This document shows, piece by piece, positions 1-64,000 of a stretch of 64,000 nucleotides of DNA. The notes under the pieces are model-generated. The model did not search any database. It was given only the letters and a program-made list of their open reading frames with translations, and had not been told where the DNA came from. The DNA is from Escherichia phage nepoznato. Made by a program: the position numbers and the translations under genes. The DNA lies in sequence record NC_052658.1, one strand, 5' to 3'. Position 1 is the first letter of the stretch; each line of letters starts with the position of its first letter.

Positions 1-225
1 CTCATGCCAACATAGCGACAAGGTGGGCCACTTGATTATAAATCACACAAACACTTATTTATCAATGGTTTGGCAACTTCATCATATGACGGAACATTGT
101 CAACTGATCCCGCTCATGACAAGCAGACTATTATTTATATGAGAATGATTATTATTTAAACGTTTATTAACATAAAAACTAAAATAAATCAAGATTATTC
201 TGATTTTATTTACGTTTAAGAGAAG

Positions 226-425
226 GTGCTCAACATCCTACCGGATCGCCGTTGGCAATCCTGCGGATATTTACGCCCCCATGATTAAGGTTTATCTCTT
301 TTCTTAGTGCTCAACATATCGCGTAGCGATAGTATTCGCCCCCGTGATATTTGCTCTTCTCTTAGTGCTCAACATTCCCGCCTGTGGCGGTAACATTTCG
401 CCCCCAAAATTATTGACTTTTATTC
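226..425. repeat. Three tandem direct repeats of about 60-70 bp, each with boxes GTGCTCAACAT and TTCGCCCCC flanking a variable short palindrome
   Basis: Copies start near 232, 312 and 364. Confidence 0.7.
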
Positions 426-779
426 TATTATGTGCATAGTGTGCAATGTATCGGAATGATGATAATCATCCTCCCATTGCCCCCATAATTATTGCCATGC
501 TAATTGTTTCCTTATGTAATTATCACAATGACTATTGTTATTGCGCTAATGTTATGATCTTGGTAATTACATATAATGCTAATAATAAGCCAGCGCAATA
601 AGTGTAAGCGTCATTACGCTTGCAATTATTGCAAGCTACGCAGTAACAAGAAATAACCATCACCGATGGTTATGATTGTTGGGGTGTAGTTGGCTTATTA
701 TTAGCTCGCTACGTGTCCGGCGTAGCGTGCTAATGATGAGTCTGTAAATGATTCATTGTGTAATGATTTCATTCAGGCA

Positions 780-1000
780 CTATTTTGCTAATAGTTATTA
801 TTTTAATGGTTTCGTTTGTTATTGTTCGTTAGTTGGTTGTTTTGTCGTGTTATCGTTATCTTGCTTAGTATTCATCATGGTTTGATTGTTTGTCGTTATC
901 AATCATCTTGCTATTATTCCTTTGATTATGATTAGTTTGCTTATTGTTTTATGTTGTTTGTTGGTTAGTTGTTGCGAACTATTATCAACATTATAATTAT
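780..1000. repeat. GT-rich low-complexity tract with strong strand compositional asymmetry
   Basis: Iterated GTT/TTG short motifs. Confidence 0.5.
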
Positions 1001-1249
1001 GCGCTTATATTGCATAGATAATCATGGGTAGATGATAATGGTTATCATTGCACTAGAAAGGAGGTAAAAGGGTGTTTTTGATGGTTTGTTGTTGGTTGTT
1101 GATCGATTTTAACCGCTCTAAATGGCTCTCTAACAGCCTGTAACCCTGGGAGGTATGGTTATTCGTTTGCTGGTTGATTAGCTCGATACCGCGATTTATT
1201 CAGTTTTGTTCTGTGTCGGTTTTTCATAGGCGGAAGCTATCAATATTGT

Positions 1250-1283
1250 TCGGGCAAAAATAAAGGGCGCTTAGTGCGCCCCT
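1250..1283 (-). terminator. Rho-independent terminator after leftward gene 1293-1661
   Basis: GGGCGC-loop-GCGCCC hairpin followed by T-run on minus strand. Confidence 0.6.
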
Positions 1284-1292
1284 TGTATAATC

Positions 1293-1661
1293 TTACTTTG
1301 TGCTGTTGTAAACGTTATCGCGTTCAACCATCACCGCAAGGCGGATCAGTTGATCAGTTGTATCGCGTAAATTGTCGGGCCATGTTTTACTGTTCCAGCT
1401 ATCCAGGTTTGATTGTATATAGGTTTCAATGGCTTGATCCATATTATCAAACAAGTTTTCCTCCAGGCTCTCGGCTGTTTCACACTGGAAAGCATTAGCG
1501 ACACTATTAATCAATAAGCAAGCCAGTAAATCAGCGTTGCGCCAATTTTTACGGATAGTTTCATCTGTCAGATAACCAACGAGATTAACCTTTGCGCCAG
1601 TGGTGGACGTTGCGATCACTTCTTGCGCTTTTTCAACTGCTTTAATTGCTGATTTGCTCAT
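1293..1661 (-). CDS. Hypothetical early protein (about 122 aa); start moved to internal Met
   Basis: Conserved leader element lies inside the ORF-track N-terminus; RBS AGAGGAAAAG before ATG at 1661. Confidence 0.55.
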   Translation of the reverse strand: MSKSAIKAVEKAQEVIATSTTGAKVNLVGYLTDETIRKNWRNADLLACLLINSVANAFQCETAESLEENLFDNMDQAIETYIQSNLDSWNSKTWPDNLRDTTDQLIRLAVMVERDNVYNSTK

Positions 1662-1690
1662 CTTCTTTTCCTCTTTGTGGGCTTGCTGTA

Positions 1691-1737
1691 TTGCTCGCCC
1701 TACGTGATAAATAATAATATAAGGGTGATCCCGTGTC
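1691..1737 (-). promoter_or_regulatory. Early promoter (TTGACA / TATTAT) plus conserved leader box
   Basis: Reverse complement reads TTGACA-N17-TATTAT-TTATCACGTAGGGCG. Confidence 0.55.
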
Positions 1738-1913
1738 AATAGGTAGAATTGTAAAGATTTGATAGTTTATCTCTTTGATGCTTTGTTGTTTGATAGATGT
1801 TAGCTATCAATATATAGCGGGGTCGTCCGGTGATTATCTTCCCTGTTTCCAGTGCCGCCCGTTCAATAAGCATAACAAAAAACAGGACAAAAACAAGCCC
1901 TGTTTTGTAAAGA

Positions 1914-2147
1914 TTAGATGATCTGCATATCTTCCACGATAATTTCTAATTTCCAAACAAGATGATCTAAGCTCCCTGATAAAAATGATTCCGATACATA
2001 ACCGCCATCGGACACCGTAGCAAGGATCTCGCCATTTGCTTGCTCTTTGATTTGAACATCCAGGCGGTTAGCCTTTGCTTTGTTCAGGACGGCGATCAGG
2101 CGGTTAGCTGTAGTCATGATGTTTCTCTCTTCTGTTGTGAGCGGCAC
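1914..2147 (-). CDS. Hypothetical early protein (77 aa)
   Basis: ORF with RBS; own promoter upstream. Confidence 0.6.
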   Translation of the reverse strand: MPLTTEERNIMTTANRLIAVLNKAKANRLDVQIKEQANGEILATVSDGGYVSESFLSGSLDHLVWKLEIIVEDMQII

Positions 2148-2198
2148 TATTGCCGCCCTACGTGATAAACTTTACTACCTGTTGCGCCTGCTGTCAAA
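2143..2198 (-). promoter_or_regulatory. Early promoter TTGACA-N-TAAAGT plus conserved leader stem-loop
   Basis: -35 near 2193-2198, -10 near 2169-2174, hairpin GGCGGCA/TGCCGCT. Confidence 0.6.
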
Positions 2199-2313
2199 CT
2201 ATTTTTTCTTTGCTTCCATTCGTCTAAGGTTACGGCTTGACTTGTTACGCAAGGCGCTCAAATCATCATAACCTTTAAAAGGTTGCATATTGTTCGGATT
2301 CATGCTACGCCCC

Positions 2314-2592
2314 TTAACGGTTATAAACGTCGTGAATAGTGATAAAGGCGCTACGACCATAAGCCGCCAAATCGGGATTGATCCAAGTGTTATCTAACAG
2401 TGTTTCAAGGACGATAGAATCATCATGAATAGCATCATAGAAATCAGGATGTATGATCGTTTCAATATCGTCCGGTGTTAGTTCCCAATTAAGGTTGCAA
2501 ACCGCTAAAACGTCTACCAATAACTTCCAATCTTGCAAATTAGTGGTTAATACTGTTTTCATTTCTTCGGTAGTGAGTTTAACGATGGTCAT
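2314..2592 (-). CDS. Hypothetical early protein (92 aa)
   Basis: ORF; promoter TTGCAA-N-TATAAT upstream. Confidence 0.6.
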   Translation of the reverse strand: MTIVKLTTEEMKTVLTTNLQDWKLLVDVLAVCNLNWELTPDDIETIIHPDFYDAIHDDSIVLETLLDNTWINPDLAAYGRSAFITIHDVYNR

Positions 2593-2599
2593 GATATTT

Positions 2600-2680
2600 T
2601 CTCTTTTTGATGAGGCGGAAAGTGTTCCCGCTCTCGATGTGAAACATTATACAACACTAAAAACTGATTGCAAGTGTTTT
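2600..2680 (-). promoter_or_regulatory. Early promoter (TTGCAA-N-TATAAT) plus leader stem-loop
   Basis: Direct reading of reverse complement. Confidence 0.6.
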
Positions 2681-2683
2681 TAA

Positions 2684-3013
2684 TTATCGCTTGCTATTCT
2701 CTTTCTCTACTTCCCCGATAGCATCGCAAAATTGATTGATAACATCAGGGTGAACGTCAATAGCGTCAAACAATCCGCTATTAGTTGCATTTTGTAAAGC
2801 AATAGACAATTCAGCCAGGGCGTTCAATTGTTTTACACGGAATTGATCGCGGATTGAATCCATATATTCCATCACTGCACTTTCCAGTGTTTCCCATGTA
2901 GTCGCTGCACCTTCGCCTACAGTTACATCCCACAAATTAGACTCGATTTGAGTCAGTACTACAGTTGGGCGACCAGCAACAACACTGCGGGCTAATTCGA
3001 TTTCATTAAACAT
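2684..3013 (-). CDS. Hypothetical early protein (109 aa)
   Basis: ORF; leader hairpin at about 3031-3050. Confidence 0.55.
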   Translation of the reverse strand: MFNEIELARSVVAGRPTVVLTQIESNLWDVTVGEGAATTWETLESAVMEYMDSIRDQFRVKQLNALAELSIALQNATNSGLFDAIDVHPDVINQFCDAIGEVEKENSKR

Positions 3014-3089
3014 TTTATTTTCCTCTTTGTGGGGAGAACTATTCTCCCCTTCATGTAAAACAGTCTACAGGTTTATTTCTCAATGTCAA

Positions 3090-3269
3090 CTATTTATTAT
3101 CGGGATTGTAAGCCAGGACCGCGCCACTTGCTTTCACCGCCCCAGCCTCATAGCTGCGTAAATCTTCCTCGGTGATATTCATTGCGATCACTTCCTCGAC
3201 CTCTACGCCAGTAGCAAGGGCGATCTCTTTGATGATATTTGATGTTTTGATAATGTCGATAGTTTTCAT
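3090..3269 (-). CDS. Hypothetical small protein (about 59 aa); start moved to MKTID
   Basis: RBS AAGGGG before ATG at 3269. Confidence 0.5.
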   Translation of the reverse strand: MKTIDIIKTSNIIKEIALATGVEVEEVIAMNITEEDLRSYEAGAVKASGAVLAYNPDNK

Positions 3270-3279
3270 AGTAAGCCCC

Positions 3280-3399
3280 TTACAGAAGAATAGCCGCGAT
3301 GGTTGAAATGAAAGCAATAACAGCGACGATGATCATCATGTTTTTACCTTCGGTTACTGCTACGTTTTCGGTGCTGTATTCTACGGTATATTTGCTCAT
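3280..3399 (-). CDS. Small hydrophobic (transmembrane) peptide, about 39 aa
   Basis: RBS GAGGG; hydrophobic C-terminus MMIIVAVIAFISTIAAILL. Confidence 0.45.
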   Translation of the reverse strand: MSKYTVEYSTENVAVTEGKNMMIIVAVIAFISTIAAILL

Positions 3400-3488
3400 C
3401 TTTCTACCCTCGTTTGTGGTTGGCTGTTGTCGCCGCCCTATGTATTTAATATACACTACCACGGCAGCATTGCAAGTTTATTTTGCAA

Positions 3489-3779
3489 TTATTTTTCTTC
3501 TGTAAAAAGCCCATCATTAACAACGGCGGCGATGATTTCACGGGCCATTGATTCGGGAAACGGTAGGCTATAATCCTGGCTTGTTTCATCTTCGCAAGAT
3601 ACCCAATGATAAGCTAATGAATAATACCCCTTAGAAACGGTTTTCAGGCTAACAATGATCACGGTGTTTTGTTCGTTGGTAAACGTCGCCGTGATGGTCT
3701 GGTCGTTTTGCACCATATCCATCAAACGGGCGTTATCATTTACCAGGGAAAACATTAGCACGGTGTTAGCTTTACTCAT
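3489..3779 (-). CDS. Hypothetical early protein (about 96 aa)
   Basis: Start set at MSKAN after the leader hairpin. Confidence 0.55.
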   Translation of the reverse strand: MSKANTVLMFSLVNDNARLMDMVQNDQTITATFTNEQNTVIIVSLKTVSKGYYSLAYHWVSCEDETSQDYSLPFPESMAREIIAAVVNDGLFTEEK

Positions 3780-3850
3780 GATTGCATCCTCAAAGGGGCG
3801 CGGCACCATTGCCGCCCTACACGATAACTATAACACAATGTAAAACAGGA

Positions 3851-4057
3851 TCAACCTTTATTTTTCCACGGTGTCAGCTTGTTAATCATTGGTGATAAAT
3901 AGCGTTTACCAACGTAAAACAGTACGCCAACTGATGCAACGGCGGCGACCTCATGCATAGCCGACGGGAAACGGGTATCATAATAAGATCCAATAATAGC
4001 GATAGCGGCAACGGCTGCAACGTCGATAATGATTTTTTCTTGTTTTGCGGTGATCAT
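3851..4057 (-). CDS. Small membrane protein (68 aa)
   Basis: Two hydrophobic segments. Confidence 0.55.
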   Translation of the reverse strand: MITAKQEKIIIDVAAVAAIAIIGSYYDTRFPSAMHEVAAVASVGVLFYVGKRYLSPMINKLTPWKNKG

Positions 4058-4142
4058 AATATTTACCTTTTTGTATGGTGGGGAACTATTCCCCGCCTGA
4101 TGTAATACAGTTTAACAGGTCCGGTTATGGTGTCAACCGTTT

Positions 4143-4328
4143 TTAAAGATATTTTATGCTAATAACGTTTTCCGGTTTAACCTTGTTATAATGTGCATCA
4201 ACATAGATCAAACCATCGTCAGAAAAGCCCAGGATCACGCCCTGCGCAATAAAACCGTATTCGTCACGGTAACGCACGGCTATTTTTAATGTTGCGCTGT
4301 ACGCTGTTTTAAGCTCGTTTAAAGTCAT
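4143..4328 (-). CDS. Hypothetical small protein (61 aa)
   Basis: ORF with RBS GAGGATAAA. Confidence 0.55.
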   Translation of the reverse strand: MTLNELKTAYSATLKIAVRYRDEYGFIAQGVILGFSDDGLIYVDAHYNKVKPENVISIKYL

Positions 4329-4348
4329 TTTTGTTTATCCTCTACATG

Positions 4349-4377
4349 TAAAAAGAAAGGGCGCTTGGTGCGCCCTT
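4349..4377 (-). terminator. Hairpin GGGCGC-TTGGT-GCGCCC with T-run (terminator or processing element)
   Basis: Close copy of the hairpin at 1262-1283. Confidence 0.45.
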
Positions 4378-4383
4378 GTTATG

Positions 4384-4530
4384 TTAATCCTCTAAATCCA
4401 TCCAATTATATTTGTCACTCTTCCCGCGCTTTGTTTTATTACGCTTGTCGCCTTTGCGGATCACTTCCTCGTTCCAGGCCTTGCGGATCTTGGAAGATTG
4501 AATTTTTTCTGCGCGATTAGATGTATTCAT
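4384..4530 (-). CDS. Lys/Arg-rich small protein, about 48 aa, not in the ORF track
   Basis: ATG with RBS GAAGAGGAAA; fills the gap between a leader element and the terminator. Confidence 0.45.
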   Translation of the reverse strand: MNTSNRAEKIQSSKIRKAWNEEVIRKGDKRNKTKRGKSDKYNWMDLED

Positions 4531-4609
4531 TTTGTTTCCTCTTCATATGAGCGGCACCATTGCCGCTATATTGTTAATTTAAACTGTTTTGTAAAATTGT
4601 CAAGGTTTA

Positions 4610-4960
4610 TCATTCATAAGAGCAAGCAAGGATCACGCCTGCAATATAAAGCCAATAATTTTCCCTTTCTCGTTGGATTTTATCATCGCGGCTATTCTCT
4701 TTAATGTATCCCCAGGATGTTAACAGGCGATCAATTTCCCAATATTCGAAAGCGATATTGATATCTGATGGCAAACCTTGTAACCAACTTGCCAGGGCGC
4801 GGACTATTGATCCGTTATATCGTTTTTGATTATCAGGGTACCAGTACTCTGATTCAAAGCGGCGCATCAGTTCGGCTATCTTCTCTTTTTCGCCAGTGAT
4901 GCCATAGTCGATTGATGCTAGGATGTAACCTTTAATTTCGTTTTGTGCTTTCATGGTCAA
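4610..4960 (-). CDS. Hypothetical early protein (116 aa)
   Basis: ORF in promoter-led array. Confidence 0.6.
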   Translation of the reverse strand: MTMKAQNEIKGYILASIDYGITGEKEKIAELMRRFESEYWYPDNQKRYNGSIVRALASWLQGLPSDINIAFEYWEIDRLLTSWGYIKENSRDDKIQRERENYWLYIAGVILACSYE

Positions 4961-4966
4961 TCTCTC

Positions 4967-5188
4967 TTATTTACTTACAACCAGTTGATAACCGTTTTCT
5001 ACATTGCTAAACACTGTTAGCCCGTCGTCGCGCTCACTCATCAACAAGCAAGGCGATAACATGCGTTCGGCAGCTTTACACTCATTATAAGCGGCAGTGA
5101 TGTCTCCTGCTGCCTTGTCTTCTGTAGTAAATGTCTCGTTTACGTAAACCTGACCAGCAACAACGGCGACAATAGCAAAAGTAATCAT
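4967..5188 (-). CDS. Hypothetical early protein (73 aa)
   Basis: ORF; TTGACT-N-TATAAT promoter at about 5231-5262. Confidence 0.55.
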   Translation of the reverse strand: MITFAIVAVVAGQVYVNETFTTEDKAAGDITAAYNECKAAERMLSPCLLMSERDDGLTVFSNVENGYQLVVSK

Positions 5189-5262
5189 GATGTTTCCTTG
5201 TTAATAGTGGTTTCTCTTCTCTATAGCGCCCATTATAAAGCGCTATAACGAAAAGTCAACGA

Positions 5263-5430
5263 TTATTTTTTAAGGCTTAAAGTACCTAACTTGTCAGCAT
5301 GACGCAGACCAGGGAAGATCCATTTGCCTGATTCATCTTTTACCGGAGCTTTAAGCGTAGCGCCCAGGTTGGCGGCGTTAACTTTACGTGCAACGTTGCG
5401 AGCGGCTTCACGGGTAGCGCAAGTGATCAT
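5263..5430 (-). CDS. Hypothetical small protein, about 55 aa, not in the ORF track
   Basis: ATG downstream of leader hairpin 5457-5477. Confidence 0.45.
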   Translation of the reverse strand: MITCATREAARNVARKVNAANLGATLKAPVKDESGKWIFPGLRHADKLGTLSLKK

Positions 5431-5526
5431 GATGTTTTCCTCTTCTCTTTGTTAGGCGGTGGACCATTCCGCCGCCTTGATGTAATACAGTTTACTCTTT
5501 TTCTTTCCGGTGTCAACAATCTTTTT

Positions 5527-5754
5527 TCAGATTAATTCATCCAGGCATAACAGGCGATCAACGTTGAGATCGGTTAGGCTGATGGTTGGCACCTGGTAGG
5601 ATTCGATGTACTCAACGCTCGACCATTGCCCGAAGTTAGCGACCGCCCAGCTATTCAAGGAAGAGTGAAGATCATCCCCTTTCTTCTCGGTGATAACTGC
5701 TACTACCTGGGAAGTGCCAACGGTGCCGGATACGCGAACAATATTGATAGCCAT
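5527..5754 (-). CDS. Hypothetical early protein (75 aa)
   Basis: ORF with own promoter. Confidence 0.6.
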   Translation of the reverse strand: MAINIVRVSGTVGTSQVVAVITEKKGDDLHSSLNSWAVANFGQWSSVEYIESYQVPTISLTDLNVDRLLCLDELI

Positions 5755-5769
5755 GATTTTTCTCTCTTC

Positions 5770-5834
5770 TGTTAGGCGGGGCGCTTGTCGCCCCTATGTG
5801 ATACATCTTACACTAATTTTAAACGTTGTCAAAT
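5770..5834 (-). promoter_or_regulatory. Early promoter plus leader stem-loop (GGCGGGGCG/CGCCCC stem)
   Basis: TTGACA near 5829-5834; hairpin 5772-5790. Confidence 0.55.
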
Positions 5835-5927
5835 TATTTTCTATTTCTTCCGTAATAGCCCAATTTATGATCTAAGCTAAAACGTTTTGTTAGATAGGTA
5901 GAACGATGTTTCATTTTTATATCTCCT

Positions 5928-6167
5928 TTACATTCCAACCATCGCGGCGCGGATCGCTGTAGTGCTATACTTGAAACCGTCTGGAGTTTTATCTTGTCCA
6001 GTTTGTTCCAGGAATAACATCATATCACGGGCAGCATCATTACGATTAGTATTAGCGGCGATAAATTCTTTCGCCAACCGATATAACGATTCATCGTTAT
6101 TAATCCAAAGGCTTACATTCCAATGAGTTTTATTTTTGTGACCTAAGAACATTTTTGATTTAGCCAT
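5928..6167 (-). CDS. Hypothetical early protein (79 aa)
   Basis: ORF; leader element 6188-6225. Confidence 0.6.
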   Translation of the reverse strand: MAKSKMFLGHKNKTHWNVSLWINNDESLYRLAKEFIAANTNRNDAARDMMLFLEQTGQDKTPDGFKYSTTAIRAAMVGM

Positions 6168-6257
6168 GATGTTAATCTCTTTTTTCAGTGAGGCGGGAAG
6201 TGTTCCCGCTCTCTATGTAATACAGTTTACTCTTTTTATTCGTGCTGTCAATGCTTT

Positions 6258-6623
6258 TTATAAATCTTTTTTACGTTTAACATCGCTCGCATGACTGTAT
6301 ACAGTGATCCCATTATCACGGCAAAAACGGGAAAGATACGCGCCGCGTGAAAACTCTTTACCTTCCATATTAATAACCTTGCTAAATTCTTCCAGGGCGA
6401 CGGTATCAAAATGATCACCATAACCATATTGAAACGGAACGTTAACCACCTCGATCAGTTTACCGCCGATCTCAACGTCAACCATTAAAGAAAAATATGT
6501 ATTACCGTAGGACTGTTGAAACCAACGACGGGCGCTAATATGCACCGCCTCAATGCTGGATAGTTCAATTTTAGCCGTGTCAGCCAGGGTAGCATAAGAG
6601 GAAACATTAATATTAATAGCCAT
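6258..6623 (-). CDS. Hypothetical early protein (121 aa)
   Basis: ORF with own promoter. Confidence 0.6.
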   Translation of the reverse strand: MAININVSSYATLADTAKIELSSIEAVHISARRWFQQSYGNTYFSLMVDVEIGGKLIEVVNVPFQYGYGDHFDTVALEEFSKVINMEGKEFSRGAYLSRFCRDNGITVYSHASDVKRKKDL

Positions 6624-6641
6624 GATGATAACCTTTTTATT

Positions 6642-6701
6642 GTTGGCGGCACCATTGCCGCCCTACGTGATAAACTATAACAGAATTTTAAACAATGTCA
6701 A
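6642..6701 (-). promoter_or_regulatory. Early promoter (TTGACA-N17-TATAGT) plus conserved leader TTATCACGTAGGGCGGCAATGGTGCCGCC
   Basis: -35 at 6696-6701, -10 at 6674-6679. Confidence 0.65.
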
Positions 6702-6711
6702 ACGTTTTTTC

Positions 6712-6957
6712 TTAGTTTGCGAAATATGGCGCGGCGGCTGATGCCGTTAAGCTCCAAGTGATTTGACTATCGATCAAGTATTCTTCATTCTTGATCCGCA
6801 CGGTATCAATCGAGAAGTTACTAAAAGGTTTACTTTTAATTTTACGAACAACCGTTACACGACGGTTATTTTTCATCTCTTTTAACTGAATCCAGGCGAA
6901 ACCTTTTTCATTAACGAAAATTTCATTGTGGTTAGTGATAGATGATAAGTGTTTCAT
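6712..6957 (-). CDS. Hypothetical early protein (about 81 aa); start moved to MKHLSS
   Basis: ORF-track N-terminus (MYHVGR...) is a read-through of the leader element. Confidence 0.55.
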   Translation of the reverse strand: MKHLSSITNHNEIFVNEKGFAWIQLKEMKNNRRVTVVRKIKSKPFSNFSIDTVRIKNEEYLIDSQITWSLTASAAAPYFAN

Positions 6958-7049
6958 GATTTTTCTCTCTTCTGTTTTGAGCGGTGGACCATTCCGCCGC
7001 CCTACGTGATACATATTACTACTTTTTCAAACGTTGTCAACAATCTTTT

Positions 7050-7331
7050 TCAACTATATGATCCGCACCGTTCGCAATAGTGATCTTCTTCCTCTTCCAC
7101 TACTTGACCGACAAAATGATCAACCTTTGATTTCAGGCTTTTATAATTACTTTCTACTTCCTGTAGTCGTCGTTGGTAGTATTCCAGGGCTTGCACATAT
7201 GCCGCTTGTTCTGTTTTAGCTTGCATCGCTAAATTCATGCCGCGCGTGTCATCATACAACCAATAACCATCATTGCATTCACTGATTGACAGTGTGGGGC
7301 TTAGTTTTTCGTGACGGATAACCTTGCTCAT
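7050..7331 (-). CDS. Hypothetical early protein (about 93 aa), C-terminal CxxC
   Basis: Start set at MSKVIRHEK. Confidence 0.5.
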   Translation of the reverse strand: MSKVIRHEKLSPTLSISECNDGYWLYDDTRGMNLAMQAKTEQAAYVQALEYYQRRLQEVESNYKSLKSKVDHFVGQVVEEEEDHYCERCGSYS

Positions 7332-7341
7332 AGTGTGCGCC

Positions 7342-7446
7342 TTATAGAATGATTGAAACAACAATTGCTACAGTGATCCACACTGGAACGGCTAACAAAA
7401 TAGCGTTAATCGTTCCAACCGTCAAGCTATTTCCTTTATTAATCAT
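7342..7446 (-). CDS. 34-aa hydrophobic peptide MINKGNSLTVGTINAILLAVPVWITVAIVVSIIL, not in the ORF track
   Basis: ATG after RBS AGAGG, directly downstream of a promoter/leader. Confidence 0.4.
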   Translation of the reverse strand: MINKGNSLTVGTINAILLAVPVWITVAIVVSIIL

Positions 7447-7469
7447 TGTAAGCCTCTTGCATAATTTCA

Positions 7470-7532
7470 CTATGAGCGGCACCATTGCCGCCCTACGTGG
7501 TAAATATTATGCCAGTGGCGGCGATATGTCAA
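7470..7532 (-). promoter_or_regulatory. Early promoter (TTGACA-N17-TAATAT) plus leader stem-loop
   Basis: -35 at 7527-7532, -10 at 7504-7509. Confidence 0.65.
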
Positions 7533-8095
7533 AGACTATTTTCAAAGTTTTCTAGGGCGATCCTTTTTTCTTCCTCTGTCGGCTGATAATCAGGAAAAGC
7601 ATCAGCACACAACAACGGCGGGATCTCTTCGTACTCTTCCTCTTCCGTTGTCTCCTCGTCTTCCTCCTGGGCTATGGCTGCAATTTTGGCTAATTTTCTT
7701 TCAGCTTGAATCAATTTACCATCAAGTACGTTTTTTGCCATGTTGTAAGCGGTCCAGGTGATGCGCTTACTTTCCAGGGCCTGATCGAGCGCCGCTATCT
7801 TGCTGGGGTATTCATCCAGGACACGAAAAGCCGGATCAACTTTGTACAAAGGATTATCTTTCGCGCCGTCGCTCGCATCTTCCGCACTGGATAAATCAGC
7901 GTTACCATTTGCCAGCCAGCCAGGGCGCACATAACGCGCTTTTATGTTGCCGTTACTACGTGCTAACCTGTTACCTATTTGCTCACCGCTATATCCCGTG
8001 GATTCATCGATAAGATGATCGGGAATGATGCGCGGATCATCTGCTTCATGTTTTACCCAAGACTGGATCACATATTCGCGGCCCATATTAACCAC
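7529..8095 (-). CDS. Hypothetical protein (188 aa) with acidic C-terminal tract
   Basis: ORF. Confidence 0.55.
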   Translation of the reverse strand: MVNMGREYVIQSWVKHEADDPRIIPDHLIDESTGYSGEQIGNRLARSNGNIKARYVRPGWLANGNADLSSAEDASDGAKDNPLYKVDPAFRVLDEYPSKIAALDQALESKRITWTAYNMAKNVLDGKLIQAERKLAKIAAIAQEEDEETTEEEEYEEIPPLLCADAFPDYQPTEEEKRIALENFENSL

Positions 8096-8345
8096 CTTTT
8101 TTCAACAATCGGCATACTTTAAAAAGACTTGCTGAATCCTTGCAAGGGTAGAAAGATGTACGATAATCACGTACGCCAACCTTGCGGATCTCGATGTTTT
8201 CGCATGTTGTTTGATCAAAGATATTTATTTCATCACGCCCCCTTATATAAACATAGTGGGGATGTATTAACGCATATTTTGCTAATCTGTAAAAAGCGTT
8301 ATCTTTGAACGCGATCACGTGACCTTTTAATTTGATGTAAAACAT
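8088..8345 (-). CDS. Hypothetical protein (85 aa)
   Basis: ORF; leader element 8355-8385. Confidence 0.55.
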   Translation of the reverse strand: MFYIKLKGHVIAFKDNAFYRLAKYALIHPHYVYIRGRDEINIFDQTTCENIEIRKVGVRDYRTSFYPCKDSASLFKVCRLLKKGG

Positions 8346-8421
8346 TCTACCACCTTACAAATAGCGGGAACTATTCCCGCTTTATGTAACATATTAACAA
8401 ATTAGTCGTTAATGTCAAGCC

Positions 8422-8694
8422 TTAAAGCAAAAACGCTACATCTTGCGCTTTTAATGTAGTGTCAACCATTTTTGGGCTTTTATAATCAACAAAACGCGCG
8501 GTTTTTTCAATAGCAAAACCGAGATAATCTTGTTTATTGAATTTACATTCTTTCTTAAATGTTTCCCGCGCCACGGTGATCGCTGCGTCCAGGGATAAAC
8601 GCCCGTCAATGTTGATATTTGCGAAAGATCCGCCACCGCTCATAGGTTTACCAGTGGTGCCAGCTACGATCATTGTTGCGCTATATGATGCCAT
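8422..8694 (-). CDS. Hypothetical protein (about 91 aa); start moved to MASYS
   Basis: ORF-track N-terminus spans the leader element. Confidence 0.55.
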   Translation of the reverse strand: MASYSATMIVAGTTGKPMSGGGSFANINIDGRLSLDAAITVARETFKKECKFNKQDYLGFAIEKTARFVDYKSPKMVDTTLKAQDVAFLL

Positions 8695-8786
8695 GATTAT
8701 AATCTCTCTTCTGTTGTGAGCGGCTGAACCATTCCGCCGCCCTATGTGATACATCTTATCAGGTTGTTGGTTGTTGTCAATACTTT

Positions 8787-8984
8787 TTATTCTATTCCTG
8801 CAATCTGATTAACGCGTTTGCATTTTGTAGCGTGCTGGTCTTCTGTAATTACTCCCATTTCTAACAGTGAATCAATGAAAGATAAAACCGTTTCATGATC
8901 ATCCTGGGGATGACTGAACTCAGTAAAACCGTTTACTACCACGTTTATTTGTCCAGCTTTCGCCACAATGTGCAATGTTGCCAT
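8787..8984 (-). CDS. Hypothetical protein (about 66 aa); start moved to MATLH
   Basis: RBS GGAG before ATG at 8984. Confidence 0.5.
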   Translation of the reverse strand: MATLHIVAKAGQINVVVNGFTEFSHPQDDHETVLSFIDSLLEMGVITEDQHATKCKRVNQIAGIE

Positions 8985-8996
8985 GATTTTAACTCC

Positions 8997-9060
8997 AAAT
9001 AATGAGCGGCACCATTGCCGCCCTACGTGGTAAATATTATGCCGCCACCTGGCGAACGTC
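8997..9060 (-). promoter_or_regulatory. Early promoter (TTGACG-N-TAATAT) plus leader stem-loop
   Basis: Near-identical to element at 7470-7532. Confidence 0.6.
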
Positions 9061-9171
9061 AATCACTTTTTCAATCTTTTTTATTTTCTTTTTGCTTGCT
9101 ATATATAAAAGAAAGGGCTATCATCTTTCTACCGCGCCAACCTGGGCGCACATCAAAGAAAGGGCGATACC

Positions 9172-9438
9172 ATGACAAATACTACATTACACCTTATGCA
9201 CTCATTGGGCTGGCAAGGCGGCACGGTGCACCAGGTAGCAAGCGCAACGGGCTTAAAGGTTGAAACCGTTCTCAACCTATCAGATTATAAGGTCGAGGAT
9301 AGTTATCAATTACAAAGTTACACGGGCGGTTTTACCTGGGCGCGTGAAGGTGGGAAAGAAAGCAATATACCACATTGGGGAAAAGGTGATATTCATTTTT
9401 GGCTAGGTGTCCTGACCTGGCAAGAAAACAAAAAATAA
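9172..9438 (+). CDS. Small helix-turn-helix protein, putative transcriptional regulator (88 aa)
   Basis: Segment GGTVHQVASATGLKVETVLNLS resembles an HTH. Confidence 0.45.
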   Translation: MTNTTLHLMHSLGWQGGTVHQVASATGLKVETVLNLSDYKVEDSYQLQSYTGGFTWAREGGKESNIPHWGKGDIHFWLGVLTWQENKK

Positions 9439-9442
9439 TCTT

Positions 9443-9471
9443 GACAAGCCCAGGGATCGGGCTTATACTGT
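9443..9471 (+). promoter_or_regulatory. TTGACA-N17-TATACT promoter whose spacer contains hairpin AAGCCC/GGGCTT; promoter versus weak terminator is ambiguous
   Basis: Direct reading. Confidence 0.4.
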
Positions 9472-9690
9472 TTTACATACAGAAGAGGAAGCGCCACCCC
9501 CACGGCGTAAAGGCGGGGCTAACATACCAGGGGCACTGGTTGGAAGGTTGATCGCCGGTAGGCTGGGCGCTATATATTTGTAAAGAAATGTAAAGATAAA
9601 ATAATCGCTTGCTTTCCTGGCTGGATCTGTTATTCTTATTACATGGCGAGGGGACACGGGAGCGCGAGACAAACACCGCCCCTGCGCGTC
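9472..9690 (+). ncRNA. Candidate structured non-coding RNA: GC-rich island with nested complementary segments and no plausible ORF
   Basis: Compositional outlier downstream of the promoter-like element. Confidence 0.25.
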
Positions 9691-9694
9691 ATTC

Positions 9695-9800
9695 TCTAAA
9701 TGAGAATGATTATCATTTACTTTATTAAATAAGAATCAATCTCATTTATAAACCTAAATGCGAATCATTATCATTTGCATTTCCACATGAGAACTCTTCT
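9695..9800. repeat. Four iterated palindromic sites of about 19 bp (AATGATTATCATT; ATGAGAA-CTC-TTCTCAT), Fur-box-like
   Basis: Direct reading; related motifs at 141-160, 455-475, 1014-1045. Confidence 0.5.
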
Positions 9801-9825
9801 CATTCCCATCTGCATAAATTTTTGT

Positions 9826-10030
9826 AAACTTTAAATTTTGCTTTTGTACTTTCATTTTTGTAAAAGCAAAAAAACTTTAAATACTGTGGGCGCGCAAAAT
9901 TTTTAAAATTTTCCTTGACTTTTGAGTTTTGTTTTGTATCTGACATTTTAAGATAATTTTCCTAAACTTTAAATTTTGGTTTTCAACTTTCACTTTTGTA
10001 AATTCTTAAAAAGTTTAAATAATTTGAGGG
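9826..10030. repeat. Two copies of a direct repeat of about 56 bp (AAACTTTAAATTTTG...TTTTGTAAA...TTTAAATA)
   Basis: Copies at about 9826-9885 and 9961-10018. Confidence 0.6.
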
Positions 10031-10162
10031 ATTTTTGAGATAATGGATAGTGGGAATTTGATATAACCTTTAATCTTATTAGTAGACCTTCAGGAACCCA
10101 CCTAGATCGAATCCTGGTGATGCAAACTGAAAAAGACAAGGGTTTGTATAGGACAAAATAAT

Positions 10163-10198
10163 AGGCTCTCTACGGTGCTGTAGGAGCCTTATTTCTGT
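10163..10198. terminator. Bidirectional hairpin terminator (AGGCTC...GAGCCT) with T-rich flanks on both strands
   Basis: Direct reading. Confidence 0.5.
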
Positions 10199-10244
10199 GC
10201 TACAAAGTGACACCTTTGTTCTAAAAATGAAAAAAGTTAAAATA

Positions 10245-10787
10245 TCACAAATATCGTCTTTGCGGTATTTTGTCTGGGAAAAGTATTTCGATCAGTTTGT
10301 TATGATATTTACCTAAAAGATTTTGCCCTTTCCAGTTGACCGGATTTAGCACCCCTGGTTCATACATCCCCATTCCAATTCCGTAAACCTTATCGTAGGG
10401 GCTTGCTTCAACAAACGTTTTGTATTGGTAAAGGTGTAAGTCTGCATACAAATCTGGATTCTGTACATATTTCAAGCATAAACCTCGCATAACAATACGC
10501 TCACGGTTCTCTTCCCATACGTTGTTATCAAAATCCGACACTGCCCTACCCATACGTTTGTAATAAGCTTGGATCTTCTCATCTTTCCGTATCAAACTAT
10601 GAGTCAGAATAGCCTGTGCAGTGTTGTGGTCATTAAAAAGCAAAGCTTTACGCCACATCATATATTGTTCGACACAATTAAATGTTTGATTGTAACCTGG
10701 TTCGGTTTCTGTAAAGGGTGCAATATACCAATTACTAAACACATCTTTATGTGAAAAGAAGAATACATAATCATCAGTTATTCGCAT
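10245..10787 (-). CDS. NADAR (YbiA-like, DUF1768) family protein
   Basis: Recalled YbiA blocks FSNF/FSNW, EHYFQAQKF-like, MGR, and LVEASP-D-WG-G-like C-terminal half. Confidence 0.8.
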   Translation of the reverse strand: MRITDDYVFFFSHKDVFSNWYIAPFTETEPGYNQTFNCVEQYMMWRKALLFNDHNTAQAILTHSLIRKDEKIQAYYKRMGRAVSDFDNNVWEENRERIVMRGLCLKYVQNPDLYADLHLYQYKTFVEASPYDKVYGIGMGMYEPGVLNPVNWKGQNLLGKYHNKLIEILFPDKIPQRRYL

Positions 10788-10998
10788 TTTTCATACTCTC
10801 CAAAATTTCACGTTGCCCTTTCTGATAGGCTTTCATCAGGACCACTTTAAGGTTTGTCTCCAAAAGATCTTCATTGTAGTTATACCGCTCCACAACATAT
10901 GTCAATTCATCATAAAGATCAAGAACGGGGTAGAATACAGGGTTATCTGCTAAACGTGCCATAGTTTCTCCTTTGTTAGTCCATCCACCAGTAGCCAT
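10774..10998 (-). CDS. Hypothetical protein (74 aa)
   Basis: ORF in overlapping operon. Confidence 0.5.
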   Translation of the reverse strand: MATGGWTNKGETMARLADNPVFYPVLDLYDELTYVVERYNYNEDLLETNLKVVLMKAYQKGQREILESMKNANN

Positions 10999-11341
10999 AA
11001 ACTGCGTCTGCGTCGATGAGTTTGTGTTTGTTGTTCCGCATGTAGTCTAAGATAAGTAGACGTTTATTGTATCTGGAGAGATTATGACCCTCTTTTCCGC
11101 CATAGTCAAAATATTTTGCAAGATCTTTACACTCAAACAAAATCAGTTCGGGAGTTTCTTCACACTGGTCTGTCTGGTACACTTGACGAATGATCATGTA
11201 TACATCATCGTCTTCCGCTAAATGCTCTACTGGTCCACATCCAGCAGGAACAAATTCATAGTCCCATCGGATCAGATGTTTCTCTACTGCTTCAAAGAAA
11301 TCCATCCTTTCGTTGCGCATAATTTGAACGTCAACTAACAT
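10976..11341 (-). CDS. Hypothetical protein (121 aa)
   Basis: ORF. Confidence 0.5.
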   Translation of the reverse strand: MLVDVQIMRNERMDFFEAVEKHLIRWDYEFVPAGCGPVEHLAEDDDVYMIIRQVYQTDQCEETPELILFECKDLAKYFDYGGKEGHNLSRYNKRLLILDYMRNNKHKLIDADAVYGYWWMD

Positions 11342-12519
11342 GTTTCCTCCTGTAATGTTCCACCATAAAGTTTATAAATGTTTTGTATTGATGCCATGCA
11401 AGATAACTCCGCTGTCTCTGTGTAGCCATCTGGCATAGCATATTTGCTCACTGCTTCCGTGTGAAGGACACGCTTACAACGCTTTTCTGCATCTTTGCAT
11501 TGCTTCACAGTAGGGAAGTGCCACACTTGGCCCTGTTTCATAGTAAACACATTACGACTATTTTGTTCTTTGATACGGCGATTACTATTATTAGCAATAC
11601 CAAACTTCAGTGCACAGATAATATCTTGCTCATCGTAAATATAATTAATGTAGGCTTGTTGTTGATTTTTGTTAGCACACTGCGGACAACCTTGTCCTAT
11701 GTTTAAAAGGTTGTTTGCAGTTCCTTTTTGTTCCCCATGACTCTTACATACATATTTAAACTTACCTATAGAAGATGGTTTGGTAATCCATCCTATCCAA
11801 ACATACCCTTTCTTTTCTATTTTCTTTCTTACTTTATACGTAATCTGTTCCGCTGTATACCTATAAGATGCAGAGCAACGGCAGGGTAAGTGTCCATATT
11901 TAAGATTGCTACGCGTCATATAAAACTTACCATCACATAGTCCAGCTTTAACATATTCATCATGAGAACAAACAGGACACTGAACCATCCATACCGGATC
12001 ACACCCTTTACGTTCCCCCGTGTTGGTGAAAATAGTGCCTTCCTTAAACTTCCCTGTAGAAAAGAAATCTGCAATATGTTGATCGTCGGGTATTGTTTGT
12101 GACCTCCTTGTGTTCTCATACCTACATATAAGACAACCACTGCCATGTTTAAAACTATCAAAACTACATGTATTCCATTCATGACCATACCTACAACGTA
12201 GCATCATTTTCGTACGCGCACCTTTAAACGGTTCTACGATACCTATGATGGTAATCCCCTTAGCTTCCGCTATTGGTTTACATTCAGTAAGGTATGTTTT
12301 TAAATCTTTAATTTGACCTGCACACATAGGACAACCACTACCACGTTTAAAACTGTTAATACTTGTAGTATCCCATTTATAACCACAATGACACAACAAA
12401 TCAAGTTTTGTATTAACCCCTTTCCATTCTCCCGTCCATCCTAAGATTTGGATTTGCTTACTCTCTGCTATGGGTTGACACTCTTCTTTATATTGTTCCC
12501 ATGATTTTGGTGCTGCCAT
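11335..12519 (-). CDS. Multi-zinc-ribbon protein with C-terminal T5orf172/GIY-YIG-like domain (putative DNA-binding/nuclease)
   Basis: At least four repeats of a Cys-containing module ending GSGCPxC; C-terminal YIYDEQ...KFGIANN. Confidence 0.5.
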   Translation of the reverse strand: MAAPKSWEQYKEECQPIAESKQIQILGWTGEWKGVNTKLDLLCHCGYKWDTTSINSFKRGSGCPMCAGQIKDLKTYLTECKPIAEAKGITIIGIVEPFKGARTKMMLRCRYGHEWNTCSFDSFKHGSGCLICRYENTRRSQTIPDDQHIADFFSTGKFKEGTIFTNTGERKGCDPVWMVQCPVCSHDEYVKAGLCDGKFYMTRSNLKYGHLPCRCSASYRYTAEQITYKVRKKIEKKGYVWIGWITKPSSIGKFKYVCKSHGEQKGTANNLLNIGQGCPQCANKNQQQAYINYIYDEQDIICALKFGIANNSNRRIKEQNSRNVFTMKQGQVWHFPTVKQCKDAEKRCKRVLHTEAVSKYAMPDGYTETAELSCMASIQNIYKLYGGTLQEETC

Positions 12520-12549
12520 CTGTTGCTCCTCTTATTAATCTGATATCCA

Positions 12550-12580
12550 TACAAGAGAAAACCCGCCGAAGCGGGTTTAA
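12550..12580 (-). terminator. Hairpin AAACCCGC-CGAA-GCGGGTTT with T-rich tail on minus strand
   Basis: Direct reading. Confidence 0.55.
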
Positions 12581-12594
12581 TAAATCTCAACTTA

Positions 12595-13734
12595 TTAGAA
12601 CACGCTACCTAATGTGGTGGAACGTTGTGTTACAGGCTCCAGCACCACTCGCAGAGTGTTTCCTGGTGTAGTGCTCATCACCAGAATCTTACCACCTTCA
12701 ATCAGATCACAAGTTAGACCATCAGCAGTTGCACACAGATCAATATGTGGGTCGCCATCTTCATCCAGGATAACATAACTGTTGGTTTCCATTGCTTCCA
12801 CTTCATCATCTTTCAAACTTTGCAGATAGATGTTCAGGGAACAAGCACCCGACAAAAACTTAGTAGGGGTGAAGTCGTGCCAGTTATTGATCCAATTCAC
12901 CTTCAGGGTTTTGCCATTAGCTACGATAGAAGCCACATTCCATTTAGCATCGTTGCCTAAAGAAATACCCATCATTTCCAGACATTCTTTAAAAGTCATT
13001 TTTGGATAGAAATTCAATTCTTCTACAATACCTTGAATAACATCAAAAGACAACTCTGTGCTAACATCCCATAAACGTTGGAAGTTATCTACGTGTTTTT
13101 TATTTACCAAGTTCTTATCCAAGTAATCTAACATAGTTTCACTAGACAGTTTATCGTAATTGAAACTGTAATAGATACGACTAGGACGGTTTACAAAATA
13201 TTCCGAGATATAGCCACTATTTTTAGTGAGGATGTAAAGTTTATTTCCACTTCCTGTTCCATCCAACAAGGTCAACAGTGCTTCCTGATCTTCTTTCTTA
13301 GCGTACACTTTATCAAATTCGTCAAATAAAACAACAGCACGATCTGTAATTTTACTCATAAATTCTAAGAAGCCAGCATCTGTGTAAGGCTGTGTAACCA
13401 AAATGGTTGGAATACCTAAACCTTCTGTGGACATTAGAGACATGCTAATCAGTTTAGCTAACATCGTCTTACCACTGCCCTTTGTCCCTGTCAGTAACAC
13501 CCCAGTATTTTTACCTTCTTTACTACGACGAGCAAATGTTTTAATAACATGTGCGGCGCGGTCTTTAGTTTCCCCATAAAGAGTGTTCGGAAGAGAGAAA
13601 CTTTCGCCACGCACTAAAGAGTAGTTACCGTGCGGATCGCAGTTGACAACCCAAACTCCAGCAGGAAGTTTATTAGCTTCAACACCATATTCCTTATTTA
13701 CAACAGCCACATCTCCAAAAATAGTGTATTTCAT
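12595..13734 (-). CDS. P-loop NTPase (AAA-type ATPase-like)
   Basis: Walker A GTKGSGKT; Walker B VVLFDEFD. Confidence 0.65.
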   Translation of the reverse strand: MKYTIFGDVAVVNKEYGVEANKLPAGVWVVNCDPHGNYSLVRGESFSLPNTLYGETKDRAAHVIKTFARRSKEGKNTGVLLTGTKGSGKTMLAKLISMSLMSTEGLGIPTILVTQPYTDAGFLEFMSKITDRAVVLFDEFDKVYAKKEDQEALLTLLDGTGSGNKLYILTKNSGYISEYFVNRPSRIYYSFNYDKLSSETMLDYLDKNLVNKKHVDNFQRLWDVSTELSFDVIQGIVEELNFYPKMTFKECLEMMGISLGNDAKWNVASIVANGKTLKVNWINNWHDFTPTKFLSGACSLNIYLQSLKDDEVEAMETNSYVILDEDGDPHIDLCATADGLTCDLIEGGKILVMSTTPGNTLRVVLEPVTQRSTTLGSVF

Positions 13735-14090
13735 TAGAACGTTTCTCCTTTTAAAATAATTACTGTAAACTTTGCAGTTTTTTCACTCTTAATATTCTTG
13801 ATTAATAAGTACTCTCCTCCAGGTGCATCTTTGTATTGTTTAATAGCTACTATTTCATTTTTGCAAGTAGCTATAATCGAATAAAAAGGACGTTCCGTGT
13901 TATCTTCTTTTCCTGTATATGCCTCAACATCTTTGCACTCTTCTAGAACACCATTCCCAGGTGTATAGTAAAACTTGTTGCCTGTGATCACAACATCTTT
14001 ACCAATATCCGTTTTAACTGCTACAAATTTTTGAGCGTAAGTGGTGAAGCTTACGGTAGCCAGCAATGTGGCTAAGATTAATTTTTTCAT
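13734..14090 (-). CDS. Secreted protein with N-terminal signal peptide (about 118 aa)
   Basis: MKKLILATLLATVSFTTYA; RBS AGGAGGGAAG. Confidence 0.6.
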   Translation of the reverse strand: MKKLILATLLATVSFTTYAQKFVAVKTDIGKDVVITGNKFYYTPGNGVLEECKDVEAYTGKEDNTERPFYSIIATCKNEIVAIKQYKDAPGGEYLLIKNIKSEKTAKFTVIILKGETF

Positions 14091-14101
14091 AAACTTCCCT
14101 C

Positions 14102-14266
14102 CTATTCCCACAACATACAAATCGCAGCGACAAACATGTTAGCAACAGCCGCACCAAGAACTATAAACATCGCCAGTTCAGAAAAATATTCACCAACCAG
14201 AGGGGATACTATTGCACAGAGTAGTCCCAATGTCAAACACAAGTTGATGATGAAGTTTAAAATCAT
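14102..14266 (-). CDS. Small hydrophobic membrane peptide, about 54 aa, not in the ORF track
   Basis: ATG after RBS GGAGAGAAT; two hydrophobic segments. Confidence 0.4.
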   Translation of the reverse strand: MILNFIINLCLTLGLLCAIVSPLVGEYFSELAMFIVLGAAVANMFVAAICMLWE

Positions 14267-14275
14267 ATTCTCTCC

Positions 14276-14467
14276 TTACAACCAACCCTTTGCCTGGTAG
14301 CCTTTAGAAAATCCATCTTCCCATTCTTCGAATTCCTTTTTGTGTGTCTTTGGACAATATGGATTTACTTTATTAAACATACCAAACTTGAACCCTGCGG
14401 TATACCCCTTCTTAAAAGCTATTGATTCTAAAGAGATCATATTCTTTCTCCTCTTAGAACTCGACAA
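14276..14467 (-). CDS. Hypothetical protein (63 aa)
   Basis: ORF. Confidence 0.5.
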   Translation of the reverse strand: MSSSKRRKNMISLESIAFKKGYTAGFKFGMFNKVNPYCPKTHKKEFEEWEDGFSKGYQAKGWL

Positions 14468-14705
14468 TGATTTTGTCTAAGTGTTCTGCTTCAACTTGGG
14501 ATAATGTTAACACCTGCACCAAACCTCTGTCAATACCAATTTTAATGACTTGCAAATAATCACCAAAAAGATCTGATAAAGAAATAGCATGTTCCGTAAC
14601 TACAATAACTTCATTACCTTTAGTGTATTCTTTCCACACCCGACCACATTTATAAATGTAATCTTTTTGATCTTCAGTAATCATTTTAGGTTTGATACTT
14701 AGCAT
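14454..14705 (-). CDS. Hypothetical protein (83 aa)
   Basis: ORF with overlapping stop/start. Confidence 0.55.
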   Translation of the reverse strand: MLSIKPKMITEDQKDYIYKCGRVWKEYTKGNEVIVVTEHAISLSDLFGDYLQVIKIGIDRGLVQVLTLSQVEAEHLDKIIVEF

Positions 14706-15043
14706 TAAAGACTCCCGTATTCTGGTTCAATATTATGTTTACGACAAATAGTATCCCAACGTTCATTACCAAAACTTCTTCCATGTAGAGCGTTAAATGC
14801 GAAATGCTCTGCCAACCACAATACTACATCATCAGGATCTGTGTCAAGTGGAATCCTAAACTCTCGGTCATAACGCATACGCAGAATAAAATCCTTATCA
14901 TCTTCAAGGAGATACATGTGGCTTTTAGCCCGTGATGCCAAATCAAAGAAAGGAGGCTCATCTTTCCAAATGTGACGCTCAACTTCAACACCATGATCAA
15001 CTACCAGAGTAGCGATCACCTCTCTCATCTCTTTACTAAACAT
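14705..15043 (-). CDS. Hypothetical protein (112 aa)
   Basis: ORF. Confidence 0.55.
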   Translation of the reverse strand: MFSKEMREVIATLVVDHGVEVERHIWKDEPPFFDLASRAKSHMYLLEDDKDFILRMRYDREFRIPLDTDPDDVVLWLAEHFAFNALHGRSFGNERWDTICRKHNIEPEYGSL

Positions 15044-15044
15044 A

Positions 15045-15296
15045 TTAAAGCCCTCCTAATTTAATGGTCCACTCGACACCTGTTGGGTAACTTCCACGGC
15101 AAATCTTACCATCAGAATGCCAGTTGATACTGTCAGGAAAGGTGTGGTTGACTACTTTTTCATGTGGAAGCCAAGCCGTAGGCTTCTCTCCGCCGTTGAT
15201 CCACACAAAACCTGCATCTTCGAGAAGTTCAAGTGCAAATTCCATATCTTTTGCGTCGTATACCGTCATCTTTTGACCTTTTTGGAACTGAATCAT
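15045..15296 (-). CDS. Hypothetical protein (83 aa)
   Basis: ORF. Confidence 0.55.
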   Translation of the reverse strand: MIQFQKGQKMTVYDAKDMEFALELLEDAGFVWINGGEKPTAWLPHEKVVNHTFPDSINWHSDGKICRGSYPTGVEWTIKLGGL

Positions 15297-15308
15297 ATTA
15301 CCCCCCTA

Positions 15309-15497
15309 TTAACCAATTAGTTCAACTGCTTTGCAGATGTAGATCCAAACCGGAGTGAGCATAAGAGCTATACCAAATACACAATTCCACTTGATTCCCA
15401 TTTCCTCTATTAGAGACATGATTAAGCCAACAGCACTAATAATCAGATAGATCCCTAAGAAAGCCATTGTGAAGAATTCAGACATATTTAGCTCCAA
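15309..15497 (-). CDS. Small membrane protein (62 aa)
   Basis: Two hydrophobic helices. Confidence 0.5.
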   Translation of the reverse strand: MELNMSEFFTMAFLGIYLIISAVGLIMSLIEEMGIKWNCVFGIALMLTPVWIYICKAVELIG

Positions 15498-15847
15498 AGA
15501 TTATCAAAATAACTAGCGAATAAAAGACGGCCCTCTAACCGTGCCTTCCTTTGATCTTCAGCATACACGATTTCTGGATTACCACTATCAATAAAAGCAT
15601 TCTCCATCTTTTCTAAAATATTTAACCACTCTCTTCTACCTGTCTCCTCTTCTTCATCTGTATACGGCGCACTTCTATTTGGATACAAAACACGCATCAG
15701 TTTAGTGGGGATCATGACAAACGTGCTATTGTTTGCCTTCTCACGGAAGGCTTTAATTCCTGCATAGATTACCTTCCCCAAAACTGCATCCAAATCCATC
15801 AAGTCACTTTCTTCTATTTGAATTTCGTCGTGTACAATTTTCATCAT
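15488..15847 (-). CDS. Hypothetical protein (119 aa)
   Basis: ORF. Confidence 0.55.
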   Translation of the reverse strand: MMKIVHDEIQIEESDLMDLDAVLGKVIYAGIKAFREKANNSTFVMIPTKLMRVLYPNRSAPYTDEEEETGRREWLNILEKMENAFIDSGNPEIVYAEDQRKARLEGRLLFASYFDNLWS

Positions 15848-16128
15848 GCCTTCTCCCGATCTGCATCTAATTTCGACAAGAAAGCTGTATACTCTTCCGA
15901 ACCTTGGTGTAAAAACATGCGATAAGAGCTTACCAGTTTCTTGGTCGTTGTATAACGTTCCATTTCCCCAACAACACCTCCACCTAGTGTGTAGAGCACA
16001 ATACCTTCAACTCCAACATGGGTTACTACTTCAACCAAATCTGTGTTATCCCAATGGTAGTTAGGTGACACAATAAGATCGCCAACTGTCAGTTTAATGT
16101 TTGCTGCTTCGTCTTGTGAATAATACAT
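15844..16128 (-). CDS. Hypothetical protein (94 aa)
   Basis: ORF. Confidence 0.55.
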   Translation of the reverse strand: MYYSQDEAANIKLTVGDLIVSPNYHWDNTDLVEVVTHVGVEGIVLYTLGGGVVGEMERYTTTKKLVSSYRMFLHQGSEEYTAFLSKLDADREKA

Positions 16129-16140
16129 TTTGTTCTCCTC

Positions 16141-16434
16141 TCACATTAAGACACGTTTTGTATCGATGGGTGCATTATCAAACATGTTAAGAACATTGTC
16201 AAGCAGTTTTACTAATTCATTTGTAATTTGTTCTTTTGAACGGGAGGAAGTGAGCACTTTGCTTTCACCAACGATATGCATAACTTTTATAGGGGCATCT
16301 AAAATAATGTTGTGTTGACGATCCTCTTCAAAAGAAGCCAACCATTTCTCATTGTTACCGTGCAAGGCTACAATCACACCAAAACCGTTAATTGTTTCAG
16401 AAATATTCTTAGTTGCTAAAGTAATGTTCATCAT
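16141..16434 (-). CDS. Hypothetical protein (97 aa), first gene of leftward operon
   Basis: ORF. Confidence 0.55.
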   Translation of the reverse strand: MMNITLATKNISETINGFGVIVALHGNNEKWLASFEEDRQHNIILDAPIKVMHIVGESKVLTSSRSKEQITNELVKLLDNVLNMFDNAPIDTKRVLM

Positions 16435-16439
16435 CTACC

Positions 16440-16530
16440 TCTCTTGTTAATGTTCATACATGATACCTGAAAATAATTTCAGATCAAGTATTGACATACT
16501 TTTTAATCTTGTTAAGATCAACTCCTACCA
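16440..16530. promoter_or_regulatory. Divergent promoter region: TTGACA-N16-TAAGAT rightward, TTGATC-N16-TATCAT leftward
   Basis: Direct reading. Confidence 0.5.
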
Positions 16531-16548
16531 AACAAAAGGAGAAAACAA

Positions 16549-16992
16549 ATGCAAAACATCCAAAACATCAAACTAACTTGGCCCGAAGCTAAAGAAGCAA
16601 TGAAGGAAGGTAGACGTGTTGAGCACCGCCATTTTTGTGGTGGCGAATGGTTTGAGATGCGAGATGGTGTTATTCTCGACGAACAAGGTTATAACATGGA
16701 AACTTGGTTCAGAGGGGAAGCTTGGCAGGAAGAGGGTTGGTCTGTAATTGAAAAAGAAGACAGTAAGGAAGAAGGCGTGTTGTCTAATGTAGAACGCAAG
16801 ATGAGGGAAACAAAGATACCTGCTTTGGATTTTGTATACCTGGAAGAACTTGTGGCAGCATCTTTTGTAGCAGGAAATCTTTGGAATACACCTGTTAGCC
16901 GACTGGAGAACCAAAATAACCCATCTGCTCGTAATCACAAGCTTTATAAGGGTAAAGGTCACAACAAATTAAAGAAAGGAAAGAAGAAATGA
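16549..16992 (+). CDS. Hypothetical protein (147 aa) with Lys-rich C-terminus
   Basis: ORF with RBS AAAGGAGAA. Confidence 0.6.
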   Translation: MQNIQNIKLTWPEAKEAMKEGRRVEHRHFCGGEWFEMRDGVILDEQGYNMETWFRGEAWQEEGWSVIEKEDSKEEGVLSNVERKMRETKIPALDFVYLEELVAASFVAGNLWNTPVSRLENQNNPSARNHKLYKGKGHNKLKKGKKK

Positions 16993-17138
16993 TCTACAAA
17001 AACAAGTTCACTGGTTGTCTCCGTAAATTTATCAATAAGAAAGGGTATGTTTCTCTTGACAAGGGTGTTACGTGGGTGCAAAATGGCACTTCAGAACAAC
17101 TGATCAAGGCTTTACCTTACTATGAGGAGGTTTTATGA
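16989..17138 (+). CDS. Hypothetical small protein, about 49 aa, not in the ORF track
   Basis: ATGA overlaps at both ends. Confidence 0.45.
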   Translation: MIYKNKFTGCLRKFINKKGYVSLDKGVTWVQNGTSEQLIKALPYYEEVL

Positions 17139-17395
17139 CACTTTATCACGTAACTACAGAAGGCGACTGTGAAGGCCGCACTACAAAAGATTTGGGGTAT
17201 GTTGAAGCAGATTCACCTGAACATGCTATCAAATACCTGCATTCCATTGGGAAGTATGCGGGTTATGAGTATACTATCTACGAGGTTGAAATTATTAACC
17301 TTATACAAGTGGCAACTCCTATGGCAGAGTTGAAACATCTTAAGGCAAAAGTAAGACCTGGTATAGTGTCCGATTACAAAGGGGAAGTAAAGTGA
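17135..17395 (+). CDS. Hypothetical protein (86 aa)
   Basis: RBS GAGGAGG. Confidence 0.6.
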   Translation: MTLYHVTTEGDCEGRTTKDLGYVEADSPEHAIKYLHSIGKYAGYEYTIYEVEIINLIQVATPMAELKHLKAKVRPGIVSDYKGEVK

Positions 17396-17604
17396 GTGGA
17401 TGGATTAAAGTATCTGGTACCGAGGATGTTCCTATCGGAGAGTGGCTTGTAATCATGGCAAACGGCAAGAAGGGATTCTGTGAAGTTAACAAAACACGCA
17501 ATGGCACGATAGCTGTTATCAATGGTCATTTTTATTTTGACTTGGCACCTGTGATCGCATACCATGCACTACCAACATATGAAGAGGAGATTAACAATGG
17601 CTAA
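17392..17604 (+). CDS. Hypothetical protein (70 aa)
   Basis: ORF. Confidence 0.55.
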   Translation: MSGWIKVSGTEDVPIGEWLVIMANGKKGFCEVNKTRNGTIAVINGHFYFDLAPVIAYHALPTYEEEINNG

Positions 17605-17914
17605 CAAAGAACCACATGTATATACTGCACTGGTAAAGCACTTGAACAAAGAACGTAACAGGATCATTGCAGATTATCGTAAATTTAAACGTAGTAGTCT
17701 AAATCGTAAATACATGCCACATGCAGCTTTTGACGCTACACGTGCAGTATTTCGTGCAAAGATTGCGGAAATGGATAATCTGCTTAAGCTTGCACGATTA
17801 TCTATTCATGCATCCAAAGTAACAGGAGTCACTCACTTCTTTGACTTCGATACTAAAGCACTATATGCACCAGAAGCAGGTGAACAATTGATTTATCTAC
17901 TTACCAAAAAATAA
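17597..17914 (+). CDS. Hypothetical basic protein (about 105 aa); start moved to MANKE
   Basis: RBS GAGGAG before ATG. Confidence 0.55.
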   Translation: MANKEPHVYTALVKHLNKERNRIIADYRKFKRSSLNRKYMPHAAFDATRAVFRAKIAEMDNLLKLARLSIHASKVTGVTHFFDFDTKALYAPEAGEQLIYLLTKK

Positions 17915-18090
17915 GTGTTGACTTTTTTCAAAAAATATGCTACCCTAACCCCGAAGGGTCGAGCGATAGCGAGTATAGATTATGTAATAGATTAATCTCT
18001 ATCGTTAGATGTTCGAAGAACAGAGATTTAAGTACTTGTTCTTATCGGTAGATGATCGTAAGATCAAGAACAATAATAGGAGAGTGTGTT

Positions 18091-18288
18091 ATGTTAGTCA
18101 GTGAAATACTACCTGACTCTAATGGTAATCAGATCACTATTGATTGGTTTCCTGGTACTGGTACACTAGATCTAACTGCTGAATGGTCTGGTGATATTTA
18201 TGGAGAAGGTGTATTATCATTGTCTACAGAACAAATGATCATCCTTCGTGACTTCTTAATTAGTTTAGATCTAGGAGAAAACAAATGA
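18091..18288 (+). CDS. Hypothetical protein (about 65 aa); start moved to MLVSE
   Basis: RBS AGGAGAG. Confidence 0.5.
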   Translation: MLVSEILPDSNGNQITIDWFPGTGTLDLTAEWSGDIYGEGVLSLSTEQMIILRDFLISLDLGENK

Positions 18289-18554
18289 GTAAGACTTCTA
18301 TCGAGTTTATCGAGAAATCCCCTGTTCCAAAATTATATCGTTTAGATGAAATTGAACCTATGTCTGTTTTCTACTACTACGATTCAGAAGTAAGTGAACA
18401 AGAACGGGACTACTACTTAGCTACAGATACAGGTGCAGTGTGCTTAACAGGTTCTCGTGCAGGAGAATACATTGTGACTAGTCGTTTTAATGAAGCAGAC
18501 TACTGTTGGGCTAAGGTTGAAACTAAGATTGTCATCAACATCACCAATCATTAA
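18285..18554 (+). CDS. Hypothetical protein (89 aa)
   Basis: ORF. Confidence 0.55.
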   Translation: MSKTSIEFIEKSPVPKLYRLDEIEPMSVFYYYDSEVSEQERDYYLATDTGAVCLTGSRAGEYIVTSRFNEADYCWAKVETKIVINITNH

Positions 18555-18636
18555 GACTAATCTGATAAAGAGCTACTTGACATGTGCAAAGCTCTTTGTG
18601 TAGAATAAAGATTCACTTACTAAGGAGATTTTATAA

Positions 18637-18834
18637 ATGGCTACAAAGAAACAGAAAATGAAATGTCTTACTCTCACTGAACTGGGTCAAGCTTCCAACT
18701 GCGTTACTGTTGGTAAGATTTATTCTACAGTTCTTGATAAAGACAACAACAGTTTTACTTTCAAAGATGATAACGGAAACCCTCAAGTTGGAATCTACCC
18801 TTCCTGTGCTTTTGGTACTTGGGAAAAAGTGTAA
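18637..18834 (+). CDS. Hypothetical protein (65 aa)
   Basis: RBS AAGGAG. Confidence 0.55.
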   Translation: MATKKQKMKCLTLTELGQASNCVTVGKIYSTVLDKDNNSFTFKDDNGNPQVGIYPSCAFGTWEKV

Positions 18835-18877
18835 CTAATTAGAGGGTATACTTGTAAATAAGATTAAGGAGGCATTT

Positions 18878-19051
18878 ATGGGAGATAAACAAAGTAACAT
18901 CCGTTACGCTCTTTATGGAAGAATGGGTGCAGATTGTGAATGGATGCTTCTGTCGCAACGTATACCCTCTTACAAAGAGGCTCTTGCGAAAAGAGAACAC
19001 TACAAGCAAACTTGGCGTTTGGTCATCTGTAAGGCTTATGAGGAGGCATAA
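18878..19051 (+). CDS. Hypothetical small protein, about 57 aa, not in the ORF track
   Basis: RBS TAAGGAGG before ATG. Confidence 0.5.
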   Translation: MGDKQSNIRYALYGRMGADCEWMLLSQRIPSYKEALAKREHYKQTWRLVICKAYEEA

Positions 19052-19359
19052 TGAGCACATTAACGAAAGCAGTGGAAGTTCACCAGGCATACGAAGAAGC
19101 TGTTAAGGATCATCCAAACCCTTCTTCACTGGTATTTGAAGACTTAAGCCAATACAAGTGGTGTGAAACTCATGATGAAGTCTACTTTTGGAATCCTCCT
19201 AGTTGCGAAGGTAATGTTCATCTGTATAGCTACGAATTGGAATACCGACATGCTGTAGATGAAGATGATAACTACATCATGTTCTACATCAACGATGGGT
19301 GTGGTAGCCAGTGGCACGTTGTCTTCGACAAAAACAAAAAGTCTGACGAGGAGATGTAA
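19051..19359 (+). CDS. Hypothetical protein (102 aa)
   Basis: RBS GAGGAGG. Confidence 0.6.
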   Translation: MSTLTKAVEVHQAYEEAVKDHPNPSSLVFEDLSQYKWCETHDEVYFWNPPSCEGNVHLYSYELEYRHAVDEDDNYIMFYINDGCGSQWHVVFDKNKKSDEEM

Positions 19360-19718
19360 TGAAAAAGTTGCTATTTGTCCTAATGTTGGCGGTGTCTGTC
19401 AGTGCTTCTGCTCGTGACGGCTTCAAGGTTGGGGCAGATCGCACTAAATTCTTCACATGGTTCGGAGGTGAAGCACTTTACCAAGATGGTAAAGATAAAA
19501 TAAAATGTAAGTATGTAGAAACATTAAAAGGTGTGGATGATTGGGGTGATGCTTATCAAGCAACAGGCTTCTCTTGTAAGAAACACCTTTACATTGTAGT
19601 AAAAGAGTTTCAAGATATAAATAAACAACTTTTTATTTTAGTAGATCCTAGCAAATTTGATGAACGGACAGCTTATGAAGTTGACATGTTCTTAGAATAC
19701 AAGAAGGAGGAAAAATGA
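19359..19718 (+). CDS. Secreted protein with signal peptide (119 aa)
   Basis: MKKLLFVLMLAVSVSASA. Confidence 0.6.
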   Translation: MKKLLFVLMLAVSVSASARDGFKVGADRTKFFTWFGGEALYQDGKDKIKCKYVETLKGVDDWGDAYQATGFSCKKHLYIVVKEFQDINKQLFILVDPSKFDERTAYEVDMFLEYKKEEK

Positions 19719-20077
19719 GAGAAACGATTGTAGATGTTGTTATTAATGGTCAACGTTATGTGCCTGTTGTAGAGAAAGCTGAACCAGACGCTTTAGATGT
19801 TGTTTTTGAAGACGATGATCTTGGAACTGTTACTGTGCGTGAATATTTCAGACGACTGCTCTCTACACTTTGGGAAGAAGAAGACAGTTTCAGTGGAAAA
19901 CGCCCTTTCGGTAACTCTTGCTGGCAGTTCGATTTGATTATTGGTTTGATCGATGCTGGGTACCTGGAAGGTAAAGTTTATCGTGACGAAGATGGTGGTA
20001 TAGAAGATACCGACTATGATCGTGAAGAAGCAGATAAACTCATCCAGGGTCTGATCGCACGTATGTGTTTAGGTTAA
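19715..20077 (+). CDS. Hypothetical acidic protein (120 aa)
   Basis: ORF; high Asp/Glu content. Confidence 0.55.
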   Translation: MRETIVDVVINGQRYVPVVEKAEPDALDVVFEDDDLGTVTVREYFRRLLSTLWEEEDSFSGKRPFGNSCWQFDLIIGLIDAGYLEGKVYRDEDGGIEDTDYDREEADKLIQGLIARMCLG

Positions 20078-20190
20078 ATAGTGAAGGGTATAGTCATGCA
20101 GGGATTGGTAAGGTTCTAAACAGATCTCGCAACTCTGTATCCCACAGGTTAATGCGAAATAAGGTCAACACAAAATAAGAGGAGAATTTT

Positions 20191-20544
20191 TTGAAAAATA
20201 TTATTGATGTAGATGTGTTTGGTATCACAACACTACAAGACAAACAAGCAACATTGTATTACCATAAAAAAGAGGACCAAGCTTACATCTACATCGGGGC
20301 AGAAAAGTTTGGTGTCGGAGATATGGTTTTAAATGTCGAAGGAGATCTTCCTTTAGAACAAAAGTTGAAAGTTTTTCGTTTCACAGGAGATGTTAAACTA
20401 GACGGCGTTATCGCAATCCTACAAGAAGACCATTATTACATGGTAACTTTCGTTACTCCTGCTTTCTCTGGCCTTAATGGAGAAGAAGCTCTTAACGATG
20501 TTATTATCTTAAAGATTGGTAATGCTCTAAACGATGTAAACTAA
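20191..20544 (+). CDS. Hypothetical protein (117 aa), probable TTG start
   Basis: RBS AAGAGGAGAA. Confidence 0.5.
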   Translation: MKNIIDVDVFGITTLQDKQATLYYHKKEDQAYIYIGAEKFGVGDMVLNVEGDLPLEQKLKVFRFTGDVKLDGVIAILQEDHYYMVTFVTPAFSGLNGEEALNDVIILKIGNALNDVN

Positions 20545-20551
20545 AGGGGGA

Positions 20552-21067
20552 GTGAGTATGTTCTTTGATGCAAATTCTCTTTTTGTATCTACAGCAGGGC
20601 AGTCTGCTGTTAATGCAGAATTTGAGGAAAGAGAAGAATGGATTGATAATCACAACTACGATCCAAGTAATTTAAACTGGTGCAGTTTGGATGTTGGTAA
20701 TCTTAGTCGAGATAATGCACTTAGAGCATACTACTCTGTATATACTGTTGACAATCTTTATCAATACTACGTGTTTCGTAGTCTTATTGTTAATCTTAAT
20801 TTAGCTGGACGTTTAAAGAACAATAAGGCATTCACATTGGGACATTATATTCCCTTCCGTAAAGGTGGTGTGCATTTTCCATGTAATTGGATTATTCAAA
20901 CACGAAAAGAAAACAGTTTAGCAGGAGACACCATGCCAAGATTTAAAGATAAGTGGACATGGGAAAAACAAATGGGATACATTAATGCACATTTGCCACC
21001 TAATCTAAAAGAACCTTACGCCAGCAGAGCTAAGGAAATGATGAGGATTGTCAAGAGTTTTTATTAA
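20552..21067 (+). CDS. Hypothetical protein (171 aa)
   Basis: ORF. Confidence 0.55.
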   Translation: MSMFFDANSLFVSTAGQSAVNAEFEEREEWIDNHNYDPSNLNWCSLDVGNLSRDNALRAYYSVYTVDNLYQYYVFRSLIVNLNLAGRLKNNKAFTLGHYIPFRKGGVHFPCNWIIQTRKENSLAGDTMPRFKDKWTWEKQMGYINAHLPPNLKEPYASRAKEMMRIVKSFY

Positions 21068-21081
21068 GAGAGGAGAAATAC

Positions 21082-22674
21082 GTGTCTACACAATTGAGTT
21101 TTACACCTACCGACGAACAATACGCTATTGAAAGTGGGTATCAAGAAAATCGTTTCGTTACAATTCAAGCTAAATCTGGATCAGGTAAAACGTCAACGCT
21201 GTATATGTTGGCTAATGGCACAAATGATAGTATTCTATACTTAGCATTTAACAAAAGTATGGCAGAGGAAGCTCGACGTAAAATGCCGCCCAATGTTATG
21301 TGCCGAACGCTACATTCTATCTGTTACCAGCGTCTTCCACAAAACCTTCGACACAAATTATCTCGTCCAGAAGGTCAATATGTTAACGTAGCTGGCACTG
21401 GTAGTGAGATTGCCAAGAAATTCAAGATTCAGAACTTGATCGATAAGAATGGTAAAGTGCTACTGACTCGTGCAATGATCGGGTTAATGGTAAAACAAAC
21501 TTTAGCTAAATATGAGTTTTCTGACGATGAACATATCGGACATAAACATTTTCCTAAAGTGCACATGTCAGACTTAAAACGTAAAAACATCAACGAACAA
21601 AAACTTATTAACGAAGTTGTTAAATATGCGAAGCAACTTTGGCGTGAGCGTATTGATCCTAAATCAGAAACCATTATGACTCATGACACCTACGTGAAAC
21701 TCTTTGAATTGAGCAAAGAAGACTTAGGATACGATATTATTTTTGGAGATGAATTCCAGGATGTTAACCCTGCATTCCTGTCTATCCTTCGCAATGCTAA
21801 ATCGGCTAAACGTATTGTTGTTGTGGGTGATGAATTTCAGAGTATTTATCAGTTCCGTGGAAGCCAGAACATGATGAAGCAAACGGCTACATATGGGGTT
21901 GAGTTGCCTCTGACAGCTTGTTTTCGCTTTGGTCCTAAAGTTGCGGACATTGCTAATGCGATCCTTTCTGATCGCTCACCTCTGAAGCATCCGCTGGTAG
22001 GCAAAGGTTATGATACTGTCACTGGAAGTTTTCATTCCGATGTGGTAGATTATAGTAAACCTTACACCATTATTTTCCGTAAGAATTTGACCCTGTTGCT
22101 CGAAGCTATGGACCGAATCGCTAACGGAGAAGAGATTATTATTAACGTAGATACCAAAGATTTCATTTCTATGGTCGATAGTGTTAATGCTTTACGTAGA
22201 GGTGATTTGGACAAAGTTAAGCATGAGACAGTTCTACCTTACACTTCTTGGGAAGAATTTGTAGAGTGTGCAGAATCAGATCCTGATGCAAAACGACTTT
22301 TAAACATTGTTGTTTCTGGTAAAGCTAATAATATTGCATACACTTTACGTATGCACCGTAACTCTCCAACGGCTAAAGTTACTTTAACTACAGCCCACAA
22401 ATCAAAAGGTTTGGAATGGGATCAGGTTATTGTTGCAAATGACTTCCCTTCTAATTATGATAAGAAGGGTGAGTGGGTAGGTCTTGAAGAATCAGAACGA
22501 AATCTTCTGTATGTTGCACATACACGTTGTATTAAATGTCTGCAATGGAACCGGACTGTTCAAGAGATTTTAGACATGCATCGTTTAGGTAAGAGCACGG
22601 CTCCTGTATCTGAAGAAGATAAGCTTATAGCTGCCCTTGCTCGTAAGATTAATCAAATCAGAGAGGATCGTTAA
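21082..22674 (+). CDS. Superfamily 1 DNA helicase (UvrD/Rep-like)
   Basis: Walker A AKSGSGKT; Walker B GDEFQD. Confidence 0.7.
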   Translation: MSTQLSFTPTDEQYAIESGYQENRFVTIQAKSGSGKTSTLYMLANGTNDSILYLAFNKSMAEEARRKMPPNVMCRTLHSICYQRLPQNLRHKLSRPEGQYVNVAGTGSEIAKKFKIQNLIDKNGKVLLTRAMIGLMVKQTLAKYEFSDDEHIGHKHFPKVHMSDLKRKNINEQKLINEVVKYAKQLWRERIDPKSETIMTHDTYVKLFELSKEDLGYDIIFGDEFQDVNPAFLSILRNAKSAKRIVVVGDEFQSIYQFRGSQNMMKQTATYGVELPLTACFRFGPKVADIANAILSDRSPLKHPLVGKGYDTVTGSFHSDVVDYSKPYTIIFRKNLTLLLEAMDRIANGEEIIINVDTKDFISMVDSVNALRRGDLDKVKHETVLPYTSWEEFVECAESDPDAKRLLNIVVSGKANNIAYTLRMHRNSPTAKVTLTTAHKSKGLEWDQVIVANDFPSNYDKKGEWVGLEESERNLLYVAHTRCIKCLQWNRTVQEILDMHRLGKSTAPVSEEDKLIAALARKINQIREDR

Positions 22675-22926
22675 ATGGCAGGGTATCACATAACAAATAT
22701 TAAGAAGCAACCTTATGGCAGCATAGAAAAGATTAAAGAGGAAGTAGAAGAACTTTTTGATGCTGTTGAACAGGATTGCAAAATAATGCAACTTGTTGAA
22801 TTATCAGATATTATAGGTGCTGTCGAGGGAGTTTTAGAACAACAGTTCCCAGATATGACTTTACAAGATTTGATCATTATGTCAAACATTACTAAACGCG
22901 CTTTCCGCACAGGAGGAAGATCATGA
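22675..22926 (+). CDS. Hypothetical protein (83 aa)
   Basis: ORF. Confidence 0.55.
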   Translation: MAGYHITNIKKQPYGSIEKIKEEVEELFDAVEQDCKIMQLVELSDIIGAVEGVLEQQFPDMTLQDLIIMSNITKRAFRTGGRS

Positions 22927-23480
22927 ACGTAGCTGTTATTGCTCAAGCTATTGATTACTATGGACGGTTTGCGGAGATGTTGGAAGTCCCTTATCTTGTA
23001 GATGCAGATATCCTTGCATATACATTACCAGAAGGTAAAGAGGATCGCCCCTTGGGGCATCCTAATGGGAAGTTTTATGTTGCCAGTGCCGAGCAATCAT
23101 TCTTGCAAATGGAAAAGGATGGCTACGAGTTTATCGCTGGTCATCCCTACATGGCCCTGACACCATGTTACCGCACAGAGGAAGTGTTGGATGATTCTCA
23201 CTTCAACATCTTCTTGAAGCTGGAGTTGATTGAGTTCTATCCCAGCTTTGGTGAAGTGAAAGAGTATGCCGAAGAAATGCGATACTTCTTCTGGACCTAC
23301 TACAAAGTCCAAACAAGAATTGTAGAAACAGAAATAGGGCTTGACGTGGAAGACATGAATGGTTTAGAATTAGGGTCATTCGGAACAAGATTGTCCCCAC
23401 AAGATCATCCATATATTTATGCAACAGCCATAGCCGAACCTCGTGCATCTATGGCAATTAACAGGAGGAATCATGATTAA
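22923..23480 (+). CDS. Hypothetical protein (185 aa)
   Basis: ORF. Confidence 0.55.
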   Translation: MNVAVIAQAIDYYGRFAEMLEVPYLVDADILAYTLPEGKEDRPLGHPNGKFYVASAEQSFLQMEKDGYEFIAGHPYMALTPCYRTEEVLDDSHFNIFLKLELIEFYPSFGEVKEYAEEMRYFFWTYYKVQTRIVETEIGLDVEDMNGLELGSFGTRLSPQDHPYIYATAIAEPRASMAINRRNHD

Positions 23481-24858
23481 TAAATTTGCCCGTAAACAGG
23501 AAGTTGCTGAAGCAGCACGTCGCGCTGGTGTGTATGACAAATTGTGTGAAGGTATTGTGAAGGTGTATGGCTGGGAGGGAGAAGATGATCCAACCTGTTC
23601 AGGTGATTTTGCAATGAACGATATGACCTTCCCATATATTTCCTACAATGTCTCCACTGGTGAAATAAACGGTGTAACCAGCACCAGTGTTGATCGTTAT
23701 CCAGACGCAGAACAAACCACAGGAGGTTACATGTTAGATTTGATTCTTAAGAAATCAGGGTTATTGGGAATCGAAGACGTTTTCGTAGATGCAGATAGTT
23801 TATCATTAGGAGATGTTGTTAAACTACTGGTAGACTTTAGGTTTGCAACAGGTAAAAGCTTCTGGAAGCCAGAAGATGCTGAACGTTTGAAGACAATCGA
23901 TCCAAGTATGTATGAACTGCCACAATATAAAGATAAACAATTCCGCAAGGTTATCTTCTTTGATCGTCAAGCAGGCTTAGATGCAATGCATATTGAAGTT
24001 GGGGATTTACCACGCCCACACTCTGCTGCTACTGGTGATCGCGGCCTTGTAGAAGTCACGGCTCAAGAATTTAAAAATATGTTTGCTGCGAAATACGATG
24101 AAGCTGCGCCTGTGCCAAGTATTGAGGAGCAAGAGGAAGAACAGTTTGTAGCGGAAGATACTGCATTTGAATATCTGCCGAACACAGGTGTTATGCCTTC
24201 GGAAGATTTCGTGCAGGTTCGCTTCAACAATGGTCAAACAGATGTTGCTAAGGGAACAGTGTTCACTTGGAATATCGACAATCTGGAAGAGTGGGCGATT
24301 AAAGAATACTTCATTCTCCCGCGCACGGCAAAATACAACTATAATAATGGTGGACACCGCCCTTGTGGTGGTCACGTAGAAGTTCTCTTTCGTGACGGAA
24401 CTACGGATAGTGGATCGGCTACGCATTTCACTTGGGGTCATGTTGGATATGATCGGGATATTGTTGGTTGGCTTCCAACTAACAACCCTAAACCACGTTA
24501 CCGTAAGCCTCGTAAGAAGCCTCCGGTAGGTAAGAAGAGTGTCGTTCGTGTCCTCTACACTACGCAACAGACCTACACATTTAAAAATGTGGTAGACGTG
24601 CAAGTAACCGAGGAGCGAGTTTATATCCAATATGATCGTGAAGTTACAGAGGGTATCAAAGAATCGGTTACTACCGAAATTGAAAATAAGCTTGTTATGG
24701 CAATCATTGTGGAAGAAAGTAAAGTAGAGAACGGTAAAGCCTATACTGTTCGTGATAGCTTCTTGCGTAATATCGATGGAACCTGGGATTACAATGGACA
24801 CGATGGGACCGCTGTGAAGAACGGTAAGATCATGGGAAGACAATTCCTCTCCAAATGA
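23473..24858 (+). CDS. Hypothetical protein (about 461 aa); start moved to MINKF
   Basis: RBS AGGAGG before ATG at 23473. Confidence 0.55.
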   Translation: MINKFARKQEVAEAARRAGVYDKLCEGIVKVYGWEGEDDPTCSGDFAMNDMTFPYISYNVSTGEINGVTSTSVDRYPDAEQTTGGYMLDLILKKSGLLGIEDVFVDADSLSLGDVVKLLVDFRFATGKSFWKPEDAERLKTIDPSMYELPQYKDKQFRKVIFFDRQAGLDAMHIEVGDLPRPHSAATGDRGLVEVTAQEFKNMFAAKYDEAAPVPSIEEQEEEQFVAEDTAFEYLPNTGVMPSEDFVQVRFNNGQTDVAKGTVFTWNIDNLEEWAIKEYFILPRTAKYNYNNGGHRPCGGHVEVLFRDGTTDSGSATHFTWGHVGYDRDIVGWLPTNNPKPRYRKPRKKPPVGKKSVVRVLYTTQQTYTFKNVVDVQVTEERVYIQYDREVTEGIKESVTTEIENKLVMAIIVEESKVENGKAYTVRDSFLRNIDGTWDYNGHDGTAVKNGKIMGRQFLSK

Positions 24859-24866
24859 TAAAACTT

Positions 24867-24893
24867 AAAGGCGCACTTTGCGCCTTTTTTGAT
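24867..24893 (+). terminator. Rho-independent terminator AAAGGCGCA-CTTT-GCGCCTTTTTT
   Basis: Direct reading. Confidence 0.7.
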
Positions 24894-24961
24894 TTCCCTC
24901 AAAGCTTTTTTCGGTTGAAAGAGGTAGAATAATAGTTCTACTCACAAAATAAGGATTAATA

Positions 24962-25843
24962 ATGAAAGATTTGTACCAAGATGTTTTTTCTTTTTTAGAT
25001 CGCACTTCAGAAACATACACTAGAGAGAATGCAAACAAACCTTCCCACCTTGTTAACACGCACAGGGATCTCTTGGCGGGGATTTTAAGCAAACATATGG
25101 CAATGACACAGATACTGCCAAAAAACTTGTCAGAATGGCATACAGAAGGTTTTGGACATATTCACGACTTGGATTATCTGCTCTCTCCTCTTACAAACTG
25201 TTGTCTTGTTAATTATCAAGATATGTTAGAGAATGGTTTTAAGATCGGTGCTGCACAGATAGAAAAACCAAAATCTATTGGAGTAGCTACTACAGTGCTA
25301 ACTCAAATCATCCAAGCTGTTGCCTCCAGTCAGTATGGAGGTCAGACGTGTGCGCACATTGATAAAGGTCTTAGTCCTTATGTTGAAGCCAGTTTCCTTA
25401 AAAACATGGAGATAACCAAACGTCGCTACGGTTGTTATGCAAGGAAAGAAGCCCTAGAAATGACCGAACAAGATGTATATGACGCTATGCAAACTCTTTT
25501 GTATCAGGTTAACACTTTAATGAGTGTTAATGGACAATCTCCTTTTATTACAATCAGTATGGGTCTGGATACCTCTGTTTTTGGCAGAATGATCACAGCT
25601 AACTATCTTAAAGTGCATAGTAACGGTCTAGGTAAAGATCATGTAACGCCTGTATTCCCTAAAGTTATTTTCTTTTTACAAGAAGGTGTTAACATGAAAC
25701 CTAGTGATCCTAACTACGACCTTAAGCAACAAGCTTTGGCATGTTGTGCTGATCGTATTTATCCAGATTTTATTTCTGTTCCTTTGAACAAAGAAGTTAC
25801 GGGATCAGCAGATGGTACCGTTACGAGTATGGGTAAACTATAA
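24962..25843 (+). CDS. nrdD: Anaerobic ribonucleoside-triphosphate reductase, N-terminal portion
   Basis: Continuity with 26575-27546, which carries the glycyl-radical C-terminus; combined length about 616 aa. Confidence 0.65.
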   Translation: MKDLYQDVFSFLDRTSETYTRENANKPSHLVNTHRDLLAGILSKHMAMTQILPKNLSEWHTEGFGHIHDLDYLLSPLTNCCLVNYQDMLENGFKIGAAQIEKPKSIGVATTVLTQIIQAVASSQYGGQTCAHIDKGLSPYVEASFLKNMEITKRRYGCYARKEALEMTEQDVYDAMQTLLYQVNTLMSVNGQSPFITISMGLDTSVFGRMITANYLKVHSNGLGKDHVTPVFPKVIFFLQEGVNMKPSDPNYDLKQQALACCADRIYPDFISVPLNKEVTGSADGTVTSMGKL

Positions 25844-26574
25844 CTGCTCATGTAAAATCTGCCTAAACGGGGGAACTCTCAACAGAGACAATCCCGTGCT
25901 AAACGTAACAGAACTCCCAACACAGAAGAAGGGGGTACTGATATGAGAAAACAAATTCGTGATTTTGAAGGGTATGAAATTGACGAGCTTGGAAATGTTT
26001 ATTGTACCAGGTATAAGGATGAAAGAATCCTTCGCTCGTGGGAAGAAATAAACACAGGATACCAACTTGTCAGAATACGTAAAAACAAGAAAACTGTTTG
26101 CTTTCGGGTGCACAGACTTGTAGCTGAAGCGTTTTTACCCAATCCAGACAATTTACCTTATGTGAAGCATAAAGGTGACAATAGGAAAGACAACAGTGTA
26201 TACAATCTTGAGTGGGGATCTTGTCCAGACAACACGCAAGAGGGTTACGATAATAACTGTTATGCTTTCTACACAAGGTGTCACAGTGTAAAAGCTACTC
26301 ATAAGGCTACTGGTGAAGTTTTTTACTTTAAAAGTCTGAGATGTTGTGCTGACGCTTTAGGGTTGGACAGAAAAAGAATATCTGCAATCTTAAAACAAGG
26401 AGCACCAAATAATTATGATTATGAGTTCTGTTACGAAATGCCTAACGACTAGCTGTGATGAATGTAGCAGCGTAGGGTGTAAGCCTATGACACCCCAAAT
26501 GGTAGACATGCTTTAAGCATGAAGATATAGTCTGATCTGCATGGTGACATGCAGCAGCACGTAATGGTGCGGGA
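25844..26574 (+). mobile_element. Intervening element splitting nrdD, carrying a homing endonuclease gene; probable group I intron (splice sites not determined)
   Basis: Endonuclease ORF sits between the two nrdD halves. Confidence 0.5.
25943..26452 (+). CDS. HNH homing endonuclease
   Basis: YEIDELGNVY, VHRLVAEAF, KHKGDNRKDNSVYNLEW, C-terminal DNA-binding module. Confidence 0.8.
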   Translation: MRKQIRDFEGYEIDELGNVYCTRYKDERILRSWEEINTGYQLVRIRKNKKTVCFRVHRLVAEAFLPNPDNLPYVKHKGDNRKDNSVYNLEWGSCPDNTQEGYDNNCYAFYTRCHSVKATHKATGEVFYFKSLRCCADALGLDRKRISAILKQGAPNNYDYEFCYEMPND

Positions 26575-27546
26575 GTGGCCTTGCGAGCCACTTTGAACAT
26601 AATGTGTAGAAGTTTCTTGTCATACTATGCAACAGAGCAAGGAGAAAAATATGATGGACGATTCAACCTTGGAGTAGTTTCTATCAACTTGCCTCTGATT
26701 GCTGCGGAAGCGAGAAGTAAAGGAGAATCTTTCACCGATCTTCTTAATAAACATATGGAGATAGCCTACGATGCTCACATGCTACGTGTAAACCGTATCA
26801 GACATACCAAAGCATCTGAAAACCCTATTCTTTTCATGGAAGGGGCTTTAGCGCGTTTAAATGCCAATGATGAAATTGGTGTTTTGTTTGAAGGTGGTTA
26901 TGCTTCTATTAGTATTGGTTATGTAGGTCTTGCCGAAGCTTTGGAAATCCTTTATCCAGAAGAAAAAGATAAAAAGGAACTTGGTAAAAACATTCTGCAA
27001 CATATGAAAGATGTGTGTGCTGTGTTTAAAGAGCGATCTAAGCTGGCATTTAGTCTCTATGGAACTCCAGCAGAATCTTTGTGCTATAAGTTTGCAACAG
27101 CTTTAAATGAAAAATACCCAGGTTTGGTAGAAAGAGACTATCTTACTAACTCTTTTCATCAACCTGTATGGTTGGTAACAAATCCTTTTGAAAAATGGGA
27201 TTATGAAGCAGGTTTTGCACAGATTAGTAATGGTGGTAACATAAGTTATGTCGAAACACCAAACTTAAAGAATAACTTAGAAGCTTTGGAGACTTTAGTA
27301 GACTACGCTTATGAACATATTCACTATTTTGGTATTAATCAGCCCGTGGATCAATGCTTTAAGTGTGGTTTTCATGGAGAATTTAAGGCAACGGCTAAAG
27401 GGTTTGAGTGTCCTGATTGTGGCAACCATGAAGAAGAAACTATTTCTGTAGTTAGACGTGTATCAGGGTATCTTTCTGCTCCTAATTCACGGCCTTATAA
27501 CAAAGGTAAAATGCAGGAAGTTTTGCAAAGGGAGAAACATCTTTGA
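26575..27546 (+). CDS. nrdD: Anaerobic ribonucleoside-triphosphate reductase, C-terminal portion (true exon start uncertain)
   Basis: CxxC...CxxC zinc site and glycyl-radical motif RVSGYL. Confidence 0.75.
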   Translation: MALRATLNIMCRSFLSYYATEQGEKYDGRFNLGVVSINLPLIAAEARSKGESFTDLLNKHMEIAYDAHMLRVNRIRHTKASENPILFMEGALARLNANDEIGVLFEGGYASISIGYVGLAEALEILYPEEKDKKELGKNILQHMKDVCAVFKERSKLAFSLYGTPAESLCYKFATALNEKYPGLVERDYLTNSFHQPVWLVTNPFEKWDYEAGFAQISNGGNISYVETPNLKNNLEALETLVDYAYEHIHYFGINQPVDQCFKCGFHGEFKATAKGFECPDCGNHEEETISVVRRVSGYLSAPNSRPYNKGKMQEVLQREKHL

Positions 27547-28013
27547 ATTTTGCAGGATATGAACCTGTAGATCTTATTAATGGTGAGGGAGTTAGGTGCT
27601 CCCTCTGGGTTAGTGGTTGTAGCCACGGTTGTCGTGGCTGTTTTAACCAGAAAGCCTGGTCTTATTCTTACGGGGAACCGTTTACTCACGAAAATGTAGA
27701 GCAAGTTTTAAAAGATTTGTCAAGACCGTTTGTAAAAGGTTTAACAATTTTAGGAGGAGAACCATTAGATCCGCAGAATATTTACAATGTTAAAAGCCTT
27801 ATAGAAAAGGTTAGAGACGTTTATGGGTCAAGCAAAGATATAATGGTGTATACAGGATATACTTTTGAGGAAGTGCCTTTATATATTAAAAATCTTGTTG
27901 ACATTATTGTAGACGGAAAGTATGAAATAAACAATCCAACTACAAAACCTTTCAGAGGGTCAGATAATCAAAGATTATGGACCAAAACGGCAAGTGGTTG
28001 GCAATCAGATTAA
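27543..28013 (+). CDS. nrdG: Anaerobic ribonucleotide reductase activating protein (radical SAM)
   Basis: CSHGCRGC motif; directly follows nrdD. Confidence 0.75.
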   Translation: MNFAGYEPVDLINGEGVRCSLWVSGCSHGCRGCFNQKAWSYSYGEPFTHENVEQVLKDLSRPFVKGLTILGGEPLDPQNIYNVKSLIEKVRDVYGSSKDIMVYTGYTFEEVPLYIKNLVDIIVDGKYEINNPTTKPFRGSDNQRLWTKTASGWQSD

Positions 28014-28026
28014 CTTAGGAGGTTTC

Positions 28027-28218
28027 ATGGTTACATATTTTGCTGTAGGAGATAGAGTAGGGACGGCAGGAGAACTGTTGAAGAACAGTGATCGGGACGT
28101 TAAGGAGATTCTTGCAACCCTTGTGGATATTTTACAAAGAAAAGAGTTGCTTTCTGATCGAGATGTTGCTAAATTACTTGATATCGGAGGAGATGAACTT
28201 CAAAGACTTCCATTTTAA
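28027..28218 (+). CDS. Hypothetical protein (about 63 aa)
   Basis: RBS TAGGAGG. Confidence 0.5.
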   Translation: MVTYFAVGDRVGTAGELLKNSDRDVKEILATLVDILQRKELLSDRDVAKLLDIGGDELQRLPF

Positions 28219-28233
28219 GTGAGGAGATAAGTA

Positions 28234-28839
28234 ATGCAACATAGTGTAGTAGTCAACATGCCGAATAGTGGGGATAAATCTTTTGGTGTCCCTGCTAAAA
28301 AAGTGTGGAAAGCCCATTTTCATCTTACTTTATCTAACGTTAGTTCTGAAGAGTTGATGAAAGCAGCTAAGATTATTGGTGCCAAATGCACAACAATTGA
28401 TTTACATCGGGATACAAAGTCTCAACGTGATCGTATGTTAACAAAGTATCAAAGCGATCTCGACACTACTTTAATGTTGCAGTGTGTAGAAAAACTTGAG
28501 AATGCAGGTTTCAATGTTGTTCGTTACAAACTGGAACGAATGTTTAAACATGTTGCCTGTGTTCTTTTCATGGATCTAAGTAAAGAAAATTATGGAGAAG
28601 TTCACATTAAGACTTCAGCAAGTGATCCCGAAGTAGAAACAAACTTCTTCCGTATTTCTTCTAATGCTGAAGAAATTGATTACCGATTTTATAATGCTCG
28701 CTTATATTCCGCAGAAGATAAGTTGCGTTTCAATGAAGCGTATGATATGCTCTTGAACAGTGGGATACAGATAAAAGGCTACCACATAGAACAAGTGGTA
28801 GTGGACAGTAATCTTAACTTAGACGCATGGTGGGCTTAA
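28234..28839 (+). CDS. Hypothetical protein (201 aa); single H-x-T-x motif (HLTL), possible 2H-phosphoesterase-like
   Basis: Weak motif only; gene context. Confidence 0.3.
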   Translation: MQHSVVVNMPNSGDKSFGVPAKKVWKAHFHLTLSNVSSEELMKAAKIIGAKCTTIDLHRDTKSQRDRMLTKYQSDLDTTLMLQCVEKLENAGFNVVRYKLERMFKHVACVLFMDLSKENYGEVHIKTSASDPEVETNFFRISSNAEEIDYRFYNARLYSAEDKLRFNEAYDMLLNSGIQIKGYHIEQVVVDSNLNLDAWWA

Positions 28840-28840
28840 T

Positions 28841-29497
28841 ATGACTATTAAACATATCTCTTTTGATGTATGGAACACACTGATCACAGCAAACTCCAAT
28901 TACGCAGACATGCGAGCCTGGACTATCGCAAAATATGGAGATATTACGGAAGTGGAAGCAAGAGCAGCTTATAAGAAGATCAAAAAGGAACTGGATAATG
29001 CAGCACTTCAAGGCAAAGCCGAGTGTGCAGCATACGCCTGGGAAAGACTTGGTTCTGAACTTGGGATAACACCTTGGAAGTCTGCAAAGCTTCGTTTCGA
29101 GTGTGAACAGTGGTTCCTTAAGTTTCCACCACACGTAGCCGTGGATCTGCCGATGTACTTGCTGTATCTTTCGGGACGTTATGATTTGAGTATTAAGAGC
29201 AATACCAACTTTATATCAGGGGATATCCTGCGTCGTGCTTGTAAGTTTGATAGTTGGAATTGTTTTGAGTTCACCCATTTCTCGGATGAAGCTTTACTTT
29301 GTAAACCAGATCCGCGATTCTTTGCTCGCACGCTCACATATTCTCCGATCCCTCTGTTAGGGCACGAAGTATTGCACGTAGGCGATAGTGAAGAATATGA
29401 TGGAAAATGTGTTGACTTAGGATTTAACTTCTGTCATATTAAGAACCCTAACGACTTACTAGAGAAACTTAAAAGAGGAGAAATTGTAAATGCGTAA
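28841..29497 (+). CDS. HAD-superfamily hydrolase-like protein
   Basis: N-terminal FDVWNTL resembles HAD motif I variant. Confidence 0.4.
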   Translation: MTIKHISFDVWNTLITANSNYADMRAWTIAKYGDITEVEARAAYKKIKKELDNAALQGKAECAAYAWERLGSELGITPWKSAKLRFECEQWFLKFPPHVAVDLPMYLLYLSGRYDLSIKSNTNFISGDILRRACKFDSWNCFEFTHFSDEALLCKPDPRFFARTLTYSPIPLLGHEVLHVGDSEEYDGKCVDLGFNFCHIKNPNDLLEKLKRGEIVNA

Positions 29498-30317
29498 TCA
29501 AACTCAAATTTTTGCAAATAAATTTGATGACCTGGAAACTGCTACTTTTGATATCCAAGATTATTCAAAATTGAAATTTGGTAGTAACCAAGCCGCGCGT
29601 CGTATGGGTAAAGAATTGGCACTTCAGTTTTTTGCTCAAGTGGCAATGAAACATATTGGGGAACAATTTGTTATCATTCCTTCTCCTTACAACCATGTGC
29701 ATAATGCTGCAACAATGATGACAGATCATTTTATTAATTACTTTAACATGTTGCAATCACAATATAATCAAGGTCGTTCAGCAGAACTGGACATTATTCA
29801 TCGTAAAGTTAGCTATATCAACGATTATGGTTTCTTGGATAAAGCTAGTCGTAAGAAACTTATTGATGGGGATACATTCTACTGCAACAAAGAATTCTGG
29901 GGTGATAAGAAGCTTGTATTCATTGATGATGTAAATATCACTGGAACGCATGAAGACAAACTGATTGAGATTCTTGATGAAAATCAAGTTAAAAATGATG
30001 TTTACTTCCTGTATTTTGCAAAATATGAAGGTAATCAAGCAGATACCGAAGCTAAACTGAATTTTAACTACATTAATACACCAGAAGCGTTTGTTAAAAT
30101 GATTAATGAAGAACGTGATGCACAGTGTCTTGTTCGTCCTATTAAATATCTTATGGGCCAAAATCATGAAGACTTCAAAATCATTCTTAGCCAATTGCCA
30201 CACTACTATGTAGAGCAACTTTTCTTCGGCTGTTTAGCTGAAGGCTACAATCGAATTGCAAAGTATACTGAAAACTTTGAATTCTTGGATCGTTACACAA
30301 AACAACACATTCTGTAA
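29490..30317 (+). CDS. Type I phosphoribosyltransferase (PRTase) fold protein
   Basis: PRPP-binding motif LVFIDDVNITGT. Confidence 0.6.
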   Translation: MRNQTQIFANKFDDLETATFDIQDYSKLKFGSNQAARRMGKELALQFFAQVAMKHIGEQFVIIPSPYNHVHNAATMMTDHFINYFNMLQSQYNQGRSAELDIIHRKVSYINDYGFLDKASRKKLIDGDTFYCNKEFWGDKKLVFIDDVNITGTHEDKLIEILDENQVKNDVYFLYFAKYEGNQADTEAKLNFNYINTPEAFVKMINEERDAQCLVRPIKYLMGQNHEDFKIILSQLPHYYVEQLFFGCLAEGYNRIAKYTENFEFLDRYTKQHIL

Positions 30318-30331
30318 TAAGGAGCTAAAAA

Positions 30332-30805
30332 ATGCTTAAAATGAAAACAGGTAATCTTATTGATGCCGCTAAAGCAGGTGAAGTAACTGTTATTGCTCAT
30401 TGTTGCAATTGTATGTGTAATATGGGGGCAGGAATTGCTCCGCAAATTAAACGAGCATTCCCTTATGCATATGCGGCGGATTTAGACACAATGGCTGGTG
30501 ATCAGAGTAAGTTAGGTTCTTTTAGTTTAGGGGTGCCAGACGAACAATCAGACCCTTTGGTATATAATCTATACGGGCAATACCGTTACGGATATAATGC
30601 TAAAGGTCGTCAGTTGGACTATGATGCCCTATACGATGCACTAATAGCTATGGCTAATGATTTGCTTCTCCGTGACCAAAAATGTAAGATCGGTTTACCT
30701 ATGATTGGAGCGGGACATGCCGGAGGTAATTGGGCTATCATCCAAGTGATGATTGAAGAAACTTTAGTAAAAACAGGTCACGATGTGACTATTTATAAAC
30801 TTTAA
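30332..30805 (+). CDS. Macro domain protein (ADP-ribose binding/hydrolase family)
   Basis: Gly-rich blocks IAHCCNCMCNMGAGIA and LPMIGAGHAGG. Confidence 0.55.
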   Translation: MLKMKTGNLIDAAKAGEVTVIAHCCNCMCNMGAGIAPQIKRAFPYAYAADLDTMAGDQSKLGSFSLGVPDEQSDPLVYNLYGQYRYGYNAKGRQLDYDALYDALIAMANDLLLRDQKCKIGLPMIGAGHAGGNWAIIQVMIEETLVKTGHDVTIYKL

Positions 30806-30817
30806 GAGGAGATTAGT

Positions 30818-31039
30818 ATGGGTGTTTTTGCAGGTATTGTTGCAGTGGTAAGCTTTTTTGTTATTGCTTTTATGCTTAGTTTGATTCCAGCTTGGTTACT
30901 GTTGCTGGCTTACAACTATGTTGCTGAAGTTATGGGTCATGCAGATATCACTGTCCCAGTAACCTTCTGGACCGTGGTTTGTGTTTCGTTTATTCTGGCT
31001 GTATTACGAGGAATCTTTTCCTCTCATTCAACAAAATAA
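30818..31039 (+). CDS. Small membrane protein (73 aa)
   Basis: Two hydrophobic helices. Confidence 0.55.
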   Translation: MGVFAGIVAVVSFFVIAFMLSLIPAWLLLLAYNYVAEVMGHADITVPVTFWTVVCVSFILAVLRGIFSSHSTK

Positions 31040-31100
31040 GTGTTGACATAGTTCTTAAAAAGAGTAAGATATATCACATGAAGCGGGGAATAGTTCCCCG
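31038..31100 (+). promoter_or_regulatory. Early-type promoter (TTGACA) plus conserved leader TATCACATGAAG and hairpin CGGGGAA-TAG-TTCCCCG, plus-strand copy
   Basis: Same architecture as the leftward early promoters. Confidence 0.55.
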
Positions 31101-31118
31101 CAAAGAGAGGAGAAAAGA

Positions 31119-32093
31119 ATGCAACTCGGTTTCCCAATTATTGATGTAGTTGTTTTAGTTGGTATTTTGGCATTGTCTATTGGTATCGATTTCTTTGGTC
31201 ATAAAGAGAATAAAGAAATTGGAATTAAATCTGCTTTGCTTTGGTCTATTTTTTGGATTGCTTTAGCTTTAGGATATTACGCATTCATTTGGGTAGAACA
31301 TGGTAAAGAGTTTGCCGCGCTTTTCCTAAGTGGCTATGTGTTGGAAAAGAGTCTTTCTGTAGATAACCTGATGGTGTTCATGGCAATTTTTGCAAGCTTT
31401 GGAATTAAGAGCACACATCTCCAACATAAGATTTTACTTTGGGGGATTGCAGGAGCCATTGTCTTCCGAGGTATTTTTGTTGCAGCAGGCACCGCTTTGT
31501 TTAACCTTCATTGGTCGGTACAAGTGTTGTTCGGTTTGATTGTAGCTTGGTCTGCCGTAGCTATCATCAAAGGTGGTGACGAAGAAGAGGATATTGATTA
31601 CTCTAAGCATTGGGCTGTTCGTTTAGTAGGTAAAGTTCTGCCTGTGCACAATGCACTGGATGGTGAAAAGTTCATTACCATTAAGAATGGTATTAAATAT
31701 GCAACTCCTGCTCTTCTTTGTGTGTTTGTTATTGAGCTTACAGATATTGTCTTCTCTTTTGATTCAGTTCCGGCTGTGATCGGTGTGACACAAGAACCTC
31801 TGCTGGTTTATTCTGCAATGCTGATGGCTGTTCTTGGTTTACGTGCGCTTTTCTTTGTGTTAAGTGTAGCTGTGAAATATCTGGTTCACTTAGAGAAAGC
31901 TGTTGCTGTGGTTCTGGTGTTTGTTGGTGTTAAACTTATGTATCACCCGTTCGGTGAAACACTTCATGCCAAGTGGTCATTCCTCCCGCATGATATTTCC
32001 CCTAACGTAAGTCTGATGATTGTTCTAGGCACATTAGCTCTTGGTGTTATTGCAAGCTTTATCTTCCCTGAAAAAGAAGAAGCTGCTGTTTAA
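31119..32093 (+). CDS. terC: TerC-family integral membrane protein
   Basis: EKSLSVDNLMVF and ELTDIVFSFDSVPA; multiple TM helices. Confidence 0.75.
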   Translation: MQLGFPIIDVVVLVGILALSIGIDFFGHKENKEIGIKSALLWSIFWIALALGYYAFIWVEHGKEFAALFLSGYVLEKSLSVDNLMVFMAIFASFGIKSTHLQHKILLWGIAGAIVFRGIFVAAGTALFNLHWSVQVLFGLIVAWSAVAIIKGGDEEEDIDYSKHWAVRLVGKVLPVHNALDGEKFITIKNGIKYATPALLCVFVIELTDIVFSFDSVPAVIGVTQEPLLVYSAMLMAVLGLRALFFVLSVAVKYLVHLEKAVAVVLVFVGVKLMYHPFGETLHAKWSFLPHDISPNVSLMIVLGTLALGVIASFIFPEKEEAAV

Positions 32094-32100
32094 TAGATGA

Positions 32101-32125
32101 GCCTCCTTCGGGAGGCTATTTTATA
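32101..32125 (+). terminator. Rho-independent terminator AGCCTCC-TTCG-GGAGGCT + T-run
   Basis: Direct reading. Confidence 0.7.
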
Positions 32126-32135
32126 GGAGAGACTT

Positions 32136-32486
32136 ATGAATAATTTTGATGAAATTCAAGAACTTGTTTGGGATTTATCTGGTGATGTGGATTACATTTC
32201 AGATTATCTTTCAAAAGTTTACCCTGGGGTAAGCGTTATGATTGTGACCAAAGATCCGATTAATTTGCCTCCTAATGTGGTAGCTTGTTGTGGAAGTGGT
32301 TCAGGAGAAGTAGAGCCTGTATCTCGTTGGGAATTAACTAAAGCTGTTTCAAAACGAAACGGTGAAGTTTTGAATATTGATATTGAACAAATATGGACTT
32401 CTCCAGCAGCCAAATGGAATGATCCGAATGGTTGGGATTTGTTCTTCTGGGATAATGAAACTGATGATGAGGTATTTTTAAAATGA
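32136..32486 (+). CDS. Hypothetical protein (116 aa)
   Basis: ORF. Confidence 0.55.
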   Translation: MNNFDEIQELVWDLSGDVDYISDYLSKVYPGVSVMIVTKDPINLPPNVVACCGSGSGEVEPVSRWELTKAVSKRNGEVLNIDIEQIWTSPAAKWNDPNGWDLFFWDNETDDEVFLK

Positions 32487-32728
32487 AATACTTGTTGGTT
32501 GTGTTTGAAAATATCTGTTTTGCAATAGGGTTGTTTGTTGTAATTTTTGTATTGACAAGCGTAATCAACGGCAGTAAAGTGAGTTTATACCGAGATGGAG
32601 AGCAAATTTATTGCTTCTCTGGAGATTTCAAACACAGATGTATTAATAGTCAAAATGAGGAAAGCAAATATGAAAAAACTAGCCCTGATTTTAATTGGTT
32701 GTATCTTTTTAACAGCTTGCGAGGATGA
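32483..32728 (+). CDS. Small membrane protein (81 aa); overlaps next gene by about 58 nt
   Basis: Hydrophobic N-terminus. Confidence 0.4.
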   Translation: MKYLLVVFENICFAIGLFVVIFVLTSVINGSKVSLYRDGEQIYCFSGDFKHRCINSQNEESKYEKTSPDFNWLYLFNSLRG

Positions 32729-33107
32729 AACAAATCCTGCACAATACCAACAACCTCCTCAACAATACGCCCAACAAGGATCTGATGGAGATACAACTAT
32801 TATCAACAATGGTGGCGGTTCTAGTAGTAGCGGTGTTGGTGAGTTTGCTACAGGTATGTTGTTAGGGCATATGATGAGCGGTGGTAGTAATCGTAGTGGC
32901 GGGGATTATAACGATAACAGAACAATTATTAATAAACATTATAACACACCTAAACCGAAGACTAATTTTTATGGTAAGCCTAAACAAGAGACAAAAACTT
33001 ATGAAAAGCCGAGACAAACTTTTAAAACAAATAGTAGCTATACAACTCGTAAATCTTACAATAGCCCTTTAAGTAAAAAGAGTTCATCTCGTAGCAAGCG
33101 ACGTTAA
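32670..33107 (+). CDS. Lipoprotein with Gly/Ser-rich and Lys-rich tracts (about 145 aa)
   Basis: Signal peptide plus lipobox LTAC. Confidence 0.6.
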   Translation: MKKLALILIGCIFLTACEDETNPAQYQQPPQQYAQQGSDGDTTIINNGGGSSSSGVGEFATGMLLGHMMSGGSNRSGGDYNDNRTIINKHYNTPKPKTNFYGKPKQETKTYEKPRQTFKTNSSYTTRKSYNSPLSKKSSSRSKRR

Positions 33108-33122
33108 TAAGGAGAAAAAACA

Positions 33123-33566
33123 ATGACAATTTCTATCCGTACTTCCATTACAGGTGTTAAAAGTTTGCCTAATGCTTTGCAAATTACACGCGCTTTGAGG
33201 GATACGTTCTCCGCTGTGGATGAGCATAAGATGCTTGATAATCTCTCAAATTGGCCTTATTTTCATTATTTTAAAAATGAAGACGACGAGTTTATAGATG
33301 CTGTTTCTTATGGTTATGATTTCGGTAAGGAGGTTTCTCCTGAAGAATTTGTAGCTATGGTGTTCCCAAACGGTTTGCCTACTCGCAGTAAACGTAAAAA
33401 AGGACCAAAAAACAAGAAACGTGCTACTAACAAAGCTACCATTTTCTTTACTGATGGCACACAATATACGATTAAAGATTTTGAAGAGGTATCTTATACA
33501 GCAGGTGGGAATCTTTCTTTCTACACCATCAAAAAAACAAAACCCTACGTTCAGCCATGTTTCTAA
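33123..33566 (+). CDS. Hypothetical protein (147 aa)
   Basis: RBS AAGGAGAAAA. Confidence 0.55.
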   Translation: MTISIRTSITGVKSLPNALQITRALRDTFSAVDEHKMLDNLSNWPYFHYFKNEDDEFIDAVSYGYDFGKEVSPEEFVAMVFPNGLPTRSKRKKGPKNKKRATNKATIFFTDGTQYTIKDFEEVSYTAGGNLSFYTIKKTKPYVQPCF

Positions 33567-33720
33567 CATGATTGAAATGTTAGTAGAAGATATTGAAAGC
33601 GTGGCTGTGTTAGGTATGCATAAAAGCTTTTTAATTACAAATATTTCAGATTTCAGTGCACGTTTATCTGGCCCTGATTTTGAAGCCACGACCACGCATT
33701 TCACTTTTAAGGTGTAAGTT

Positions 33721-34311
33721 ATGCATACCGAGAGAGACTTGCAACTCTTGTGGTGGGAAGTGATGCAGGAAATAAAAGAAGATTTTCCTGTTTACTACAA
33801 CATGTTACGTGAAGCAGGATATAAAGCTTGCGTTAGAAACAAAGTGAATAACTCTTTTGGTTGGTGCAATTACCGAGATAAGATTGTTGTTGTAAATTGG
33901 CACTTGCATAAGAACTCCACAAGAGATATGATCGTGGATACAATGAAGCACGAAATTGCTCACGCTATTGATGGTTGTATGGGTAAGTTTAGTAGGCATG
34001 GTGCTCATTGGCAAAAACTGGCAGCAGAATTAGGGGCTAATCCTAAAGCCACTTCCAAAGAGCCGTTGAACCACGAATATAAATATGTTCTTGTTCTGGT
34101 AGATAGGTTTGCGACAAGATGTGTTAGAGGTTATAATCGTAAACCTAATCGCATGTACCCAGGTAAGCAACCTAACATGTGGTTGAAATCAGATAAAGAA
34201 GGAACTGAAGGAAAATTATGGTTGTATAAATGGGATGATTGGGTTAAAGTAGCTAAAGAGTACGGTGTTTCACCATATATAAGAGATGCAGAAGAGGAGA
34301 ATGAAGAATGA
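33721..34311 (+). CDS. SprT-like zinc metallopeptidase domain protein
   Basis: HEIAH (HExxH) in SprT-like context. Confidence 0.55.
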   Translation: MHTERDLQLLWWEVMQEIKEDFPVYYNMLREAGYKACVRNKVNNSFGWCNYRDKIVVVNWHLHKNSTRDMIVDTMKHEIAHAIDGCMGKFSRHGAHWQKLAAELGANPKATSKEPLNHEYKYVLVLVDRFATRCVRGYNRKPNRMYPGKQPNMWLKSDKEGTEGKLWLYKWDDWVKVAKEYGVSPYIRDAEEENEE

Positions 34312-35420
34312 CAAGTCCATTTTTAAAAGCAGCTACTGGTGGTCAGAAGAAGTCTGAAATGAGTGTATTCGCTGCAACAACAGATGCAAGTAAATCTGTA
34401 TTCGCTCCAAGTGTGTTAGATGCCAGTCCTGTTTATGCACCAGCAGCACCGCAAGAAGTTCCAGTTTTGCCTGCTATGACCCGACAAGAGATCGAAGAGA
34501 TTGGGGCAGAGGCAGGAACAACCTTGCGTTCCTTGAATGCCGAGGTATTAAAACATCAACGTAGTAATCAAGGCGATCAGATGAGTGAACGACTCACAGC
34601 TTTGATTAAACAGGCAAAACAACTTGATCCAAATTCTATTAAACAAAGCAAGGGTATTACTAAACTCATTAAAAAAGTTATGGGTATGAAAGAAGACCTG
34701 TTCGGGGAGTTTGATAATGTTAATAACCGTATTGAAGAGTTGGTAAAGAACCTTCAAATGGATATTCGCAAAGAAGAAGATTCCTTGGTATATCTTGAAA
34801 AGCTACATCAAGCTATTGGACAATATGCTGCAAGTTTGAACCGAGATATGCAGCTTCTAACAGCAACCTATGAAAAAGAAGAACAAGCTTTGGCTGCTCT
34901 TCCAGAAGATGCAGTAGAACAGCGACAAGTGATCCGAGATACTTTGGATCTTCTGGAGATTCGTATTGCAGATTTAAAAGCATTGCGCCTACTGTGTGTC
35001 CAAATGGGACCGCGTGTACAAGGTATGCAAAAAGTTTCTGCAAGCTTAATGCGATCTGCGCGTAACATAGTAAATAATGTTATTCCTGCTTACTCTGCTA
35101 ACTTCTCAATGTATATCGAGAGTTTACGTCAAATGAAAGCAGCAGAGACGCAGAATAACGTTCTTGATGAATTTAACCTGGCAATTAAACTGGGTAGCGA
35201 TCTTGCCACACAGAATCAGATCGAAGCAGCAGCACTGGCTAACCGTCAAGTGTTGGATATTGAAACTCTGCGTCACGATCAGGAAAACTTGGTTAAGATG
35301 TTGGAAGAAACTAACCGCATCAATACGGAAGCCCGTGCTGCTCGTGTTGATTATATTAATGAAGTTCAATCTCTGGAAGACGGGATGGTAGCTGCTGTGA
35401 AACGAGGGCTTGGTAAATGA
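34308..35420 (+). CDS. telA: TelA-like (toxic anion resistance family) protein
   Basis: N-terminal GDQMSERLTALIKQAKQLDPN resembles the TelA/YaaN region; coiled-coil rich; Ter context. Confidence 0.55.
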   Translation: MTSPFLKAATGGQKKSEMSVFAATTDASKSVFAPSVLDASPVYAPAAPQEVPVLPAMTRQEIEEIGAEAGTTLRSLNAEVLKHQRSNQGDQMSERLTALIKQAKQLDPNSIKQSKGITKLIKKVMGMKEDLFGEFDNVNNRIEELVKNLQMDIRKEEDSLVYLEKLHQAIGQYAASLNRDMQLLTATYEKEEQALAALPEDAVEQRQVIRDTLDLLEIRIADLKALRLLCVQMGPRVQGMQKVSASLMRSARNIVNNVIPAYSANFSMYIESLRQMKAAETQNNVLDEFNLAIKLGSDLATQNQIEAAALANRQVLDIETLRHDQENLVKMLEETNRINTEARAARVDYINEVQSLEDGMVAAVKRGLGK

Positions 35421-35614
35421 GAATCCGTATCTATATAATTGATGAAGACATTGGTGTCCGTTATGATGACGAAAAACGATTCGCACCGATGGGAGGCATA
35501 TATCCCCCAAGTGTTCTAGCAGTTTGTCGTGATTGTTATATTTATGAAGGTTGTCGTAACTTCCGTAAATTCCAACTACTTGCAGATATTGACTTCAACG
35601 AGGAGGAGGAGTAA
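35417..35614 (+). CDS. Hypothetical protein (65 aa)
   Basis: ORF. Confidence 0.5.
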   Translation: MRIRIYIIDEDIGVRYDDEKRFAPMGGIYPPSVLAVCRDCYIYEGCRNFRKFQLLADIDFNEEEE

Positions 35615-35787
35615 TGAAAATATTACGAGTGAATATTGAAACTGCTTGGTGTGGATGCAATGAGGTTGTGGATATCGAAATTGAAGATGATATGTCTCAA
35701 GAGGATATAGAAGATCTTGCACACGAAACCTTTCAGGACTATTGTAATTACGGGTTTCATATTTTAGAGGAGGAAGAAGATGTTTAA
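35614..35787 (+). CDS. Hypothetical acidic small protein, about 57 aa, not in the ORF track
   Basis: TAATG overlap; RBS GAGGAGG. Confidence 0.45.
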   Translation: MKILRVNIETAWCGCNEVVDIEIEDDMSQEDIEDLAHETFQDYCNYGFHILEEEEDV

Positions 35788-35983
35788 CTACGATAACGAT
35801 CCTAATATTATCCAGTTAACCCGACAAGAACTGATCACAATCATTGAAGATGCTTTTATTGATGGTTGGAATACACAAGATAATGATTGGGGTGGACCCG
35901 AAGCTTTTCTGGAACATCATAAAACGTATGGAGACTTTTGTGAAACCACTGTAGCTCTTGATAATCTGAAGGAGGGTTTGTAA
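35780..35983 (+). CDS. Hypothetical protein (67 aa)
   Basis: RBS GAGGAGGAAG. Confidence 0.55.
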   Translation: MFNYDNDPNIIQLTRQELITIIEDAFIDGWNTQDNDWGGPEAFLEHHKTYGDFCETTVALDNLKEGL

Positions 35984-36543
35984 TGGGTTGTTTTAGTTTT
36001 TTGTGTAAGGAATCTGGAAAAGCTGCCCTTTCTACTTCTTTCGACGGATCACCTTGTTATCTCTTTCTTTTGAAGGACGGTGTTGTTATTGAAGAGATGT
36101 ATGGCAACTATGATAGTTATGGTTGTGTTTTCTCTGGAAAGGAGGATGAAAATGGCGTTCGTGAACGGTTCGAATGGGCTATGGATTGGGGTAAGGTTTG
36201 TGATTTAATGCATTCCTCAAATCCAAGGGACGGTATTGCTATGGTGCTGGAAGAGTACTTTACAGGTGAAATCCCTACAGAACAATCTGACGGAGATCCT
36301 AATCAAGGTTGGGGTGATGGTGAAGAAGATCCAGATTGTTTTTTCAGCACAGAAAAGAATAAGTTTAAACGTGTTGACAACCCTTATCACAAAGTGCATA
36401 ATACTCTCATTGAAACAGAAGATGACAAGATGGAAATTGAAGAAGATCCTCTTGTAACACTTCCTATAAGTGAGTTACAAAAGATCACTAAGGAAGCTTA
36501 CGATTTGGGCTTCAAAATTGGTAGAGGAGGTATGCGTGTTTAG
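35983..36543 (+). CDS. Hypothetical protein (186 aa), acidic
   Basis: ORF. Confidence 0.55.
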   Translation: MGCFSFLCKESGKAALSTSFDGSPCYLFLLKDGVVIEEMYGNYDSYGCVFSGKEDENGVRERFEWAMDWGKVCDLMHSSNPRDGIAMVLEEYFTGEIPTEQSDGDPNQGWGDGEEDPDCFFSTEKNKFKRVDNPYHKVHNTLIETEDDKMEIEEDPLVTLPISELQKITKEAYDLGFKIGRGGMRV

Positions 36544-36814
36544 ATTCAATATTCAAGAAGAAAAGTGTCAGGATTTACCTATTGCTTTCGAAGATCTTGG
36601 CATAGGGGCCACATTCATGTATTATGATGCCTATGAAGACGCAGGGTTGGATACATACCGTAACTTGGTGTTCATTAAAAATTCCACAAACAGTGCGATC
36701 TGTATTAATGGATCACTAGCACAACGAGGCTATACTCATTGCATCCCGCCAGATACAAATATGGTGGAAGTAGATTTAGAAGTTACCAACATTACACTTA
36801 AGAAGGAGAAATAA
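36536..36814 (+). CDS. Small protein, paralog of 37836-38105; probable GTG start
   Basis: RBS AGGAGG 5 nt before GTG; shared F-I-E...DL-G-TF-Y...E-GLD...VT-ITLK pattern. Confidence 0.45.
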   Translation: MFRFNIQEEKCQDLPIAFEDLGIGATFMYYDAYEDAGLDTYRNLVFIKNSTNSAICINGSLAQRGYTHCIPPDTNMVEVDLEVTNITLKKEK

Positions 36815-36815
36815 T

Positions 36816-37610
36816 ATGTCCGAGAAAATCAGCCTGAAAAAACGTCAAGAAAACCTTGCTTTCTCTCTGAAAAAGAATAAGAACCTGAATGAAGGTAAGA
36901 TTGTTCTTCGTGTAGCATGTGCTCTAGATATTTCTGGTAGTATGCATGGTCTATATTCTAGTGGGGTAGTGAGTGATTTTGTAGGTAAACTGCTTCCTTT
37001 TGGTATGCTGTTCGACGATAATCAACAAATTGATATGTGGGCCTTCAATACGAGTTCCCAAGAGCTTACTCCAGCAACAGCAGATGTTTACGATGACTAT
37101 GTTGGTAAATGTATGCGTAATGTTCGTATCGGAGGTGGAACAAATTACGCCCCTGTAATGGCGGATATCTACGATGAGTATTTTGGCACTGTTACTAAAT
37201 ATATTACCACTAAACAAGTGGTACAAGAGGAGGCTCCAAAGAAAGGCTTCTTTAATCGTCTGCTTGGTAAAACTGAAACAGTGTCTGTAGAGCGTGAAAA
37301 AGTTGTAGCTGTATCTGAACCAGGTGCTGACGTTACCCCTGGTGTTGTATTCTTCCAGACGGATGGTGAGAATGGTGATCCTAGTGCTGTTCGTCGTCTT
37401 ATCGAAGAGAATAAGAATAAACCTATTTATTGGTTCATGGTTGGCGTTGGTAATGAGAAGTTCGGCTTCCTGAAAGAACTGGCAAATGCTTATGATAATG
37501 TTGGTTTTATTGGCATTAAAGATTTAGACTTGACAGATTCAGAGCTTTATGACAAACTCTTATCTGAAGAGTTCGGAGAGTGGGTTGTTAAAGTAGGTGC
37601 TAAAAAATGA
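36816..37610 (+). CDS. von Willebrand factor A domain protein (TerY-like)
   Basis: MIDAS motifs DISGSM, GGTNYA, TDGENGD; N-terminal ISLKK as in TerD. Confidence 0.65.
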   Translation: MSEKISLKKRQENLAFSLKKNKNLNEGKIVLRVACALDISGSMHGLYSSGVVSDFVGKLLPFGMLFDDNQQIDMWAFNTSSQELTPATADVYDDYVGKCMRNVRIGGGTNYAPVMADIYDEYFGTVTKYITTKQVVQEEAPKKGFFNRLLGKTETVSVEREKVVAVSEPGADVTPGVVFFQTDGENGDPSAVRRLIEENKNKPIYWFMVGVGNEKFGFLKELANAYDNVGFIGIKDLDLTDSELYDKLLSEEFGEWVVKVGAKK

Positions 37611-37855
37611 TCGACGAGCTTGCCTCTCAAGTCATAGAAAATTATTGGCGCGAGAGAGAAGCTTTCATTATGCGCAGTCTCAAAGAGTATTTCATTGGGA
37701 CTGTGCGAATGGAAGATATTGTAAGTAGAGTAGAGATTCATGTATGGCCCGATTATGAAGAATGGGTTGACAAAGAAAATGAAAATGCTATAATTCTTCG
37801 TATATACAAACCGGAGATAACATTAGGAGGAAGAAGTGTTAAACTTCGAAATTGA
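37607..37855 (+). CDS. Hypothetical protein (82 aa)
   Basis: ORF. Confidence 0.5.
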   Translation: MIDELASQVIENYWREREAFIMRSLKEYFIGTVRMEDIVSRVEIHVWPDYEEWVDKENENAIILRIYKPEITLGGRSVKLRN

Positions 37856-38105
37856 TGAGCAAAAAGTAAATAAACGATGCCTTACCATTAAAGATTTGGA
37901 TGTAGGAGATACTTTCGTCTATGAAAATGCATTTGACGAAAATGGTTTAGACCTTAGTGAAATCATTGTTTATTTAAAAGTAGATGATGGGGAAAATGAT
38001 TGTTCTGCTGTAGAACTAAACCATCATGCACAATTAGTATCAATCCAAAACACATCTAAGCTTTTGGAAGTAGAATTGACTGTAACTGGTATTACACTTA
38101 AATAA
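37836..38105 (+). CDS. Small protein, paralog of 36536-36814; GTG start
   Basis: RBS AGGAGGAAG; paralogy. Confidence 0.5.
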   Translation: MLNFEIDEQKVNKRCLTIKDLDVGDTFVYENAFDENGLDLSEIIVYLKVDDGENDCSAVELNHHAQLVSIQNTSKLLEVELTVTGITLK

Positions 38106-38120
38106 TAGAGGAGACAAAAG

Positions 38121-38723
38121 ATGACTGATAAAATTTCCCTGAAAAAAGGCTCTAGCGAAAAAATTTCCCTGAAGAAAGTTGCTCCGGCTCTGAAAGAACT
38201 GCGCCTGGAATTCTCTTGGAAATCTGATTCTAAACTGGATCTGGATGTAAGTGCACTGGTTTGTCGTCACAATGCCGCTGGCAATCCTGAAATGCTGTCT
38301 GCACGTCACCTGGTTTGCTATGCTAACAAGTTTGATCCTGAACGTTCTACCTTCGCTGGTGACGATGTTCGTGATGGAACTGGCAGCATGGAGCAGATTG
38401 ATATTACTCTGGCTAAAATCTCTCCTGATGCACAAGAGATTGCCTTTGTTCTGACCATTGATGATGATACAGGTCTGAAACGTTTTGGTCATGCTTCTGA
38501 AGGTATGCTTAAAATCTTTGACTCCGAGCGCAATGTGGAAATTCTGGATTTTGACTTCCTGGCTCCTGAAGTAGCTGGCAACACAATCTGCCACGTGGCT
38601 TCCTTGGTTCGTGAAGATGGGGAATGGAAGCTGAAAGCATATGGTGTAGGTAAAGCTGGTCTGGATATTTGTGATGTGGTCATGGCCTTCGGTGGTAAAA
38701 AAGAATGGTATGAATGTCCATAA
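38121..38723 (+). CDS. terD: TerD-family protein
   Basis: Repeated KISLKK N-terminus; GEWKLKAYGVGKAGLD as in E. coli TerD GEWKFRAVGQGYAGGL. Confidence 0.85.
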   Translation: MTDKISLKKGSSEKISLKKVAPALKELRLEFSWKSDSKLDLDVSALVCRHNAAGNPEMLSARHLVCYANKFDPERSTFAGDDVRDGTGSMEQIDITLAKISPDAQEIAFVLTIDDDTGLKRFGHASEGMLKIFDSERNVEILDFDFLAPEVAGNTICHVASLVREDGEWKLKAYGVGKAGLDICDVVMAFGGKKEWYECP

Positions 38724-38741
38724 TAATTAACAAATGATTTT

Positions 38742-38761
38742 GAGGGGGAGAAATCCCCCTC
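38742..38761 (+). terminator. Hairpin GAGGGGGA-GAAA-TCCCCCTC after terD
   Basis: Direct reading; T-run weak. Confidence 0.45.
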
Positions 38762-38790
38762 TTGCAATAAAGCCTCTATCGTGTTATACT
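38762..38790 (+). promoter_or_regulatory. Promoter TTGCAA-N17-TATACT with TG extension
   Basis: Direct reading. Confidence 0.5.
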
Positions 38791-38822
38791 AGAAATTCGT
38801 TAACTTAAAAAGGAGGCAAAAT

Positions 38823-39344
38823 TTGCTGATAAAAAACTTTGTAACAGTTGCGTTACTATCCTTAACTGCTTTTACATTTACACCTGTTGTGGCGAAAGCC
38901 GAAGCTGCAAACGTAAAAACCGCTAAAGTAGTTCACAAATGTACAAAGCAATATAATGATAAAATTCTATTAGCTTGTGCAATTTACGCAGAAGGTCGCG
39001 GTCTGGGTAAAAAAGGAATGAATGCCGTTGGGAATGTGGTAATCAACAGAAGAAATGATACCTACTTCCCTAACACAGTCAGAGGAGTCTTGTTCCAGAA
39101 AGGACAATTCTCATATGCGAAAACTTTTAACGTAACAGAGAAAGATAAGTGGCAGGAAGCAAAAGCAATAGCGGAGCGTTTACTTTATCTAGAGAAACAT
39201 TTTCCTGAATTGCGGTCTGTTTTAGATGTTACTAAAGGTGCTCTATACTTCAAGAAACGGAATATAAAGACACACTGGGAACGTGATATGCGTCTTGTTT
39301 ATCGAGATAAAGTGCATGGTTTCTATCTACCAAAGGGGAGTTAA
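38823..39344 (+). CDS. Secreted SleB-like (Hydrolase_2) cell wall hydrolase; TTG start
   Basis: Signal peptide; block CAIYAEGRG...VGNVVINRR...FPNTV...VLFQKGQF. Confidence 0.65.
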   Translation: MLIKNFVTVALLSLTAFTFTPVVAKAEAANVKTAKVVHKCTKQYNDKILLACAIYAEGRGLGKKGMNAVGNVVINRRNDTYFPNTVRGVLFQKGQFSYAKTFNVTEKDKWQEAKAIAERLLYLEKHFPELRSVLDVTKGALYFKKRNIKTHWERDMRLVYRDKVHGFYLPKGS

Positions 39345-39345
39345 A

Positions 39346-39630
39346 ATGCAAGAAGATAATACTGTTGTTGTAGCAAGTTACCTGGTTGTCGGTCTTACCG
39401 AAGAGGATGTATACTACACCCGTAAGCATTTAGAAGCATACGCTACTTTGTTTATGGAAGATGAAAAGGATGTAGATAAATATAGCATTGATATGATCAA
39501 CGACAGTATTTATCCTTGTATGGTTCTTAAAGTAGATGCTGTGTTGTGGGAGCGTTTTGCAAGGACTCATGATGCTGTAGAATGCTCCGCAGTAATGTCT
39601 CAAAACAACATTTTAGGGGAGATTCATTGA
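39346..39630 (+). CDS. Hypothetical protein (about 94 aa)
   Basis: RBS AAGGGGAG. Confidence 0.5.
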   Translation: MQEDNTVVVASYLVVGLTEEDVYYTRKHLEAYATLFMEDEKDVDKYSIDMINDSIYPCMVLKVDAVLWERFARTHDAVECSAVMSQNNILGEIH

Positions 39631-39860
39631 TGGGAGAAGTCATTGAAGTCAATTTTCGCACTAAACAGAAAGTGCAAAAATATGTCGTTATTAAAAACAT
39701 TTGCGTTGTCTGCTTCAATACAGTAATATACGACTCACGACGCGGAGAAAACGAAAATGAACCTTACATTGAAATTTCTAAGAACAAAGGTCAATGTATT
39801 TGTAAGAACTGTGCAGTAGCTATTAAGGAGGTTGTAAATGAAAACGCTTGGGACCAATGA
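39630..39860 (+). CDS. Small zinc-ribbon protein (about 76 aa)
   Basis: CxxC...CxxC; TGATG overlap. Confidence 0.5.
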   Translation: MGEVIEVNFRTKQKVQKYVVIKNICVVCFNTVIYDSRRGENENEPYIEISKNKGQCICKNCAVAIKEVVNENAWDQ

Positions 39861-40029
39861 AACTGGCGAAATCTCTCTTCAAGAAGTGACAAACGACAAA
39901 CTGATTAAGCTACGAGACGTAGCTCGTGACCATCTTCAAGAATCTTTTAAAGAATACATGGAAGCACGAGATCGTGTCATCCAAATCCAACAGGAAATGA
40001 TTAAACGTGGGATTGTAGCCGACAGTTAA
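39838..40029 (+). CDS. Hypothetical protein (63 aa)
   Basis: ORF. Confidence 0.5.
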   Translation: MKTLGTNETGEISLQEVTNDKLIKLRDVARDHLQESFKEYMEARDRVIQIQQEMIKRGIVADS

Positions 40030-40045
40030 TATAACGGAGGGGAGA

Positions 40046-40609
40046 ATGATTTATTATATTACTCCCTATCTGACAGGAAATATCGGCAAGGCTATCAATG
40101 AAGCCATTGCCGTTCTTCCAGATGATAGTTGGGTGTGTTTAAGAGATACCGATACAATGTTCCTCCTACCTGATCAACCATCTATGCTTGAAGAGCTTGT
40201 TATGTCAAACCCGCCTTTTGATGTAATAGGTGCAACTTGTAACAGGTTAGGCAGTGGTTATCAACTTTTCTCTAACCAAATTAACGATGATCCAGATATT
40301 CTAAACCATATAGAATATGCTAAGATTGCAAGAGAATATCATAAAGTGAGTGTTGAAGAAGTTCCTTTCGGAACACCTCTAGCAGGTTTCTTTTTGCTTT
40401 TTAGAAAATCCTTGTGGAATGAAATTCCTTTCGAAGAAAAATCTATCCAATTCGACTTAATTTTCTCTCGCACTTTACATGAAAAAGGAAAGAGGTTAGG
40501 ATTGATGCGGGGAATGTATCTATTTCACATTTACAGATTAGGTCAAACAAATCCTCAACGGTCTATACATCATTTATTACACTGTCACGATCACAGTAAA
40601 ACTATTTAG
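40046..40609 (+). CDS. Putative nucleotide-sugar transferase (GT-A-like)
   Basis: DxD-like LRDTDTMF; weak. Confidence 0.35.
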   Translation: MIYYITPYLTGNIGKAINEAIAVLPDDSWVCLRDTDTMFLLPDQPSMLEELVMSNPPFDVIGATCNRLGSGYQLFSNQINDDPDILNHIEYAKIAREYHKVSVEEVPFGTPLAGFFLLFRKSLWNEIPFEEKSIQFDLIFSRTLHEKGKRLGLMRGMYLFHIYRLGQTNPQRSIHHLLHCHDHSKTI

Positions 40610-40617
40610 GAGAGAAA

Positions 40618-41301
40618 ATGGAAAATATTAAAATCGGAGTGGGTGTTATCACTGTAGGTGTCCGTCCACTTAAAGACTACCTTGTAACAGATCCACGTGC
40701 AGATTTTCGAGTATTCAACGATCCAGACCGTAAAGGTGTAGCTTATGCCAGGAATGAACTTATGCACCAGTTTTATGAAGAAGGTTATGATTATTGGTTT
40801 ATTTTTGACGACGATTGTTACCCAGTCATGGAAGGATGGGAAACATACTTTGTAGATCAAGCTGTTTCTGGAGGATGGGATTTCTTTGGTATGCCGGAGT
40901 ACTTCAAAGATAAAGTTGTTGGAAGCAAAGGAGAAGTTATTCTCTGGGAACTTGCAATGTGTCAATTTGCAATGTATTCTCGTGCCGTTGTTGAAAAGAT
41001 GGGTTATTTCCGCCCTTACACTCACGGTTATGGTTTTGAAGATGCCGAATGGGGACACCGTTTGAAAGCTGCTGGTTTGAATCATGGTATTCAGGCAACA
41101 CCTTGTCCACTTCGTATCATGGCTTATATCCACCCAGACGATGTTTTTGGAAACAATCCTATGCCTTTTGCTAATCTGACAAAAGAAGAGAAAGAAGCTG
41201 CTATCGAGATTAACTGGGAAGAATATAAAGCATCTTTAGAGGATATTAAAAATGGGAAAATCCGAATTTCCTATGAGGAGGCACTAGCACATGTCAAATA
41301 A
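40618..41301 (+). CDS. Family 2-like glycosyltransferase
   Basis: N-terminal Rossmann-like segment and DDD motif. Confidence 0.5.
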   Translation: MENIKIGVGVITVGVRPLKDYLVTDPRADFRVFNDPDRKGVAYARNELMHQFYEEGYDYWFIFDDDCYPVMEGWETYFVDQAVSGGWDFFGMPEYFKDKVVGSKGEVILWELAMCQFAMYSRAVVEKMGYFRPYTHGYGFEDAEWGHRLKAAGLNHGIQATPCPLRIMAYIHPDDVFGNNPMPFANLTKEEKEAAIEINWEEYKASLEDIKNGKIRISYEEALAHVK

Positions 41302-42238
41302 AAAATGGTCTAAACTAAAAATTGATGCAAAACCTCACAGCGGTTGTGACTATCATCGTATTGTTATGCCATTTAACAACAATAATATTCAACCTAAGAA
41401 AGATGTTGTTGTGTTTAACCGTATCCATTCTAAAGGTGCAGAATACGTTTTATCTTTGAAACGTCAAGGTGTTAAGATTGTTGTAGATTTAGATGATTTC
41501 TACCAACTTAATCCAGAACATTATTTAGCAAGTCTATACGAGTCAAACACTCATGCTATTGTAGCTATGGTTAAGCTTGCTGATGTGGTTATTGTGACTA
41601 CGGAATATTTGGCATATAAGATCCGTCACTTAAATAGGAATGTTGTTGTGATCCGAAATGCGCTTCCTTTTGATAGCGGACAATTTACTTTGTCAAATGA
41701 CCGTTCATCCGGTACCCCTATTGTATGGGCTGGAGGTGCTAGTCACGAACCCGATTTACGACTAGTCTCTAACACTTTTGATGATGAACTTCTTACTATT
41801 GCGGGGTATGAAGCTTCGCAGAGTATCACAGGGCAAGAGTGGATTAAAATCCGTAGAAATTTACCAAATGCCAAATATAAAGCTGCTGTAAAAGATTTAG
41901 ATAATTACATGAGTGTTTACGAAAGTCATGCTATTGCTATAGCTCCTTTGGTAGATAATGATTTTAATAATTGTAAAAGTAATCTCAAAATCCTTGAAGC
42001 TGGGGCAAAAGGTATTCCGATTGTTTGTTCTAAGGTATTACCTTATTTTAACCCTGTAGATGCTCGCGCTGTTGCTTACGCAGAGAATAAAGCTGAATGG
42101 CATTACGAAATTGTTAAGCTTCTTCGCAATCCGAACTATCGGGAAGATCGCGGCTTGTTCTTAGCGGAACATGTTCGAACACATTATAATCTGGCAGATG
42201 CAAACGAATTGCGACGCCAGGTTATTGAAAGCTTGTAG
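41291..42238 (+). CDS. GT-B-like glycosyltransferase, paralog A
   Basis: Paralogy with next gene; low-specificity fold guess. Confidence 0.4.
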   Translation: MSNKKWSKLKIDAKPHSGCDYHRIVMPFNNNNIQPKKDVVVFNRIHSKGAEYVLSLKRQGVKIVVDLDDFYQLNPEHYLASLYESNTHAIVAMVKLADVVIVTTEYLAYKIRHLNRNVVVIRNALPFDSGQFTLSNDRSSGTPIVWAGGASHEPDLRLVSNTFDDELLTIAGYEASQSITGQEWIKIRRNLPNAKYKAAVKDLDNYMSVYESHAIAIAPLVDNDFNNCKSNLKILEAGAKGIPIVCSKVLPYFNPVDARAVAYAENKAEWHYEIVKLLRNPNYREDRGLFLAEHVRTHYNLADANELRRQVIESL

Positions 42239-42245
42239 GTGAAGT

Positions 42246-43190
42246 ATGGGACAAATAATTCTTGACAATCGTAACGGAATCAATTATAGTGTCTGCGATT
42301 TCCATAGGGTAGTGCTGCCTTACTCAAGGCAGTTCTCTTCACAACCTAAACACAACGTTTTCGTTTTTAACGGAGTGCCAACAAAAGGTAAAGAGGGCTT
42401 TTTAGCCCTTAAAAACCTAGGCTTTAAAATGGTTATGGATTTGGATGACTCTTTAGTTATTCCAAAAGGACACATGTTAGAAGGTATTTTTGAATCAGGT
42501 ATTCGTGAACATTTAAAATGGTTTTTAGAGCACAGTGATCTTGTTACAACTACGACACCTGTCTTGCAAGTTGAACTTTCACAATATAATGATAATGTGC
42601 ACATAATCCCTAATGGACTTCCTTACGATGAAGGTCAATTTGTGTTGACCCGTGATCGCTACTCCAAAACTCCATTAGTCTGGGCTGGAAGTGAAACACA
42701 TAAACAAGATTTGGCTATCTTACCCGATTTTGGTAAAGATCTTACAATATGTGGTTTTCGTAGGGATTCTGAAGTTTTAAGTAGTCGTGAATGGTCTTTA
42801 ATCAGAGAAAATGTAGCACCAACTTGTGTTTATGAAGGTGTAAGACCATATGCCAACTACATGGAATCTTACGATGGTCATCAAATCAGTCTTGCACCAT
42901 TGATCGATAACGTGTTTAATAATGCAAAAAGCAATCTTAAAATTCTTGAGGCAGGTGCTAAGGGTTTACCTTTAATCTGCTCTCCTCGTGAGAATTATCA
43001 TACACAAGAGTTTAAAGATTTGTTATTCTTTGCTGAAACACCTTCCGAGTGGAAAGATATTACGGAATACTTATTAAGTGCTCCCGATGTTTGCATGGAG
43101 AAAGGATTAGCATTAGCTAAGTATGTCAGGACTCATTATCACATTGATGTGTTGAATGAGCGTCGTAGACTTTTATTTGAGGAGCTATAA
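42246..43190 (+). CDS. GT-B-like glycosyltransferase, paralog B
   Basis: Shared blocks VWAG...H..DL and NN-KSNLKILEAGAKG-P. Confidence 0.4.
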   Translation: MGQIILDNRNGINYSVCDFHRVVLPYSRQFSSQPKHNVFVFNGVPTKGKEGFLALKNLGFKMVMDLDDSLVIPKGHMLEGIFESGIREHLKWFLEHSDLVTTTTPVLQVELSQYNDNVHIIPNGLPYDEGQFVLTRDRYSKTPLVWAGSETHKQDLAILPDFGKDLTICGFRRDSEVLSSREWSLIRENVAPTCVYEGVRPYANYMESYDGHQISLAPLIDNVFNNAKSNLKILEAGAKGLPLICSPRENYHTQEFKDLLFFAETPSEWKDITEYLLSAPDVCMEKGLALAKYVRTHYHIDVLNERRRLLFEEL

Positions 43191-43468
43191 TGATTAACAC
43201 TTTTGATTTTGAATACACCACTCGTAACGGGAAAGCCTTGGTCGTGGAGGTGGATTACTATTATGAAGAACCTAATCCACTTTCTCGTGAAAGCGATTGG
43301 GATTACCACGGAGGGCTTTTAATTGACGGTATTCGTTTTTATGAAGGATCTACAGAAGTTTTTGAAAAAGATTTAAATGTAACTGTAGCAGAAATTGCTT
43401 TCCAATTTAGAAAGCACATGGAAGAACTAGAAGCAGAATATATGATGGAGACTAACGAACCATTTTAA
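43190..43468 (+). CDS. Hypothetical protein (92 aa)
   Basis: ORF. Confidence 0.55.
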   Translation: MINTFDFEYTTRNGKALVVEVDYYYEEPNPLSRESDWDYHGGLLIDGIRFYEGSTEVFEKDLNVTVAEIAFQFRKHMEELEAEYMMETNEPF

Positions 43469-43480
43469 CAGGAGAACAAA

Positions 43481-45259
43481 GTGTCGCACATTATAACTAA
43501 ATATGGATTTGATGTTGATCTTAGCAAGGAAGGACATACAGGTTGTCCGCGCTGCATGAAAAATGGCAAGGATCGCTCTCGTAATAACCTGATGGTTTAC
43601 GGATTAGATTCTAATGGAGAGCATAAAGGTGCTAAGTGCTTTGCGTGTGAATACACTATTCCTAGCGTAGAATGGTTACGAGAAAATGGTGAAGTTTTAG
43701 AAGAAGAGGAGGAGATTGTGGGTTCGGAATTTAATAAACAGATTCATCGTAAAATTGTTCAAGAAACATCAACCAACCCACGTGGTTATCGAGGCATTAA
43801 AGAAAAAGTTTCATCTTTCTATGGTGTTCGTTATGAATACCGTCAGGAAGGGGATCAGATGGTAGTAGAAAGTTGTTTATATCCAACTACCATCGGTAAA
43901 GAATTGGTTGGTTTTAAGCGTCGTATTCATCCTAAAGATTTCAGTAAACCTATTGGTCAAGTAGGTAAAGATGTAGATCTTTTTGGACAAATTCGTTTTG
44001 CAGACCGTTCTCATACTGTTGTAATTACAGGTGGTGAACACGATGCTCTGGCAGCTTATCAAATGCTATCTGAAAACTTGGACAGTAAATATGAGCTTCC
44101 AGCCGTAGTAAGTGGCACAACTGGTGAAACCAGTATGTATAAACAAGTTCAGGCACAATATCCTTTCTTTGAAAAATTTAAGAAGATTATTGTTTGCATG
44201 GATAACGACAAAGCAGGTAACGAGGCATTTGAAAATATTGTTAAGGTGCTGCCTCGTAACAAAGTCTACCGTATGCAGATGGATCTTAAGGATGCCAATC
44301 AGTATCTGGAAGAAGGTCGTGCAAAAGATTTCGTAAAAGCTTTTTGGAGTGCTCGTCTATACACCCCAGCAGGTGTTTATGCTTCTAATGTCTTGTATGA
44401 AGCTGCATTGGAATGCTTGGAATCCAAGATGATTACCTTGCCTCCTTTTATGCGTGTTGCTGCAAATATGTTGGGTGGTGGTTTAGTAGAGGAAGAGATT
44501 ACAGTCATCCTGGCAAAGACCAGTATCGGTAAAACTTTGATGGTGAACGAGATCACCAAACATATTATTGTTGCACACCCAGAACATACCCTAGGTATTC
44601 TGTCCTTGGAAGCAACTTATAAAAAGTATTCTCGTAACCTGTTATCCTCTTTCCTACACATTCCTCTACACAGGAAAACACCAGAAGAGAAATTTCAAAT
44701 CTTGGAAGAGAATAAAGAAAAAATCCTAGATTTTTACGAAAGAGAAGATGGATCACCACGTTTTTATGTGTGTGATGATCGTGGAGCAGATGTGGAGTCT
44801 ATCAAAGAAAAAGTTTTGGAGATGATCATCTATTTTGGAGTAACAATTCTTGTTATCGACCCTTATTCTGATTTGCTTTCTGGTATGGATGTTCAAGCCC
44901 AGGAAGAGTTAGCAACATGGTTGAAGCGAATCATGAAAGAGTATGCTATAACTATTATCGTCATCTCACACGTTAAGAAGTCAGCTAACGGTGGCAATGA
45001 GCACTTAACAGAGGACGATGCAATGGGTAGTAGTTTCTTGGCTAAAGGTGCTGGTATTACCTTGGCTTTGGAACGAGATAAGGCTGCTGAAGATCCTGTA
45101 GAACGTAATACAACTCATTGCTTTATCCTAAAAAACCGTGAGTTCTCGGAGACTGGTCCAGCAGGGCAGTTTTACTATGACATTAGAACTGCAACTCTTC
45201 ACGACAAAGAGCAGTATTTTAACAACCCTGCTAACTTACCTACGGATAGCAACTACTAA
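43481..45259 (+). CDS. Bifunctional DNA primase-helicase (T7 gp4-like)
   Basis: N-terminal Cys4 zinc site, TOPRIM motifs GGEHD and DNDKAG, Walker A AKTSIGKT. Confidence 0.8.
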   Translation: MSHIITKYGFDVDLSKEGHTGCPRCMKNGKDRSRNNLMVYGLDSNGEHKGAKCFACEYTIPSVEWLRENGEVLEEEEEIVGSEFNKQIHRKIVQETSTNPRGYRGIKEKVSSFYGVRYEYRQEGDQMVVESCLYPTTIGKELVGFKRRIHPKDFSKPIGQVGKDVDLFGQIRFADRSHTVVITGGEHDALAAYQMLSENLDSKYELPAVVSGTTGETSMYKQVQAQYPFFEKFKKIIVCMDNDKAGNEAFENIVKVLPRNKVYRMQMDLKDANQYLEEGRAKDFVKAFWSARLYTPAGVYASNVLYEAALECLESKMITLPPFMRVAANMLGGGLVEEEITVILAKTSIGKTLMVNEITKHIIVAHPEHTLGILSLEATYKKYSRNLLSSFLHIPLHRKTPEEKFQILEENKEKILDFYEREDGSPRFYVCDDRGADVESIKEKVLEMIIYFGVTILVIDPYSDLLSGMDVQAQEELATWLKRIMKEYAITIIVISHVKKSANGGNEHLTEDDAMGSSFLAKGAGITLALERDKAAEDPVERNTTHCFILKNREFSETGPAGQFYYDIRTATLHDKEQYFNNPANLPTDSNY

Positions 45260-45280
45260 GGGCTTCGGCCCTTTTATTAA
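45258..45280 (+). terminator. Rho-independent terminator AAGGGC-TTCG-GCCCTT + T-run
   Basis: Direct reading. Confidence 0.7.
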
Positions 45281-45289
45281 AAATACCTG

Positions 45290-45318
45290 TTGACAACTTT
45301 GCGGAAGGGACTTATACT
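45290..45318 (+). promoter_or_regulatory. Promoter TTGACA-N17-TATACT
   Basis: Direct reading. Confidence 0.6.
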
Positions 45319-45351
45319 TGTCTCATCAACCAAACAAGAGGAGAAGTAAAA

Positions 45352-45783
45352 ATGCGTATGACAATCGATCTGAATGCAAAAGTTAAAGCTGCTGGTGCTC
45401 TAGGTGCTGGTGTTATTAAACACAAACAAGCGTTGGCATTTGCCATCCCACACATGATTGTTGAGGATCATCCTGAAGAGTTTGCTGTAAAAGTTGTTGA
45501 GAACAATGTCTCTGTTATTGAGTATATCCCAACTGGACGTTCTTACCGTGTTGTTTCTTCTAAAGGTTTCCGTTTCGATGTAAGCCCTTCTTTCACAAAA
45601 GGTGCTGGTCGTAGTAAAGTGGGTATTCTTTCTTACAAATATTATATCGATAAAGTTGCAGATGGTGTTGCATTCTGTCGTGTAAGTGAAGGTAAAGTAG
45701 ATATCATCTTTAAAAATACCAAAAACATGGTTATTTCTGATGATGGTAAAGTTGACCTCACTATTGAGTTCGCTAACAACTAA
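45352..45783 (+). CDS. Hypothetical protein (143 aa)
   Basis: RBS GAGGAGAAG. Confidence 0.55.
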   Translation: MRMTIDLNAKVKAAGALGAGVIKHKQALAFAIPHMIVEDHPEEFAVKVVENNVSVIEYIPTGRSYRVVSSKGFRFDVSPSFTKGAGRSKVGILSYKYYIDKVADGVAFCRVSEGKVDIIFKNTKNMVISDDGKVDLTIEFANN

Positions 45784-45792
45784 GGAGGACTA

Positions 45793-46587
45793 TTGAGCAA
45801 GTTGAACACACTTGATCAATATTACACTAACCCCGCTTATGCGGGGTTCTTATGTGATAAGATCAAAGAAATTTTTGGAGAGGAAGCTAACTACGTAGAA
45901 CCATCTGCGGGAGAAGGGGCTTTCTCTTCTTGTTTTAAAAACATAACTTCTTTTGATATTGACCCTAAGTTTGAAGATTGTATTGAGGCAGATTTTTTAG
46001 CTCAATCTGTTGAGTCTGTTGGCAGTGTAACTGCTTTTGTCGGTAATCCTCCGTTTGGAAAAAATGCTAGTCTTGCCATTAAGTTCTTTAACCATTGTGC
46101 TGAAATGTTGGATAACGAAGGTGGTATTTGTTTTATCTTGCCTCGCACATTTCAAAAAATCTTTTTTGCACACAAACTAAATCCCCACATGCATCTTCTT
46201 TACGAAGAAGAATGTCCAAAAGGATCTTTTATTCTTCATGGAGAACCTTGGGATGTTCCTTGTGTATTCCAGATATGGATTAAACGCAACGAGAAGCGTT
46301 CTCCCGTTGTTTTAGGAGAAAATCGACTATTCGTATTAGGCAACAGTAAAGACTACGACATAGCCGTTAGGAGAGCGGGAGCAAGTGCAGGTAAAGTGTT
46401 ATCAGAAGAGGATTCTTTATCTGAAGCATCTACCTATTTTTTAAAAGCCTTGACTTCTGATCTTAAAACGCGTATCATTGAGGCTTACCCGTTACTTAAA
46501 GCTGAAGCTAGTAAAACTGCGGGAGTAAGAAGTTTAAGTTTAAAAGAACTTCAGTGGGTTCTGGAGAACATTAGAAAGGAGGAATAG
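45793..46587 (+). CDS. DNA N6-adenine (amino) methyltransferase
   Basis: AdoMet motif EPSAGEGAF; catalytic GNPPFG. Confidence 0.7.
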   Translation: MSKLNTLDQYYTNPAYAGFLCDKIKEIFGEEANYVEPSAGEGAFSSCFKNITSFDIDPKFEDCIEADFLAQSVESVGSVTAFVGNPPFGKNASLAIKFFNHCAEMLDNEGGICFILPRTFQKIFFAHKLNPHMHLLYEEECPKGSFILHGEPWDVPCVFQIWIKRNEKRSPVVLGENRLFVLGNSKDYDIAVRRAGASAGKVLSEEDSLSEASTYFLKALTSDLKTRIIEAYPLLKAEASKTAGVRSLSLKELQWVLENIRKEE

Positions 46588-49500
46588 TGAGTAAGTTTAC
46601 ATGGGATATTGAAGCAAACGGATTGTTGAATAATGATACTATTGATTATTTAGCTAGTCCTTATCGTCTCAAAGACACATTTCAAATGCACTGTATTGTC
46701 TTAGAGAACCATGAAACAGGAGAAATAGTAGCTTTCCACGATGGCCCTAAATACATTTTTGATGGTCGTCCTTATGAAGAGTCAGATGATAAATATACAT
46801 ATGTTCTTAAAGAATATGTGGCGCAAGATTACACACATTTTCAACTAAAAGATTTCCCAGATTTTATTAATCATGAAGGTTATTTTAAAGACAAGCCTGA
46901 ATATTTGGTTGAAATGGCTGTGGCACACAACGGTATCAACTATGACTGGTTGGCTACAAAACTGTTTTATGGATTAGATTACAGTGTTAAATATAACACG
47001 TGGGGTAAAAGCAAGGTAAAACTTATTGACTCCTTAATTTTGAGTAAAGTGTTAAACCCAGATCGAAAGATTGAGGGCAAATCAGGACATAGTTTGGCAG
47101 CACTTTCTCGAAAGGCAGGCGGGGATGTAAAAATAGATTTCCGTAAAGAGATTCCAGAAGAAGATCGATTTAAGACTTTTGCTGCGGATATGCTTTATTA
47201 CTGTATCTATGATAACAAAGCCAACACAAGTGTATATAATTACCTCATGGAAGAATGGGGTGATTATGATAAATGGGAAGGTCCATTTGAACTTGAACAA
47301 CGTGTAGCAGACATTATCACGCGCCAGGAACACCGTGGGTTTGCTTTTAACATGAAGCAAGCAGAAGAGAACCTTGCTTTTTTGGATGCAGAAATGGAAC
47401 GTCTTCGTTTACTCGTTGAGCCTATTTTGCCACCTAAACCAGCAACAAAAGGTTATCTTAAAGCTTTTATTCCGCCTAAATTGCAAATTAAAAAGAACCT
47501 CGAACCAACTAACCATATGATCAATTTTGCTAAAAAACATGATGGTCATTTGGAAGAGAGGGATGGCGATTGGTGGTTAGTTATGTTGGGGAAAGAGTGG
47601 AAACTGCCAGTTGCAGCAGATGAGCCTTTGTGTGATCCTAATATCCCTGCAACATTGAACGATACAACCCATATTAAAAACTGGCTTGTAGGATTAGGTT
47701 GGGTACCGTCTGAATATAAAGATAAAGACTTGACTCTTAAATCTGGCACCAAGATTAAAAAGAGTGAGGAAGAACTTCAGAAAGGTATTCGAGCTTACAT
47801 TGAGCAAACTCTATCTTCTAATTTTTGTCAGGATCGTTGTGATCATCTGGAGTGCACACCGGAAACCTTGGAAAGGAAGATTCAAGAGCGTATAGCAAAA
47901 GGTAAAGGTCGCGGTCTTAAAGTATTGACTAACCCATGTTTTACCAAAGGTCAGGAAAAAGAAATTTGTCCTAACCTGCAAGCTTTGGGTGAGAAATTTC
48001 CTTATGCTACACAGATTGTAGAATACTTAACGTATAAACACCGTAGGAACTCTATTTTAGGTGGTGGTGCCGATTGGGAAGAAGACGAAGAAGATCAAGA
48101 ATACAACAAAGGTTTCTTGGCAGCAGTTCGTGCAGATGGACGTATACCTACGCCAGCGGCTACATGCGATGCAGCAACCTCTCGTATGAAGCATAGGTCT
48201 GTAGCCAATATTCCTCGTGTTACCTCTTTGTTTGGATGGCAGATGCGTAACCTGTTTGGTGTAGAGGTTCCTAAATACTTCCAGATTGGTTATGACTTTG
48301 ATTCATTAGAGGCGAAGATTGAGTCGCATTATACGTGGAGATATGATAATCCTGATCATGCTTACTGTAATGCACTTCTGTTAGAAAAACCAAACGATGT
48401 GCATACTATGATGGCAAAACATATTACTGATATTATTGGACGTAAGTTTGAACGTGGTCCTGCTAAGAGCGTTAAATACGGTTGTGTACCTGTAGATAAT
48501 ACGGAAGTGTTAACAAGAACGGGTTGGAAGAAACGTAAAGATCTTTTTGTAGGGGATGAAGTTTTATCTTATAATACTCACACCGCTCTTTACGAATATA
48601 CCCCTATTCTTAAGCTGTGGGACTATAACGATGCAGAAGTTGTCTCTCTCGGTAACAAGTGGTTCAAAGTAGAAGTTACTAACGATCATATGTGGATTAA
48701 CGCACAGAGAAAAACTATGCGATCAGATGGTAACAATGTTAAGTATATGCAAGTGGAGCGTAGATCTACAGAGGATTTAAACTCGGAGTCAAACATAATT
48801 GCAGCAGGGCGATCTGGTGTGGTGTCTACTCTAACAGTGGAAGAAGGTCGTTTCTTAGGCTGGCTTCTTTCGGATGGCTACTATAAGTGGTCTGGCAAAG
48901 CCAGAAATAAAGTAATGGGTATTACAGTCACGGTAGATCAAGATGAGAAAAAATTCTTAGAAGAAGCACGTGAGGCTGTGGGAGATATCTTCACATTTGA
49001 CGAGTATGTATCTGGAACGATGCATTCATTACGTCCTAATAAGAGTCAGTTTAGGGAATTTTTGACTAAATGTGGCGTTGAAGTGGGTCAAAATAAGCAC
49101 GAAGTGGACTGGTCTACATTAATTGCTAATCAAGGTCAAGCTGTGTTGGAAGCATTCTTAGAGGCATTCTGGATGGCAGATGGTCATAAGCGTCCAAACG
49201 GCAGTCTTGTTATCCGTCAAAAGAAAGGTAAGATTAGCGACGCTGTTTCTTTGGCTATCAATATGACAGGTAATATTGCGTATGGTTCTGTTCAAAAAGA
49301 TGGCATGTTAACGTTGGCAATCAATAACGGACAAACTATTTCAGGACAGAGGTTGACAAAAGCTTTTTCACGAGTAACAGATGTATTCTGTATCTCAACC
49401 AAGAATGAATCTTTTGTTATGCGTCAGAATGGTTTTATCACGTTGACAGGTAACTGCACGTACGGCGCTCAAGCAGACAAGGTTGCTAAAACAATTGGTA

Positions 49501-50156
49501 GCGATAAATACACAGGGCAACTGGTGTTCGATGCTTTCTGGGAAGCTGCATTCCCACTGGCGCGTCTTAAAGAACGTTTAAACGATTTCTGGGTTAAGAC
49601 TGGTAAACAGTATGTTTTGGGTATTGACGGTCGTAAGGTTCCTACTCGTTCTGCTCACGCGATTCTTAACTCTCTGTTCCAAAGTGGTGGGGTTATCTGT
49701 GCTAAACGTGCAATGGTTATTTATGACGACATGATCGAAGAAGAAGGGCTAAGTGTTGACTTCTTTAAAGATGACTGGAAGAATAAAGACTTCGTGCAAC
49801 AAATGATTGCATATCACGATGAAGCCCAGCTTGAAGTTTCTCGTAGCCTTGTAGAATTTAAATGGTTTTCACCTGAATCATTAGGTTGGAAGAAAGTAGA
49901 CGATCCTGAAGAACAAAAGAAAATTGATAAAGAATGCCTTGCTAAAGTTGAAGAATGGAAGCATAATAAGGAAAAAGAGACAGGGCAAATTTGGGCTAAC
50001 ATTCATGAATCTCCCAAAGGTGGATGGTTTACAGCCTATAGTCGGGCAGGTGAACTTGCTGCTTTAGCTGTTACTAAGGCTGGAGAATTTTACAATCTTA
50101 ATGTTCAGCTTACTGCCGGATATGATGTGGGTAACTCCTGGGCGAGCTGCCATTAG
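46587..50156 (+). CDS. Family A DNA polymerase with 3-prime to 5-prime exonuclease domain, interrupted by an intein
   Basis: Exo I DIEANG; motif A DFDSLEAKI; motif B PAKSVKYG/CTYG split by intein; motif C YHDE. Confidence 0.85.
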   Translation: MSKFTWDIEANGLLNNDTIDYLASPYRLKDTFQMHCIVLENHETGEIVAFHDGPKYIFDGRPYEESDDKYTYVLKEYVAQDYTHFQLKDFPDFINHEGYFKDKPEYLVEMAVAHNGINYDWLATKLFYGLDYSVKYNTWGKSKVKLIDSLILSKVLNPDRKIEGKSGHSLAALSRKAGGDVKIDFRKEIPEEDRFKTFAADMLYYCIYDNKANTSVYNYLMEEWGDYDKWEGPFELEQRVADIITRQEHRGFAFNMKQAEENLAFLDAEMERLRLLVEPILPPKPATKGYLKAFIPPKLQIKKNLEPTNHMINFAKKHDGHLEERDGDWWLVMLGKEWKLPVAADEPLCDPNIPATLNDTTHIKNWLVGLGWVPSEYKDKDLTLKSGTKIKKSEEELQKGIRAYIEQTLSSNFCQDRCDHLECTPETLERKIQERIAKGKGRGLKVLTNPCFTKGQEKEICPNLQALGEKFPYATQIVEYLTYKHRRNSILGGGADWEEDEEDQEYNKGFLAAVRADGRIPTPAATCDAATSRMKHRSVANIPRVTSLFGWQMRNLFGVEVPKYFQIGYDFDSLEAKIESHYTWRYDNPDHAYCNALLLEKPNDVHTMMAKHITDIIGRKFERGPAKSVKYGCVPVDNTEVLTRTGWKKRKDLFVGDEVLSYNTHTALYEYTPILKLWDYNDAEVVSLGNKWFKVEVTNDHMWINAQRKTMRSDGNNVKYMQVERRSTEDLNSESNIIAAGRSGVVSTLTVEEGRFLGWLLSDGYYKWSGKARNKVMGITVTVDQDEKKFLEEAREAVGDIFTFDEYVSGTMHSLRPNKSQFREFLTKCGVEVGQNKHEVDWSTLIANQGQAVLEAFLEAFWMADGHKRPNGSLVIRQKKGKISDAVSLAINMTGNIAYGSVQKDGMLTLAINNGQTISGQRLTKAFSRVTDVFCISTKNESFVMRQNGFITLTGNCTYGAQADKVAKTIGSDKYTGQLVFDAFWEAAFPLARLKERLNDFWVKTGKQYVLGIDGRKVPTRSAHAILNSLFQSGGVICAKRAMVIYDDMIEEEGLSVDFFKDDWKNKDFVQQMIAYHDEAQLEVSRSLVEFKWFSPESLGWKKVDDPEEQKKIDKECLAKVEEWKHNKEKETGQIWANIHESPKGGWFTAYSRAGELAALAVTKAGEFYNLNVQLTAGYDVGNSWASCH
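48483..49454 (+). mobile_element. Intein (about 324 aa) with LAGLIDADG homing endonuclease domain, in polymerase motif B
   Basis: Starts CVPVDNTEVLT; LGWLLSDGY and LEAFWMADGH blocks; ends TLTGN before Cys; coordinates approximate. Confidence 0.7.
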
Positions 50157-50173
50157 TTAACTCATTGTTTTAT

Positions 50174-50195
50174 AAGGGGCTTCTGCCCCTTTATA
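50174..50195 (+). terminator. Rho-independent terminator AAGGGGC-TTCT-GCCCCTT
   Basis: Direct reading. Confidence 0.65.
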
Positions 50196-50204
50196 GGAGG
50201 AGAT

Positions 50205-50396
50205 ATGCATTACGATTTAGACTGTCTTGGTATGCCTTACCTACCAGATGAATTTGAAGGTGAAGAAGAACGTGAATGGGACGATGGGGATATCCGTTGT
50301 TGGTCTTGTGGTAAAGATATGTCTTATGAACAGCATATGCACAACGATGGCTACTGCATACATTGCTATAATGAAATTGATCTGGAGGAAGATTAA
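50205..50396 (+). CDS. Small acidic zinc-ribbon protein (63 aa)
   Basis: CWSCG...CIHCY; RBS AGGAGGAG. Confidence 0.55.
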   Translation: MHYDLDCLGMPYLPDEFEGEEEREWDDGDIRCWSCGKDMSYEQHMHNDGYCIHCYNEIDLEED

Positions 50397-50563
50397 TGGG
50401 AAATGGTATCATGATTTGCTATAAAATTGTGCGTATTGTCGGAGACGAAATTACCACTCGGTATTTTATGATAGAGTCTCAAGCCGATGATGTTTACAAT
50501 GACTGGCTTGAAAAAGGTGGATACGATTTTGTATCTAAAGAAACTTTCCGTTTAGAAGTATAA
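50396..50563 (+). CDS. Hypothetical small protein, about 55 aa, not in the ORF track
   Basis: TAATG overlap; ends before RBS of next gene. Confidence 0.4.
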   Translation: MGNGIMICYKIVRIVGDEITTRYFMIESQADDVYNDWLEKGGYDFVSKETFRLEV

Positions 50564-50573
50564 GGAGAAAACA

Positions 50574-50792
50574 ATGCGTAAATTAGTGAGCTTTAATGTT
50601 TCAATTCTTGTTGATGAACAAAATGAAGATGTTATTAAAGGTCTTGCAAATAAGATTGAAGGTGGAATGACGGAAGCAGAAGTATGGGAAGAATGTGCTC
50701 GACTTTATGAGGAAGGTGTTATTGAGGTCTTGGGGGATGAGATTAATATGGACGATGTTGTAAAAGTAACTGTGGAGCGTATCCATGACTAA
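50574..50792 (+). CDS. Hypothetical acidic protein (72 aa)
   Basis: RBS AAGGAGAAAA. Confidence 0.55.
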   Translation: MRKLVSFNVSILVDEQNEDVIKGLANKIEGGMTEAEVWEECARLYEEGVIEVLGDEINMDDVVKVTVERIHD

Positions 50793-51378
50793 ATCAAAAC
50801 AAATCAATATTGCCAAAGAAATTCTTACCGTATTAAAGATTGCTGATCCTAATTCTGTCTTGGCTGGCGGCGCTGTTCGTGATTGGCGTATTCTTGATAT
50901 TGCTGGACGTGATCTGGATTTTTACACGTCTCTTCCTGCACATCGATCAGAAGAGCAAATACAAGAATTGATTGCATCTGCTTTGATGGGAACTAATGTT
51001 CGTAAATTAGGAAACAAAGAGGCTTCTGACAATTATGAGGGTGTTACTGGTCTTAAACACGTTTTTGAGTTTGAACATGATGGTCAGCTTTGCAACCTTA
51101 TGATTATGGAACCAAGCGTAATGACAACCTTTCTAAATGAGTTTGATCTGTCCATCTGCCAGGCTGCATTTGATGGGAAGGATTGCTATTATTCTAAAGA
51201 TTTTGAAACAACCTTGGAAACAGGGATCTGCTTCTTGCACAAAGATGTTAGAGAAGATGCCAAACACGTTATTAAAATTGCTACACGTTTCCCATATCTT
51301 CGTTTTGTGAAAGAGGTTAAGGTTCCACGTCCACCTCAAGTAGATACCAGATTGGAAGAAGATGATATTCCTTGGTAA
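50785..51378 (+). CDS. Nucleotidyltransferase (CCA-adding/poly(A) polymerase head-domain-like)
   Basis: GGAVRDWRILDIAGRDLDF. Confidence 0.5.
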   Translation: MTKSKQINIAKEILTVLKIADPNSVLAGGAVRDWRILDIAGRDLDFYTSLPAHRSEEQIQELIASALMGTNVRKLGNKEASDNYEGVTGLKHVFEFEHDGQLCNLMIMEPSVMTTFLNEFDLSICQAAFDGKDCYYSKDFETTLETGICFLHKDVREDAKHVIKIATRFPYLRFVKEVKVPRPPQVDTRLEEDDIPW

Positions 51379-51423
51379 TTAAAGCTTGACAATATTAAAC
51401 ATTTTATGATAGGATAGCATTCA

Positions 51424-51816
51424 ATGACTGAACGTTCTAAGATAGCTGTTGAAACTGTTTATGGAAACTACACCAGTTTGACACTAGTTGAGAAAAATGT
51501 TGTAGGTCTTGACAACTCTTTTTATTTTCAAATTTTGGTTATTCAAGGTGGAAACAAGAAGCTAACTGCTCGTGTCGAAACATCTGAAATAATTGAAACC
51601 ACTGTTACAAACAAAGAATTCATTTCACTGCAAGATACAATCCGAAACGTTATAGACGAAGAAGGCAAAGCTGCCACAATTAAACTCGGAGGTTTCCCAG
51701 TGCAAATAGTTCATTTTCCTAATGGTGAAATTGGAGTTGGAATAGGTAAAGGTAAATACCTGTTAGAGCAAGATGATATGGAAAGACTCCGCTCTTTCTG
51801 TGCAAAATTAATGTAA
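51424..51816 (+). CDS. Hypothetical protein (130 aa)
   Basis: ORF. Confidence 0.55.
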   Translation: MTERSKIAVETVYGNYTSLTLVEKNVVGLDNSFYFQILVIQGGNKKLTARVETSEIIETTVTNKEFISLQDTIRNVIDEEGKAATIKLGGFPVQIVHFPNGEIGVGIGKGKYLLEQDDMERLRSFCAKLM

Positions 51817-51832
51817 TATAGAGGAGATAATA

Positions 51833-52720
51833 ATGTCCATAATTAATACTGAAACTGATCGTAAAGGCAAAACCGTAACTTATGCAACTGGTATCGTAGA
51901 CTACGTTAAACTGGATAAATTCGCTGAACCTAAAACTTTTCATTGGGAAGGAAAAACGATTGTTTCAACTCACCGAGCTTCTCTTGTTCTGAAAGAGAAA
52001 GGTGCTAAACCAGAGGAGAAAGGTGTTTGGATTTCTCTTGGTGATATTGAACTGAAAGAAGGTTATGAAAACCTGCAAGTTAAAGAAGGTGATAACTGGA
52101 TCACTATTGAAAAAGGTGTAGAAGTAAGTATTGATATTGATCGCGTTGACAATAAAGGCGGTAAAACTTACTACAATACTAAAAAATCTCGTATTACAGT
52201 ATTGTCTACCGATGGTGTTCAGAAGTCTAACAAATCTTCTGGCAATAAGGGTTCCAACGATGCTGCTCCTAAACAGTCCTATAAAAAACGTGATACTGTA
52301 GGTCTGGAAACTGGTCACGCAGTAAATGGTGCGCTGGAACTGATTCGTAATGGTGTTAAAGGCGATGCTTTTGATATCGCTGGGGTTGTTCAATCTGCGA
52401 CTGTCACGTTGAAATCGGAAATTGCTGAATCTCGTGGCGTTGATATTAATGATTATGATCTTGGGGCAGCTGTTGGTCACGCTATTCTCAATGCTTGTAA
52501 AGACCATACCATTAAGACTGTCTCTGTAGAAGATCTGATTGATTCTGCTCGTAAAGTTCTGGCTCTGTCTGATAAAGTTGCTGCTGCCATTCGTGGTTCC
52601 GCAGAACAACCTAAGAAAGAAGAGAAGAAAGAAGTTAAAAAGCCTGAACCACAACCAGAACCAACTCCAAGCAATCAAGAAGAACCTCCAATGGACTTCG
52701 ATGATAATATTCCTTTTTGA
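51833..52720 (+). CDS. Single-stranded DNA-binding protein-like
   Basis: C-terminal acidic tail ending DFDDNIPF (E. coli SSB ends DDDIPF). Confidence 0.5.
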   Translation: MSIINTETDRKGKTVTYATGIVDYVKLDKFAEPKTFHWEGKTIVSTHRASLVLKEKGAKPEEKGVWISLGDIELKEGYENLQVKEGDNWITIEKGVEVSIDIDRVDNKGGKTYYNTKKSRITVLSTDGVQKSNKSSGNKGSNDAAPKQSYKKRDTVGLETGHAVNGALELIRNGVKGDAFDIAGVVQSATVTLKSEIAESRGVDINDYDLGAAVGHAILNACKDHTIKTVSVEDLIDSARKVLALSDKVAAAIRGSAEQPKKEEKKEVKKPEPQPEPTPSNQEEPPMDFDDNIPF

Positions 52721-53148
52721 TCAGTAAGTTATGCTCGTGTTGTGGGGCTGAAAAGCCCCTCAACATGTTCCAAGTAAGGAAGGCTTCTAAAGATGGCTAT
52801 ACGGCATCCTGTAAAGCTTGCTTAAAAGAACGTGACCGTATACGAGATCAAGACCCTAATCGTAAAGCAGCAAAAGAAAAGTATGTAAAGGGAAAAGGAA
52901 AGGATAAAGCAGACGCGGCTAAAAAACGTTGGCAAGAAAAGAATCCCAAGAAGCGTAGTGTTCACGTTTTAGTTGGCAACGCACTCCGAGATGGAAAGTT
53001 AGTAAAACAACCTTGCCAAGTGTGTGGGTCTGTTGATGTTCATGCTCATCATTGTGATTATGATAAACCGTTAGATGTTCTATGGCTGTGTCCTCTGCAC
53101 CATGAAGCTTGGCATCAAGAACATGGGGAAGGGTTGAACGCTGAATAA
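52717..53148 (+). CDS. HNH endonuclease with N-terminal zinc ribbon; probable TTG start
   Basis: CQVCGS...HAHHCDY...LWLCPLHHEAWH. Confidence 0.65.
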   Translation: MISKLCSCCGAEKPLNMFQVRKASKDGYTASCKACLKERDRIRDQDPNRKAAKEKYVKGKGKDKADAAKKRWQEKNPKKRSVHVLVGNALRDGKLVKQPCQVCGSVDVHAHHCDYDKPLDVLWLCPLHHEAWHQEHGEGLNAE

Positions 53149-53182
53149 AAGAAAGGAGCCAAATGGCTCCTTTTCTTATTTA
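53147..53182. terminator. Bidirectional terminator GGAGCC-AAAT-GGCTCC between convergent genes
   Basis: T-rich flanks on both strands. Confidence 0.7.
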
Positions 53183-55848
53183 TAATTGGAAGGAATGTTG
53201 TTATAATCAGAAAGTTTTGTGCAATACCTGAATAGGTAACTATTAGCTACTCCGCCTAATGTATTTGTTAATGTTGTTCCTGTTCCTGTAAGATTTGTGC
53301 ATCCACTAAAGAAAGAAGATAATGCTCCACGTTTACCACAAACAGTTAACCCTGGGTTGTCATTAAAGATCTTATTAAAATCTGTAAGTCCTAAACAACC
53401 TTGGAATGTAGCTGTTAAAGAGGTCACTTTCGTTGGAATATTATCAAACATTCCTGCTGGAACTTCTGCAAGAGAGGTGCAATCTTTAAAGGTGTAAGAA
53501 TATCTTGTAACTTTTGACAGATTCTTAAATAAATCTGAAGGAATAGATGTTAAAGATGTACAACCTTCAAACGTGCTTGACATTGTTGTCATTGAAGGAA
53601 ATAAAGCATCACTGAATAATCCTTCAGGGATAGCTGTCAAACTTGTGCAGCCAGAGAAGATACCGCTTATAGATGTTCCGGTGTAAGATGTGTTACTAAA
53701 ACAATCAGAAGTTATTCGTCTTAAGTTAGCACAACCTTTTAAGAATTGTGAGGCTGGGCTTGTAGAATAACTAATTCTATTACCGCCCCAAAGTTCTAAA
53801 AGACTTTGGTTTGCTTCCATAGACACTTCCACACTATTAACTACGGAAGCACTTGCAAATTCAATAGCCAGTCTGTATTCTCCTGCTGGATAACTATCCA
53901 CTGTAGAGAAAGCTTTGTTTCTAAATATTACCTTACTTGAAGGAACTACAACGTCATCCACCTTAACTACAAAGTTAGCTGGTGCGACAGTACCCGATAA
54001 AGTTGGGAACGTAATCGCCCCATCTGCCGAGTGGTTGAAATATCCGTTTAGAACCGTTAAACTACTACTCGGAGATGGAGCTAACTCCTTTCCCGCAACA
54101 GCGTTCACCGTTAAATAAGAACTATCAGAAGCGGTAACAACACCTTGATACGTAGCTGTGCAACCAATCCTACAACCACCATCACCAACACCAGTTATTA
54201 CACCAGTTGTAGGATCTACTGTAGCAACATTAGGATCTGTAGTTGTATACTCAACAACCATACCAGGTAAGCTTGCTGCTCCTGTTGGCGTTATTTCTGC
54301 TACTATTGTTTGTGTTGTTCCTACATCCATCGCAGATAAGCTAGGGGTGTAAACGCTCAATGTTGAAGCATATCCTCTAGAGGTATCTGATAAAGTTGTT
54401 CCTTCAGCGTTTAAGGCTGTCATACCTGCATCAAAACCACCTTCTGCTTGGAAAGTCATTAAGCCAGTAGATGATATTGTCATGTTTGCAGGGGCAGAAG
54501 AAGTGTATTTAATATTGAAAAGTTTACCTCCTTCTGGGCTAACAGAATGTGTCAACTGTTTAGTTCCACCTACAATACAAATTCCTAAAGAATCTGTAGT
54601 TAAGCTAGTTGCCAGCACATCACCCGTAATCACGGAGCTTGCTATTGGTGTGAATTTATTATAGTTTAGACCACTATTGAACAGATATGACGCTTTCCCA
54701 TCTTTCCAAATACCGGAATAATACATATCTCCATTATAAACGAAAAAGGTTCCTTGATAACCTAATTGGTTAGTAACATCCATATTCAGCGTATGAACGC
54801 TTGTGAGCTTGTTTATATCCCAGGCACCCACTCCTTCAGGTTTAACTGGTTTTCCCACTTGGAGTGGATCTCCGCTCGCAGAATCATACCCCAAACCTAA
54901 GTTTGCCGTATAGTTCTTACCAATAGCCCACAAGGAATTATTAATCCCAACGAAAAAAGAGTGGCGGCTTGGTGGAAACTTCCATGTTGAGAAACCTGCT
55001 GCAAAGGTATCCAGTTTAGTGTAGGTTGTTTCTGTATTAGACCTAACATATAAGTAGTTTACTGTACCCGTGCCGCCGGAGGTATCTCCTACAACTATTG
55101 TCTGGGAAACTGTATTGATGTAATCTTTGACATACACTGTTTCAGTAGCGGATATTTTGGCATTGACAAAAGCTGTTGTTGTGTTATTATTACCTGCTAA
55201 ACCTTTACTAGCTCCACAAACACGCAAGGTTCCCACATTGTTGACATAAGAGCATTGGTTGTAGCCTGCATCAAAAGCAACTGCTGCACTTGTTATCTGA
55301 CGAGGAGTAGAAACTTCGTTAGTAGTACTTGCACCTAAACTGCCTACTGTGTTTTGACCTGATCCATAAAGAACACCACTATTCATTAACCAGAGAGTGT
55401 TGTTATATCCTCCCTTAACCTCTTTAAGATTGGCTAAAGAGATAGTCCCTGTTATTACAGATGGAAAGCTGGTCCAAGTAGTTACACATGCATCCATACC
55501 ACCTGCTGCTATAGATCCTACCAACCCTGCTGTCAATCCTGAATATTGCCATCCCCCACTGTTAGTTTTAATAACAAAACAACGATCTGCGGTAAACACA
55601 TCCGCTACTACAGTAGAAGCTAAGTGGAAATTATTGAATCGTGCACTACGAGTTCCATCTGCAATCTCACCAAAAAGGTTTGCGCCTTGAGTAAACAATC
55701 TACCATCATTAAGCAAAATTGCTAAACTGCTATTAGAATTACCAGCATTATCTGGGTAATCTAAAGTGATTACTTTTTTAACAATACCTGCTGGCAGAGG
55801 AACGACACCAGTGCTGGTCATAATAGTAAATATTGGAATTGGAAACAT
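53176..55848 (-). CDS. Tail fiber/adhesin with RCC1-like repeats, Ig-like region and C-terminal BspA-type leucine-rich repeats
   Basis: Repeats GCTSLTSIPSDLF / GCTSLTAIPEGLF / DCTSLAEVPAGMF. Confidence 0.5.
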   Translation of the reverse strand: MFPIPIFTIMTSTGVVPLPAGIVKKVITLDYPDNAGNSNSSLAILLNDGRLFTQGANLFGEIADGTRSARFNNFHLASTVVADVFTADRCFVIKTNSGGWQYSGLTAGLVGSIAAGGMDACVTTWTSFPSVITGTISLANLKEVKGGYNNTLWLMNSGVLYGSGQNTVGSLGASTTNEVSTPRQITSAAVAFDAGYNQCSYVNNVGTLRVCGASKGLAGNNNTTTAFVNAKISATETVYVKDYINTVSQTIVVGDTSGGTGTVNYLYVRSNTETTYTKLDTFAAGFSTWKFPPSRHSFFVGINNSLWAIGKNYTANLGLGYDSASGDPLQVGKPVKPEGVGAWDINKLTSVHTLNMDVTNQLGYQGTFFVYNGDMYYSGIWKDGKASYLFNSGLNYNKFTPIASSVITGDVLATSLTTDSLGICIVGGTKQLTHSVSPEGGKLFNIKYTSSAPANMTISSTGLMTFQAEGGFDAGMTALNAEGTTLSDTSRGYASTLSVYTPSLSAMDVGTTQTIVAEITPTGAASLPGMVVEYTTTDPNVATVDPTTGVITGVGDGGCRIGCTATYQGVVTASDSSYLTVNAVAGKELAPSPSSSLTVLNGYFNHSADGAITFPTLSGTVAPANFVVKVDDVVVPSSKVIFRNKAFSTVDSYPAGEYRLAIEFASASVVNSVEVSMEANQSLLELWGGNRISYSTSPASQFLKGCANLRRITSDCFSNTSYTGTSISGIFSGCTSLTAIPEGLFSDALFPSMTTMSSTFEGCTSLTSIPSDLFKNLSKVTRYSYTFKDCTSLAEVPAGMFDNIPTKVTSLTATFQGCLGLTDFNKIFNDNPGLTVCGKRGALSSFFSGCTNLTGTGTTLTNTLGGVANSYLFRYCTKLSDYNNIPSNYK

Positions 55849-55865
55849 TTAAACCCTCCATAAAA

Positions 55866-55888
55866 AGAAAGCCCCTTTCGGGGCTTCT
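55866..55888 (-). terminator. Hairpin AAGCCCC-TTTC-GGGGCTT with T-rich tail on minus strand
   Basis: Direct reading. Confidence 0.55.
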
Positions 55889-55889
55889 G

Positions 55890-57914
55890 TTATCGTGTTA
55901 CAACAACCATGTCCACGATATTACCCACACCAGGATACGTTAATTGCAAAATTGTTACTGCGTTGGCAGTAGTTGCTATTTCTGTATCATTCAGTGCTCC
56001 ATAAGACGCATCTAGTGTAACCGTGTGTCCCGTTGTATCTTGAATCAAATAAATCATTGCTGAAAACGCTTTAGGCTTTGTAGAGCCAGTGACACCAGGC
56101 CATGCTCCAACTGTTAAAGCATCGGTTACTGTAACAACATACATATTGGAAGTTCCAGAAGGAGTCCAAGATGCTCCAGAGTTGGCAGTAGTTGTTTCAA
56201 GTTCCATGAAACCTGCTGTAACTCTAGTTGGTGTTATAGCTTCCGTAGGATCTGATCCTGATATTTCAATCCAGTTTCCATCAGAACGACCATAAGTCAA
56301 GCCGTCTTGAGGGGCTTCTGGTATACTAGGAAGAGTTCCTATAAGTGTCCACGTAGAAGAATCTGTTTTCTTAAATACTGCTCCAGTGGTAGTATTGAAG
56401 GCGTAATCATTGATAACACCGTCTCCTGCGACTGGATTAGTTGTTGCTACAAACCACTGTGCGCCGTCCTTACCGTTGGCCCCATCAGTACCGTTGGTTC
56501 CGTTTGTTCCAGGATCACCCTTATCTCCTTTATCCCCTTTTTCACCTTTGTCGCCCTTAATACTTCCCATGTCAACAAAAGATGCGGAATTGGTGTCTTG
56601 ATCGTAGGTATAGATGTAAAGATTACTGGTATCCTCAGTTAAGTAGGCATCACCATAGTTATTATAAACAGGGAGAGCTTCTCCGTTTGCAACATGACCT
56701 TTAGCTGTAATAGATCTGCCTCCCAAACTGCCTACATTGAGCCAAGTTTGGTTGTCATCAATCCACACATAAAGTTCATTTTTTATGATGTAGGCATCAC
56801 CGACCTCCGCTACAGAGGGTAACTCTGAAACATCTGCCAATTCTCCGTTTACAGAAAGACCTGCACCAACTGGACCTTGGATACCTTGAACACCCTGTTC
56901 ACCTTGTGGACCAGGATCTCCCTTCTCGCCCTTGTCTCCCTTTTCACCTTTTAAAGCAGCAACAAAATCTACTTCTGTCCCTTCATTACCAGCGTCCAGC
57001 CAACTTTGATATGCAGATTTCCCTTCGTCTCCATCTGTTCCATCTAGACCGTCTTTACCTGCCTCACCTTGTGGACCTTGAGGACCAACAATATTACCCA
57101 TGTTGACCCAAGCTGTCCCATTAGAGACATAAAGATTACCATTAATAGAATAAGCTTGGCTTACGTTTTCAGAGTTAGGTTGTGGTAAGTTACTTGTAGA
57201 AGGCAAATCTCCACGGTAATCAAAACCATTAGCGTTGACACCAGGTGCACCCTGTGGACCTGTAGGACCAACGTCTCCTTTATCACCTTTTATAGAGGCA
57301 AGAAAGTCATAAACAGATCCTGTATTACCATCTGCCAACCATACCTCGTAAGCTGATTTCCCTTCTGGTCCAAGAGAAGAAATAAGTTTCCAAACAGAAC
57401 CGTCCCAAGCGTAAATCACATCACCTACGATATAACCATCCCCTGCAACGTTACCTGTAGATGGTAGTTCACTAGTGCTTGCTAATGATCCTTTAATATT
57501 AAGTTGAGCACCAGTATCCCCTTTCAAAGAAGCAAGCCATTGTGCTTCTGTTCCAACAAAACCATTATCAAGTGCGATCTGATAAGCCGATTTACCAGCT
57601 TCAGGTATTGCTTCTGACAAATCATCGATCTGTTGTTGCACTGCCGTAAACTTGGCATTGATAATTGCTATATCATCAGCAGTCCCAACACTTTGCCATG
57701 CAAGGGAAGAAATACCACCTGTGGTGGCTGGCGTAGAGTTTGCTGGAACTACTTTAGGAAAAGTTCCTTTCCATTGGTAATAATTCCCTTCTGCCGCTAA
57801 CAGCAAAACTTCACGGGAATTACGTAATGTAAAACCTGCCTCAAAACTGCGACGTTTTCGATAAGTAGCTTCTACCAGATCGGCTATCGCACTATTAGGT
57901 CTTGTTAAATTCAT
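55890..57914 (-). CDS. Tail fiber protein with collagen-like G-X-Y segments
   Basis: Runs such as GDKGEKGDKGDKGDPGTNGTNGTDGANGKDG. Confidence 0.6.
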   Translation of the reverse strand: MNLTRPNSAIADLVEATYRKRRSFEAGFTLRNSREVLLLAAEGNYYQWKGTFPKVVPANSTPATTGGISSLAWQSVGTADDIAIINAKFTAVQQQIDDLSEAIPEAGKSAYQIALDNGFVGTEAQWLASLKGDTGAQLNIKGSLASTSELPSTGNVAGDGYIVGDVIYAWDGSVWKLISSLGPEGKSAYEVWLADGNTGSVYDFLASIKGDKGDVGPTGPQGAPGVNANGFDYRGDLPSTSNLPQPNSENVSQAYSINGNLYVSNGTAWVNMGNIVGPQGPQGEAGKDGLDGTDGDEGKSAYQSWLDAGNEGTEVDFVAALKGEKGDKGEKGDPGPQGEQGVQGIQGPVGAGLSVNGELADVSELPSVAEVGDAYIIKNELYVWIDDNQTWLNVGSLGGRSITAKGHVANGEALPVYNNYGDAYLTEDTSNLYIYTYDQDTNSASFVDMGSIKGDKGEKGDKGDKGDPGTNGTNGTDGANGKDGAQWFVATTNPVAGDGVINDYAFNTTTGAVFKKTDSSTWTLIGTLPSIPEAPQDGLTYGRSDGNWIEISGSDPTEAITPTRVTAGFMELETTTANSGASWTPSGTSNMYVVTVTDALTVGAWPGVTGSTKPKAFSAMIYLIQDTTGHTVTLDASYGALNDTEIATTANAVTILQLTYPGVGNIVDMVVVTR

Positions 57915-57978
57915 TTATCTCTCCTATTATTAGACCATTCTATTGGAAGAAGAGGGGGAATCCCCCTCTCTATTTCCA

Positions 57979-60900
57979 TTAGGTTGTTGGCACATCTACC
58001 ACTGGTGTTGGGCGAATAACCGCAGTATTACCTACAGAAACATTACTAGAATCGTTAGGTATGGTTTTGATTCTAACTCCAGCACTCGTAGGCGTTACAA
58101 TTGGATCTGCAATGTCTATTTTAACTGGGTTAGTCCACGTATCATTATCTTGATAAGGTGCACGAGTGATAACTGTGTCCAAATCTGCTCCACCTACACC
58201 AGCACCAGGAATACGGATACGTGTTCCTGCTGACAGAGGATAGTGATACAACCAAGAAGCGTTTGTTGCTGTCCCATTAGGAGTCAAGTTCTGGGTCAGG
58301 AAGGTATCTCCTGCTTGTGTAGCTCGAATACCGAAAGCTGGGATATCTGGAATGTATGCCCCACTTGTTGTTACAAGGAAGAACGTATTATCCGCTTTGA
58401 CTATCATATCCCCTTTGTCAAACTCCTTCCCTGTTGGGAAATGCATCCCATCAATGTTTCGGCTAGGGTTAGGCTCTAAGTAATAAACTTTGCCAGTTGT
58501 CCCTACAATAGCTCCAATACCACCTGCGATATTGGTATACATATTAGCTTCAACATTACAGTTGACACGATGAATATCCGAGTAACGGCAACGGCTCCAC
58601 TGTGGACGACCAGTAACCATCGTCTTGCCATCTGGGTAACAGTTTACGTTAACCATCTCAAGAACAGATTTTTCTCTACGGAAGAATCCATCATAAAATG
58701 TCCCTGGACCAGATTCAGGTTGACCAACACAATCGAAGATATTACAGGTGATGTTAGACATTGAAAGCCAAGAAGCTATACCGAACAACTGCAATGCGGC
58801 GCAACGAATATTTTCAAAGCTAACTCTGTTTTCATAACCTGGCCCAGCGGAAACTCCCGCAAAAACACGCCCAGTTTTGGTGTGAATGTTACGAACAGAA
58901 TAGTTAAAGCATGGATTTGAAGGTCTACCCTGTGCCGGAACTACCGGATTACCCTCTTCGTCCAGAACTGCGTTAGTTCCCCACTCCAAATAAATCATAC
59001 GGATATTACTTGCAAGTGTGCTACCGTCTGTTTTAGGCTCTCCATAAACACCATCAATCGTAAAGTCTTTACTTCCATACATTACAACTGCGCCAGTTGC
59101 CAAACCTGTCCCAACAGATACAGTTTGGTCTGGATCGCCATGAATGTTTTCGATAGAGATATTACGACCAACTTCTACGTGGACAATCTGACGACAACGT
59201 TTTGCAAAAACGTTACGAATTGTAATATTCTTGCAATATTGATCATCAGGAATTCCGTAACCATATGGTCCTTTACCAGCTACACCAATACCGATACCCC
59301 AGTTGGACAGAGGAATAGGAGCGTTAGTCCCATCGATATTAGACAGGTAAATATTCTCAATCACACAACCATCATCATAATGTTTATTGATGACGTTCAG
59401 TTCTATTGCATCACCTTGCATGTCCATGAAGGTAAGGTTACGGAAGACACCGCGTGTTACTGGTTCCCCTGTTCCTTGTTGAAGGATGCCATATAACCCG
59501 TTTTTAAAAGTACAATTATCAATTTCAAAAGTACCTGATATTGGGTTGCCTTGGAATACCAAGCTACCAACTTGACCTGCGCGAGGAGCACCGTCCCACA
59601 AACAATCGAACATGCGCACAGCACCACCCCAATACATAACACGAGAGTTACGGAAAGTTGTGCCTTCTACTGTAGCATTTTGCACACGATAGTCACGTTG
59701 ACCACGGAACACACCCCCACGCAAAGTGATACCTTGAATATCAAAAGAGCTTGTCGTGAAAGTCATATCGCAACCGTAAGCATCGAGAATCTTGCTTTTC
59801 GAAGCTTTTGCTGCTAACAGTGCCGCCTGGAAAGCTGCTTCTGGTGTGGTATAGGTAGTTGTATTGTTAGCAAATTCGGACAAGTAGACAACATCGAATA
59901 AATCGTTGTATGTTCCACCACGAGGGGTTAACAGTCCTTCTGTATTGGTCAGAACCCATGCATTTGGACCTAATCCACCGCTTGTCTCCAATGTATCAGA
60001 GGCCAAAATACTTTTTGGTAAACTTCCAGCCCAACGATAACGACCAGCACCACGTCCAATCGTCTGATTTTTAGCTGTCAGAGTTACGTTATTACCAAAG
60101 CTTGTAGGCAAATGAACAAACTGTCCACGTTCAACAGCCAGTGCAGAAAGATCTACGGACCCCCCAGAATAAGTCATTACTCCAGAAACAGATAAGGATG
60201 TTAAAGTTCCTGTGATGTTAGGAGGTAATGTGTAGGAAGACTGTGCTACTGGATCATACAGAGCTTTAATCCCTGTTAACGATTGACCTGCTGTTGCGTA
60301 AGCCACCTCATCATCTAACAAACCATATTTACGAGCAATAGTTTGCAGAGGGACTTTATCCATGCTTTCTGTTAGTTCTTCCGTTTTTGTTTCTAAACTA
60401 ACAAGACGGTTCTCTAGATTAGGATCTGTATCTGCTGAAGCTACGATTTTACCAATATAAGCAAAAAGCTTGTTTGGTAGTCCTGTTGCAGGATCGTGTC
60501 CCAAAGGTTCAGATAAAATGATTTTACTATCTTCTATGCGGAAAGCTTCTCCCAGAACCTGAATAACACCATTGATTGTAACAATAGCACTATCAAAGAT
60601 GTAGGGAGGACTGATTACTGTTTCATAACCAGTTGCACCAGAATATACCCAAGGGGTGACTTCTGTTGCTAGTTGTTCTGTCTTCAGTCCCCACAATACC
60701 CAGTTGTTATCTCCTACTGGAGTCCCTTGCATAGGAATTGGGTTTACCAGCGTAGCATTAGGCGCATAGTAATAACCACTCAACACTCCGTTCTGGAAAT
60801 AACGAAGTTGGTTAAAAACTGTTTCGTTTGTGCCTTGCGCCCAATCTAATGGACTTTTAAAGAAAAAGTTGTCAACAAGGGCTTTTCTCAGGGTTGGTAT

Positions 60901-61032
60901 CAACCCTGATTCTGTTTCAATACTCTCTGTAGCACTTCCATTAATAACATCATGGAGTTGGTTAGACGAGAAAATAACCAGATCTACGCCCTGTTCGAGA
61001 GACGTTGCTGGATATGTTGGGAATGTTGCCAT
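57979..61032 (-). CDS. Tailspike with right-handed beta-helix (pectate-lyase-like), putative polysaccharide depolymerase
   Basis: Asn/Gly-rich rungs NCTFKNG, NLTFMDMQGDAIEL, ITIRNVFAKRCRQIV, NISIENIHGD. Confidence 0.6.
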   Translation of the reverse strand: MATFPTYPATSLEQGVDLVIFSSNQLHDVINGSATESIETESGLIPTLRKALVDNFFFKSPLDWAQGTNETVFNQLRYFQNGVLSGYYYAPNATLVNPIPMQGTPVGDNNWVLWGLKTEQLATEVTPWVYSGATGYETVISPPYIFDSAIVTINGVIQVLGEAFRIEDSKIILSEPLGHDPATGLPNKLFAYIGKIVASADTDPNLENRLVSLETKTEELTESMDKVPLQTIARKYGLLDDEVAYATAGQSLTGIKALYDPVAQSSYTLPPNITGTLTSLSVSGVMTYSGGSVDLSALAVERGQFVHLPTSFGNNVTLTAKNQTIGRGAGRYRWAGSLPKSILASDTLETSGGLGPNAWVLTNTEGLLTPRGGTYNDLFDVVYLSEFANNTTTYTTPEAAFQAALLAAKASKSKILDAYGCDMTFTTSSFDIQGITLRGGVFRGQRDYRVQNATVEGTTFRNSRVMYWGGAVRMFDCLWDGAPRAGQVGSLVFQGNPISGTFEIDNCTFKNGLYGILQQGTGEPVTRGVFRNLTFMDMQGDAIELNVINKHYDDGCVIENIYLSNIDGTNAPIPLSNWGIGIGVAGKGPYGYGIPDDQYCKNITIRNVFAKRCRQIVHVEVGRNISIENIHGDPDQTVSVGTGLATGAVVMYGSKDFTIDGVYGEPKTDGSTLASNIRMIYLEWGTNAVLDEEGNPVVPAQGRPSNPCFNYSVRNIHTKTGRVFAGVSAGPGYENRVSFENIRCAALQLFGIASWLSMSNITCNIFDCVGQPESGPGTFYDGFFRREKSVLEMVNVNCYPDGKTMVTGRPQWSRCRYSDIHRVNCNVEANMYTNIAGGIGAIVGTTGKVYYLEPNPSRNIDGMHFPTGKEFDKGDMIVKADNTFFLVTTSGAYIPDIPAFGIRATQAGDTFLTQNLTPNGTATNASWLYHYPLSAGTRIRIPGAGVGGADLDTVITRAPYQDNDTWTNPVKIDIADPIVTPTSAGVRIKTIPNDSSNVSVGNTAVIRPTPVVDVPTT

Positions 61033-61035
61033 TAA

Positions 61036-61371
61036 TTACCCCTTATTCTGTGTACGTTTAACTATGTCATCTAGCATCATTTGGATAGTCGCATTCTTGA
61101 GGTCCATAATCTTTTCAATCTTTTGCTCAAGAGTGTTATTATTTGCCATTAATGTAGAGTTAATTTGATTTAGCATCTGGGTAAGTTCGGCTTTAGTTGC
61201 ATAAGTTGATTCAACAAAGACCAACTTCTTCTCTAGCTCTCGACTTTTCTCCTCCATTTCCTCAAGATCAGAGCCGAATTTATCCATTTTTTGTTTGAAA
61301 AAGAACCAGATGACTCCGATTAAAGGGATAATTGCATCCTTAGCAAGTCCCCATGCTTCTTGAAATTCCAT
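61036..61371 (-). CDS. Small protein with one N-terminal TM helix and coiled coil (111 aa)
   Basis: IIPLIGVIWFFF then heptad-like region. Confidence 0.5.
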   Translation of the reverse strand: MEFQEAWGLAKDAIIPLIGVIWFFFKQKMDKFGSDLEEMEEKSRELEKKLVFVESTYATKAELTQMLNQINSTLMANNNTLEQKIEKIMDLKNATIQMMLDDIVKRTQNKG

Positions 61372-61381
61372 ACTGTATCCC

Positions 61382-61921
61382 TTACTGAGTAGGTCTATCA
61401 GGCCACTGAATGTTGTTCAAGTCTTTCAGATCTAATAGAACTAAAGATGCTCGATATAATTTAACAGCTTTTAACCATTTTTCTTGTGTCTCTGACAAAC
61501 CTTGTAACTCTTGCAAATCTGTCAAAGCACCTATTTGGTTTCCAGCCCACGTTAATTCTGTCTCTAAGGTAGTATCCACATCTTCTTGTGTCCAAGTGTT
61601 GTGTTTTTCAAAAGTTATTCCATTATATCTCCATTGTCTTGGATATTCAGTCATACCTTTTGGAACATTATCTGTAACAACAACACGCATATTGTGGGGG
61701 AATAATCCTGCTGCGTCCTCCCCTACACCTAAAACTAAATTATCAGTGTTTAAGCTAACAAAATATGCATCAGGATACTTAGCATCCAACTCTTTCGACA
61801 AATCATACCAATCCCTGCCAGACGAATCCTTTAGAAATCCTACTCCTAAACTAATTAAAAAGAGCGTATCCTCATTAGGTTCTGGAGTATATAGTTCAAA
61901 ACCATCGTAAACAATATTCAT
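61382..61921 (-). CDS. tfa: Tail fiber assembly protein (lambda Tfa-type chaperone)
   Basis: C-terminus WLKAVKLYRASLVLLDLKDLNNIQWPDRP matches recalled Tfa end W-KYRV-LNRVD...IEWP. Confidence 0.7.
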   Translation of the reverse strand: MNIVYDGFELYTPEPNEDTLFLISLGVGFLKDSSGRDWYDLSKELDAKYPDAYFVSLNTDNLVLGVGEDAAGLFPHNMRVVVTDNVPKGMTEYPRQWRYNGITFEKHNTWTQEDVDTTLETELTWAGNQIGALTDLQELQGLSETQEKWLKAVKLYRASLVLLDLKDLNNIQWPDRPTQ

Positions 61922-61936
61922 TATTTATTCTCCTAC

Positions 61937-62968
61937 TTAATAGCTTACTGTTACCCATCCACCATTCACATAATACTGCAATGGCCCAGACCAATAAGAA
62001 GCACCACGAAGTTCTTTCTTATTACCGAAAGCCCAACCAGTCATAACGTGACCAGCATAATAAGGTGACTCTGATACACCTAATTGGATACGTCCGTTAA
62101 TACGAACTGCTGTTACACGGGCATTAACTTGATTTTGAAGTGAGTTTATTTGATTTTGTAAGCTGTTCTGCAAATTATCAATACGAGAATTTAAATTGCT
62201 GTTAACGTTATTCAAATTATTTTGAACACTGTTAATATTTGTTTGTAATGTGTTTTGAAGAGAGCTTAAACGAGAGTTCAAATAATCCAAGCGAACCAAG
62301 GCATTTCCGTTAGAAGTGTCTTGTCCATTGTTTGATCTTGGATTATCTATTAGAACATAACCTGCATCATATAAACGAACACCTGCGGCTACACCACCTG
62401 TGCTAGGATTTCTACGATAAATATAAAGTTGACCTCCACTTTGATATTCCGCAGAAATCTCTCCGTTAGTTTGTCCTGCAAAGTTCTTGAAAAACAGGGT
62501 TGCAGGATCTGTTGTGGAAGTACCGTTAACATAAACATCACCACCATAAATAGCACCACCTGCATCACGTTTTACCAACACGTTTGGTGTTACTATTGAA
62601 CTAGTAGCATCTGTAATGTTTGCCGATAAGTGATTATGACTGTTATCTTGAACTTGGATAGATAAAGTAACTTCTTTATTACCATTCCAAGTAGCCTCAC
62701 CAGTAGCATCACCTGCCATTGTAATCTTAGTTCCAACTAAAGGCAAGTAAGTATTAGGTAAAGTTGGAATAAAGTCATCCACCAAATAACGAATCCATAA
62801 ACCGATATTATTAAGAATCCAGTTCATTTCTTCGCAAGTCATGATTTGACCATAATCCATACCAACTGTGCGGATGGTTTCTTTAGGTCTAATTTTGTTT
62901 GTGTTTAAAGTTCCTGGGAGCGTTACAGTTTGTGTAGCCCAGTCAGGATAATATATTGGCTTCGCCAT
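61937..62968 (-). CDS. Tail fiber protein with Asn/Gln-rich coiled-coil repeats
   Basis: NSRLSSLQNTLQTNINSVQNNLNNVNSNLNSRIDNLQNSLQNQINSLQNQVN; followed by tfa. Confidence 0.65.
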   Translation of the reverse strand: MAKPIYYPDWATQTVTLPGTLNTNKIRPKETIRTVGMDYGQIMTCEEMNWILNNIGLWIRYLVDDFIPTLPNTYLPLVGTKITMAGDATGEATWNGNKEVTLSIQVQDNSHNHLSANITDATSSIVTPNVLVKRDAGGAIYGGDVYVNGTSTTDPATLFFKNFAGQTNGEISAEYQSGGQLYIYRRNPSTGGVAAGVRLYDAGYVLIDNPRSNNGQDTSNGNALVRLDYLNSRLSSLQNTLQTNINSVQNNLNNVNSNLNSRIDNLQNSLQNQINSLQNQVNARVTAVRINGRIQLGVSESPYYAGHVMTGWAFGNKKELRGASYWSGPLQYYVNGGWVTVSY

Positions 62969-62977
62969 TTAAACTCC

Positions 62978-63607
62978 TTAATCTATTTGCTTGAGAAGCG
63001 TACACATGCGTCCTGTTTCATCCCCAGTAGATTCCATGTACAGGGAACCTAAACCACCAATACCATGAGGCGGTTTGGTAGCATAATAAGAACTAAAACC
63101 AAAAGCTGATCCTGCTTTTGCTCCAAGACGGTAGCTGCTAATAATAGGAAAAACACTTAGCAACTGCTCTAAAGCTTGATCAGATTGAAGACACAGGTTG
63201 TAGAAAAACACGTCAAAGGTTTTATTCAAACCTACATAAGTATTAAGCGTTTCACGCTCGGTTCCTGTGAAACGGGCGAAGATATCAATTATGTCACCAC
63301 GAGTCCCCGATGAGGCTACGCGGTAAGCCCTGATTTTTAATATTGTTCTATACTCTTCATCATCAGAGCCATTACGTTCGATCCCCATTTCTTCTCCTAA
63401 GATATCTAGGTATTTGCCTGTGGCTGTGGAGATCAAGCGGTGTTTAGCAAGATAGATCATTGCCTGATCTATCTTTTGCTTTTCACTGGATACGATGTAG
63501 AGGAGCTTGACAATGTTAGGAGAAGATTTAAAATCTTCAATCAGAAGGTTTTTAACGTCTTCATTGATACTGGCCCAAGTTGTTACATGGTCAACACTCA
63601 CTGCCAT
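62978..63607 (-). CDS. Hypothetical structural protein (209 aa)
   Basis: ORF within tail gene block. Confidence 0.45.
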   Translation of the reverse strand: MAVSVDHVTTWASINEDVKNLLIEDFKSSPNIVKLLYIVSSEKQKIDQAMIYLAKHRLISTATGKYLDILGEEMGIERNGSDDEEYRTILKIRAYRVASSGTRGDIIDIFARFTGTERETLNTYVGLNKTFDVFFYNLCLQSDQALEQLLSVFPIISSYRLGAKAGSAFGFSSYYATKPPHGIGGLGSLYMESTGDETGRMCTLLKQID

Positions 63608-63609
63608 TT

Positions 63610-64000
63610 TTACACTCCATACTCGTAAGAAATGTTATCAAGGTCAAAAGAAGGGACAACATTATAAGCAGGAATTATATTATTCTCTGTATATTTACTG
63701 TCATCCTCAGTATTAAGTTTAACATAAACACGAAGAGAAGTCAAGCGTCCAAAAGCAAGTGCTGCATAAATAACACCTTTGATTTGATCGTTCGTTACTG
63801 AAGAACCTAACTCAAAGTAAGCTTGCAGGTTTTGTAAAGCTTCTACGATGTTTTGTTTTTCTGTTCCACTTAAAGTTGTTCCGTTGACAGTTTGATAAAC
63901 AAGTTTTACGGAATACATAGCAGAAGCACCAGGAGAGAAGCGAATAATTTCTTGTCCTCCATCTTCTGTTGTAACTGTTATGTTAGTTGTTCCGTGTGTC
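63610..64000 (-). CDS. Hypothetical structural protein, 5-prime partial (reading frame stays open to the window edge)
   Basis: No in-frame stop upstream of the ORF-track Met; start lies beyond 64000. Confidence 0.5.
   Translation of the reverse strand, partial: THGTTNITVTTEDGGQEIIRFSPGASAMYSVKLVYQTVNGTTLSGTEKQNIVEALQNLQAYFELGSSVTNDQIKGVIYAALAFGRLTSLRVYVKLNTEDDSKYTENNIIPAYNVVPSFDLDNISYEYGV

Follow-up and report, generated by a model that had tools for sequence, protein, structure and literature searches.

The DNA analysed here, a window of 64,000 nucleotides from Escherichia phage nepoznato (NC_052658.1), derives from a phAPEC8-like coliphage of the genus Phapecoctavirus (subfamily Stephanstirmvirinae). 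Some 9.8 kb from the left end (~6.5% of the genome) it carries an array of palindromes that resemble binding sites of Fur, an iron-sensing host protein. The array lies inside a gap of ~800 bp without credible open reading frames, bordered on one side by a small plus-strand gene (9172-9438) and on the other by the terminator of a minus-strand gene block that starts at 10245. GC content in the array region is 0.26, and the surrounding sequence is 97-98% identical to that of many Phapecoctavirus genomes, such as phAPEC8, ESCO5 and anhysbys. Between the left end and the array are ~7.8 kb of small minus-strand genes, which we take to be early genes because of their position, their size and the per-gene promoters annotated in phAPEC8. 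The features of the locus and of the left non-coding region are collected in Table 1.

Table 1. Features at the array and in the left non-coding region; bit scores refer to the Fur matrix derived from E. coli.
Feature	Position	Strand	Remarks
Fur-box-like site in the direct terminal repeat, TATGAGAATGATTATTATT	138..156		20.6 bits
Weaker Fur-like site, left non-coding region	784..802		14.8 bits
Fur-box-like site, left non-coding region, GATGATAATGGTTATCATT	1031..1049		18.5 bits
Strong sigma-70 promoter P1 (TTGACA, 17-nt spacer, TATACT)	9441..9469	+	11/12 hexamer positions
Promoter P2 (TTGCTT, 16-nt spacer, TATTCT)	9609..9636	+	hexamers kept, spacer variable, in five phage genera
Conserved GC-rich element between P2 and the array	9644..9688	+	alignment and consensus fold, weak covariation
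Fur-box-like palindrome 1, AATGAGAATGATTATCATT	9699..9717		25.2 bits
Fur-box-like palindrome 2, AATAAGAATCAATCTCATT	9728..9746		18.1 bits
Fur-box-like palindrome 3 with overlapping site at +6	9757..9781 (9757, 9763)		22.6 and 14.8 bits
Fur-box-like palindrome 4, weakest, CATGAGAACTCTTCTCATT	9786..9804		12.5 bits; in 29-bp register
AT-rich direct repeats with AAACTTTAAATA-type motifs, right of the array	9816..10026		repeat families D2 and D3; GC 0.25

Two promoters point toward the array. The hexamers of P1 are kept in the phages PHB05, KP13-26, CR3 and Murica, while P2, which falls under the threshold of a simple promoter scan, places the array at roughly +50 to +160 of its transcript. No plus-strand open reading frame was found downstream of P1, P2 or the array. 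About 100 nt of GC-rich sequence after P1 (window 9441-9570) are nearly invariant from Phapecoctavirus to Certrevirus, with neither an open reading frame nor an Rfam match, and may represent a phage non-coding RNA not yet described, or else a signal in the DNA. The second GC-rich element, after P2, contains the invariant GAGACAAACACCG (9666-9678) as well as CCCTGCGC (9680-9687), and GAGACAAWCACCG is also invariant in it. An Rfam search of 9000-10400 with E-values up to 1 gave chance matches only, and in consensus folding of the P1 and P2 transcripts from four to six phages covariation was too sparse to call a structure. In Vequintavirus, P2 has Fur-like boxes on both sides, ~137 bp apart (11453 and 11590). 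To the right of the array, the AAACTTTAAATA-type motif is confined to the direct repeats, all four of its matches in the window falling within 9826-10021. An unrelated viral contig has similar motifs, ACTTTATAAAG, interspersed among its Fur-like boxes (11421-11669). The adjoining promoter, repeats and AT-rich region would suit an iteron-type or transcription-activated origin; a search for a neighbouring initiator gene gave none, and GC skew tracks gene orientation here without a switch. The literature on this phage group contains no mapped replication origin.

The Fur matrix was derived de novo by palindrome-constrained expectation-maximisation from many seeds. Its training set consisted solely of 12 Fur-regulated promoter regions of E. 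coli K-12 (fepA-fes, fepD-entS, fepB-entC, fhuA, fiu, fhuE, cirA, exbB, fecA, fecI, fhuF-yjjZ and ryhB), with no phage sites. It converged on AATGATAATnATTATCATT, with a variable half-site position of T 0.59, G 0.25 and A 0.16, and the best site of each training promoter scored 15-22.7 bits, except that of fecA (7.5 bits). Its specificity was borne out on 27 kb of E. coli DNA, where all matches of at least 12 bits lay in Fur-regulated intergenic regions. In published gel shifts Fur bound 13 of 13 tested predicted sites of 12-26 bits (PMC2189734). The half-sites GAGAAT/ATTCTC, as seen in the phage, occur in the operators of fecI, ryhB, fhuA, exbB, entC and fhuE, with fecI TATGAGAATGGTTATCATT and ryhB AATAATAATCATTCTCATT being real operators of this type.

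Scanned with this matrix, the array gave scores of 12.5-25.2 bits. The four 19-bp palindromes, which the first-pass annotation had placed at 9695-9800, were recovered both by the scan and by a repeat search, and are spaced by exactly 29 bp (9699, 9728, 9757 and 9786); the repeat search found three copies in a 29/29-bp register (9696, 9725 and 9754), each with a palindrome of ~21 bp, and a fourth unit at 9783. Together the four main sites span 106 bp, and one pair (9757 and 9763) overlaps at an offset of 6 bp, which is a hallmark of Fur clusters (PMC2189734). The array therefore combines two properties of a Fur operator cluster, namely a matrix score at operator level and clustering with a 6-bp overlap. 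Palindrome 1 is identical to the fecI operator at 17 of 19 positions; its agreement with the Fur consensus GATAATGATAATCATTATC, put earlier at about 15 of 19, is a fair figure, since it amounts to 14/19 when the register starts at 9696 and to 16/19 when it starts at 9702. The orthologue of palindrome 2 in phage anhysbys has one base changed and scores 22.0 bits. When 5,426 E. coli genomes were searched by BLAST with the array, only three weak matches came up, all to the same canonical Fur box sequence. This Fur box, which matches site 1, lies in the one copy examined 44 nt upstream of a DAHP synthase gene and beside iroN, the salmochelin receptor gene.

The sites are concentrated far beyond what composition would produce. 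Eight matches of at least 14 bits occur in the window, against 0.35 expected from Markov simulations. For the local AT-rich stretch of 801 bp, 2000 sequences were simulated, and not one equalled the observed count or the observed maximum. When the consensus of the four sites was used instead, seven matches of at least 14/18 were found in the 64 kb, all of them in the array or the left non-coding region. Besides the sites in these two places, the window has only two matches of at least 10 bits (26408 and 57218).

Related copies had also been proposed in the left non-coding region, and here the outcome is mixed: those at 138-156 and 1031-1049 are strong by the matrix, while that at 455-473 is weak, with 15/19 agreement to the consensus yet fewer than 10 bits. 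The site at 784-802 is additional to those listed earlier. The first of these sites belongs to the genome end. The terminal repeat of the Phapecoctavirus phage Schickermooser has a length of 328 bp (Korf et al.), and window position 1 lies 99 nt to the right of the point where its record ends, so that the repeat corresponds to window -98 to 229. The window thus opens 99 nt into the direct terminal repeat, and its first ~229 bases are repeat sequence. The repeat holds two strong boxes, the one at 138-156 and AATGAGAATAATTATCATT, which lies just outside the window, 59-77 nt from the physical end. Three GTGCTCAACAT repeats stand at 226, 307 and 365, each with a CGCCCCC motif behind it, and the inner edge of the terminal repeat (~229) falls at the first of them; this stretch (window 1-380) is a possible recognition region for terminase.

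Arrays of the same kind were found at the homologous locus in Justusliebigvirus, in a Klebsiella phage of the Stephanstirmvirinae, in Certrevirus and in Vequintavirus, and are kept across genera that are only 70-80% identical or unalignable elsewhere. PHB05, a relative of the Justusliebigvirus phage BME3, has five main boxes and six matrix matches at the internal locus, and Klebsiella phage KP13-26, Cronobacter phage CR3 and Murica have three to four main boxes each (~12-26 bits), often with the 29-bp spacing. Terminal repeats carry boxes as well: the 342-bp repeat of BME3 contains them at 53 and 248, and the 458-bp repeat of Vequintavirus EdH4 has matrix matches at 10, 126 and 144, with the internal array at 11453-11637. 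In the 13 kb of EdH4 that were scanned, no further match of at least 11 bits was present beyond repeat and array. Box number and exact position vary between genera and the motif stays constant, which is how a binding-site cluster under selection behaves. The record of the Vequintavirus phage phiWec189 starts exactly at a Fur-like box and breaks off halfway through the following one, which suggested that the boxes might be terminase cut sites. This idea was rejected because the experimentally determined ends of EdH4 and Schickermooser lie 10-11 kb away. The terminal overlap of 147 nt in phiWec189 (1-147 at the start, 2356-2502 of the fetched end piece) probably stems from assembly; genuine ends or nicks at the boxes would be a second, less likely reading of that record.

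Distant blastn searches with the array region also matched T5-like siphoviruses. In T5 (AY587007) the matches are copies 1-4 of direct repeat C and palindromes E-I at 9468-9637 (Repeat Region 3), that is, the injection-stop region, directly after the DnaA boxes and directly before the 7.9% nick. All matches of at least 17 bits in the first 50 kb of T5 fall within 9473-9636, with a maximum of 25.1 bits, and the segment of palindrome 3 is identical to T5 9575-9603 at 28 of 29 positions. The same kind of array is present in Gostya9. Proteins encoded by window 1-17 kb and T5 1-14 kb had no similarity, and the array is the only significant DNA similarity between the two. An array shared with T5 and Gostya9 by a phage without similar proteins means that a shared binder must be host-encoded.

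The parallel with T5 extends to the surroundings of the array. The units here are of the direct repeat C and palindrome E-I type with the same motif, the distance from the left end is alike (9.5 kb or 7.9% in T5, ~9.8 kb or ~6.5% here), both arrays come after a block of small early genes, and in both a GC-rich hairpin with CCCTGCGC adjoins the array and group-specific direct repeats follow. There are differences too. The T5 hairpin stands on the other side of its array, the T5 array is contained in a terminal repeat of ~10 kb whereas the present phage has a repeat of 328 bp that does not include the array, and the proteins of the two phages are non-homologous. Neither T5-type DnaA boxes (TTWTNCACA with at most one mismatch, searched in 9000-10400), which T5 has as pairs in its inverted repeats D' and C', nor the T5 DR-D repeats (TGTGCAAATCCGAC with at most three mismatches, searched near the array) were found. 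To our knowledge, two-step DNA transfer is known for T5-like phages only. As side observations, nick 1 of T5 is situated ~25 nt right of the T5 array, and CCCTGCGC, 11 nt left of the first box here, equals the 8-mer at all three annotated major nicks of T5; as it is not conserved in KP13-26, CR3 or Murica, we note this match as a curiosity. The sequence elements of the T5 injection stop have been catalogued since 1987 and their binding protein was never assigned. A comparative study by Davison found them conserved and unexplained and proposed DnaA as the stop factor, and the stop mechanism is still called "poorly understood" in a 2026 PNAS paper. Neither the Davison study nor a 2026 T5 preprint mentions Fur or iron, and we found no paper that links Fur to the non-coding regions of T5, rV5 or phAPEC8, or to cos.

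Boxes of this type also stand beside the packaging sites of lambdoid phages. One of the genes concerned, nohA, is presumably the Nu1-like gene of prophage Qin. In prophage DLP12 a 22.8-bit box (793-811 of the fetched locus) immediately precedes the lambda-type cos sequence, and in lambda GATGATAATCATTATCACT (18.6 bits, 48450-48468) ends 34 nt from the right cohesive end. Binding of Fur at a site 233 bp upstream of nohA has been observed both in vivo and in gel shifts, and a 25-bit Fur cluster has been predicted upstream of nohB (PMC2189734). These lambdoid sites (nohA of Qin, nohB/nohD of DLP12 and lambda) resemble the terminal-repeat boxes of the present phage in being strong boxes in non-coding DNA by a genome end or packaging site; they are single boxes, unlike the periodic array of four described here, and published binding data are confined to the nohA site. 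No paper discussing Fur boxes beside the cos sites of lambda or DLP12 was found.

The exact 18-base pattern AATGAGAATNATTATCATT is present in at least 120 viral metagenome contigs with a GC content of 21-53%. Among the matches listed, 85 of 120 contigs have two or more clustered sites and 39 have three or more, with up to ten; in 36 of these 39 clusters no open frame of at least 100 aa runs across the sites. The commonest site offsets among the matches listed are 6 and 29 bp, and at the non-seed sites GAGAAT is about as frequent as GATAAT and the centre base is G or C. At 25 loci among the matches listed a large terminase gene lies within ~2 kb, with the array usually upstream, and two unrelated families of small open reading frames without a Pfam match stand between array and terL, which we take to be candidate small terminase subunits. 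In two T7-type contigs the array follows the large terminase gene, ~1.9 kb downstream, and comes within a few hundred nucleotides of a contig end. The densest array among the matches listed has ten Fur-matrix matches in 216 bp (locus 2536-2751) of a 62-kb viral contig, for which a GC content of ~21% was measured on the fetched locus. In two cultured marine phages, a pelagiphage and a vibriophage, that are TerL relatives of the array contigs, the stretches examined contained no Fur-like cluster (a single 11.1-bit match in the vibriophage), so the trait is sporadic. That the motif recurs in the terminal repeats of three myovirus genera, next to lambda cos and ahead of terminase genes in many uncultured phages suggests wide co-option of a host iron sensor at the ends of phage genomes.

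The best-supported reading of the array is that the palindromes are putative Fur operators, which host Fur would occupy when iron is sufficient. It builds on sequence agreement with Fur operators, on the grouping of the sites in a cluster and on the return of such arrays at an equivalent place in unrelated phage families; Fur binding itself, binding as the selected function and a roadblock or gate mechanism are what we infer from these. As in the E. coli Fur clusters at fecI, fhuF, entC-fepB and ryhB (PMC2189734), the same 19-bp inverted repeat recurs several times per locus, sites overlap 6 bp apart and the variants GAGAAT and GCAAAT are tolerated, while the scores of the array are equal or higher. 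In contrast to these clusters, which are contiguous runs of hexamers, the phage sites are separate, spaced by 29 bp and set in non-coding DNA of a virulent phage, and the array does not lie over the -35/-10 region of an iron-related gene or the promoter of an iron-responsive gene, as a classical Fur operator does. A roadblock or gate is favoured because the array stands just downstream of two promoters without open reading frames, where the early-gene block ends. With ample iron in the cell, a stretch of ~110 bp just downstream of P1 and P2 would be covered by Fur-Fe2+ dimers; P1 and P2 are host-type promoters that would transcribe only non-coding, GC-rich conserved sequence toward the AT-rich repeat region. 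The array could then act in cis as a Fur-dependent gate, a roadblock or silencer on rightward transcription and on any DNA transaction driven by it, placed at the border between the first ~9.8 kb, with terminal repeat and small early genes, and the rest of the genome. A high-affinity operator cluster for host Fur acting as such a gate is in our view the best explanation, and somewhat likelier to be right than wrong. Several points count against a Fur reading, among them the position of the array away from a classical Fur promoter and the lack of a Fur-like cluster in the stretches examined of the two marine phages. The viral sites are not plain copies of host operators, since among the matches listed GAGAAT is about as common as GATAAT and a G/C centre is preferred, and another protein with overlapping specificity is possible; moreover, T5 destroys host DNA early, so that some Fur-related benefits would be absent there.

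Fur could also be bound to a different end, if the thousands of strong sites on replicating genomes titrated it and thereby de-repressed the iron-uptake regulon, with boxes mattering by number only and the iron gained serving phage enzymes such as ribonucleotide reductase. Site strength at or above that of host operators, several sites per genome in any large non-coding regions and, among the matches listed, environmental viral contigs with arrays of up to 10 sites would suit such a sponge, but there are merely ~8-10 sites per genome, a position conserved relative to promoters, hairpin and genome end is seen across families and would not be needed, and de-repression of a host whose DNA is degraded within minutes would be pointless in T5; we consider titration a live alternative, though an unlikely one. 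The resemblance to Fur boxes might instead be incidental, the boxes serving as iterons or operators of some protein of the phage itself (a replication initiator, a small terminase subunit or an early repressor) and the combination of promoters, AT-rich repeats and boxes forming a transcription-activated origin or a packaging signal. The order of promoter, repeats and AT-rich region with more direct repeats is what this predicts, each group has a second repeat family by its array (DR-D in T5, CGATCGAGACCC in CR3 and the AAACTTTAAATA type here), and many metagenomic arrays stand upstream of terS/terL. The motif is, however, common to phages without shared proteins and with at least two different candidate small terminase subunits, a skew switch is absent, and what is conserved is sequence rather than symmetry alone, precisely where the Fur matrix is informative, which makes a phage protein an improbable explanation. 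The product of the neighbouring gene fares no better as a candidate. This 88-aa protein, which the first-pass annotation had called an HTH protein, has no Pfam match and falls in the PHROG family phrog_19316, to which no function is assigned. It does not occur in the Vequintavirinae loci examined (CR3, Murica and EdH4) or in T5-like phages, all of which bear arrays. It is not the common binder of the arrays, and the array has no adjacent, co-occurring DNA-binding gene of the kind that accompanies phage repressor operators. A phage-encoded common binder is altogether unlikely, because the array-bearing phages share no proteins and the 88-aa protein lacks a recognised DNA-binding domain and a presence in these loci. 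Of the two alternatives given at the outset, a phage operator array and host Fur binding, the second is thus strongly supported in silico and the first, as an operator of the 88-aa protein, is unsupported.

An effect at the RNA level would need no binding protein at all. The palindromes in the P2 transcript would then form AU-rich hairpins, weak serial terminators that define a short non-coding RNA, in line with the position of the array downstream of P2 and with a terminator scan in which 9688-9710 stands out as a stem with a T-rich tail behind it. Such hairpins would often be mismatched, GAGAAT standing opposite GATAAT in half-sites that are not complementary; the sequence is conserved and does not covary, and identical boxes are found in terminal repeats and by cos without an evident promoter. 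We regard this as very improbable. Functionless palindromes arising by chance are what a region with so low a GC content might offer, but the failure of every composition-matched simulation to reach the observed count and the conservation of the array across otherwise divergent genera leave chance a negligible probability.

Fur boxes are textbook elements; what appears to be new are periodic arrays of them in the non-coding control regions of virulent phages. Beyond the operator cluster and gate at this locus, Fur-box arrays might be a general cis element of tailed phages, situated at genome ends and at the edge of the segment that enters first and involved among other things in the control of entry, although we hold this extension to be quite doubtful. 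The internal array would then be part of the injection-stop signal in T5-like, rV5-like and phAPEC8-like phages, with a coat of Fur halting host RNA polymerase from rightward P1/P2-like promoters, or DNA translocation, until early proteins release it. If this were true, commitment to infection would be tied to the iron state of the host. Wide use of an iron-sensing host protein at phage genome ends could be relevant to phage therapy where infection sites are short of iron, and to the ecology of phages in iron-poor water. Should palindromes E-I be Fur operators, the question of what binds the T5 stop region becomes directly testable.

A separate observation concerns the phage groups with internal arrays. 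Daunorubicin blocks infection by T5-like phages after first-step transfer, and in the BASEL collection sensitivity to it is common to Demerecviridae and Vequintavirinae, two groups that carry such an array (PMC13250531).

Follow-up and report, generated by a model that had tools for sequence, protein, structure and literature searches.

We found that Escherichia phage nepoznato encodes a NADAR-domain protein that is probably an active, stand-alone ADP-ribosylglycohydrolase of the AdfN kind, which would reverse the guanine modification introduced by DarT1 and thereby permit escape from DarTG1. The gene lies in a 64,000-nucleotide stretch of sequence record NC_052658.1 (hereafter the window), which belongs to a Phapecoctavirus (phAPEC8-like) E. 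coli phage. The protein has a NADAR domain with the corresponding fold, retains conserved ligand-binding and catalytic residues, evolves under purifying selection, and is orthologous to, and syntenic with, an experimentally tested protein, AdfN-Bas60. This reading is a well supported annotation, not a discovery: the idea is not new, because phage NADARs that counter DarTG1 (2025), macrodomains that counter DarTG2 (2025/2026) and the presence of both erasers in T4 have already been published.

The original prediction placed a gene for a 180-amino-acid YbiA/NADAR protein at 10245-10787. An open reading frame with exactly these limits exists, but it is carried by the minus strand; the plus-strand translation of the same interval is full of stops. 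The Shine-Dalgarno sequence of the gene is located within the 3' end of the preceding open reading frame, whose stop overlaps the NADAR start (Table 1). A likeness to YbiA/NADAR proteins across the entire length had also been claimed, and profile searches bore this out: the protein matches the Pfam NADAR family (PF08719, DUF1768) with an E-value of 1.8e-35 and a score of 123 bits (cutoff 35.1), its residues 11-161 aligning with positions 3-154 of the 163 in the profile, and the domain as a whole occupies residues ~4-165. Further matches were to PHROG 1017 (7e-52), to the profile of PDB entry 8bau, a NADAR (4e-15), and to PADLOC PDC-M42C, for which both the window protein and the AdfN-Bas60 lineage protein score ~120 bits. 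Pfam finds a single domain in the protein, with neither a GTP cyclohydrolase II nor a RibD domain. Most database records nonetheless name this gene "hypothetical" or, wrongly, "GTP cyclohydrolase II", and COG3236 is also used. As Pfam gives the NADAR domain only, the cyclohydrolase label is ruled out and represents a carry-over of COG3236 fusion annotations.

Table 1. Features of the window discussed in the text.
Feature	Position	Strand	Remarks
Intrinsic-terminator-like hairpin and U-run	10154..10189	minus	~55 nt past the NADAR stop
NADAR gene (predicted AdfN-type)	10245..10787	minus	180 aa; ATG-started ORF, exact coordinates
74-aa ORF	10774-10998	minus	upstream of NADAR
Shine-Dalgarno GGAGAG	10796..10801	minus	~10 nt upstream of the NADAR ATG; read from the sequence
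121-aa ORF	10976-11341	minus	upstream of NADAR
394-aa CapR-domain/treble-clef Zn-finger 'endonuclease'	11335-12519	minus	Pfam CapR x4 and DUF4379; PHROG 681 endonuclease
Macro-domain protein, 157 aa	30332..30805	plus	TARG1/SCO6735/DarG clade; homolog of T4 Tk.4 (AdfM)

The AlphaFold (AF2) model of the protein (pLDDT 95.7, pTM 0.89) has the alpha-helical core fold of NADAR and YbiA proteins. When this model was compared with the PDB using Foldseek, the only significant matches were 8bau, the ADP-ribose complex of the Phytophthora nicotianae NADAR, a member of the 'general NADAR' family (TM 0.78), and E. coli YbiA, 2b3w (TM 0.69). The former is the best match overall; it is a eukaryotic protein with 35% identity to the window NADAR, and both carry the Glu-type catalytic motif. 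In P. nicotianae NADAR, ten residues contact ADP-ribose: E43, K50, K75, R79, Y84, W89, R93, E125, D130 and W133 (Schuller et al. 2023, PMC11543638). Their equivalents in the window protein are E40, K47, K77, R81, F86, W91, R95, E127, D132 and Y135; eight are thus identical to those in the crystal structure, and the other two are aromatic-for-aromatic swaps. In a 58-sequence alignment of the NADAR family, six of these residues (E40, K47, K77, W91, E127, D132) never vary, while R81 is conserved in at least 90%. E127 is the catalytic glutamate, within the motif VEASPYD, while E40 and K47 align with E36 and K43 of T4 AdfN, mutation of which impairs counter-defence (Johannesman et al. 2025, PMC11825919).

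None of the ten contact positions varies among six orthologs from Phapecoctavirus, and dN/dS values of 0.02-0.15 across NADAR orthologs indicate strong purifying selection. These observations bear on the idea that the protein is a non-enzymatic inhibitor that binds ADP-ribose to block some other defence system. One sentence of Johannesman et al. (PMC11825919), which contrasts the enzymatic AdfN with the phage NADAR of a 2024 Retron-Eco1 study, speaks for this idea. However, intact and conserved catalytic residues would not be needed for binding alone, and we therefore judge a pure binder to be extremely unlikely.

The activity, substrate and in vivo role that we propose for the window NADAR derive from its residues and from its ortholog AdfN-Bas60. 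The name AdfN (anti-DarT factor NADAR) was given to phage NADARs by Johannesman et al. 2025 (PMC11825919), and AdfN-Bas60 comes from the BASEL phages Bas60-62, which are phi92-like Justusliebigvirus (PMC11825919). In E. coli cells without phage infection, AdfN-Bas60 neutralises DarT1; it also restored phages RB69, T5 and Bas25 on DarTG1 while having no effect against DarTG2 (PMC11825919). We identified AdfN-Bas60 via the BASEL phage records, and used as comparator the protein of Justusliebigvirus JLBYU50. BASEL phage EmilieFrey (Bas61) encodes exactly the same protein, and those of the other two phi92-like BASEL phages, PaulScherrer and JohannJBalmer, share 98.9-99.5% identity with it. The window NADAR shares 59% identity with the JLBYU50 protein over 172 amino acids (E 2e-69), and the order of the surrounding genes is conserved; sequence and gene order thus mark it as the ortholog of AdfN-Bas60 in Phapecoctavirus. 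The phAPEC8 counterpart, gp010, is 99.4% identical to the window protein, and phage EP57 appears to carry a truncated copy, provided that its assembly is correct. Both are stand-alone, Glu-type proteins of ~180 amino acids from lytic Stephanstirmvirinae myoviruses, and both have a lineage-specific insertion of ~7 residues (residues ~64-72 of the window protein). They differ in that the window protein comes from another genus, with ~41% of the aligned residues changed, and 59% identity to the AdfN-Bas60 lineage does not guarantee equal efficacy in vivo. The gene is widespread: at 80% identity or more it occurs in at least 68 Phapecoctavirus-like records, it is found in ~56 Justusliebigvirus records, and homologs are present in 717 phage records overall. 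A search of the literature on Phapecoctavirus and DarTG returned no paper on the subject, only one anti-defence survey, and nothing in the window indicates that such phages encounter DarTG1 in nature.

The genomic setting of the gene is likewise shared with the tested lineage. On the minus strand, three co-oriented open reading frames at 10774..12519, with overlapping stops and starts, form one unit with NADAR, to which their functional link is only putative; the two small ones match PHROG 24465 and 22330. Gene order around NADAR is the same in phAPEC8, and in Justusliebigvirus JLBYU50 it differs only by the lack of the two small open reading frames, which in the window separate the endonuclease gene from NADAR. 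The arrangement ATPase-endonuclease-NADAR-terminator is common to the window and JLBYU50; in both, the NADAR gene follows those for the ATPase and the endonuclease and closes the transcription unit. That end is marked in the window by a hairpin and U-run with a folding energy of -16.2 kcal/mol (z -4.2), a value that was equalled in none of 200 shuffled sequences. Five phages share an unchanged hairpin stem, a single difference occurring where the U-run begins, and the phAPEC8 record carries an ARNold terminator annotation in the matching stretch, ~55 nt after the stop. Rfam and tRNA searches of the conserved non-coding stretch downstream of NADAR found nothing. Beside the NADAR gene there is neither an ART domain nor a DarT gene, its neighbours being an AAA ATPase, the CapR/Zn-finger endonuclease and the small open reading frames; the phage NADAR is therefore an orphan without an adjacent cognate DarT.

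Together, the residues, fold, selection, orthology and synteny support the suggestion, made in the original prediction, that this NADAR is a candidate factor for removing DarT-type ADP-ribosylation from guanine. In our proposed model, DarT1 of an infected, DarTG1-carrying host uses NAD+ to attach ADP-ribose to guanine N2 in single-stranded phage DNA, and this modification blocks phage replication. The phage NADAR would then bind the ADP-ribose: K47, K77 and R81 are predicted to engage the phosphates, F86 and W91 to contact the ribose and adenine, and three acidic residues (E40, E127, D132) to surround the distal ribose. Hydrolysis of the N-glycosidic bond would regenerate unmodified guanine and allow replication to proceed. 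As an orphan enzyme, the protein would behave like a type IV antitoxin, with no need for contact with the toxin.

The window protein belongs to none of three other described NADAR groups. DarG1, the DarT1-linked NADAR antitoxin (BC4488 family), removes ADP-ribose from guanine N2 in DNA, as is predicted for the window protein; however, DarG1 proteins are defined by an Asp in place of the conserved Glu and by an N-terminal extension of the core (PMC11543638; PMC11825919). Membership was rejected, as the window protein has E127, its domain begins at about residue 4, leaving no such extension, and no DarT or ART gene adjoins it; among the PDB matches of its profile at E <= 0.01, there was no DarG1-type structure. 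AdfN-T4 (gp30.3) is of the same superfamily and has the same proposed anti-DarTG1 job, but it lacks detectable pairwise similarity to the window protein (BLASTP E 4.3) and has His where the window protein has E127, and membership in the T4 type was therefore also rejected. AdfN-T4 needs the context of a T-even infection, whereas AdfN-Bas60 works alone (PMC11825919). The T4-type and window-type NADARs were acquired independently. Finally, the equivalog model of the DS-32 NADAR anti-phage protein (NCBIfam NF053876) requires 240 bits; the window protein scores 16.5, and membership was rejected.

Likeness to YbiA suggests a metabolic role, and the original prediction had named a riboflavin-pathway N-glycosidase as the competing match. 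In such a role, the protein would be a YbiA-like N-glycosidase that destroys reactive intermediates of the riboflavin pathway, or comparable small molecules bearing ribose, with no part in defence evasion. The protein does formally pass TIGR02464, 'riboflavin biosynthesis intermediates N-glycosidase', an equivalog-domain model (112.3 bits, cutoff 73.7); it shares the fold and the catalytic Glu of YbiA, and the 'GTP cyclohydrolase II' and COG3236 names in many GenBank records point the same way. TIGR02464, however, is evidently not discriminating within the NADAR superfamily and accepts non-YbiA NADARs, and the cyclohydrolase and RibD domains that those names imply are absent. In direct comparisons, the general NADAR family is closer to the window protein than YbiA is: its profile scores 122 bits with P. 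nicotianae NADAR and 65 with YbiA, the respective identities are 35% and 30%, the TM scores given above rank the two in the same order, and a BLASTP alignment with YbiA covers just 96 amino acids at 29%. YbiA is thus not its closest characterised relative, and no linkage to RibA/RibD or other riboflavin genes was detected near NADAR in the phage. On the E. coli chromosome, ybiA adjoins rhlE, dinG and ybiB, a neighbourhood described by Cihlova et al. (PMC11125620) as a LexA-controlled operon. Johannesman et al. (PMC11825919) place the window-type lineage outside the YbiA-like housekeeping group, and the tested ortholog AdfN-Bas60 has anti-DarT1 activity (PMC11825919). A riboflavin-related function is, on this evidence, very improbable.

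The neighbours of bacterial relatives raised a second metabolic alternative, in which the protein would act in NAD+ or ADP-ribose small-molecule metabolism, for example by clearing or recycling free ADP-ribose derivatives produced by NADase-type defences, rather than on DNA. We scanned the neighbours of 67 bacterial relatives and considered the 25 most frequent of the 102 matched families. Among these, ADP-ribose and NAD functions were enriched around the closest relatives, with a microbial PARG next to 9 of them and NUDIX and NrtR next to 6 and 5, respectively; an association with Hen1 was also seen. The enrichment for ADP-ribose and NAD functions speaks for the anti-DarT1 reading as well. 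Neither a riboflavin family, which again argues against the riboflavin alternative, nor a toxin partner emerged among those 25. Of three 'bacterial' homologs whose contexts were inspected, two proved to lie on jumbo-phage-like contigs and one in a prophage-like context; none adjoined an ART toxin, and those on the jumbo-phage-like contigs had NAMPT/NAPRTase and PRTase genes within 2-5 kb. Yet no NAD-salvage genes lie near NADAR in the window, where the AAA ATPase, the endonuclease and the small open reading frames are found instead, and the ortholog AdfN-Bas60 acts on DarT1-modified DNA (PMC11825919). We thus give the NAD-metabolism alternative very little weight. The NARP3 paper contains no link between NADAR or macro domains and NAD reconstitution.

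A further alternative is that the protein erases ADP-ribose from nucleic acids more broadly, with DarT1 lesions forming only a part, or no part, of its physiological targets. Hydrolysis of G-ADPr is common to every NADAR subfamily tested, whereas T-ADPr is hydrolysed by none (PMC11125620). NADARs of the Glu type are reported to act on C-ADPr as well as G-ADPr, in DNA and RNA; DarG1 (Asp-type) and the T4 enzymes (His-type) act on G-ADPr only (PMC12945103). The window protein keeps the catalytic Glu, E127, as do the general NADAR and YbiA families, and its profile is nearest to a general NADAR member (8bau); it may therefore remove guanine- and cytidine-linked ADP-ribose alike and counter pierisin/ScARP-like or as yet undescribed ART-based defences. 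Against this, no known defence system ADP-ribosylates cytidine. Moreover, a W53S mutant showed that base choice does not hinge on the aromatic residue (PMC12945103), so that base specificity is not readable from sequence. We consider this alternative unlikely; it would in any case overlap with the anti-DarT1 role rather than exclude it. Fold is no better a guide to specificity in vivo, which tells against the anti-DarT1 reading: YbiA, and T4 gp30.3 outside T-even infection, have G-ADPr activity in vitro yet give no cellular rescue from DarT1 (PMC11125620).

The original prediction also proposed a macro-domain protein as a possible second eraser in the same phage, and this protein was found where expected (Table 1). 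Its Pfam Macro match is marginal (23 bits, cutoff 22), but structure prediction assigns it firmly to the macro fold, and its match, like that of the NADAR protein, far exceeds what chance would give. Its AF2 model (pLDDT 93.8) gave Foldseek TM scores (query/target) of 0.78/0.87 with TARG1 and 0.79/0.81 with the Taq DarG-ADPr complex, as well as 0.82 with BT1257 and 0.76 with Mtb DarG, which, with profile matches, assigns it to the TARG1/DarG clade. It also matches NCBIfam DarG (36 bits), PADLOC DarG (39 bits) and PHROG 335 (1e-55). It is homologous to T4 Tk.4 (37% identity over 124 amino acids, E 2e-21), which has been named AdfM and genetically validated as an anti-DarTG2 factor (HIDEN-SEQ preprint, 10.1101/2025.11.20.689424); PhiKZ gp104 is also an AdfM (PMC13309987). 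Where DarG and TARG1 carry their catalytic Lys (Taq K80 and K84, respectively), the window protein has Q83, which is invariant in a 54-sequence macro alignment. Gln occupies the same position in SCO6735, BT1257 and T4 Tk.4, and SCO6735 is listed as a T-ADPr hydrolase although it is Gln-type (PMC12945103). The window protein resembles T4 Tk.4 in being a single macro domain of ~155 amino acids from a lytic phage and in its PADLOC DarG score, which is equal; in contrast, the macro gene of the window and of Justusliebigvirus lies inside a HAD-PRTase_3-macro-TerC-TelA cluster. From its homology, we regard the macro protein as a candidate second eraser, acting on thymidine-linked ADP-ribose.

The main value of these results is in annotation. 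The NADAR gene should be relabelled as an AdfN-type anti-DarTG1 NADAR, and phrog_335, currently "phosphatase", as an AdfM-like macrodomain; relabelling both would improve the prediction of therapeutic or model phages able to overcome DarTG systems. The finding opens no new question, but it shows the NADAR-plus-macrodomain pairing reported for T4 in an unrelated subfamily of myoviruses as well, in keeping with the view that E. coli phages are under widespread selection by DNA ADP-ribosylation. A further possibility, which we regard as doubtful, is that the Glu-type Stephanstirmvirinae NADAR (G and C, DNA and RNA) and the Gln-type macrodomain (thymine-ADPr) together provide near-complete cover against base ADP-ribosylation; if so, that cover would include undescribed ART-based defences, for example pierisin/ScARP-like ones. 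Residues ~29-78 of the NADAR are mosaic and form a divergence hot-spot between Phapecoctavirus genomes. This pattern weighs against the anti-DarT1 reading, but it would, if such cover exists, record how the protein has adapted to modifying enzymes or substrates that differ.

The 4 kb around the NADAR gene share 95-97% identity with Escherichia phages ECML-183-2, TSP7_1 and phAPEC8, which places the window in Phapecoctavirus (Stephanstirmvirinae), myoviruses of ~150 kb. The original prediction had correctly located an open reading frame encoding a NADAR protein, but its strand had to be corrected to minus, as the plus-strand frame contains many stops. The profile search that it proposed as a check confirmed the family: Pfam recognizes NADAR as the single domain of the 180-aa protein, matching across its length (residues 11-161, E 1.8e-35, 123 bits; cutoff 35.1 bits). 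PHROG 1017, of unknown function, also matches (7e-52), and the only solved structure found by sequence is 8bau, the Phytophthora nicotianae NADAR with ADP-ribose. The start of the gene overlaps the stop of the ORF before it. The stem of the hairpin 3' of the gene does not differ among five related phages, and in phAPEC8 a terminator is annotated at the equivalent place. Phages SF1-1 and SKA64 encode exactly the same protein (100% identity), phAPEC8 gp010 is close behind at 99.4%, and 717 phage records contain homologs, among them phages of Staphylococcus, Listeria, Bacillus and Klebsiella. Records label the gene 'hypothetical protein', 'GTP cyclohydrolase II' or 'NADAR family protein', so the practical value of the assignment lies in fixing a widespread mis-annotation.

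Features of the NADAR and macro protein loci (window positions)
Feature	Position	Strand	Description
ORF-poor stretch	9440-10245		~800 bp, downstream of NADAR; 95-99% identity across six Phapecoctavirus genomes
Palindromic box	9696-9804		TAAATGAGAATnATTnTCATTTA, three copies, 29-nt spacing
Direct repeats	9817-9888 and 9955-10026		two, 72 nt
Terminator-like hairpin and U-run	~55 nt past NADAR stop	-	dG -16.2 kcal/mol, z -4.2
NADAR ORF	10245-10787	-	ATG start, 180 codons
Shine-Dalgarno	~10 nt upstream of NADAR ATG	-	GGAG (sequence)
'Endonuclease' (as annotated)	11335-12519	-	four CapR homology domains (PF21817, 121 bits), treble-clef zinc finger (DUF4379); PHROG 681
HAD-like hydrolase (weak)	28841-29497	+	macro cluster member
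ComF-like PRTase_3	29490-30317	+	142 bits
Macro ORF	30332-30805	+	157 aa; barely passes Pfam Macro (23 bits, cutoff 22)
TerC	31119-32093	+	139 bits
TelA-like protein	~4 kb beyond TerC (cluster span 28841-35420)	+	ESCO25 annotation

Orphan phage NADARs, termed AdfN, clear phage DNA of the ADP-ribose that DarT1 attaches to it (Johannesman et al. 2025, PMC11825919). In addition to T4 gp30.3, that study examined two further, unrelated NADARs of phages, of which AdfN-Bas60, from BASEL phages Bas60-62, neutralised DarT1 in uninfected E. coli and restored RB69, T5 and Bas25 on DarTG1, while DarTG2 was unaffected. Bas60-62 belong to the phi92-like phages, which are sister to the phAPEC8-like group. 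The NADAR of phi92-like JLBYU50 matches its EmilieFrey (Bas61) counterpart at 100% identity and its PaulScherrer and JohannJBalmer counterparts at 98.9-99.5%. It shares 59% identity with the window protein over 172 aa (E 2e-69), and the two have a lineage-specific insertion in common. The AdfN-Bas60 phages (Justusliebigvirus) and Phapecoctavirus also share a gene order of AAA ATPase, CapR/Zn-finger 'endonuclease', NADAR and terminator. NADAR is last in its unit in both genera, and in Phapecoctavirus two additional small ORFs precede it. From this identity, insertion and gene order, we infer that the window gene is the Phapecoctavirus ortholog of AdfN-Bas60; by sequence, it would be a new AdfN-family member in a phage that also encodes an AdfM-like macrodomain. 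Orthology to a validated anti-DarTG1 factor supports the original reading, reversal of DarT-type ADP-ribosylation, and an anti-DarT1 glycohydrolase mechanism is likely; the biology behind this reading is already published. Activity on ADP-ribosylated guanine (G-ADPr) in vitro is no guarantee of protection in cells: neither YbiA, the E. coli riboflavin-intermediate N-glycosidase, nor T4 gp30.3 outside T-even infection rescues from DarT1 (PMC11125620). AdfN-T4 has no detectable similarity to the window protein (E 4.3), which fits the conclusion of Johannesman et al. (PMC11825919) that phages acquired NADARs several times. The PADLOC model PDC-M42C, which represents part of a candidate but uncharacterised defence system of bacteria, matches both the window NADAR and AdfN-Bas60 (locus L001, 4001-4552) at ~120 bits, so NADARs of this lineage may have a role in bacterial defence or immunity modules as well.

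The active site is well preserved. In the P. nicotianae NADAR, ADP-ribose is contacted by E43, K50, K75, R79, Y84, W89, R93, E125, D130 and W133 (Schuller et al. 2023, PMC11543638); after allowing for an offset of +2 in the deposited 8bau chain, each of the ten matches its expected letter. Their aligned counterparts are, in order, E40, K47, K77, R81, F86, W91, R95, E127, D132 and Y135: eight identical residues and two aromatic-for-aromatic swaps. Across the 58-sequence family alignment, E40, K47, K77, W91, E127 and D132 are invariant and R81 nearly so; E40 and K47 align with T4 AdfN E36 and K43, both of which were targets of mutagenesis in Johannesman et al. 2025 (PMC11825919). Because the catalytic residues are intact and conserved, a non-enzymatic binding role, such as has been mentioned for a phage NADAR from Retron-Eco1 work, is unlikely. 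Pairwise dN/dS among six Phapecoctavirus orthologs is 0.02-0.15 (dS up to 0.68), with no change at any of the ten ligand positions; selection clearly maintains the gene. The motif VE(127)ASPYD keeps a glutamate where, according to published comparisons, DarT1-linked NADARs have Asp and T4-type phage NADARs His. Glu-type NADARs of the general and YbiA families cleave ADP-ribose from cytidine and guanine alike, in DNA and in RNA; DarG1 and the T4 NADAR do not remove the cytidine-linked form (PMC12945103, 2026). Since the window NADAR is Glu-type, such a broader substrate range is plausible and would extend the anti-DarT1 explanation.

Could the protein instead be a riboflavin-pathway N-glycosidase? 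NCBIfam TIGR02464, named for that enzyme, is passed at 112 bits (cutoff 73.7), but this model extends over that same domain and, evidently, also admits NADARs other than YbiA. Our AlphaFold2 model, based on the 58-sequence alignment (pLDDT 95.7, pTM 0.89), had only two significant Foldseek matches in the PDB, both NADARs: 8bau (TM 0.78, 35% identity) and YbiA (TM 0.69, 30%). The family profile matches 8bau with 122 bits and YbiA with 65, BLASTP to YbiA covers only 96 residues at 29% identity, and Pfam detects neither a GTP cyclohydrolase II nor a RibD domain in the protein. Thus, of the better riboflavin match that the original prediction had set against itself, the TIGR02464 hit stands, yet by direct comparison the protein is closer to general NADARs than to YbiA. 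Even YbiA hydrolyses G-ADPr in vitro (PMC11125620). We regard a riboflavin role as very improbable. A genome scan found 590 bacterial relatives, the best at 33-44% identity. When the immediate neighbours of 67 bacterial loci (134 genes) were compared with Pfam, the 25 most frequent of 102 matched families contained no riboflavin enzymes; recurrent were microbial-type PARG (9), itself another ADP-ribose eraser, prophage Gp3-like (9), NUDIX (6), NrtR (5) and Hen1 RNA repair (5).

The NADAR family is named for its NAD-linked context, and on two jumbo-phage-like metagenomic and MAG contigs (327-355 kb), homologs of ~43-45% identity lie 2-5 kb from NAMPT/NAPRTase, PRTase, Thg1-like and adenylosuccinate synthetase genes. 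These neighbours would suit a role in small-molecule NAD/ADPr metabolism, but the window gene context offers nothing in support, and we give this role hardly any credence.

The macro domain protein named in the original prediction was also recovered, with a marginal Pfam match and a TARG1/DarG-like fold: its model (pLDDT 93.8) superposes on TARG1 (TM 0.78/0.87), BT1257 (0.82), Taq DarG with ADP-ribose (0.79) and M. tuberculosis DarG (0.76). Its family profile matches BT1257, SCO6735, TARG1 and both DarG macrodomains, and the NCBIfam and PADLOC DarG models also match its macro portion. It shares 37% identity (E 2e-21) with T4 Tk.4, the anti-DarTG2 factor AdfM (2025 preprint, 10.1101/2025.11.20.689424), a name also given to PhiKZ gp104 (2026, PMC13309987). 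In place of the catalytic lysine (DarG K80, TARG1 K84), the protein has Q83; this glutamine is invariant in the family alignment and shared by Tk.4, BT1257 and SCO6735, the last listed among thymidine-ADPr-reversing enzymes (PMC12945103). Given the TARG1/DarG and Tk.4/AdfM matches and the glutamine of SCO6735, the proposal of two independent erasers is reasonable; T4 is already reported with the same pair.

The macro cluster also occurs in Justusliebigvirus (Antha), and resembles the Ter-cluster 'nucleoside-like metabolite' module of Anantharaman, Iyer and Aravind. In Pakpunavirus (Pseudomonas phage Zigelbrucke, locus L100, 1-3480), a macro homolog of 40% identity directly follows ribose-phosphate pyrophosphokinase and nicotinamide phosphoribosyltransferase genes, which in some lineages connects the family with modules for phage NAD+ salvage. 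Because of these two contexts, the macro protein may act on a small ribose-phosphate molecule instead of, or in addition to, DNA lesions.

Compared with other Phapecoctavirus genomes, the NADAR operon (10554-12519, minus strand) is a recombination mosaic, with variable parts between nearly identical flanks. Nucleotide identity is 38-85% in the CapR/Zn-finger endonuclease gene, which adjoins NADAR in both Stephanstirmvirinae genera, 74% in a 74-aa ORF, and 72% over NADAR residues ~29-78 (versus Schickermooser and ukendt); variable NADAR residues concentrate at 31-72 and 84-90. The endonuclease gene may be functionally linked to NADAR, or it may be a mobile endonuclease. In Escherichia phage vB_EcoM_EP57 (OR544956.1; Phapecoctavirus, ~131 kb), NADAR is reduced to its C-terminal 77 residues (locus L018, 2501-2731), and the record lacks the endonuclease region and is split into many tiny CDSs. 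This truncation reflects either a natural deletion, comparable to the shortened AdfN in RB69, or an error of assembly or annotation.

The ORF-poor stretch is far more conserved than the synonymous sites of the adjacent NADAR (dS 0.3-0.68), and has no Rfam or tRNA matches. Homopolymer lengths in its GC-rich part differ between genomes, making the phAPEC8 CDS gp009, annotated in the corresponding stretch, doubtful. The stretch may be an origin or regulatory region.

Follow-up and report, generated by a model that had tools for sequence, protein, structure and literature searches.

Gene content of the nrdD locus

Three open reading frames followed by nrdG are found on the plus strand at this locus of the window, i.e. 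the whole 64 000 nt stretch of DNA that was analysed (Table 1). The two outer frames had been taken in the earlier note for the halves of a class III ribonucleotide reductase (RNR), NrdD, and this is borne out by profile matches, sequence motifs and alignment with T4 NrdD. Both match Pfam NRDD, ORF 3 over profile positions 263–562 (E = 8.9e-88), and ORF 3 also gives a Pfam Gly_radical match (E = 7.3e-28). The zinc-site cysteines are encoded in exon 2 as CFKCG (27355–27369) and CPDCG (27409–27423), and the glycyl-radical motif RRVSGYL lies at 27454–27474. The chain of the T4 NrdD crystal structure was aligned with the phage NrdD (E = 9.9e-168), and Cys292 of the phage protein falls opposite T4 NrdD Cys290, the residue on which the active-site thiyl radical is proposed to arise. 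The hallmarks of class III RNR are all present (glycyl-radical motif, four-Cys zinc site, aligned Cys292 and adjacent nrdG).

The distance between the outer frames, previously given as about 730 bp, is 731 bp. The actual insertion is longer (770 nt) because ORF 1 extends 9 nt into it (AAA CTA TAA) and the first 30 nt of ORF 3 still belong to it.

Table 1. Positions of the genes, the predicted intron and its elements in the window
Feature	Position	Strand	Basis or remark
ORF 1, 293 aa	24962..25843	+	
nrdD exon 1, codons 1–291, ending ...TSMG	24962..25834	+	Pfam NRDD 1–263, E 6.6e-69
P1: exon end AUGGGU (25829-34) with internal guide GCUCAU (25846-51)	25829..25851	+	Helix map
Predicted group I intron of subgroup IA, length 770 nt	25835..26604	+	Difference from intron-less alleles; RF00028; covariation
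P10 guide CUAUA; partner UGUAG (26605-26609), first 5 nt of exon 2	25838..25842	+	5 bp
Core, 5' half: P3 25858-63; P4 25867-71/25893-97; P5 25877-80/25885-88; P6 5' strand 25898-99; P6a 5' strand 25904-09	25858..25909	+	Helix map
Hairpin ACUCCC/GGGGGU; 3' strand holds the endonuclease Shine-Dalgarno sequence AAGGGGG	25913..25936	+	RNA fold
ORF 2 (HNH endonuclease), 169 aa	25943..26452	+	
Gene for the HNH homing endonuclease (same as ORF 2), within the P6a loop of the intron	25943..26452	+	PHROG 59, I-HmuI
Core, 3' half, P6a'–P7.1: P6a' 26430-35; P6' 26440-41; P7 26447-51/26528-32; P7.1 26452-56/26467-71	26430..26554	+	Rfam alignment, helix map
Core, 3' half, P7.2–P9: P7.2 26475-80/26490-95; P3' 26501-06; P8 26507-12/26516-21; P9 26537-43/26548-54	26430..26554	+	Rfam alignment, helix map
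Peripheral hairpins P9.1 26557-60/26567-70 and P9.2 26573-79/26587-93, then 11 nt tail to terminal G 26604	26557..26604	+	Helix map; beyond the 3' end of the Rfam model
ORF 3, 323 aa	26575..27546	+	
nrdD exon 2, codons 292–604 and stop, first residue Cys292	26605..27546	+	Pfam NRDD, T4 NrdD alignment
Co-conversion tract, first 38 nt of exon 2	26605..26642	+	Comparison with Justusliebigvirus and Phapecoctavirus alleles
nrdG, radical-SAM activase of NrdD (context, outside the element)	27543..28013	+	Pfam Fer4_12 E 4.5e-42, Radical_SAM

Boundaries of the insertion

The boundaries were determined by comparison with intron-less alleles, which leaves their position unambiguous. The uninterrupted nrdD genes of related Phapecoctavirus phages have the same length as the joined exons (1815 nt, 604 codons). 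Base for base, nrdD of phage ESCO13 (1815 nt) runs colinear with the joined exons, so the insertion is not a matter of chance. Exon 1 has no mismatch to the intron-less ESCO13 gene in 873 nt, and the joined NrdD differs from that of ESCO13 at two of 604 amino acids. This alignment to an intact gene, which had been proposed as a check, gave equal lengths and a restored frame. The insertion point separates the codon of Gly291 from that of Cys292 (TSMG/CRSFL); the intron-less site of ESCO13 type reads ...ATGGGTTGTCGTTCC.... The inserted segment begins AAACUAUAAC and ends ...AACAUAAUG, its last base, G26604, being the terminal G (ωG). The splice sites, which the earlier note had not located, are accordingly assigned as predicted sites after U25834 (5') and after G26604 (3').

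An in-frame stop is met two codons past the 5' splice site, and the length of 770 nt (3n + 2) shifts the frame; variants of the insertion that have no ORF interrupt nrdD as well. The same features bear on an intein or another in-frame insertion removed at the protein level. Inteins are known in other phage RNR genes (PMC3653736), but the stop two codons past the junction and a length that is not a multiple of three put exon 2 in another frame, and the ORFs gave no Pfam intein or Hint-domain match at E ≤ 0.01. We assign this reading no probability; as judged from the sequence, it is already refuted.

Splice-site pairings and the ribozyme core

P1 comprises 6–8 bp, and its U25834·G25846 wobble pair marks the 5' splice site; the pairing is present at 100% in all six aligned introns. 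In Vibrio phage F96, with an intron at the same site, P10 is wholly different, 8 bp long and compensated (GAUUGGCA with UGCCGAUC). The exon 2 start TGTAGA occurs in every intron-bearing allele compared and in no intron-less allele compared. A second UGUAG is located inside the P7.1 loop; the P10 partner is the exon 2 copy.

In the helix map of the intron P2 is absent, and two hairpins, P7.1 (26452–71) and P7.2 (26475–95), lie between P7 and P3'. An insertion of P7.1/P7.2 at this point is the hallmark of subgroup IA. The 5' half of the core is close in sequence to the T4 nrdD intron. Compensatory changes are seen in P3, P4 and P5 of the 5' half and in P7, P7.1, P7.2 and P8 of the 3' half.

A scan with covariance models, which had been suggested for recognizing a group I intron, placed Intron_gpI (RF00028) at 26315–26554 (E = 2.9e-8 locally and 1.6e-6 over the 64 kb window); its 39.3 bits lie below the gathering score, which is 50. 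Rfam gave nothing else at E ≤ 0.01 anywhere in the 64 kb window, and at gathering thresholds it gave no match in the whole window. The alignment covers J6/7, P7, P3', P8, J8/7 and P9. In its 5' part (26315–26360) P1/P2 are wrongly placed within the ORF, and this part was rejected; the true 5' half is found at 25835–25909. The score falls below threshold on account of the 510 nt ORF in the P6a loop. Copies at the same site that naturally have no ORF, 279 or 290 nt long as a result of two different deletions, reach 70.4 bits (PD06) and 72.5 bits (UAB_1), although these above-threshold scores belong to the introns of close relatives and not to that of the window. The ORF-less copies are about 99% identical to the window intron in the core (98.9% for UAB_1).

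Covariation was assessed with six introns from five lineages. Changes on both sides were found in 23 of 74 proposed pairs, compared with 1–6 in controls with slid partners, and 94.5% of alignment cells were paired versus 33–45% with partners slid; the alignment is limited to six introns, and derivation of the structure from the window sequence gives it an advantage over the slid controls. None of 500 shuffles reached the observed covariation values. The pair counts are conservative, as MAFFT misaligns T4 and F96 in P6a, P9.1, P9.2 and P10, where 'unpaired' cells are artefacts.

The intron-less alleles, P1 and P10, the Rfam core (sub-threshold in the window) and the covariation all support the proposal of a group I intron. 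With high confidence, we interpret the insertion as a mobile intron of group I, subgroup IA, predicted to be self-splicing and carrying an HNH homing endonuclease, in an nrdD of Phapecoctavirus type.

The layout could also be read as a gene in pieces, in which a free-standing HNH gene lies inside nrdD and the two halves are translated separately and assemble into an active enzyme. This is how the public records present it: those examined (nieznany, VEcB, PD06, UAB_1, HMD-6, 19-1-2 and F96) annotate two 'NrdD' genes and a hypothetical or HNH gene, and none annotates an intron. The last three bases of the intron are, moreover, an AUG in frame with exon 2, and there is a precedent in nrdA-a/mobE/nrdA-b of Aeromonas phage Aeh1 (PMC3653736, PMC2988022), an RNR gene present, as in the window, as two ORFs around an HNH gene. 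The Aeh1 gene has no intron RNA and its halves are translated separately (PMC3653736), whereas in the window the sequences on either side of the ORF make up a full group I core, with P1, P10, the terminal G and covariation support. No Shine-Dalgarno sequence is visible upstream of the AUG at 26602, the break falls inside the conserved motif MGCRS (Gly291/Cys292), and a free-standing endonuclease leaves the persistence of ORF-less copies (279–290 nt) in nrdD unexplained. We regard this alternative, which the earlier note had kept in view, as very improbable and effectively excluded.

The endonuclease gene

The HNH endonuclease reported from the gap was confirmed by its assignment to PHROG 59 (E = 3.8e-34) and by its similarity to I-HmuI (PDB entry 1U3E; E = 8.7e-9), which extends over the full length (residues 3–166 of 169). 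Two Pfam matches lie just under their cut-offs, HNH_3 with 22.0 bits (cut-off 24.8) and, in the C-terminal region, I-HmuI_NUMOD-like with 25.4 bits (cut-off 27). His76, Asn88 and Asn97 align with His75, Asn87 and Asn96 of I-HmuI. The position of I-HmuI Asp74, the residue before the catalytic histidine and reportedly a metal ligand in the I-HmuI structure, is occupied by Lys in the window protein; it is K, C or D among the orthologues, with Cys in F96. Endonuclease activity is not assured, because the equivalent of Asp74 is Lys and the position is variable among orthologues. Comparison with the HMD-6 orthologue gave a dN/dS of 0.046 at a dS of about 1.1, which indicates purifying selection on the ORF. 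The last 23 nt of the gene double as ribozyme core. Among related ORFs of the phage collection are some that bear the annotation of the intron endonucleases I-BasI and I-KsaIII, and an HNH ORF that falls under what is annotated as nrdE in phage Twort. No paralogue was found elsewhere in the window.

The Shine-Dalgarno sequence of the endonuclease gene is held in a hairpin with a calculated RNA fold of −14.2 kcal mol−1 (z = −3.8), and equivalent hairpins of different sequence are present in HMD-6 and Vibrio phage F96. By hiding the ribosome-binding site, the hairpin probably keeps translation of the endonuclease from disturbing ribozyme folding, an arrangement that has its analogue in I-TevI, in I-TevII and in I-TevIII (PMC2988022). 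A promoter scan of 24700–28300 gave nine σ70-like sites where 9.3 were expected, so that no endonuclease promoter can be claimed in this region.

Distribution, co-conversion and mobility

The intron of the window is 99.4% identical to that of VEcB, a phage of another genus (Justusliebigvirus), whereas identity in the exons reaches only 71.6% and 77.6%. Carriers amount to four records (three phages) against 61 records of Phapecoctavirus type, or three of roughly sixty phages. The same insertion point (..MG/CRS..) is used in Justusliebigvirus phages VEcB, PD06 and UAB_1, in Vequintavirinae phages HMD-6 and 19-1-2 and in Vibrio phage F96. Phage 19-1-2 has another gap in its nrdD, for which no group I match was obtained. 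Over its first 38 nt, exon 2 is identical to the Justusliebigvirus alleles and shows ten silent differences (+4 to +33) from intron-less Phapecoctavirus alleles. The donor-type tract measures 33–38 nt, lies on the 3' side only and has been mapped to within 5 nt. Its variant was found in no intron-less allele of the phage collection, where the best contiguous match was 94.4%. This pattern shows a recent transfer of the intron from a donor of Justusliebigvirus type into a Phapecoctavirus nrdD.

Decay of the intron was also considered, in which the ribozyme or the endonuclease would be dead and nrdD a pseudogene or dependent on a helper. The sub-threshold Rfam score of the window and the Lys at the I-HmuI Asp74 position are compatible with such decay, and a precedent for a defunct endonuclease is given by the T4 nrdB intron and I-TevIII (PMC2988022). 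The ORF in P6a accounts for the score, however, and the core helices stay paired through compensatory changes. The nrdD exons are intact (two of 604 residues substituted relative to ESCO13), nrdG is kept, the dN/dS of the endonuclease is low and the element has spread recently between genera. Decay is in our judgement very unlikely.

If the intron is functional, splicing would take the standard group I route and, like homing, would proceed as follows. The pre-mRNA would fold such that P1 forms between the guide GCUCAU and the exon end AUGGGU, and free guanosine would attack after U25834. CUAUA and the UGUAG of exon 2 would form P10, and the freed exon end would attack after the terminal G 26604. 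The exons would thereby be joined to a single nrdD message of 604 codons with the junction ...ACGAGUAUGGGU/UGUAGAAGU... (AUGGGU/UGUAGA). By analogy with I-HmuI, the endonuclease would be expected to nick nrdD close to the insertion site in co-infecting phages that lack the intron. Repair with the intron-bearing allele as template would then bring in the intron together with a short stretch of the 3' exon.

In the sister genus some sites are empty, others hold a full intron, and the endonuclease has been deleted twice independently. If this interpretation is correct, the family would display all three steps of the homing cycle (site empty, endonuclease-bearing intron, endonuclease deleted) in coliphages that are cultivable and close relatives. 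Because the phages grow on E. coli K-12, homing and co-conversion, as well as what the intron costs its carrier, could be measured directly. Marking the intron in the records would correct the gene counts and restore a single NrdD of 604 aa. In the literature on Phapecoctavirus, Justusliebigvirus, phi92 and rV5, with the phi92 genome paper outside the coverage, no description of an nrdD intron was found. The type of element is well known and the current view of group I intron function is unchanged; what the intron adds is another site of insertion in phage nrdD, distinct from that of T4 and located at the Cys292 codon.

Comparison with known systems

The comparison with the T4 nrdD (sunY) intron made in the earlier note holds for the group I assignment and for the ribozyme, which is related to that of T4, but not for the insertion site or the endonuclease. 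The two introns have the host gene and the IA architecture in common, with P2 missing and P7.1/P7.2 present, and P7, J8/7 and P9 are identical or near-identical. The T4 intron scores 105 bits against RF00028, and the note in the T4 I-TevII record labels its intron 'group 1A'. Outside the same-site family, T4 is the best DNA match (81% over the aligning pieces and about 70% over the core). The T4 site, however, aligns between NrdD residues 177 and 182, whereas the window intron lies at 291/292, about 115 codons downstream, and T4 carries the GIY-YIG endonuclease I-TevII after P9, in contrast to the HNH ORF in the P6a loop here. The guide GCUCAU is common to both and pairs with AUGAGU in T4 and with AUGGGU in the window intron. 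It is possible, although we put this forward only tentatively and consider it rather doubtful, that one ribozyme lineage has occupied two nrdD sites with its guide unchanged (exon ends UAUGAGU in T4 and UAUGGGU in the window) and has gained unrelated endonucleases in different loops. If so, the two introns would be a natural record of ectopic transposition chosen by RNA pairing, either through reverse splicing or through illegitimate homing and subsequent selection for splicing.

The introns at the same site have a common fold, and their HNH ORFs, where present, lie in one loop and end in EMPND*, overlapping the core. Their identity to the window intron decreases from VEcB (99.4%) to HMD-6 (85%) and F96 (about 72%, core). 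The endonuclease resembles I-HmuI, from the DNA polymerase intron of Bacillus phage SPO1, over its full length, the alignment taking in the N-terminal region, the HNH motif and the putative C-terminal NUMOD-like or helix-turn-helix region. With the I-HmuI group (I-BasI, I-KsaIII and the Twort nrdE ORF) its identity is about 26–30% and the target gene is different, but all of these endonucleases, that of the window included, are encoded within phage genes that serve nucleotide or DNA metabolism.

The nrdD locus

The earlier note had described nrdD as two open reading frames (ORFs) separated by an ORF for an HNH endonuclease, and matches to Pfam NRDD, PHROG 59 and I-HmuI bear this out (see the table of features). 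In the alignment, Cys292 of the window NrdD corresponds to Cys290 of T4 NrdD, the cysteine proposed as the thiyl radical carrier. A terminator-like hairpin divides nrdD from the upstream ORF; nrdD and nrdG may therefore form a separate transcription unit. The RefSeq records of nieznany and ESCO13 call the upstream ORF a 'ribonucleotide reductase'; it gave no Pfam match and the name appears unsupported. Two further ORFs were noted downstream of nrdG.

Features of the nrdD region (window coordinates; splice junctions predicted)
Feature	Position	Strand	Details
Upstream ORF	23443-24858	+	471 aa
Terminator-like hairpin	24867-24887		9 bp, then T run
ORF 1, NrdD N-terminal part	24962..25843	+	293 aa; Pfam NRDD profile positions 1-263
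Exon 1	24962..25834		
Insertion (intron)	25835..26604		770 nt
Shine-Dalgarno hairpin	25913-18/25931-36		-14.2 kcal/mol, z -3.8
ORF 2, HNH endonuclease	25943..26452	+	169 aa; PHROG 59 'HNH endonuclease', E 3.8e-34
ORF 3, NrdD C-terminal part	26575..27546	+	323 aa; NRDD positions 263-562 and glycine-radical domain
Exon 2	26605..27546		
nrdG, radical-SAM activase, next gene after nrdD	27543..28013	+	Pfam
HAD-hydrolase-like ORF	28841-29497	+	Weak match
ComF-like phosphoribosyltransferase ORF	29490-30317	+	Pfam PRTase_3, E 2.3e-41

Insertion boundaries

The window is from a Phapecoctavirus-type coliphage and is 99% identical to nieznany across the nrdD region. phAPEC8, ESCO13 and most relatives match it in two pieces spanning 1815 bp, so nrdD is uninterrupted in these phages. 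The joined exons (1815 nt) are colinear with ESCO13 nrdD, with no mismatches in exon 1 and differences at two of 604 residues. Comparison with intron-less ESCO13 also places the splice sites, previously not located, at 25834|25835 and 26604|26605. The boundary cannot be shifted because the flanking bases differ at each end, and the protein-level junction reads TSMG|CRSFL. An intein was excluded by an in-frame stop two codons into the insertion and by its frame-shifting length.

Ribozyme core and fold

P1 forms between the exon end AUGGGU and GCUCAU at 25846-51 and includes the U25834·G25846 pair of the splice site. P10 joins CUAUA (25838-42) to the five bases that open exon 2, and the final intron base is G. 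A group I covariance-model scan, as suggested beforehand, matched Rfam Intron_gpI at 26315-26554 with 39.3 bits (E 1.6e-6), below the gathering score of 50 bits; this was the sole Rfam match at E<=0.01 within the 64-kb window. The alignment takes in J6/7, P7, P3', P8, J8/7 and P9. The score is low because the endonuclease ORF splits the core: the same intron without the ORF, in Justusliebigvirus PD06 (290 nt; sequence extract L004, 1201-1490) and UAB_1 (279 nt; extract L005, 1201-1479), exceeds the threshold at 70.4 and 72.5 bits, respectively. The UAB_1 and window cores are 98.9% identical.

Helices P1, P3-P9, P7.1, P7.2, P9.1 and P9.2 were placed on window coordinates. The map was tested on an alignment of only six introns (window, HMD-6, 19-1-2, UAB_1, T4 nrdD and Vibrio phage F96), with the structure drawn on the window sequence; 94.5% of cells were paired, compared with 33-45% when partners were slid by 1-3 columns. 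Both sides had changed in 23 of 74 pairs (1-6 in the slid controls), and none of 500 shuffles came up to the observed values. With P7.1/P7.2 and no P2, the intron belongs among the IA introns of the T4 type. A free-standing endonuclease splitting nrdD, the alternative raised in the earlier note, is not supported, as group I intron RNA signals flank the ORF; P1, P10, the terminal G, the Rfam core and the paired changes support a group I intron.

The last three intron bases (26602-26604) are AUG, in frame with exon 2, as in F96 (GAUG|UGC). No Shine-Dalgarno sequence is visible upstream of this AUG; rather than marking a translation start, it probably reflects the conserved 3' end of this family of introns.

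Endonuclease ORF

The ORF sits in the P6a loop, and its final 23 nt (26430-26452) double as P6a', P6', J6/7 and the start of P7. Because its end also encodes ribozyme core, the distant F96 orthologue keeps the terminal residues EMPND. The product aligns end to end with the intron endonuclease I-HmuI (PDB entry 1U3E; E 8.7e-9); two relevant Pfam models score just under their cut-offs. His76, Asn88 and Asn97 align with His75, Asn87 and Asn96 of I-HmuI, and the position of Asp74 is Lys in the window and varies among orthologues. Its relatives within the phage collection include an HNH ORF that falls under the nrdE annotation in phage Twort, as well as ORFs labelled I-BasI and I-KsaIII. Comparison with the HMD-6 orthologue gave dS 1.09 and dN 0.05 (ratio 0.046), which indicates purifying selection on the protein. 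The ORF's Shine-Dalgarno sequence lies within a predicted hairpin, which has counterparts of unlike sequence at the corresponding position in HMD-6 and F96; by analogy with I-TevI/II/III (PMC2988022), the hairpin may regulate endonuclease translation.

Distribution and mobility

The intron is patchily distributed. Among Phapecoctavirus-type phages, four records (three phages) carry it and 61 records do not. In Justusliebigvirus, some sites are empty, some hold the full intron, and some hold copies that lost the ORF by one or the other of two different deletions, those of PD06 and UAB_1, each found in several phages; PD06 retains ~13 codons from the 3' end of the ORF. The identical G|C site is filled in the Vequintavirinae HMD-6 and 19-1-2 and in F96, the NrdD of which is only about 34% identical to that of the window. 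Four 'Campylobacter phage' records (C2, A150, C3 and C7; MG065655, MG065639, MG065656 and MG065658) match the coliphage nrdD and intron at 74-88% identity; their genome sizes are typical of rV5/phi92-like coliphages, and the host label looks doubtful.

The window intron is 99.4% identical to that of VEcB (Justusliebigvirus), and the flanking exons are 71.6 and 77.6% identical. Exon 1 is Phapecoctavirus-type up to the junction itself. Over its first 38 nt, exon 2 follows the Justusliebigvirus type, with ten differences from intron-less Phapecoctavirus, all silent and within +4..+33; beyond this tract it is again Phapecoctavirus-type. The tract was not found in intron-less alleles of the phage collection. 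Co-conversion accompanies homing (PMC2988022), and by its sequence the one-sided tract is a signature of homing with co-conversion from a putative Justusliebigvirus-type donor. Exon 2 begins with TGTAGA in intron-bearing alleles of every lineage compared and with TGTCGT, TGCCGT or TGTAGG in intron-less alleles. The intron-linked form completes P10 and may also shield the allele from the endonuclease.

Judged from these sequence features, the element is a genuine group I intron, mobile and probably active, that encodes an I-HmuI-like HNH endonuclease. No intron is annotated in the records of the same-site intron-bearing phages examined, and no description of the nrdD same-site intron was found in a literature search that left out the phi92 genome paper. 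The window intron is an unannotated new example of a well-known element class.

Comparison with known elements

Other insertions were observed in related phages. The terL gene of phage rV5 (extract L011) holds an ORF-less group I intron (958-1236; RF00028, 84.9 bits) and a second, HNH-bearing insertion. The 3' end of the latter (2501-2580) matches window 26524-26602 (P7'-P9.2) at 85% identity, so intron 3' modules seem to be common to different genes. In 19-1-2, nrdD has a second gap, ~264 nt long, further downstream (extract L009, about 1932-2196; between alignment residues ~452 and ~444). It gave no group I match at E<=1; a further inserted element, an assembly error or a frameshift could account for it. 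The F96 nrdD piece 5' of the same-site intron (extract L008, 1-1375) does not begin until about residue 127 and follows a CDS for another HNH endonuclease, and the annotation splits exon 2 into two CDS; at least one additional insertion in the F96 nrdD is probable.

The nearest described relative is the T4 nrdD (sunY) intron, the top DNA match outside the same-site family, with which the window intron has its guide sequence and architecture in common. The T4 site lies ~115 codons upstream, between residues aligning with 177 and 182 of the window NrdD, and the T4 intron carries the GIY-YIG endonuclease I-TevII after P9, whereas the window intron carries an HNH ORF in the P6a loop.
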